Source of the DNA: Octopus bimaculoides
Taxonomy: Eukaryota
DNA: 33,421 nucleotides
Reading direction: 5' to 3'
Assembly: GCF_001194135.2 (NCBI RefSeq)
Contig: NC_068983.1
Span: 40,025,780 to 40,059,200 of the forward strand
In this document: in pieces, positions 1-33,421 of the stretch
Layout of the letters: every line of letters begins with the position of its first letter
Numbering within the stretch: the first letter of the stretch is position 1
Program-made: the position numbers and the translations under genes
Notes under the pieces: generated by a model
Told to the model about the DNA's origin: nothing
Databases searched by the model: none
The model's input: the letters and a program-made list of their open reading frames with translations, nothing else

Positions 1-35
<35 letters not shown>

Positions 36-553
36 AGTATATATATATACGGGTAACATCCGATGGTCATGGTGTAGGAAGTTAGTAAGCTTCAAGCGGT
101 CCGTAGAAGGTATAAAAAACAACTTTCAGGAACAATAGTGGTTTATTGATGTAGAAGGTTGTAAATATTTCCATATCGAATTGCGATAAGCTGAAAAAAG
201 TTATTTTATAGCCTACGGTTAGCAGCTGAGGTTTCTGTGCGCTCGAATAAAAATTCATGTGTTTCATAGCTAGCAGTACCTCGGAAGTAGTAATTTACCC
301 GAACGAGGGGTGATCCGACGATGTAAACTTCATTTGACTAACGTGTCTTTTGGCCCGACGAATAACTAGCAGATTACCCCTCGTTTGGATGTGTGTATAT
401 ACATATAAACACTCATATATATATGTATATATGTGCATGTATGTATGTATATATATATAAATATATATATATATAAATATATATATATATTACATATATA
501 TATATATAAATATATAATATATATATAATTTTTTATATGTATATATATTTTAT
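1..553. repeat. (TA)n tracts (1-30, ~391-553) around a ~350 bp non-microsatellite segment
   Basis: Dinucleotide runs seen directly; the second runs into an N gap. Confidence 0.9.
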
Positions 554-1259
554 NNNNNNNNNNNNNNNNNNNNNNNNNNNNNNNNNNNNNNNNNNNNNNN
601 NNNNNNNNNNNNNNNNNNNNNNNNNNNNNNNNNNNNNNNNNNNNNNNNNNNNNNNNNNNNNNNNNNNNNNNNNNNNNNNNNNNNNNNNNNNNNNNNNNNN
701 NNNNNNNNNNNNNNNNNNNNNNNNNNNNNNNNNNNNNNNNNNNNNNNNNNNNNNNNNNNNNNNNNNNNNNNNNNNNNNNNNNNNNNNNNNNNNNNNNNNN
801 NNNNNNNNNNNNNNNNNNNNNNNNNNNNNNNNNNNNNNNNNNNNNNNNNNNNNNNNNNNNNNNNNNNNNNNNNNNNNNNNNNNNNNNNNNNNNNNNNNNN
901 NNNNNNNNNNNNNNNNNNNNNNNNNNNNNNNNNNNNNNNNNNNNNNNNNNNNNNNNNNNNNNNNNNNNNNNNNNNNNNNNNNNNNNNNNNNNNNNNNNNN
1001 NNNNNNNNNNNNNNNNNNNNNNNNNNNNNNNNNNNNNNNNNNNNNNNNNNNNNNNNNNNNNNNNNNNNNNNNNNNNNNNNNNNNNNNNNNNNNNNNNNNN
1101 NNNNNNNNNNNNNNNNNNNNNNNNNNNNNNNNNNNNNNNNNNNNNNNNNNNNNNNNNNNNNNNNNNNNNNNNNNNNNNNNNNNNNNNNNNNNNNNNNNNN
1201 NNNNNNNNNNNNNNNNNNNNNNNNNNNNNNNNNNNNNNNNNNNNNNNNNNNNNNNNNNN

Positions 1260-1296
<37 letters not shown>

Positions 1297-1700
1297 AGGT
1301 ATATACATATAGATACATACTTTTATGCTCACAAACAATACAAATATATATATATATATATGTGTGTGTACGTTAGCGTACGCGTGTATATTTGTAAATA
1401 CATATACAGATGCATATATGTGCATGTAACATAATATATAATGCATAAAGGTATCAAAAGATTTATGTACGTGCGTGCATATGTATGTTCCCATAAATAT
1501 GTTTATGCACAAACGCTTATGTACATATATATGTATGTATGTATATATATACCTATACACACTCACACACATACGCACAAACACACATACATACACAAAC
1601 ACACAAACATGCGCATACATCAACTCATAGAAACACACACACACGCACACGTATATATAAACCATGAGAATACTTATATGCTTGTATGTCTCATACGATG
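1260..1700. repeat. Compound TA/TG/CA low-complexity tract
   Basis: Seen directly; its ORFs translate to Y/I/H/T/V/C dipeptide runs. Confidence 0.9.
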
Positions 1701-1995
1701 TAAATATGTGCATTGGTAAGACAAGCAAATGAAGAAACCATCGCCTTGAGCCAACAGCTCAGTCAACAAAATGGCGTCGTGACTCACAGGTTTCATTCGT
1801 TACATCTCTGACTATGTATTTGATATCAAGACACCCTCGCCTCCTCTATTACACTGGAAACATGTATATTGCCATTACTGTGCAGAAAACACTATAATTA
1901 TCATCATCGTCCCTATCATTGCTGTTGTCGTTAGTATTTTTCATTCTATTATTACTACAAACTACTCTTAAAATGTTTTCTATGGCAAACAAGTC

Positions 1996-2004
1996 ACCAC
2001 CACC

Positions 2005-2064
<60 letters not shown>
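1996..2064. repeat. (CAC)n(TAC)n microsatellite; reads (GTA)n as the 3' tail of the adjacent minus-strand element
   Basis: Seen directly; abuts the family D copy. Confidence 0.9.
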
Positions 2065-2541
2065 GAGTGAGAGAGCAGCCCATGCCGTTAAAGTGACACA
2101 GGGGTAAAATATGCGAAGCCCATTATATCCATCATGACTAACCGTCTGATAAGGGTACACCAGGCACATGCATCACAACCATATGTGAACAACATGGCGA
2201 TCTCATGCCGAGATAAGCAAGCGCATGACCTTGCAGATGGAGCCCAATTAGAATTTTCTTCAAGTCGAATAGCCCATCCCGCTCAAAAGTTCCCTGAATA
2301 AGGGTTGTTTAAGAATGTTGAACGAAACACCCATGTTTCCTGAGGTAAATTATTGAAACCCAAAATAATTCCTCTCAACATAGGCTATGATGCCCCTCCC
2401 CACTACTTCTGCTCATGATCAGGGATGCACATATGGTCATCCACCAAGGGACATGCTCAACTGGTTTGACAAACAAATCTGTGGTATTGAGCAGTTAAGA
2501 TGAGAAGTCATGAAAGCCACTGCCTGGTACTGCCTAGGGCA
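2065..2541 (-). mobile_element. Non-coding retroposon, family D (SINE-like or LINE 3' UTR-derived), copy 1
   Basis: Colinear high similarity over >400 bp to 28750-29212 (AAAGTGACAC..GGGGTA..CGAAGCCCA..ATCATGACTA.CCGTCTGATAA..GTACACCAGG); both end in a trinucleotide tail on the minus strand. Orientation inferred from the tail. Confidence 0.8.
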
Positions 2542-2546
2542 TTATA

Positions 2547-2600
<54 letters not shown>
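2547..2600. repeat. (ATT)n = (TAA)n tail/target of the adjacent R4/Dong LINE
   Basis: Seen directly at the 3' end of the minus-strand LINE. Confidence 0.9.
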
Positions 2601-2601
<1 letters not shown>

Positions 2602-3940
2602 GCCTTTGCACAGCTTCTAACACTGGAGATGTACTACAGTGTCAGCTGTTCACTACCAGTGAACTAAGGTGACACCTCTTATTTTTCGAGCACCTTCCGG
2701 AGTATTCGTGCTGTTTCAAGTAGTGCCTACTCCTGTGACTCAAAGAGACAATACTCTCCTGAGAATGCAAGCTGTCTTTGGATCAACTCGAGCCTGACAG
2801 CAGCTCCAATATTCTTAATGTTTTTCAAAGCGCTTGGAAACTGCTCCCAATGCTCTAGTTACCATCGGTATCACTGTTACTTTCCTCATGCCTCATAACT
2901 TTCCTATCTCGTCCCACAGTGGCTGGTATTTCTGAATCTTTTGTTTCCTTATCTTTCACCTTCGAATCGCCTGGTATTGCAACATCTATTATCTTTACTT
3001 CTTTTTCATATTTGTGGATGAACACAATATCTGGTCGTCTCACTTCTATGACATGGTCGGTCTGTACGTTAAAATCTCAGAGTATTTTGTAATGTTCGCT
3101 TTCCATTACTCTCTCTGGCTTGTGTTCATACCATTGTTCGGCTCTCTCGAGGTTTGCTTTACCGCACAACATATCTGGACATATCTGGCCACATTGTCGT
3201 GTCTCCTTTTGCATTCGCGTTGTGCGAGCTTACAGCACTCACTGGCTTATACTTTCTCCCTTCTCAGAACACATCCTATACTGTAGCAAGTCAGTGCTTT
3301 TATCAATGTAATATTTGGATTAGTTTGTTCTGAGAGATTGTCCTTGAGCGCTGCACACTAATGCCTCAATGGTACCTTTTAAGTCTCCTTTCTGCAACCA
3401 TTGATAAGTTCTACTTCAATCAATCTCATGGTTATTCTTTAATAACTGACCGTGCATTTTCTTGTCCTGCCAAATTTTCTTCAGCTGCTCTCTCTGGTCT
3501 TTCTTAAATTGTGTTAGATCTACGGATTTATTGACTTTTAAGGTTCTCTGCATTTTCACTGCTTCAATCATTTCTTCTTTGCTCCCATTGAAATACCAAG
3601 CCAGGCTAACACACCAGTCCCCGCCCTCCTTCATTCCTCTTTACATACAACCTCGACACGTCTATCTTGGGGTGTATTTCCTCGTGCATTGTCATTAATT
3701 TACGTGTTCTCCTGTCTATTGCTTGTAATTCATGTTTCTTTCAAGACACTATTCCTGCCCCATATCTCATCAAAGTAACCGCCCTCGTGTTAATTGCCCT
3801 AATCTTATAGCGGCCATTTAGCTTCGACTGGAGCACAAGCCGAGTTCTCCTCAAATACTCAAGTACATTTCTTTGATCTTGTGTTCATTCATCTTATCTC
3901 TTTAAATGATACCCAGGTACTTATATCATACTTATATACC
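2601..3940 (-). mobile_element. 5'-truncated, decayed non-LTR retrotransposon of the R4/Dong (RLE-encoding) type: end of RT, thumb, CCHC zinc knuckle region, restriction-like endonuclease, short 3' UTR
   Basis: Minus-strand translation across frameshifts gives YKYLGII, NGRYKIRAINT, DRRTRKLMTMH, RLYVKR..GG, KKMHGQ, RMC.EKGES, KRRHDNVAR, WYEHKPERV, RRPDIVFIHK..VKIIDVAIPGD (PD..D nuclease motif), ALGAVSK, LLETARILRKVLEK*. Many stops and frameshifts. Confidence 0.9.
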
Positions 3941-4063
3941 CTGCATGCAGATAGATTTTTTCGTAAATTATAGAGCGGCTTACAATTTGTTGCCTATCCA
4001 TGCTTTTTAATTGAACTGAGTTAAGCTTTGTGTTTGACTAAAAGAGGATTAGAAACTTAAGAA

Positions 4064-4163
4064 CGGTGGAATTAAGAAATCAACTCGTAAATAAACGAAA
4101 CCTTCGAATCCATCACTGTACACACACAAACGCACACACACATTCACACACATACAGAGTCGC

Positions 4164-4194
<31 letters not shown>

Positions 4195-4565
4195 TGTACC
4201 CGCATGTGTCTAGACGCACAGGTACACCATGATTTATACACACGCAGAAGAGGGTCGATTCATATGAAAAAGAAAGTAGAAAATATTGCATAGCAACGTT
4301 TTTCAATGATGGCAGATGAGTCACACGTACTGTAGTTCGTTGTTGGATACAAATAATATCACCATTTGCTTATCGGGAAATTTATAAGTTCAATTTATTT
4401 ATCTATTTTATTCAATTATCACCTATACAGGTATTTATACTCCGGTGAAATTAAGAAACCAATTCGTAAAAAAATGAAACCCTCGAATCCATCACTGTAC
4501 ACACACATGCATACATACACACACACACACACACACAGAATTGTATATCCATGTATGTATTTATG
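4064..4565 (+). repeat. Local direct duplication (~125 bp units at ~4064-4190 and ~4443-4565)
   Basis: CGGTG(G/A)AATTAAGAAA(T/C)CAA(C/T)TCGTAAA...GAAACC(T/C)TCGAATCCATCACTGTACACACACA occurs twice, offset 379. Confidence 0.85.
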
Positions 4566-4569
4566 TATG

Positions 4570-4747
4570 TTTGAAGATATTCAAACGAAATTTTCCTCAT
4601 TTAGAGCCACTCACCCAATGAGTATTTCTGTCAAATTTGGTGAAAATCAGTTCATCTGTTTTCTAGTAATTTTGCAAACGCACAGACAAATAACCAAAGA
4701 TGAGTGATTACAATACACGGCTATCGCTAACGCGTACAGGATAATAA
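4570..4747 (+). mobile_element. Possible non-autonomous Helentron/HINE-like (DINE-1-like) fragment
   Basis: GTCAAATTTGGTGAAAATCAGTTC..TTTCTAGTAATTTTGCAAACGCACAGACAAA followed by a short imperfect palindrome (TACACGGCTATCGCTAACGCGTA); resembles HINE cores from memory only. Confidence 0.35.
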
Positions 4748-5001
4748 ACAAAATAAAGAAATCATTACTCATTACTCATAACTCAGAAAGGAATTCTCCA
4801 TGTGGAGCACAGAAACTGATTATTATTAGTAATTTAACCAAAGTTAGATTTGATCAACGGCGCTCCAGATGTGATCATTGTGTCTTTCATTTAAACACAG
4901 TGAATCTAGGAGTACATCATTATAGCTGTGTTTCCGCTTCTTTTTAAAAAGCAAGTGGGTATGATTTGAAGGGAAATTAGTTATCAATAGTAGCATATCC
5001 A

Positions 5002-5335
5002 AAGGCAGTGAACTAGCAGAATCGGTTGCACGCCGAGCAAAATTCTTAGCGATATTTCGTCTATATATACATTCTGAGTTCGAATTTCGTGAGGTCGACT
5101 TTGCTTTTCATTCTTTCGAGGTCGATAAAATAAATTAGCGGTATTTCGTCTGGCGCTACGTTCTGAGTTCAAATTCCACCGAGGTCGACTTTGCTTTTAC
5201 CCTTTGGGGTTTGATTAAATAAGTACCAGTTAAGAACTGAGGTCGACGTAATCGACGTAATCCCTTTGTCTGTCCTTGTTTGTCCCCTCTATGTTTAACC
5301 CCCTACGGGCAATAAAGACATAAATATTTCGACAG
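5002..5335 (+). mobile_element. SINE family A (tRNA-like head) with internal tandem duplication, tail type 1
   Basis: Degenerate GGCGGTGAGCTGGCAGAA head, B-box-like GAGTTCAAATTCC, core GAGGTCGACTTTGC..GTCGAT..AAGTACCAG, tail TTTGTCTGTCCTTGTTTGTCCCC..GGGCAATAAAG; matches 30304-30671. Confidence 0.85.
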
Positions 5336-5752
5336 CTAGCATTCCACAATGTCGGACCAATCCACACTGCGAGATGGATTAGTCGATTTTGAAAATTAGG
5401 TGTGTTAGCTATGACCAATAAATAACATTTACTGTGAGGAACCGAATGATAAAAATCTTCAGTCGGGAAGTGTCAAATTTTGCCACAGACAGTTGTCTTT
5501 CAGAAGTAGGAGACACGTGCTAAAATTAATTTCACTTCAAGACAGTTTGAAAGCTTCACGTCATAAAAAAAAAACAAAAAAAAACAAGCTATCAAAAATA
5601 TAAAGCACAGACAAAATACGCGAAAAGAAAACTTATATATACATATATATATATTAGTTTTTTACATATATGTGTGCGTGTGTATGCGAGTGTATGTGTG
5701 TGCACGTGTGTTTGTATGTGCGTACGTGTTTGTGTTTGCGAATATATGTATG

Positions 5753-5790
<38 letters not shown>

Positions 5791-6347
5791 NNNNNNNNNN
5801 NNNNNNNNNNNNNNNNNNNNNNNNNNNNNNNNNNNNNNNNNNNNNNNNNNNNNNNNNNNNNNNNNNNNNNNNNNNNNNNNNNNNNNNNNNNNNNNNNNNN
5901 NNNNNNNNNNNNNNNNNNNNNNNNNNNNNNNNNNNNNNNNNNNNNNNNNNNNNNNNNNNNNNNNNNNNNNNNNNNNNNNNNNNNNNNNNNNNNNNNNNNN
6001 NNNNNNNNNNNNNNNNNNNNNNNNNNNNNNNNNNNNNNNNNNNNNNNNNNNNNNNNNNNNNNNNNNNNNNNNNNNNNNNNNNNNNNNNNNNNNNNNNNNN
6101 NNNNNNNNNNNNNNNNNNNNNNNNNNNNNNNNNNNNNNNNNNNNNNNNNNNNNNNNNNNNNNNNNNNNNNNNNNNNNNNNNNNNNNNNNNNNNNNNNNNN
6201 NNNNNNNNNNNNNNNNNNNNNNNNNNNNNNNNNNNNNNNNNNNNNNNNNNNNNNNNNNNNNNNNNCATATATACACAAATATACACATACATACACATAC
6301 ACATATCTAACATCAGAATGGACAAAAGACCTTCTTGACTCAGTAGT

Positions 6348-6348
6348 G

Positions 6349-6381
<33 letters not shown>

Positions 6382-6610
6382 TTTTTCTACTCTTCCTTCT
6401 TCTTCTTCTTCTTCTTCTTCTTCTTCTTCTTCTTCTTCTTCTTCTTCTTCTTCTTCTTCTTTATCTTCGTCTTCTTCTCCTTCTTACTTTTTTCTTCTGC
6501 TCTTCCTTCTTCTTCTTCTTCTTCTTCTTCTTCTTCTTCTTCTTCTTCTTCTTCTTCTTCTTCTTCTTTTTTTTTTCTTCTGCATTACCTCTTTACTTCT
6601 TTCTTCTCTT
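6348..6610. repeat. (TTC)n compound microsatellite
   Basis: Seen directly. Confidence 0.95.
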
Positions 6611-8309
6611 TCTGTTCCTTTAAGCCTTCAGTATTGCTGTGGTATGGTGATGGTGCCGTTAGTGCTTGAACGCGTGTTCTTATGTGTGTTCGTGTATGTA
6701 TGTATGTATGTATGTATGTATGTATGTATGTATGCATTTGTATGTCTCTGTGTGTGTGCATGTGCTTGTGATAGTATGTGTCTGTGTACGTATGTATTTG
6801 TTTGTGTTTGTGTGCGTGTGTCTGGGCATACGCACGTTTTCTAATCATATATGTGTTTTGCGATAAATTTTCTTTGGTGCTAAAAGCTTACCAAACAATA
6901 GCACCGCACTACATGCCTGCGGTGCTTGAATCTCAATCGCATCTCATTTTGTATTTTGAAGATCAAATGTGCTAACGTGTCACTAATGGAAACTGAATCT
7001 GCATCTCAATGTGCCCGAAGATAAAAATAAAAATTAAAAAAATAAATACAACAGATAAAAAAGATAAACAAATAAATAAAGAAGATAAAATACAATTAAA
7101 AAAAGCAAAAATGTAGTTCCGAGTTTCAATTTCAAATTGAGAAAATAGCGACGAAGGAATATTACTAATGGATATAGGCAGGAAAATCGGTAAAACGGCA
7201 GGTGGGTCGTTAGTATAATTTGACTAATACAGAAATAGGTACAAATAAGACGAGAGAGGAATGAATAAGCGAATAGAATGAATGAAAGTAAAAGGAGAGA
7301 GAAGGAATGAGAGAAGGAATGAGAGAAAGTGAGAGAGAGGAGAAGGAAGGAAATTAGAAGAAAAGCCTGAGGTGTGTTTGACAAACATTCAAATACTCAT
7401 TTGATTATTTCGATACTGGAAGTCCATTTTGTTATTTAACATATTTCAAAAGTCTGAAAAATATCGGCGAATTGTTAAGTGTATAAAATTCGACTGTTAC
7501 CGATAACTGCTGTGCATTATTGTGTACATGCATATATATATATATATATATANNNNNNNNNNNNNNNNNNNNNNNNNNNNNNNNNNNNNNNNNNNNNNNN
7601 NNNNNNNNNNNNNNNNNNNNNNNNNNNNNNNNNNNNNNNNNNNNNNNNNNNNNNNNNNNNNNNNNNNNNNNNNNNNNNNNNNNNNNNNNNNNNNNNNNNN
7701 NNNNNNNNNNNNNNNNNNNNNNNNNNNNNNNNNNNNNNNNNNNNNNNNNNNNNNNNNNNNNNNNNNNNNNNNNNNNNNNNNNNNNNNNNNNNNNNNNNNN
7801 NNNNNNNNNNNNNNNNNNNNNNNNNNNNNNNNNNNNNNNNNNNNNNNNNNNNNNNNNNNNNNNNNNNNNNNNNNNNNNNNNNNNNNNNNNNNNNNNNNNN
7901 NNNNNNNNNNNNNNNNNNNNNNNNNNNNNNNNNNNNNNNNNNNNNNNNNNNNNNNNNNNNNNNNNNNNNNNNNNNNNNNNNNNNNNNNNNNNNNNNNNNN
8001 NNNNNNNNNNNNNNNNNNNNNNNNNNNNNNNNNNNNNNNNNNNNNNNNNNNNNNNNNNNNNNNNNNNNNNNNNNNNNNNNNNNNNNNNNNNNNNNNNNNN
8101 NNNNNNNNNNNNNNNNNNNNNNNNNNNNNNNNNNNNNNNNNNNNNNNNNNNNNNNNNNNNNNNNNNNNNNNNNNNNNNNNNNNNNNNNNNNNNNNNNNNN
8201 NNNNNNNNNNNNNNNNNNNNNNNNNNNNNNNNNNNNNNNNNNNNNNNNNNNNNNNNNNNNNNNNNNNNNNNNNNNNNNNNNNNNNNNNNNNNNNNNNNNN
8301 NNNNNNNNN

Positions 8310-8335
<26 letters not shown>

Positions 8336-8341
<6 letters not shown>

Positions 8342-8726
8342 TGCATTTCTAAATTTCTCAGAGAGATTTATGCAGTAGGGATACGATAAAGTAGTTGTAT
8401 GCTGTCAACTTTAAGAGACAGTCCCATGAAGGGAATAATACTACTGCTATTTAGTCCTATGAAGCAGCACCGCTTCCTGTCGTCCTTGACACATTTCCTG
8501 TGTCCTTATGTTTACAAGGGGGAGACAAGCACCTCCACTTAGCTAAGCCTGCGTCCAGAGACATGTTTCTGAATCTTTGCTCGTCATCAGTCTGGAGTAG
8601 CATGACCTGCTAGTTGAGAGATGCCTGTCAAGCTCTCGTAAACATATAACAATTCTAGTGAAACCCAGTCACTGATTTCAAAAATAGAAATAATACATTT
8701 CTAAATCTCTCAGAGATATTTATGCA
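8336..8726 (-). mobile_element. 313 bp hammerhead-containing segment (Penelope-like terminal repeat or retrozyme-like) bounded by 39 bp direct repeats
   Basis: Direct repeats 8336-8374 and 8688-8726 (3 mismatches); internal minimal hammerhead motif on the minus strand. Element class is inference. Confidence 0.55.
8554..8596 (-). ncRNA. Minimal type I hammerhead ribozyme motif (Penelope-type)
   Basis: Minus strand UCCAGA-CUGAUGA-CGAGCAAAGAUUCA-GAAA-CAUG-UC-UCUGGA: perfect 6 bp stem I, intact core, short stem II (GAG/UUC, C.A at the closing pair), palindromic ACAUGU in place of stem III, GUC cleavage triplet (C17 = position 8560). Confidence 0.7.
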
Positions 8727-8912
8727 TCTACCGAACCTCGTGTTTCAGCCCCGTTCTGTGGATCTTGGGATATTGCCATTTTCCGAAGCTTTATAGCATC
8801 TGTATGTGTGCGACTGCAAGTGCGTAAGTCTAAGTAGTCACAGTCTGTCTATCTGTCTGTCTTTTTCTCGCTCTATCGCACGTACATTTTTACCATCTCT
8901 TTTACACGAACT

Positions 8913-9091
8913 GGCGCAGGCGTTGCTGTGTGGTAACAAGCTTGCTTCCCAATCACACACTCCTGGGTTCAGTACCACTGTGTGGCACATTGGGGGCAAG
9001 TGTCTTCTAATATAGCCTCAAGCCGATCAAAGCTTTGTGAGTCAATTTGGTAGACGGAGACTGAAAAAAAGCCCATCATATATATATGTGT

Positions 9092-9141
<50 letters not shown>

Positions 9142-9238
9142 NNNNNNNNNNTATATATGTGTGTGTATGTGTGTGTGTGTGTGTGTGTGTGCATTTGTCT
9201 TCGTATCTGCATTTGTTCCCCACCACAGTTTCACAACC
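8913..9238 (+). mobile_element. SINE family B, 5' half with internal (TA)n(TG)n
   Basis: tRNA-like head (GCTGTGTGGTAA...GGTTCAGTACC), GGGCAAGTGTCTTCTA..ATAGCC, TTTGGTAGACGGAGACTGAAA; colinear with 14184-14605. Confidence 0.85.
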
Positions 9239-10099
9239 TTATTTAATCTACTTTACGAATTCCTTCAAATTGATCATTTCATATATCTTAAACTTAAACT
9301 TCAAGACATATAATTTTTATTGCAATTCATTCGTTCAACTAACGAAATCTCGTCTCCAACAATTATTCGGACTCAAAACCGACACGGTAAAACCTAATTC
9401 CCATAATGCATTTCGTTCCGTTGGCCACCATTTTAGTCATATACACCACACGGGTAAAACGTTGATTAGCGGTTGATTAGTCAGTAGACCTTATATGGTA
9501 TATGGTGCGACGTCCAGGATTTTCCCAAGGCGTAGCAGAAGTTAATTGTGATAATTAAACCTTGTTAGTGTCTCGACTTGTAGTTAGATTCACCCTGGCT
9601 TAATTATATACACAGCAAACACAAGAAACGCACGCGAAATTAGGAAGACGTAAAGATGGCGTGACGTCGGCGTTTTCCTGGAAGAAATTAGTGTTCTTAG
9701 TAAAGTCAAATGACCTCCGTCTTTTCTTATTCAACAACAACTAATCTCGAACTACTGCATTATCTAAAGTAGTTCTTGGGTTATTTGGTCAGGTACAATG
9801 ACAAAGCATTCGCGGAAAATCAAGAACAAAAAAATGTATGAGATGATGTTATAAATATCACTTTCTCCAGAGCTTCAATGACGAAATGGAAAAACGAATT
9901 GATTTCAGACGAGAATTTGAACTCGGCGCGTGTACTTCTGCTCTAGTGAAATTAAAATATGAGTAACATATAACATTCCAGGAGATTATTGGTAATTTGA
10001 TCATCAAGAAACAGTTAAAATCTTAATGTATCTCCGCGCGTTTACTTAATCGACTTCACCTTGTGCCCTTCCTTGCATAAAATCCCCTCCTCACGCCTA

Positions 10100-10123
10100 T
10101 ATCTATCTATCTATCTATCTATA

Positions 10124-10157
<34 letters not shown>

Positions 10158-10180
10158 GCTATCTATCTATCTATCTAGCT
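10100..10180. repeat. (CTAT)n tetranucleotide repeat
   Basis: Seen directly. Confidence 0.95.
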
Positions 10181-11051
10181 GTCTGTGCGTGTGTGCGTAT
10201 GTTTGCATCTGAAAGTTAAATTGTGTACTAAAGAACTATGTATGGCGCGGTTGTCTGGATTCTAAAGGTAACTATTGATCAACACACCTCTGTATTTATC
10301 TAAAGAGATTGCATAAGAAGAAAACCACTTAAATCGAAGCATATTTGTTAAATTGTACGACTTTATGTTTGCATTCAATCTGTTATGGCAGTGATACATC
10401 TTATCACTGGAGGCAAACACGCATACACAGGCGTGCGCGCAGAAATATGTAGGTTCCGACAGAAAGACTGAGAAAGGAGAAAGCTATACATTCAAACATA
10501 GCCAAATGCTCAGAGAGACAGAGGGGGGAGAGAGAGAGGAGCAGAGAGAGAAGGGAGAGATAAGGCGATAGATCGATAGATAGACTGATGGACGGGGAGA
10601 GAGACAGAGAGAAGCTTTACAATGTCTCCTGTCAAATAAGTCAGCGGTGCACAACAGGTGGCGCCACGACAGCTGTGCCAAAACGTCTCATATCCAATCG
10701 TGATACGATCATTCTACTCCTTGCCCCACCCATCAGTAGTACTGAAGGGATACATATAAAGTAAGTCTTCTCTTTGTTTTTGTTGTTTTAAGATAGTGCC
10801 TGATTGCATCTCCAACCTGAACAGAATACATTATACGAAAGTTTTAAGATCGCAAATCAATCACTGAACTATTTCCCGCAAAAGTATATGTATATAAATT
10901 TATGTGTGTGTTTGTGTGTGTGTGTGTGTCCTCGTGAAGCACATCTGCATATTCCAGTACTTCAAAATTGTGTGTAGATGTTATAATTGTGTGAGCTATG
11001 CATGTTTCTTACAGCTTACATGCTTTTCCTACACGTACAATTTTGTTCTCC

Positions 11052-11205
<154 letters not shown>

Positions 11206-11469
11206 CAGTTAAAACTTTTACAGAAAGATGCCTTTCAGGAAGAAGTGATAGCTTTTGCAGTTCAACTGTTCGTCCGTTATTCAATACTTGTGTTTAGGAT
11301 GTTGTACGACGAAAGCGCTTGCACATAAAATGCTCACAACACGATATCGTCTTCCAAAAAGCGTGGCGAAATTCTTTCATCTAAATACTTATTTTCAGAT
11401 CGTAAATAAAGTTTTTAAACTCTTTCTTTAAACACTCATGCACACACAAAAACACACACATATATATTT

Positions 11470-11810
11470 GTGACTGTGTGGTGAAACGTTTGCTTTTCAA
11501 CCACATGGAACTGAGTTTAGCCCTGTTGCATGGCACCTTGGGCAAGTGACTTTTACTAAAACTCCAGGCCGACCAAAAGCTTGTGAGTGGACTCGTTCGG
11601 TGGAAACTGAAAGAGGCCTGTCGTATACGTGTGTGCGCGTGTGCGTGCGTATATATGTGTTTTTGTGCATTTGTGTATCATTGTGTGTGTTGTTGTATTT
11701 GTGTTTTTGTCCCACACCACCGCTTGACACGGTGTTTGTGTTTTTACGTCCCCGTAACTTAGCGGTTCGGCAAAAAGGCCGTTAGAAAAACTGCCAGGCT
11801 TAAACAAATA
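11470..11810 (+). mobile_element. SINE family B, 3'-truncated
   Basis: Colinear with 14184-14605. Confidence 0.85.
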
Positions 11811-11903
11811 ATCTGTTTCTTTAATTCATATGATAATTTCAGTTAGTATTTTTACCTGACTATTGACCTTGTCACAGCTAGATATTTGACTATATTCAAT
11901 ATA

Positions 11904-12124
11904 AAGGCGGTGAGCTGGTAGAATCGTTAGCACGCTGGGCGAAATGCTTAGTGGTCTTTCGTCTGTGTTTACGTTTTGAGTTCGAATTCCACCGAGGTCG
12001 ACTTTACCTTTCATCCTTCCGGGGTCGATATATTAAGTATCAGTTGTGTACTGGGGTCGATATAATCGACTGGCCCCCTCCTCCAAAATTTCGGGCCTTG
12101 TGCCTAGAGTAGAAAAGAATATTT
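11904..12124 (+). mobile_element. SINE family A, full length, tail type 2
   Basis: AAGGCGGTGAGCTGG head, GAGTTCGAATTCC B-box-like, core, tail CCAAAATTTCGGGCCTTGTGCCTAGAGTAGAAAAGAAT. Confidence 0.9.
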
Positions 12125-12531
12125 AATATAAGGGAAATGAACCGAAATGTAGTATTTGGTGTGGCCTGGGTACATAATCCGAATTACTGAAACAGAATTG
12201 TCGAGACTTGTCAGGTTTTGTTGATGTTGTTACTGTCATTGTCGCGGATCTCTTAGTTGTTTGTGTTCTTGTGTTCGTAGCAATTATGGACGCCTTGTAT
12301 TCTTCTTCTTCTTCTTCTTCTCATCATCATCATCAACAGTAGCACCAACAGTAGCAGCACTAGCATTATCATTCCCATCCTCTCCCTTCCCCTCCTCTCC
12401 CTTCCCCTCCTCTTCATTTAAGAACTGGTTTAAATTGGCAAAACAAAAACCAGTGGAGATGAGCAACTCATGTTTACATGGAGTGGGGTGAATATAGATA
12501 TATCATCTACAAATATAGAGACCAATACATA

Positions 12532-12563
12532 TCACAATCATCATTACCATCATCATCACCATC

Positions 12564-12595
<32 letters not shown>

Positions 12596-12857
12596 CATCA
12601 TCATCATTATTATCATCATCATCATCATCATCATCACCACTACCACCACCGAAATCATCATCATCATCCCGATCATCATCGTCATCATCATCATCTCCAT
12701 CACCACCATCATCATCATCATCATCTCCATCATCACCATCATCACCATCATCATCATCATCATCATTATCACTATCACTACCAAGATCACCAACACTACC
12801 ATCCAAACCACCACCACCACCACCACCACCATCATCATCATCATTATTACCATCACT

Positions 12858-12893
<36 letters not shown>

Positions 12894-12908
12894 GTCATCA
12901 TCATCACC
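12532..12908. repeat. ~380 bp compound (CAT)/(CAC) trinucleotide tract
   Basis: Seen directly; source of the poly-H/S/M/D ORFs. Confidence 0.95.
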
Positions 12909-14089
12909 GCCAAAAATTAGAAAGAATCAATGTAAATATGACCGAAGCTTTGTTAACGGGAAATAATATTCGAACCCATGATAGAAGCAGTCAAAATATT
13001 TTCTGAATTCTTCGTCTATTCTAACTTAAAACACATTTTCTAAAGTACGGAGTAGAAACGTCTAATAATGCCAATAATAGTTTGGTCTTAAAACGGCATC
13101 AGCTACACACCTGCTCTTGGCATGATCAGTCATGCGCAACAGCGGGAATACTACTTTGCAGGCTTTAACTAAGTTTACGTTAGCGTTCAGCCTTCATTTC
13201 AACAGATTGCACTGGTTTTCTGTTTAAATCTTACAGAGTGTGAAATAGATTTTTACTAGACATGACATAATAATAGTCATTGAGAGGAAAGTGGCGTGGA
13301 AGGGTGTGGACAGGGTGAGAAGAGATCAGTTTGTTTGTTCATGAGTATCTTGAATAATGCTAGGCTCCTTATCTCACTGCCGTTTTTCTATCGACTTGCG
13401 AGTCGGCGGTACGGGAGAGTGGAATATGTCAATGGTACTTCGGCGGCAAGTCAAAATGTATCAGAACAGAGGAAAGAATCTCCAGTCTTAAGAACTAGAT
13501 TAAATTCAATACCCAAAGACTGCCCTCTTCTATCGACGTTCCTATCAGCATTGTGCATACAATAAGACCAGACTCGCTGAACTAAGGCAATCGATCGCTT
13601 GTTCTGTTTCTCTCTCTTTTCCAAGAGATTCTTTGATTGACAGAACTAATTTAAACTGGAGCCTCTTGAAGCAAGAAAAATGACATTCGCTTAGATTGAA
13701 ACGGATATATCATGAACGCTGTTTGCTTCACTTAAAGATTGGGAACTATAAAGAAAGAAAGTAGTCGAATATAAACAAATAAAACAGGGCAGTGAACTCA
13801 GCGGCTTTACTTAAGTTCGGCTTGTTGTAAAGCTGTGTTCGACAATGTTGGTCAATACTAGTTCACAGGCTAAAATACGAGTTTACAATTTTCTAGAAAG
13901 ACTGCCCCAGGCCTTACTTTGTGCAATTAAACCTATTTGTCACATACTATAAGGTACTGCATTTTAGCGTTCGGCATTTGACTCCCGATAACAATATGAC
14001 GATTATCTTGGGTGGAATATGAATAGGTAAATTATAGGTAGTCGATGAAAGATCAGTGCTTTGTATATCCCTGTGGTAAATAAAAGAGA

Positions 14090-14090
<1 letters not shown>

Positions 14091-14183
<93 letters not shown>
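14091..14183. repeat. (ATT)n microsatellite
   Basis: Seen directly. Confidence 0.95.
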
Positions 14184-14184
<1 letters not shown>

Positions 14185-14343
14185 GGAGTAGTTGTGTGGT
14201 AAGCAGCTTGCTTACTAACCACATGGTTCCGAGTTCAGTCCCACTGCGTGGTACCTTGGGCAAGTGTCTTCTGCTATAGCCTCGGGCCGACCAAAGTCTT
14301 CTGAGTGGATTTGGTAGACGGAAACTAAAAGAAGCCCGTCGTA

Positions 14344-14395
<52 letters not shown>

Positions 14396-14601
14396 CTTCT
14401 GTGTCTGTGTTTGCCCCCAACCATCGCTTGATAACAGATGGTGGTGTGTTTACGTCCCCGTAACTTAGTGGTTCGGCAAAAGAGACCGATAGAATAAGTA
14501 GTAGGCTTCCAAAGAATAAGTCCTGGGGTCGATTTGCTCGACTAAAGGTGGTGCTCCAGCATGGCCGCAGTCAAATGACTAAAACAAGTAAAAGAGTAAA
14601 A

Positions 14602-14605
<4 letters not shown>
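14184..14605 (+). mobile_element. SINE family B, apparently full length (~420 bp)
   Basis: tRNA-like head with A/B-box-like motifs, CCTTGGGCAAGTGTC block, internal (TA)n(TG)n, GTCCCCGTAACTTAG.GGTTCGGC, CTGGGGTCGATTTGCTCGACT, 3' end CCAGCATGGCCGCAGTCAAATGACTAAAACAAGTAAAAGAG. Used as the reference copy. Confidence 0.9.
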
Positions 14606-14661
<56 letters not shown>

Positions 14662-14669
14662 CATCATTA

Positions 14670-14960
14670 TACAGCAGTCTTATTTTTATCACGTGCTTTC
14701 ACTGCATTACCGAGCGCAGCTCTGTGTGCCTTGGGTATGTGCTGTGGTTTGTAGTGATGCTCTTATTTTTACTGTATTGGAAGTGTTTTACGTAGGATGT
14801 GCGGAACCTAGTAGCGCTATTTTCTGTATGTTATATATACTTGTTAGTCTTGGTGTTTTGTTATGTATTTGTCTGAATATTTTTTTATCATACCTAATGA
14901 GCCTACTATGATAGGAATTGCTTCTGTTTTTAGACTCTACATACAAGTTTCATTCCATGG
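14670..14960 (-). mobile_element. R4/Dong-type LINE 3' fragment, second subfamily, with (TAA)n tail at ~14604-14669
   Basis: Minus strand LKTEAIPIIVGSLGMIKKYSDKYITK, then across two frameshifts PRLTSIYNIQKIALLGSAH and LRKTLPIQ*; same C-terminal motif as 2601-3940. Confidence 0.8.
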
Positions 14961-15734
14961 CAGTTAAATAATATTTTTTATTTCTTGTTTTAATAGTTAC
15001 TCTAGAGCGTTAACAAAAAGACCTTAAAAAGTACCGTTCTACACATATGAGCTGTTCCAATTCGGTAGATATTTGGGGCACTCACACAGCTACCTTATAG
15101 CTTTATGTTCCAGTTAATAAGATAACGTGATCGGGATTGAACTTAACGCTGAGTATCCCAACATTCTTGTTATTTCGGGATCTTTCTTATTTCTTTTGAG
15201 CTGTGATTTTTCTTTCAAGGCATTTCAACGTCTGTTATGAGGCATTCGCCTTTTTTTATGTCATCTACTAGGAATTAAAAGCATTGAGCTGATGCTGTGA
15301 TAAACCCAAATTTAACCCTAATTTATAATTCAGGCAGATATATCTCCAACATCGGAATAGAGAGTGAAATTCTAGGCGGAAAGTTCTTAATACAATTTCG
15401 CGATTACGGATATGAACCGAATGAACGAAATCAGGGAAATATATATTTTTTACAGCTGCTTCGACTTGACTAATGCCTCTTCATTGTGAGTAACATTTGA
15501 GAGACTGAGACTGTGTGGAAGCCTGTCGAAATGTACATGTGTGTACGTATGTAACTATCTCTTAATATATGTATGTGTGTGAGTGTGAGTGTGTGTATTT
15601 GAATCCGTTTGCTTACAAACATAAACAGTACTCAACACATGATATAATGTATAGAGTCATCAGTAGATTCCTACTTTCCTAAATGGTTACACGGGGCTTT
15701 GTCAGAAGTTTGCTGAATGAAGATATATATTAAT

Positions 15735-15840
15735 CTTTTCTATTCTAGGCACAAGGCCCGAAATATTGGGCGGTGGTAGGCAGTCGATTAGAACGACTCC
15801 ACTACTTAATTTATCGACCCCGAAGGGATGAAAGGCAAAA
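15735..15840 (-). mobile_element. SINE family A 3' fragment, tail type 2
   Basis: Reverse complement of core and tail of 11904-12124. Confidence 0.8.
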
Positions 15841-16067
15841 CATACACATATAAATATATATATTTATATGTGTATGTTTCTATGTGTGCGCGCGCGTATG
15901 TGTGGTGTACAGTGTATACAATGTACGCTGAACGCAATGTAGGACGTATATCATATCTGTAGTATTATTAGGTTATATACGTTATATATGCGATATACAT
16001 ACTATAGATGTATAATGTGTGTAGCATGAGGGGTATGTATGAAGAGTGAGCAAACCACAAACATACA

Positions 16068-16214
16068 GGTGCACACGTGGTTGTATGGTAAGAAATTTAA
16101 TTTGGGGTTCCGCCCCGCTACGTGGCACCTTGGGCAAGTGTCTTCTACTTCAACCTCAATCCGACTAAAACGTTGCGATTGGATTAAGTAGATGGAAACT
16201 GAAAGAAGCCTGTC

Positions 16215-16259
<45 letters not shown>

Positions 16260-16765
16260 AACACACACACATATATATATAGACATGTATGCATGCATGG
16301 ATGTATGCACGTATGTATGTTTGTGTGTGTGTGTGTGCCACGTGATTACATTACCGATCAGACTATCGGATGTTGTTACACATCGCTGATCACAGTGCGC
16401 TTTATATCGTTATAGCTTTCGGATAACACCACCGCCCTGTCCCGGCGAGCAGGTCAACTTTTCCCTTCTGATGGAAAAGAGCAATGTGAAGCGAAGTGCT
16501 CTGCTCAAGAACACAACGCGTATTTCTTTGTGCCTTTGTTTGTCCCCCACCATCGCTTGAGAATCGGTTTCAGTTTGCTTGTCTCTGAAACTAGCGGTTT
16601 GACAAATAGGTAACGACAGAATAAGTACCAGGCTTTACAAAAAAGAAAATAAAAGAGCCCAAAAAACGGGTAACAAATAAGTACTGGCGTAGATTTGTTC
16701 AGCTAAACTCCCCAAAGCGATGCCCCAGCATGGCCGCAGTCAAGAGACTGAAACAGGGAAGAGAT
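16068..16765 (+). mobile_element. SINE family B interrupted by a ~180 bp foreign segment (~16340-16520)
   Basis: 5' half 16068-16340 and 3' half ~16520-16765 both colinear with 14184-14605; the middle is unrelated. Confidence 0.75.
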
Positions 16766-17367
16766 AGAAGATTATACAGACTGTCGATGTATAATGTGCG
16801 TAGAATGATGCGTGTAGAATGATGTGCATATGTGAATAATGAGTGGAATACATATAACAATTGAAAATCTGAATAAGAAAATGTCAGGAATCTAATCCAA
16901 ATAGCAGAATATATGCGTGATGGAAATCACAGAAAAATCAATCAAATGAAATAAATTTCTGTATCGAACAGCTGGAACAGGAATCGATCTTCGATACTAA
17001 AATTGTATTTTCGAAAGGAAAGAAGAGAAAAATTACGAATGAAAATGTTGGAAAGTAATTATATTAAACAATGGGAATTACTAATTATTTTATAAACACC
17101 TTTGATTTTAATTTCTATGGTGTTATTTTATTTTTTCATCATCGTTAAATAGATTAGCATTAATTTGACATTTGCAGTTACGCCTCCCTTAAGCAAGTTC
17201 CTTGTCCTTCGGGGGCGTGAACTTCACGATACCTTAACGAATGTATATTCGTATAAGAATTGTATGACTTATTGTTCAAAGATTTCGTATTCTCATCAGG
17301 GATTACAGTTCGCTGACCTAGTTCGTGCAGTCGGAATGTAAACCCATTGGAAGATGGTTTGACATAT

Positions 17368-17429
<62 letters not shown>

Positions 17430-17430
17430 T

Positions 17431-17485
17431 AGAGCTTCGTATGTTTGTACCCCAGCGTCACTTTGATGGAGTGTGCAACTCTCTC
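17431..17485 (+). mobile_element. 55 bp 3'-terminal fragment of family D embedded in (AAT)n
   Basis: GCTTCGTATGTTTGTACCCCAGCGTCACTTTGA matches the reverse complement of ~28770-28805 and ~2085-2120; (AAT)n on both sides. Confidence 0.75.
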
Positions 17486-17520
<35 letters not shown>

Positions 17521-17526
17521 TAATAA

Positions 17527-17742
17527 TCCTTTCTATTATAAGCACAAGGCTTGAAATTTTGTGGGAGGGGACTGGTTGATTACACCGACCCCAGCAATTT
17601 ACTGGTACTTATTTTATCGATACCCGAAAGGATGAAAGGAAAAGTCGACCTCGGCGGAATTTGAACTCAGAACCTAGCGATGGGTGAAATACCGCTAAGC
17701 ATTTCGTCCAGCGCGATAACGATTCTGCCAGCTCACCGCCTT
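17527..17742 (-). mobile_element. SINE family A, full length, tail type 2
   Basis: Reverse complement of 11904-12124 including the head (CCAGCTCACCGCCTT). Confidence 0.9.
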
Positions 17743-18739
17743 AACAACAACAACAACAACAACAACAATAATAATAATAATCCTTTCTATTATTAATACT
17801 ATTAATAATACTGCACTACTTCCATTCTACTTATGAGTGTAGCCACAACCTTAAAGCCTTAACCGACACCACAACATGCTTCGGTTCGTTCGGTTGGCAA
17901 CACACACTCATGCATAGATCAAAGCCTCCTTCAACTTGTACTTCGAAGATCCTATAAAGCCACTGTCTCTTTACAAGGATGCAATATGTCACTTTTGAAC
18001 AAATTCATCGAACAAAGCCATACTACAGCTTTTTGGTACCTAGTACTACTAACATTTTTTCTGGGCAGGATATTTTTGTCCCTGTTAAAACTTCTTTATT
18101 TGGAGCCATGTTTCTAAAGGTGCTTTCATTTACAAAAATCCTTGTTCAGCACAGCATGATGTCTATGGAGTGTGAATTCTATTGTTTTTGTTGCGATCAT
18201 TAAACGAGTTTTTGAAACCTTTTATTCGGTGTTATTATCAATAGAAGAGTTATTTTATTTTAGTTTGAACAGCATCCAGCAAAGCACCCTCTTTCATATA
18301 TATTTTCCTTATTACTATCTGCAGAAACATGCCTGTTTGCGATTGAGACAATGGAGGATTTCTCGCTCGAAGAAAACATTTTTTAGATTTTCAAACGAAT
18401 GGAATATTTTCTTCTCAAAATAACGATCTTCTTCCCTTACTTAAACAGGGAGAAATGGTGGAAATAATTAAATACCTTTCTTATGTGTTCGTTCCTTATG
18501 AAATGAAACCTTTTTTAATCTCTTAAATCCCCCTCGGTAAATCCATTTCCATTGGAGCACACGATAACACGTCTTGAAAAAGGGAACACCAAACAAAGAT
18601 AATTTCTTTTATTTCCTACATACGTACACCATAGCGACGAATACTGACATGTTATTATTGGGGGCTATCCATTCTCCCGGATAATGAATATTATAACTTA
18701 TAATTTTTGTAATCAATACAAGCCTGGTAAAAAAAAAGT

Positions 18740-18830
18740 TGGCACCTTGGGCAAGTGTCTTCTACTATAGCGAAGGGCCGACCAAAGCTTGGTGAGTAGA
18801 TTTGGTAAACGGAAACTGAAAGAAGCCCAT

Positions 18831-18876
<46 letters not shown>

Positions 18877-19186
18877 TGTGTGTGTGTGTGTGTGTATGCG
18901 CGCGCATGTGTGTGAGTGTATATATATGTATGTATATGTATATACATCCATATATATATATACATATCTGTGTGTGTCTGTGTATGTGCGTGTGTGTTGT
19001 GTGTCTTTGTCTTTGTATGTGTGCCCCCATTATCGCTTGGTGACTGATGCTGGTGTGTTTACGCCCCCGCAAAATAAACCAACAAAATATGTACCGAGTT
19101 TTAAAAAACATACAGGCGTCAATTCGTTCTACCAAAAAAATCTCCACCATGGCCACACTCAAATGACTGAAACAAGTAAAAGATAG
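18740..19186 (+). mobile_element. SINE family B, head-truncated, with expanded internal microsatellite
   Basis: Starts at GGCACCTTGGGCAAG, ends AAATGACTGAAACAAGTAAAAGA. Confidence 0.85.
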
Positions 19187-19335
19187 AAATTAACAAACTT
19201 TCGACATTTTCTGCTAAATTTCATGAATGTCTTACATATTTTGTCTGTGCCTTTGATATCTCGTGTTTTTAATCTTTAAATCAGGCGTGTTGTTTCTGGA
19301 ACTTATACAAGTGTGAATACATGCGTATATATATA

Positions 19336-20164
19336 CGTGGTCTGATCAATAGGTATCCGGACTGTTGACATGGTGACGAATCTAAAGTACGCAAAGTGAA
19401 GCCACTTGGCAAAGATTGACCTTCAGCTTTGCTTTGCATGTGCATTAAGTTTTAACGTTCTAGCTCACTTCCGCTGTTTACAGCAATACTTGGAAGGAAC
19501 GTGTGTAGCGTGTGATCGTCGCATTGACCATGACAGAAAGCTGAGCAGAGAATTTGCATAAAATTTGGCTAACATCTTGATAATACCTGCTCAGAAGCCT
19601 ACGCAAAATTTTCAAAAGGTTTTCATCGTTCTCGACAGAATCAAGGCAGACACACGTCTCATACCAAAATCTTCAGTGACAATGGACTAAACTGAACAGC
19701 AACTCATATACATATCTTCTGATAACTCACAGATGGTGATTCGACGATTTCCCCTCACAGGTGCACGCACATCTGCGATGTTTTTCTCACTTCTGCTGGT
19801 TGCGGGTCTCCCGAACGTTCGTCAATAATCAAAATTTTTGGTCATTTTGGAAACGTCTGAACTACTCGTACACGTGTGTGTTGCTGATATACTCCTCTCT
19901 ATACGATACACTTTCTATAACTTTGCGTTGGCCTCTGAGCAAGTATCGCCATGACAATTTTCTCTGTCATGGCCAATGTGACGATCACACGCTACACACG
20001 TTCCTTCCAGGCACAGCTGTGAACAGCGGAAGTGAGCTAGAACATTAAAACAGTGTGTGCATGCACAGCAAAGTTTAGGGCCAATCTATGCCAAGCGACT
20101 ATACTCTGTGTGCTTTAGCTTCGTTACTATGGCAAAAGTCCGGATAGTTATTGATCATACCTCG
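19336..20164. mobile_element. Non-autonomous mariner (Tc1/mariner) fold-back derivative made of two inverted 5' ends
   Basis: TA on both flanks; 28 bp termini match as inverted repeats with 4 mismatches and similarity continues ~280 bp inward. Plus arm: MTE..EQRICIKFG*HLDNTCSEAYAK. Minus arm (~19970-19645): MTEK..GDTCSEANAKL..FRRFQND..IDERSGRPATSRSEKNIADVRA..NRRITI.ELSED..TEDFGMRRVSA, typical of the mariner transposase N-terminal HTH region. Confidence 0.9.
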
Positions 20165-20419
20165 TATATATATATATATATATATATAAATGAGTATGTC
20201 TGAAACTGACTGGTAGAGCAACAAGAGATAGCAGGAAAAAGAAGGTTTAGTTGCTTCAAGGGATGATGTTAGGAAAATTATTGCTCGGGATTTCAATATC
20301 GTCTGGTTCGATCTGGTCTATCTTCTCTCTCGGGGAAATGAATTAAGTTTCACTAATACAATCAGTACGATTCAATTAAATGTTTTCTGCTTTCGCGCAA
20401 ACACAAAAATGCGCTCATA

Positions 20420-20519
20420 CACACACACACATACGTGTGTGCATATTGCATGTGTATATGTGTATGTAGGTGTGTGTGTATGCATGTATATGCATATACA
20501 TACATATATATATAGATAT

Positions 20520-20599
<80 letters not shown>

Positions 20600-20625
20600 A
20601 TATATATATGCATGTACACATATAC

Positions 20626-20657
<32 letters not shown>

Positions 20658-20739
20658 TGTATGTATACATATACATATATGTATATATACAAACATGCAT
20701 ATACATACATATATATATAAACATGCACACACACGCACG

Positions 20740-20783
<44 letters not shown>

Positions 20784-20796
20784 TAAAATATCTACG

Positions 20797-20834
<38 letters not shown>

Positions 20835-21170
20835 CATATATACATACATACAAAGACAGACAGAGAGAAAGAGAGTGAGAGTGAGAGGAAGATACCCATT
20901 ATAATTGTCTGTACCTCACTGTGTGTGCATGTGTACAATGCATACATGTTATGTGTTTGAGCCTGCTTGCGTTAATGTGTATGTACGTATGTTTACACGT
21001 ATGTGTGTATATATGTATGTAGGTATGTATATATGTATGCATGTATGTATGTATGTATGAATGTATGTGTGTATGCATGCATATATGTGTGGGTGGGTCG
21101 ATGTATGAATGAATGTATGGATGGATAGAGGGATGGTTGAACGGATGCGTGTGTATATGCATGTGTCTTA
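20420..21170. repeat. Compound TA/TG/CA/TATG low-complexity tract
   Basis: Seen directly. Confidence 0.9.
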
Positions 21171-22094
21171 ATAGAGCAAGCATTAAGCTCTTAACGTTAT
21201 TAAGATAACGCCCCAGAACAAAACGGATTTGAATTTCGAATTTGCCGTTTGACGTTTTACGATTATTTCCATGGAAAAATATAATGTCCGCATTTAGCTG
21301 AAGATGTTTCTAGATTAAATCATGTACATTTGACCTTTTGTCTGATGGATTGCAAATGGCGGATTAAGGTTCGTCTAGTATTTAGGAACTACGACTATCT
21401 AATCTACATCAGATTAGTATAGCAGTAAATGAACGCTACGCTCTTCAGCGTTCGAGTAGTTTAGTCGTCGATCGATTGTTGTCGTATGTATTGTTATTAT
21501 TGTTATCATCGTTGTTGTTGTCTTGCCATCGTCATCGTCATCGTCGTTCATGTTGACGATGTTGTAGTGGTTCGTGCGTTGCTTCTTTCTTTTAGTGATG
21601 TCGTTCGTTTTAAGGCATCGTCTGCTTCTGTCATTACTGTTGTGGCGGCTGGTGGTTGGTTGCTTATTCTTACCGTTGTCGGCTGCTTAAAATATCGCTT
21701 CTCTAGAGGACAATAATATCATCATATTCTCTTTGCGAAAACGACCTTTCTCTTTAGATATTTTTTTTTCAAGAACATTCCGTTATCGTTTCCTTCGAAA
21801 ATTGGTCAGTGTAGTGGGGGAAGGCGGGGAGAAAGAGATTTGTTTCCCCAAAATCTACGTCTTCTTCATCCATCTACTCATACCGCTCCTCTTCTACTTC
21901 ACCTTCCTTTCAAGTACCTCAGAAACCTTACACGTATTTTGTATCTGCTTGTCTATAGACCGACGTATCTATCTATTGAAAAATCGATGTATCTGAGTAT
22001 CTACACGCGCAGCTAGCTATTTGTTTATAGTTATACAGAGGCATGAACACATACACACACACACACACACACATACGCATACATATGTATATAT

Positions 22095-22138
<44 letters not shown>

Positions 22139-23078
22139 NNNNNNNNNNNNNNNNNNNNNNNNNNNNNNNNNNNNNNNNNNNNNNNNNNNNNNNNNNNNNN
22201 NNNNNNNNNNNNNNNNNNNNNNNNNNNNNNNNNNNNNNNNNNNNNNNNNNNNNNNNNNNNNNNNNNNNNNNNNNNNNNNNNNNNNNNNNNNNNNNNNNNN
22301 NNNNNNNNNNNNNNNNNNNNNNNNNNNNNNNNNNNNNNNNNNNNNNNNNNNNNNNNNNNNNNNNNNNNNNNNNNNNNNNNNNNNNNNNNNNNNNNNNNNN
22401 NNNNNNNNNNNNNNNNNNNNNNNNNNNNNNNNNNNNNNNNNNNNNNNNNNNNNNNNNNNNNNNNNNNNNNNNNNNNNNNNNNNNNNNNNNNNNNNNNNNN
22501 NNNNNNNNNNNNNNNNNNNNNNNNNNNNNNNNNNNNNNNNNNNNNNNNNNNNNNNNNNNNNNNNNNNNNNNNNNNNNNNNNNNNNNNNNNNNNNNNNNNN
22601 NNNNNNNNNNNNNNNNNNNNNNNNNNNNNNNNNNNNNNNNNNNNNNNNNNNNNNNNNNNNNNNNNNNNNNNNNNNNNNNNNNNNNNNNNNNNNNNNNNNN
22701 NNNNNNNNNNNNNNNNNNNNNNNNNNNNNNNNNNNNNNNNNNNNNNNNNNNNNNNNNNNNNNNNNNNNNNNNNNNNNNNNNNNNNNNNNNNNNNNNNNNN
22801 NNNNNNNNNNNNNNNNNNNNNNNNNNNNNNNNNNNNNNNNNNNNNNNNNNNNNNNNNNNNNNNNNNNNNNNNNNNNNNNNNNNNNNNNNNNNNNNNNNNN
22901 NNNNNNNNNNNNNNNNNNNNNNNNNNNNNNNNNNNNNNNNNNNNNNNNNNNNNNNNNNNNNNNNNNNNNNNNNNNNNNNNNNNNNNNNNNNNNNNNNNNN
23001 NNNNNNNNNNNNNNNNNNNNNNNNNNNNNNNNNNNNNNNNNNNNNNNNNNNNNNNNNNNNNNNNNNNNNNNNNNNNNN

Positions 23079-23111
<33 letters not shown>

Positions 23112-23447
23112 CATACATACATACACACACACACATATATATATATATATTTACACAAACATTCATATAATTCAATATCTACATACACCTGTACTTGCTT
23201 GCACACACATACATACAAACACACAAACATATGAATGCATATATGCACCCATACACACACACTCAAACGCACTCACACACACACACACGCACGCACACAC
23301 ACATACACAAACACACACACCTCACTCAACTCCGTAAACCTATCTCCGCTGTTTCTCTGTCAGACTCTGTCTGTCAGTCTGTCTTTCTGTCTGCCTGCCT
23401 GTCCAACTGCCTGTCTGTCAGTCTATTCGGCCCCTCTCTCTCTCTCT

Positions 23448-23487
<40 letters not shown>

Positions 23488-23549
23488 CTCTCTCTCTCGC
23501 TCTGTTTTCCTAAGTACTTTTCAACTACGTCCTACTTACAATTTTGCAG

Positions 23550-23629
23550 TCCGTCTTCCTAAAATACCATCGGTTATCGAGAAGGTCTCTGCGTCTGAAG
23601 AACACGACTACAAGTACAAGACTATTTTG
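23550..23629 (+). CDS. Candidate isolated 80 nt coding exon (phase 1 to 0): RLPKIPSVIEKVSASEEHDYKYKTIL, possibly the start of a Rab26/Rab37-like GTPase domain
   Basis: Acceptor ATTTTGCAG, donor TTG|GTAAGG, open frame, non-repetitive composition. DYKYKTIL resembles the strand before the Rab P-loop (from memory). No adjoining exon found, and a competing minus-strand interpretation exists. Confidence 0.3.
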
Positions 23630-25279
23630 GTAAGGGTGGTGGGAGGAGGAAGACTTATCGTACTTGATTAATTCCGATTCCACTTGATATTATACGGATA
23701 TTTGGTCTCGGAAACATCAACCGTCGAACAAAATACGCAAATCCTCAGGTGTTTGTTGTCCACACGCTCTGCTCTGCTCCGGTTCGCTTCTATCCTGTCC
23801 TCTCCACGAACACTGATGATACCGCGTCCTCCATATATACCAATANNNNNNNNNNNNNNNNNNNNNNNNNNNNNNNNNNNNNNNNNNNNNNNNNNNNNNN
23901 NNNNNNNNNNNNNNNNNNNNNNNNNNNNNNNNNNNNNNNNNNNNNNNNNNNNNNNNNNNNNNNNNNNNNNNNNNNNNNNNNNNNNNNNNNNNNNNNNNNN
24001 NNNNNNNNNNNNNNNNNNNNNNNNNNNNNNNNNNNNNNNNNNNNNNNNNNNNNNNNNNNNNNNNNNNNNNNNNNNNNNNNNNNNNNNNNNNNNNNNNNNN
24101 NNNNNNNNNNNNNNNNNNNNNNNNNNNNNNNNNNNNNNNNNNNNNNNNNNNNNNNNNNNNNNNNNNNNNNNNNNNNNNNNNNNNNNNNNNNNNNNNNNNN
24201 NNNNNNNNNNNNNNNNNNNNNNNNNNNNNNNNNNNNNNNNNNNNNNNNNNNNNNNNNNNNNNNNNNNNNNNNNNNNNNNNNNNNNNNNNNNNNNNNNNNN
24301 NNNNNNNNNNNNNNNNNNNNNNNNNNNNNNNNNNNNNNNNNNNNNNNNNNNNNNNNNNNNNNNNNNNNNNNNNNNNNNNNNNNNNNNNNNNNNNNNNNNN
24401 NNNNNNNNNNNNNNNNNNNNNNNNNNNNNNNNNNNNNNNNNNNNNNNNNNNNNNNNNNNNNNNNNNNNNNNNNNNNNNNNNNNNNNNNNNNNNNNNNNNN
24501 NNNNNNNNNNNNNNNNNNNNNNNNNNNNNNNNNNNNNNNNNNNNNNNNNNNNNNNNNNNNNNNNNNNNNNNNNNNNATATATATACATATATATACATAT
24601 CTATATACATATATATATATATAAGAAACAAGTTAAAAATAATGGTCATTACATACCATTCCCTTATCAGAACAAACTTGGGTTACAGTTATTTCCTGTT
24701 GTCATTATAGGTATATTACTGATATGTTTACTCAAATGGTCTATTGGTCAACTGAGGCAAATTGAACGCCCTAAGAGAATTAATGCTACTTTCGTCAGAG
24801 CCATTTCTGGAAATAACATGCAGAGCCCTTGAAGAATGGCTATTGCGTGAGGATGGTGGAGAAACATTGGGTTGTTCAAATAGAATAGGGAACATTGGAA
24901 AACAGGTTATAATATAGACCCTAACAAAAGATTACTAGGATTCCTTTACTAATCTAAGTAATATTGTTAGACTGATGTGCCAGCAGAGAGCTTATGAAAT
25001 ATCTTGCCCAGATTGATAATCCCTCATTATATATATATATATATATTAGTCTGCAGATGCCAAACCAGCAGGGGGAAGCTGCTGACCTCCCCTGTTCGAA
25101 GGTTATAAAGGACACAGGTTTCGTGTGCCACATAGCTATCTAGAGGATATGGCTTCTTGGAGCTAATTCACGGCAGCTTTCGTCCTAATTTTGGGACTGC
25201 CATGTTGGCTTGGCGATAACTATTAATTTCCAGTACCGCTGCCGTAGTCTCCTTTAGAGAGACTTAGAAATATTAATAA

Positions 25280-25324
<45 letters not shown>

Positions 25325-25326
<2 letters not shown>

Positions 25327-25460
25327 CGACAGGCCTCTATCAACTTCTGTCTACCAAATTCACTCACAAGTCTTTGATCGACCCGAGACTATAGTAGAAG
25401 ACACTTGTCCGAGACTGAACCCGAAACCATGTGGTTGGGAAGCAAAGTTTTTACTACACA
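25325..25460 (-). mobile_element. SINE family B 5' part
   Basis: Reverse complement of head to microsatellite of family B. Confidence 0.8.
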
Positions 25461-25706
25461 GAAACACACGCACACACACACAAGCACGCGCACACACACA
25501 CACACGTACACTGGGCCACGAATATCATATAAGCATATACAAATATTTGTATGCATTGACATACACACAAACATATACAGACACACACAGTCGCTGAAAT
25601 AGGTATGCGGTTAAGAAGCGAGCTCTACAATCGAGTTGTTTCGTGTTCAAATCCACGGCGCGGCAAATATAGCGCCGTACCAACCAATGTAGTGTGAATG
25701 AATTAA

Positions 25707-25751
<45 letters not shown>

Positions 25752-25759
25752 CATATGTT

Positions 25760-26300
25760 TCCACCAAAGATTGCTCCAGGCCATGTCTAATTTAATAGCA
25801 CCATCTGATATGATTATCTAAATCCTTTTTAAGTCAAGTTTTGTGGTACCATGGTCCATTCGAGTAGGCAGTTCTTGTTGACTGATTTGTGTCCAGGTAT
25901 AGGTAGCTTATCTGGTATTTCTTGAAAAAGTTTAGCCAGCTTTCGTTTAAAGGTGATGGGATCCTTTTCCTTTTTGATCTGTTTCGGGAAAATGTTAAAT
26001 GGGGCAGGACCTGTTCAGGAAAAGAAATTGTGTTGCAGTGTATTTATGTGTTATGATCCTGAATTGGGTTGGGGGCGTATTAACCGTGGTTCTAGCCTTG
26101 GAGGAATTTTGAAGCTAATGTTGAGGCCGTTTGAGCAATGCTGGTGGCATATTCTCCACATCAAGCAATTTATGTATCGCTCACGGTGGCGCTGGAGAGA
26201 ATAGAGTTTCAATGCTTTAAGGTGGTCCCAATAATCAAGATCAGTCATGCCCTTAATTCTTTTTTGGTTGAATTTGATGGGTAAGAGTGTTGGCCCAATC
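25760..26300 (-). mobile_element. Decayed CR1/L2-type LINE, ORF2 C-terminus and 3' end
   Basis: RIKGMTDLDYWDHLKALKLYSLQRHRERY..MWRI, LQHNFFS*TGPAPFNIFPKQIK, FKRKLAKLFQEIPD: LxxLxLYSLxRRRER and FNxLP/FKxxLD-like motifs characteristic of CR1/L2-clade ORF2 ends; in-frame stops. Confidence 0.85.
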
Positions 26301-26439
26301 GGATGCGCAAGGAGCCATGTTAGCGTTCTGTGGGTTTGATTTTGACCTGGGTTTGCTCATTATTTTTCAGTCAATTGTTTAGATAAATGTCGCTTTAAAT
26401 CAGAGTATATTTAATATTATGATATATTATCATATAGTC

Positions 26440-26492
<53 letters not shown>

Positions 26493-27138
26493 GTCAACTG
26501 CATATGCATAGTACTATACATCGATAGTAATGCATTAAGAATGGCGAGTATAATTAACTCACAAACCATGTTGAGTATTCTTAATATTTTCCCTACAATT
26601 TGCAATCAATAACTTTCATGAACGTATACACGTAATACATATATGTTTTTGTGTGTAATGTATTTGTATGACTACACACACACATATTTATTGGTGTACA
26701 TATATATGTATTAATGTATTTCAATTTATGTATGTGCATACATATTTTTATATTTATAGTCACCTATATAGATATATCTATATACACACCAACCCACTAC
26801 CACGCACACACACACACACGTGTATTGATCGATTAATTGTTTGATTGATAGATAGATGGATAGCTTGTGACAGACGGTCGGAATAGCACCACATAGGTAG
26901 GCATTAGTGTCTGGCTGGAATTCTGCGAGGAACTCCTCAAAGGGAAACATACATGCATCGAAACATACCTACGCTCATACATGCATACGCGTGTGCATCT
27001 ATGCATTCATACTTATATACATGCACACACGCACGCGCGCATACAGAAATATATATACACACACGTACATGTACATATATAAACATTGATGAATACTTTC
27101 ACAGACATACATACATTTGTACACATGCACATACACAC

Positions 27139-27169
<31 letters not shown>

Positions 27170-28384
27170 TGTATATATATATATATATATATATANNNNN
27201 NNNNNNNNNNNNNNNNNNNNNNNNNNNNNNNNNNNNNNNNNNNNNNNNNNNNNNNNNNNNNNNNNNNNNNNNNNNNNNNNNNNNNNNNNNNNNNNNNNNN
27301 NNNNNNNNNNNNNNNNNNNNNNNNNNNNNNNNNNNNNNNNNNNNNNNNNNNNNNNNNNNNNNNNNNNNNNNNNNNNNNNNNNNNNNNNNNNNNNNNNNNN
27401 NNNNNNNNNNNNNNNNNNNNNNNNNNNNNNNNNNNNNNNNNNNNNNNNNNNNNNNNNNNNNNNNNNNNNNNNNNNNNNNNNNNNNNNNNNNNNNNNNNNN
27501 NNNNNNNNNNNNNNNNNNNNNNNNNNNNNNNNNNNNNNNNNNNNNNNNNNNNNNNNNNNNNNNNNNNNNNNNNNNNNNNNNNNNNNNNNNNNNNNNNNNN
27601 NNNNNNNNNNNNNNNNNNNNNNNNNNNNNNNNNNNNNNNNNNNNNNNNNNNNNNNNNNNNNNNNNNNNNNNNNNNNNNNNNNNNNNNNNNNNNNNNNNNN
27701 NNNNNNNNNNNNNNNNNNNNNNNNNNNNNNNNNNNNNNNNNNNNNNNNNNNNNNNNNNNNNNNNNNNNNNNNNNNNNNNNNNNNNNNNNNNNNNNNNNNN
27801 NNNNNNNNNNNNNNNNNNNNNNNNNNNNNNNNNNNNNNNNNNNNNNNATATATATATATATATATATATATATAAACATATATATATATATATGCACTTA
27901 TGTTTGACGGTATATTTGTATATATATATATATATATGTAGCGTCATACATAATTGTATAAATACATTCTTGGATGTACGCGTCCTTATAGACATGCATA
28001 CATGCATATATATATAGACATATATACATACATAGATACATGCATTCAATTATGCGTACACATGAAGCTGTCCGGATATGTCATCTCGATAATGTGAGAT
28101 GACATCACATGATGTCGTACCCAAAACATTAAACAACGCAATGTATAGAAAGGATAATTCTTTCGATAAAAGAAAAAGACATTAGATGTTACGATGATGT
28201 GGTGAGCATATTCAGATACAATATACATGAGTATTGGTGGAGTATTCTTGTCCAAACCTCAGTCAGATATAGATGTAATTGACCAGATATAGTGGTTTAA
28301 GATTGGGGAAGGAAATGAGATCTTCAGAGATGTGAAAATCTGTTGCTCAGCAGTTTTTTTTTTCCTTTTATTTGTTCGGTCACG

Positions 28385-28526
28385 ACCCTGACGCCATGCT
28401 GGAGCATCGCCTTGAAGAATTTTTAGTCGGACGAAACAACCCTAGTACTTGTTTTCATTTTAATGCGTGGTACTTATTTTATCGTTCCTTTTTACCGAAC
28501 CGCTAATTTACGGGGACCTAAACACA
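28385..28526 (-). mobile_element. SINE family B 3' part
   Basis: CCATGCTGGAGCA..CGAACCGCTAA.TTACGGGGAC is the reverse complement of the family B 3' half. Confidence 0.8.
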
Positions 28527-28645
28527 ACATAGACGGTTCTTCTTCTTCTTCTTCTTCTTCTTCTTCTTCTTCTTCTTCTTCTTCTTCTTCTTCTTCTTCT
28601 TCTTCTTCTTCTTCTTCTTCTTCTTCTTCTTCTTCTTCTTCTTCC

Positions 28646-28696
<51 letters not shown>

Positions 28697-28748
28697 TATT
28701 ATTATTATTGTTATTATTATTATTAGGATTATTATTATTATTACTATT
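28527..28748. repeat. (TTC)n(CAT)n(TAT)n compound microsatellite
   Basis: Seen directly. Confidence 0.95.
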
Positions 28749-28749
28749 G

Positions 28750-29212
28750 AAGGAAAGCGTAATGCTTGGTGTCAAAGTGACACTGGGGTACAAATATACG
28801 AAGCCCAATATACTTATCATGACTACCCGTCTGATAATGGTACACCAGGTGCATGCATCACAACCATATGTGCGCGACATAGTGATCTCATATCAAGATA
28901 AACAGCGCATAACCTTGCAGGTGGGGCTCAGTTAGAATTTTCTTCAGGTCGAGTAGCCCATCCCGCTCAAAACGTCACTGAATAAGGTTTGTTTAAACAT
29001 GATGAACGAAACACTCATGTTTCCAGGGATGAATTATTCAGACCCCACAAAATTCCTCTCAACACATGGCTATGATGCTCCCCCACTACTCCTACTCGAG
29101 GTCAGAGATGCACATATCGTCAACCGCTAAGGGACATCCTCAACTGGTTAAGGTCAAACAACTGACAAGCAAATCTGTGAGATTGAGCAGAATATCTTTT
29201 TTACCAAGACAC
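28750..29212 (-). mobile_element. Family D retroposon, copy 2, with (TAA)n tail
   Basis: Colinear with 2065-2541. Confidence 0.8.
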
Positions 29213-29445
29213 AGATTAAACTGTTGGAAAAGATGAATTACTAACAACGGGCTACAACAAGTAACCTTAGATGCCAAGAACCTCCCTAAGTATCCTAGCA
29301 GTTCCCAAATAACACTGTATTCAGGAGTTGTACTAAATTAGGTTTTATGCTTATTTCCTCTATCCATCTGTTCAAATCTTTAGAAATATTTCCTAATGCA
29401 CCTATAACTACAAGGAAACATTTTACCCGTACTTTCTATAGCCTC
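29213..29445 (-). mobile_element. R4/Dong-type LINE 3' fragment, third subfamily
   Basis: Minus strand VVIGALGNISKDLNRWIEEISIKPNLVQLLNTVLF then (frameshift) GTARILREVLGI*; (TAA)n at ~29448-29530 on its 5' side. Confidence 0.8.
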
Positions 29446-29472
29446 TGTTATTATTATTATTATTATTATTAC

Positions 29473-29531
<59 letters not shown>

Positions 29532-30194
29532 GTAAGTTTGTAATATATAATAAAATGCTAGCAAGAAGGATTGAAAAATGAATTTGAGAATGAAGAGGAA
29601 AAGAACGAGAGATAAAATAGACAGAAAGGGAGAAAGAAAGAGAGAGAGAAAGAAAGAGAGAGAGAGAGACCGAGAAAGACAGAGAGAAGTGTAGAATGTG
29701 GATTAGAAACAGTGAGAAGCAGACTAAGAGCAATAATGTTTATATCGACATGCAATATCTTACAGGCTACAATTTTCAATAGCATTTTATGTTTCATAAT
29801 ATGTCACAAGTTGCTATTAAAGATCATGTTTAGATTGCGCAATATCACACATGTTTTATACGACGATATTTACAATTCACATTATGATGCAGGTTGTAAT
29901 ATGCAATATTACATTTCATAATATGATAGAAATTGTTGTATTTTAGCGCGTTATTCACATCATTTCATAATTCGGTAGAGTTTCGTTTTACAGCAATATA
30001 TACAGTTTACACAGTTTTATAGAACACAATTTACAGCAGTAGTTTACATTGCTTCATCGCATAGTACACAATATTGTAGTTTACAATAATATTTACCACA
30101 CATAACACGGGAGAAGTTTGTACAATAGTAAACGATATTGTGGTGCAATTGTGAGAAATAGAGCATTGTACGACATAGAACTAAAAAGTGTAGT

Positions 30195-30302
30195 TCTTTT
30201 ATCGTCTGTCTTTCACTTGTTTCAATCATTGGATTGCAGCCATGCTAGAGCATCTCTTTGAAGAGTTTAGTCGAACAAACCGTATTTAATACTTATTCTA
30301 TC
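30195..30302 (-). mobile_element. SINE family B 3' end
   Basis: CTTGTTTCAATCATTGGATTGCAGCCATGCT..ACTTATTCTATC is the reverse complement of the family B 3' end. Confidence 0.7.
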
Positions 30303-30303
30303 G

Positions 30304-30671
30304 AGGGCGGTGAGCTGGCAGAAACGTTAGCACGCCGGGCGAAATGCTTAGCGGTATTTCGTCTGCCGCTACGTTCTGTGTTCAAAGTCCGACATTGCTT
30401 TCATCTTTTCGGAGTCGATTAAATAAGTACCAGTTACACACTGGGGTCGATATAATCGACTTAATCCGTTTGCCTGTCCTTGTTTGTCCCTTCTGTGTGT
30501 AGCCCCTTATGGGCAGTAAAGAAATAAGAAACGTTAGCACGCGTTCTGAGTTCAAATTCCGCCGAGGTCGACTTTGCCTTTCATCCTTTCGGGGTCGATA
30601 AATTAAGTACCAGTTACGCACTGGGGTCGATAAAATCGACTTAATCCATTTGTCTGTCCTTGTTTGTCCCC
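30304..30671 (+). mobile_element. Head-to-tail dimer of SINE family A (tail type 1), running into a gap
   Basis: Full copy to ~30530, then GAAACGTTAGCACGC fused to GTTCTGAGTTCAAATTCC and a second core and tail. Confidence 0.9.
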
Positions 30672-31065
30672 NNNNNNNNNNNNNNNNNNNNNNNNNNNNN
30701 NNNNNNNNNNNNNNNNNNNNNNNNNNNNNNNNNNNNNNNNNNNNNNNNNNNNNNNNNNNNNNNNNNNNNNNNNNNNNNNNNNNNNNNNNNNNNNNNNNNN
30801 NNNNNNNNNNNNNNNNNNNNNNNNNNNNNNNNNNNNNNNNNNNNNNNNNNNNNNNNNNNNNNNNNNNNNNNNNNNNNNNNNNNNNNNNNNNNNNNNNNNN
30901 NNNNNNNNNNNNNNNNNNNNNNNNNNNNNNNNNNNNNNNNNNNNNNNNNNNNNNNNNNNNNNNNNNNNNNNNNNNNNNNNNNNNNNNNNNNNNNNNNNNN
31001 NNNNNNNNNNNNNNNNNNNNNNNNNNNNNNNNNNNNNNNNNNNNNNNNNNNNNNNNNNNNNNNNN

Positions 31066-31145
31066 TATCGGCCGCTTCTACCGAACTTGGGAACTTAAAC
31101 AAGCGAACACCGGATGTCAAGCTGTGGGGCAGAAAGACAAAGATA
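31066..31145 (-). mobile_element. SINE family B middle fragment
   Basis: Reverse complement reads CTTTCTGCCCCACAGCTTGACATCCGGTGTT..GTTCGGTAGAAGCGGCCGATA, matching the family B post-microsatellite segment. Confidence 0.65.
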
Positions 31146-31164
31146 CACATGCATCTCAAGCCCA

Positions 31165-31210
<46 letters not shown>

Positions 31211-31399
31211 TGCACACAAACATAGCGAAATGCACAGAAGTTTACGGAGAGACAGCGAAGGGGAGAGGAAAGAAAGAGAGAGTGGGCGTAATCAGACATG
31301 TCTTAATATTTCATTGCACTAAGGCACTTGCAATACGATTAGAATTATTACATACACAATCTCCACCCTTAATTCATTCACAAAACCTACACCACTAAT

Positions 31400-31635
31400 C
31401 GGGCTAATCGTCGTGGCACTCCGTCGGTTACGACGACGAAGGTTCCAGTTGATCCGATCGATGGAACAGCCTGTACGTGAAATTAACTTGCAAGTGGCTG
31501 AGCACTGTACAGGCTTGTGTACCCTTAACGTAGTTCTCGGAGAGATTCAGCGTGACACAGTGTGTGACAAGGCTGGTCCTTTGAATTACAGGTACAACAG
31601 AAACAGGAAGAAAGAGTGAAAGTTGTGATAAAATA
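31400..31635. mobile_element. Probable interspersed repeat (third SINE-like family)
   Basis: Single copy in this window; CACTCCGTCGGTTACGACGACGA.GGTTCCAGTTGATCCGATC..GGAACAGCCTG recognised from memory as a common octopod repeat; not verifiable here. Confidence 0.45.
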
Positions 31636-32114
31636 GGGCGTATGCTTGTATGTATGTGTATTTCTATGGAAGCATCGTATTTGTATGTGTTCATGCATGT
31701 ATGAGAGAGAGAGAGAGAGACAGACAGAGAAATACAGAGAGAGGCAGACAGACAGACAGACAGACAGCAGACAAACAGACAGAGTATGTATGCTTATATG
31801 AGAGCACATATGCGGGTATGCGTGATTGCACACACCTCTGTATGCTTACATATATGTATGCATGTGTGTGCACCTATGTAAGCACGCATATGTGCATGTA
31901 TGTTTGTGTATAAAAGAGAGATGGAGAGAAAGAGAGAAAAGGAGAGAGAATGGAGATATATATATATTTATACACATACACACACACACACATGTATTGT
32001 CCGTCTGTTAAATTTGACTACTGCAAAATGTTCTTAGTTGCTGCTACGATATATAGAATCTCAGCATCCTTTTTCAGACCCTGATATCTAGCACCGAGAT
32101 TTGCCTGGTAAGCA

Positions 32115-32181
32115 GTGACCGGACGCTTTCCACTGATGATTCCCAGTAGAAAGAAATCATGGGATATAGGAATTCCGGCAC
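32115..32181 (+). ncRNA. Type I hammerhead ribozyme-like motif, copy A (core intact)
   Basis: Stem I 5' GUG(A)CCGGA-CGCU-UUCCA; CUGAUGA (32133-32139); stem II UUCC-CAGUA-GAAA; GAAA (32153-32156); stem III AUC-AUGG-GAU; A17 (32166, AUA triplet); stem I 3' UAGGAA-U-UCCGGCAC. One mismatch in stem II and one in stem I. Confidence 0.6.
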
Positions 32182-32442
32182 CCATAACAGACGATCCTCG
32201 TTTGCTGTGACCTATGGGTTTGCTTTTATGCACCAAGCGACTAAGTGAGAGGATCTCTCTAGGCTAATGACGCTGTATTCGGTATCCTAACACGATGTCC
32301 ATGTTAAGTTGAATATAAAGATTACTTTTTGGTACTAATACCGCTTATGTCACTGATAATTAATTTTAAATAAGCCTGCTGGTTAATTGCGAGATCAGTA
32401 TCTGAAAAAATACTGATATCAGCGAGATTTGACTGGTATGAT

Positions 32443-32510
32443 GTGACAGGACTCTTCCCGTTGATTATTTCCAGTAGAATGAAATCACTTGATATGGGAA
32501 TTGCGGCGTC
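32443..32510 (+). ncRNA. Type I hammerhead-like motif, copy B (core mutated to UUGAUUA, probably inactive)
   Basis: Stem I UUCCCG/UGGGAA; UUGAUUA (32461-32467); stem II UUUC-CAGUA-GAAU; GAAA (32481-32484); stem III AUC-ACUU-GAU; A17 at 32494. 70/90 nt identical to copy A without gaps. Confidence 0.45.
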
Positions 32511-32579
32511 TCTGACAAATATCATCTGCTACGATTTAGGTGTACCAATATAAGAGAGTTTGTCAGGGCTATTAGCGCA

Positions 32580-32601
32580 TATCTATCTATCTATCTCTCT
32601 C

Positions 32602-32641
<40 letters not shown>

Positions 32642-32642
32642 C
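32580..32642. repeat. (CTAT)n/(CT)n repeat
   Basis: Seen directly. Confidence 0.9.
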
Positions 32643-32649
32643 ACTGACA

Positions 32650-32790
32650 CAGGTGTGGTAGTTCCAGATACAATTCCCCTGCGTGACACCTCGAAAAAGT
32701 GTCTCCTACTGTAGCCCTGTGACGACCAAAGCCTTGTAAGTGTATTTGGTGGAGGAAAACTGAAAGAAGTCTCTCGTATATATTGTATAT
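32650..32790 (+). mobile_element. Degenerate SINE family B 5' part
   Basis: CCCCTGCGTGACACCTCG..AAGTGTCTCCTACTGTAGCC..GACCAAAGCCTTGT..GAAAACTGAAAGAAG..TCGTATATAT. Confidence 0.75.
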
Positions 32791-32818
32791 AGGGTATAAA
32801 TATCTATATAGTACATAT

Positions 32819-32865
<47 letters not shown>

Positions 32866-33159
32866 GAGAGACTATTAGTACCGAGGGGTGACATTTATCG
32901 TGATTTAAACGTGTGTGATATCAGTTCGAATATATTTGTCAGATATTTTAATCACGTAGGAAATCTTTATATTACAGTTTGTCATGGACAAGTATTGTCA
33001 CCGGAGACGGTACAAAGTTTTTCTCTCTCACTCACTGCGTGTCCCATCAACTCATAAATACATATACACACATATACATACATACATGCATCCATCCGTC
33101 TATCCATCGATACATACATACACGCAAACACACATACGTATGCATTTATACGCGCAGGG

Positions 33160-33235
33160 ATAATTGTGTGATAAGAAGTTAGTTTCCGAACCGCATTGAT
33201 TCCGAGTTCAGTCCCACTGCGTGGCACCTTTGGCA
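33160..33235 (+). mobile_element. SINE family B tRNA-like head only
   Basis: TTGTGTGATAAGAAG..TTCCGAGTTCAGTCCCACTGCGTGGCACCTTTGGCA. Confidence 0.75.
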
Positions 33236-33351
33236 CGTTTCAAAACAAAGGAATACCGTTAGGGTGGTAGTAGAGACGACGATGGTGTTGATAATGGCGG
33301 TTGTGGTCGTGATAATGGTGACGAGGATAGCTATTTGGGGGAATAATAAGC

Positions 33352-33386
<35 letters not shown>

Positions 33387-33421
33387 TTCCCTTATGAATT
33401 TTTTTACACACTGGCTTCTTG

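What the first reader, a model, noticed from the sequence alone, without database searches (positions are those of the whole stretch)
32056..32580. Tandem type I hammerhead ribozyme pair 328 nt apart: candidate decayed non-LTR retrozyme (circRNA-forming unit)
Seen: two diverged direct copies (32093-32182 vs 32421-32510, 70/90 identical, with patchy similarity continuing to ~32275/~32580). Both fold on the plus strand as stem I - CUGAUGA (B: UUGAUUA) - stem II - GAAA - stem III - AUA - stem I. Their consensus restores a flawless fold (stem I UUCCCR/UGGGAA, stem II UUUC/GAAA with CAGUA loop, stem III AUC/GAU), and 3 of 4 stem III loop bases differ (AUGG vs ACUU) while the stem is invariant. Copy A also has an outer stem I with an internal loop, as in natural type I hammerheads. 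Established: metazoan non-LTR retrozymes are short tandem units, each with a type I hammerhead, that yield monomeric and circular RNAs. Inference: cleavage at 32166 and 32494 would release a 328 nt monomer. Copy B has lost the C3-G8 pair, so this locus is probably a relic of a family that may have active members elsewhere. I do not recall a described cephalopod retrozyme of this form. Atypical points: U-A rather than G-C closing stem II, and an AUA triplet.
Basis: partly seen in the sequence, partly recalled or inferred. Interest (0 to 1): 0.85.

Follow-up and report, generated by a model that had tools for sequence, protein, structure and literature searches.

The report
Possible decayed hammerhead repeat pair
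Two diverged copies of a ~100-base block sit 328 bases apart, and one spells a weak hammerhead-ribozyme pattern; it may be a dead relic of a self-cleaving mobile repeat or a chance look-alike, and the genome-wide copies that would settle it were out of reach.

Summary
The repeat is real: 32089-32179 vs 32417-32507 is 72/91 identical at 328-nt spacing. No third copy lies in the window. Copy A carries an exact CUGAUGA...GAAA...UA core. Its helices have the sizes given for canonical metazoan type I hammerheads (6 bp, 4 bp, 2 bp plus tetraloop), with a distal stem I. A motif this good is expected 0.0003-0.02 times per window under a Markov null. A 13-mer (12/13 identical) brackets the pair like a target-site duplication of one 472-nt, 1.44-unit insertion.

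The case is not proven. Rfam gives no hit at gathering. Copy A reaches only 10.5 bits against Hammerhead_HH9 (threshold 52), and copy B gives no hammerhead hit. Helix II is A-U rich and lacks G10.1-C11.1. The hammerhead fold is 11-15 kcal/mol worse than competing folds, even for the best-of-both consensus. No pair has changed on both sides, and the core diverges as fast as its flanks. The 328-nt monomer folds no better than shuffles. No relatives were found in any reachable collection.

Minus-strand exons and a C/D snoRNA are poorly supported. Verdict: a candidate inactive hammerhead-repeat relic (about 0.45) against chance resemblance in an ordinary duplicate (about 0.4).

The parts
32041..32053 (+). 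Left copy of the 13-mer CTGCTACGATATA, a possible target-site duplication.
   Evidence: It matches 32526-32538 at 12/13. Only 9 of 1000 shuffles of 66-nt flanks reach this score. It ends 4 nt before the left limit of the A/B homology.
32058..32088 (+). Left arm of unit A: a small hairpin region (ATCTCAG...CTGATAT).
   Evidence: It is similar to the reverse complement of 32391-32419 (26/31 with one gap; 3 of 300 shuffles). The arms match directly and the loop is inverted between the two copies.
32081..32179 (+). Repeat copy A (the significantly alignable block).
   Evidence: 79% identity to copy B, spacing 328.
32115..32181 (+). Hammerhead-like motif A. Distal stem I 32115-32122 / 32175-32181. 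Proximal stem I 32127-32132 / 32167-32172. CUGAUGA 32133-32139. Stem II 32140-32143 / 32149-32152. GAAA 32153-32156. Stem III 32156-32158 / 32163-32165. Predicted cleavage after A 32166.
   Evidence: Searches give the pairs (stem I 5/6, stem II 3/4, stem III 3/3). Hammerhead_HH9 10.5 bits, E=3.7; the best structure containing all the hammerhead pairs scores -3.7 kcal/mol against an MFE of -18.5.
32223..32390 (+). Single-copy middle of the putative 328-nt unit.
   Evidence: It has no similarity to the sequence left of A or right of B. This is expected for a 1.4-mer and is equally compatible with two separate copies.
32391..32419 (+). Left arm of unit B: a perfect 8-bp hairpin, ATCAGTAT / ATACTGAT.
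   Evidence: (chance-level DicF alignment that shows the hairpin).
32412..32507 (+). Repeat copy B.
32443..32509 (+). Degenerate hammerhead-like motif B. The core reads UUGAUUA at 32461-32467 (C3 to U, G8 to U). GAAA 32481-32484. A17 at 32494.
   Evidence: stem I 6/6, stem II 3/4 with U.U at its base, stem III 3/3, distal stem 5/7; no hammerhead match.
32526..32538 (+). Right copy of the 13-mer, CTGCTACGATTTA.

Best explanation
The locus is most likely a dead relic of a hammerhead-bearing short retroelement of the non-LTR retrozyme / Penelope-pLTR kind. It would have been inserted once as about 1.44 head-to-tail units (32054-32525, unit 328 nt) between copies of the target 13-mer CTGCTACGAT(A/T)TA.

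In the living element (inferred from the published retrozyme model, not shown here), the multimeric transcript would cut itself after the A of GAUA in each type I hammerhead. That releases a 328-nt monomer, which a host ligase circularises and a Penelope-like reverse transcriptase copies back into DNA as more-than-unit tandems.

At this locus both ribozymes are predicted inactive. Copy B has lost C3 and G8. Copy A keeps the core but has mismatches in helices I and II and folds much more stably into other hairpins.

Shown: the repeat, the motif, its rarity by chance, and the bracketing 13-mer. Inferred: descent from an active ribozyme, the single-insertion history, and every step of the RNA cycle.
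For: - Copy A has an exact 7+4-nt core plus U16.1-A17, and is the only such site in the window.
- Helix sizes of 6/4/2 bp plus a tetraloop, and an internal loop followed by a distal stem I, fit the canonical metazoan type I description (PMC4209133).
- 35 of 40 pair cells are formed in the two copies, against 30-57% when the partners are slid.
- Every mismatch is private to one copy, so the common ancestor may have been fully paired.
- Chance expectation under an order-3 Markov model is 3e-4 to 2e-2 per window, and 2e-6 to 1e-4 for the two blocks.
- The 328-nt spacing and GC of about 0.34-0.47 fit the retrozyme range (PMC7229834).
- The shared-plus-unique layout fits a 1.44-mer.
- The flanking 13-mer is 12/13 identical; 9 of 1000 shuffles reach its score.
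Against: - There is no Rfam match at gathering. The best hammerhead score is 10.5 bits against a threshold of 52, with 4 non-canonical pairs, and C/D snoRNA models score as high.
- Helix II is U-A, U-A, C.A, C-G (B: U.U, U-A, U-A, C-G), without the nearly universal G10.1-C11.1.
- The best structure containing all the hammerhead pairs is 11-15 kcal/mol above the MFE in A, in B and even in the best-of-both consensus. A competing 8-bp hairpin, AUGAUUYC/GAAAUCAU, swallows the core.
- Fold z-scores are about 0.
- RNAalifold does not recover the hammerhead.
- There are 0 double-sided changes. Divergence is 11/51 in the motif and 8/37 in the 5' flank, the same rate, and 2 core bases differ.
- The 'private mismatch' pattern also holds for the competing hairpin, so it is not specific to the hammerhead.
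- No other copy was found in the window or in any reachable collection.
- The descriptor thresholds were set after seeing copy A.
Confidence: 0.45

Rival explanations
1. Chance resemblance. The two blocks are an ordinary diverged local duplication, or two neighbouring copies of an uncharacterised low-copy interspersed repeat, in a genome packed with such repeats. The CUGAUGA...GAAA pattern with short A/U-rich stems is fortuitous, and no ribozyme ever existed here.
For: - The window is full of dispersed repeats at 70-89% identity, the same range as A/B.
- Rfam scores are at noise level.
- The region is rich in overlapping U-rich/A-rich inverted repeats that pair in several registers, and the hammerhead is never the preferred fold.
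- There is no sign of selection on core or helices.
- About 30-1700 such motifs are expected by chance in a 2.7-Gb genome, depending on stringency.
- The literature warns that relaxed hammerhead descriptors give mostly false positives (PMC6155905).
Against: - Expectation for the two blocks themselves is only 2e-6 to 1e-4.
- Helix and loop sizes fall at the canonical values rather than anywhere in the allowed ranges.
- A distal stem I is present in copy A.
- Both of copy A's mismatches are paired in copy B.
- The bracketing 13-mer fits a single insertion.
Confidence: 0.4
2. The blocks are duplicated minus-strand coding exons (for example mutually exclusive exons) or fragments of a transposon ORF.
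For: The same minus-strand frame is open through both blocks (72 and 67 aa ORFs...IPISxDFxLLxIIxGKxPVTxYQxNL...) and has the best synonymous to non-synonymous ratio of the six frames, 6:10.
Against: - Differences fall 5/6/8 on codon positions 1/2/3, so there is no clear third-position excess.
- Stop-free stretches this long arise in 6-8% of shuffles of each region.
- There is no Pfam match even at E<=10 and no homologue among 5.8 billion proteins.
- AG/GT sites are not at aligned positions in the two copies, and a 4-nt indel lies at each edge of the block (read).
Confidence: 0.04
3. Copy A is a C/D-box snoRNA-like gene, with UGAUGA as box C and UUCC/GGAA as the terminal stem.
For: There are weak matches to SNORD66 (14.2 bits, E=0.5), SNORD49 and snoR77Y.
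Against: - All matches are far below gathering (32-52 bits).
- There is no CUGA box D next to the terminal stem.
- Copy B has lost box C.
Confidence: 0.01

Closest known systems
[quoted passage not shown]
   Same: The two motifs are in the same orientation at 328-nt spacing. GC is low. The motif has type I topology with a short helix III. A flanking direct repeat longer than 4 bp may be a target-site duplication. The unit has no ORF.
   Different: There are only 1.44 units and no family could be shown. The motif fails Rfam thresholds. One core is mutated. Helix II lacks G10.1-C11.1. The monomer shows no unusually stable self-paired fold (z=-0.22). Expression is unknown.
Canonical metazoan type I hammerheads (Schistosoma Sm-alpha, newt satellite 2; Rfam Hammerhead_1 / Hammerhead_HH9, clan CL00010)
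   Same: The core of copy A, helix I of 6 positions followed by an internal loop and a distal stem, helix II of 4 positions with a 5-nt loop starting CA and ending UA, helix III of 2 bp plus tetraloop, and an NUH cleavage triplet (AUA).
   Different: The score is 10.5 bits against a gathering threshold of 52. Helix II is A-U rich with a mismatch. The helix III loop is not palindromic. The loop 1-loop 2 contacts could not be assessed. The hammerhead is not the favoured fold.
Axolotl HHR_Amex2 retrozyme ribozyme (PMC7229834)
   Same: A U.U mismatch at the base of helix II (as in copy B), helix III of two pairs plus tetraloop, and a unit of about 330-350 bp.
   Different: Amex2 has tens of thousands of copies and measured (weak, dimer-enhanced) self-cleavage. 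Here there is a single locus, and copy B also lacks C3 and G8.
Minimal hammerheads in pseudo-LTRs of Penelope-like elements (PMC4209133; bioRxiv 10.64898/2026.07.22.740005)
   Same: A hammerhead in a directly repeated terminal segment of a retroelement, and a more-than-unit insertion.
   Different: Penelope-element minimal hammerheads have a long helix II (7-8 bp), a short helix I and essentially no helix III. No RT or GIY-YIG ORF lies between the copies here.

Membership tests
Hammerhead ribozyme (Rfam clan CL00010) | Conserved core C3U4G5A6N7G8A9 ... G12A13A14 ... A15.1-U16.1, H17 | tested here: inconclusive
   Copy A has the complete core (CUGAUGA, GAAA, U, A17). Copy B reads UUGAUUA, so C3 and G8 are lost.
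Hammerhead ribozyme (Rfam clan CL00010) | Three helices around the core | tested here: inconclusive
   A: helix I 5/6, II 3/4, III 3/3. B: 6/6, 3/4, 3/3. Sizes are canonical, but every helix is short and helix II is nearly all A-U.
Hammerhead ribozyme (Rfam clan CL00010) | Covariance-model score at or above the family gathering threshold | tested here: not met
   There is no hit at gathering. Copy A scores 10.5 bits against 52 for Hammerhead_HH9, E=3.7 in a 71-nt search. Copy B has none.
Hammerhead ribozyme (Rfam clan CL00010) | G10.1-C11.1 closing helix II (nearly universal; part of the A9/G10.1 metal site, from established knowledge) | tested here: not met
   U10.1-A11.1 in A and U10.1.U11.1 in B.
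Hammerhead ribozyme (Rfam clan CL00010) | The hammerhead secondary structure is an accessible, competitive fold | tested here: not met
   Best structure with all hammerhead pairs against MFE: -3.7 vs -18.5 (A), -3.7 vs -14.7 (B), -14.8 vs -26.3 kcal/mol (best-of-both). RNAalifold does not recover it.
Hammerhead ribozyme (Rfam clan CL00010) | Helices supported by compensatory changes | tested here: inconclusive
   With two sequences only, there are 0 double-sided changes, 4 compatible one-sided changes and 5 disruptive changes.
Hammerhead ribozyme (Rfam clan CL00010) | Loop 1-loop 2 tertiary contacts | not tested
   An internal loop (ACGC/UU) and a 5-nt loop 2 (CAGUA) exist, but I had no curated contact rules or 3D tool to test them.
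Hammerhead ribozyme (Rfam clan CL00010) | Self-cleavage 3' of H17 | not testable with these tools
   Needs in vitro transcription of copy A, of the consensus, and of dimeric constructs.
Metazoan non-LTR retrozyme | Head-to-tail tandem units of 150-450 bp, each with a type I hammerhead | tested here: inconclusive
   Two motifs lie 328 nt apart. The shared segments (32058-32179 / 32391-32507) and the unique middle fit a 1.44-mer. TRF sees no array, and two separate copies would look the same.
Metazoan non-LTR retrozyme | Multi-copy family in the genome | not testable with these tools
   The source genome is not in any searchable collection. There is no third copy in the 33-kb window and none in metagenome or viral contigs.
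Metazoan non-LTR retrozyme | Low GC (<45-50%) and target-site duplications longer than 4 bp when present | tested here: inconclusive
   GC is 0.34-0.47 across the unit, but the whole window is 0.32, so this does not discriminate. The flanking 13-mer is 12/13 identical; 9 of 1000 shuffles reach its score.
Metazoan non-LTR retrozyme | Monomer RNA with a stable, highly self-paired fold | tested here: not met
   32167-32494 folds at -74.1 kcal/mol against shuffles at -73.0+-5.2, z=-0.22.
Metazoan non-LTR retrozyme | Expressed as linear and circular RNA | not testable with these tools
   No transcript data.
Protein-coding exon pair (minus strand) | Open frame with purifying selection, homologues and conserved splice sites | tested here: not met
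   The frame is open but not significantly so. Codon positions of the differences are 5/6/8. There is no Pfam or protein-database match. Splice sites are not aligned.
C/D box snoRNA | Box C + box D + terminal stem; Rfam threshold | tested here: not met
   Matches are 12-14 bits against thresholds of 32-52. There is no CUGA box D, and box C is lost in copy B.

The most novel reading that the evidence does not exclude
The locus is a fossil of a hitherto undescribed cephalopod family of non-LTR retrozymes. Its type I hammerhead would use an all-A/U helix II (U10.1-A11.1) and an AUA cleavage triplet. Intact, circRNA-producing members would exist elsewhere in the genome.
Probability: 0.2. Interest if true: 0.55.

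Novelty: new member of a known kind. Interest (0 to 1): 0.35.

Why it matters
If a family stands behind this locus, it would extend hammerhead retrozymes, and their abundant small circular RNAs, to cephalopods. I found no described case there: two full-text searches returned none, and three retrozyme papers do not mention cephalopods. It would also add a natural hammerhead variant with an unusual helix II. This single, decayed and probably inactive locus has little functional weight of its own. Its value is as a probe sequence for a genome-wide search.

Tried and rejected
- **Rfam:** a search at gathering on the whole window, then at E<=10 on 601 nt and on each 71-nt motif. There was no significant family; hammerhead and snoRNA hits are at noise level.
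- **Thermodynamics:** single-sequence folds of both strands, the alifold consensus and the monomer fold. None prefers the hammerhead, and all z-scores are near 0.
- **Coding reading:** six-frame translation, codon-position counts, Pfam, one search of the 5.8-billion protein set and ORF-length shuffles. It is not supported.
- **More copies:** blastn and nhmmer of the window, two scans of metagenome contigs, one of viral contigs, and exact-protein look-ups to find the source contig. All came back empty.
- **tRNA or SINE head:** ARAGORN found nothing, and the block matches none of the window's dispersed repeat families.
- **An argument I withdrew:** I first took the lack of similarity in the 'spacer' as evidence against a tandem origin. 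A 1.4-mer contains its middle only once, so that argument fails.
- **A hypothesis I dropped:** a 162-nt period with a 168-nt insertion. It would need the tail of unit A (about 32202-32219) to match the 32041-32053 / 32526-32538 13-mer. Neither that match nor the A-tail to B-tail similarity beats shuffles.

Full report
**Observation**

The window is an AT-rich draft eukaryotic sequence (32% GC, 4,665 N), full of microsatellites and dispersed repeats. I could not verify it with a tool.

The reported direct repeat is real. The blocks 32089-32179 and 32417-32507 are 72/91 identical without gaps, 328 nt apart. blastn gives E=1e-17. With two small indels, a local alignment runs 32081-32179 vs 32412-32507 and scores 91 against 18+-2 for shuffles.

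To the left, 32058-32088 resembles the reverse complement of 32391-32419 (3 of 300 shuffles). It is a small hairpin whose arms match directly while its loop is inverted between the copies. TRF finds no 328-nt period. No third copy exists in the window by blastn or nhmmer.

**The hammerhead reading, element by element**

Copy A reads as follows:
- Proximal stem I, 5' strand: UUUCCA.
- Core: CUGAUGA.
- Stem II and loop 2: UUCC-CAGUA-GAAA.
- Core: GAAA.
- Stem III and loop 3: UC-AUGG-GA, then U-A, with cleavage predicted after the A at 32166.
- Proximal stem I, 3' strand: UAGGAA.

Stem I forms 5 of 6 pairs, stem II 3 of 4, and stem III 3 of 3. A distal stem, GUG.CCGG/CCGGCAC, lies beyond an ACGC/UU internal loop.

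Copy B has stem I 6/6, stem II 3/4 with U.U at its base, and stem III 3/3. Its core reads UUGAUUA, so C3 and G8 are lost.

The sizes are those published for canonical metazoan type I hammerheads: helix I 6 bp, helix II 4 bp, and helix III 1-2 bp with a 2-4-nt loop (PMC4209133). The spacing falls in the 150-450-bp range of non-LTR retrozymes (PMC7229834).

**Is it more than chance?**

I wrote a descriptor that accepts anything at least as good as copy A and applied it to sequence drawn from an order-3 Markov model of the window. Expected counts per window:

| Descriptor | Expected per window |
|---|---|
| As good as copy A, wide loop ranges | 1.6e-3 |
| Canonical helix and loop sizes | 3.4e-4 |
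| Much looser descriptor | 1.8e-2 |

For the two blocks alone the expectation is 2e-6 to 1e-4. For a 2.7-Gb genome it is about 30-1,700 chance sites. Copy A is the only hit in the window.

There are two caveats. The thresholds were fixed after seeing copy A. Real DNA is also richer in local inverted repeats than a Markov chain. Even so, a purely accidental motif inside the only such duplicated block is not the default expectation.

**Evidence that weakens the ribozyme reading**

- Rfam finds nothing at gathering and nothing hammerhead-like at E<=10 in 601 nt.
- Only a 71-nt search brings up Hammerhead_HH9 for copy A, at 10.5 bits (threshold 52), E=3.7, with four non-canonical pairs. C/D snoRNA models score equally well.
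- Copy B gives no hammerhead match.
- Helix II is almost all A-U and lacks the G10.1-C11.1 pair.
AUGAUUYC and GAAAUCAU form a competing 8-bp hairpin that sequesters the core.
- Single-sequence folds are no more stable than shuffles (z=-0.29 and +0.93).
- RNAalifold does not recover the hammerhead.
- The predicted 328-nt monomer is not unusually structured (z=-0.22), unlike described retrozyme RNAs (PMC7761336).

**Evolutionary signal**

Differences are spread evenly: 11 of 51 positions in the motif and 8 of 37 in the 5' flank. Two of the conserved core bases differ.

On the 20 proposed pairs, 35 of 40 cells are paired, against 30-57% when the 3' partners are slid. No pair has changed on both sides. 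Four changes are compatible and one-sided, and five are disruptive.

Every mismatch is private to one copy. This fits descent from a fully paired ancestor. The same holds for the competing hairpin, because U-rich and A-rich strands pair in several registers, so it is not specific evidence. There has been no detectable selection on a ribozyme since the copies diverged. That fits both 'relic' and 'never a ribozyme'.

**Architecture of the locus**

The middle, 32223-32390, is single-copy. I first read this as evidence against a tandem origin, but a 1.4-mer of a 328-nt unit must look exactly like this.

A 13-mer, CTGCTACGATATA (32041-32053) and CTGCTACGATTTA (32526-32538), brackets the pair; 9 of 1000 shuffles reach its score. 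The left copy ends 4 nt before the homology begins. That suggests one 472-nt insertion (32054-32525, 1.44 units) with a target-site duplication. Such more-than-unit copies are expected from copying of a circular or multimeric template (PMC4209133, PMC7229834). The statistical support is modest, and I chose the flanks after seeing the repeat.

**Rivals**

*Minus-strand exons.* The same frame is open in both copies (72 and 67 aa). Several results count against coding:
- Stop-free stretches this long occur in 6-8% of shuffles.
- Differences fall 5/6/8 on codon positions 1/2/3.
- Pfam and the 5.8-billion protein set give nothing.
- Candidate AG/GT sites are not aligned between the copies.

*C/D snoRNA.* There is no box D, and all scores are at noise level.

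*Chance resemblance.* The strongest rival is an ordinary duplicate in a genome where dispersed repeats at 70-89% identity are everywhere. The literature warns that relaxed hammerhead searches yield many false positives (PMC6155905).

**Comparison with what is known, and novelty**

Functionally the model is the metazoan non-LTR retrozyme. Membership cannot be granted. The Rfam threshold, the G10.1-C11.1 pair, a competitive hammerhead fold and a stable monomer were tested and not met. The multi-copy family, self-cleavage and circular RNA could not be tested.

The closest natural parallel for the weak helix II is axolotl HHR_Amex2, which has a U.U at the base of helix II (PMC7229834). I found no described cephalopod retrozyme: two full-text searches returned none, and three retrozyme papers (one checked in its supplement only) do not mention cephalopods. 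Cephalopod Penelope-like remnants of the Naiad clade, which lack canonical hammerheads, are reported (PMC8557442).

**Verdict**

My estimates:

| Reading | Probability |
|---|---|
| Decayed, now inactive copy of a hammerhead-bearing repeat | about 0.45 |
| Chance resemblance in an ordinary duplicate | about 0.4 |
| Exons or other | less than 0.1 |

If true, it is a new member of a known kind and only a fossil. Its use is as a query for the decisive genome-wide search. Interest: 0.35.

Noticed in passing
window 32058-32088 and 32391-32419: A small hairpin sits at the left edge of each copy. Its arms are conserved in direct orientation but its loop (TTTTTCAG vs CTGAAAAA) is inverted between the copies, as after a hairpin-mediated loop inversion or template switch.
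   Followed up: partly
window 32580-32641, then 32676-32861 and 33161-33241: A (TATC)15 microsatellite follows copy B directly. After it come two fragments of a SINE-like family that has at least six other copies in the window (for example 14189-14600, 16105-16290, 18740-18898, 8918-9141, 11475-11801, 25305-25465) at 70-85% identity.
   Followed up: partly
window 30306-30671, with relatives at 5001-5323, 11903-12071 and 17522-17742: A second dispersed repeat family is present, including two adjacent head-to-tail copies (30372-30490 / 30542-30670, 84% identical) next to an N gap.
   Followed up: no
window 19326-19537 and 19963-20174: A 212-nt inverted repeat pair, 83% identical, has arms about 425 nt apart. 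It may be a foldback or MITE-like element or an inverted duplication.
   Followed up: no
window 1994-2494 and 28678-29190: This is the longest repeat in the window: about 510 nt, 78% identical, in direct orientation, 26.7 kb apart.
   Followed up: no
window 12470-13006: A long imperfect trinucleotide (CAT/CAC-type) array reads as poly-His, poly-Ser or poly-Asp/Met runs in different frames. It inflates the ORF list but is not coding evidence.
   Followed up: no
whole window: The window has 4,665 N in several gaps of about 0.4-1 kb, mostly flanked by (TA)n/(TATA)n arrays. This is a draft assembly, so repeat copy numbers in the window are lower bounds.
   Followed up: no
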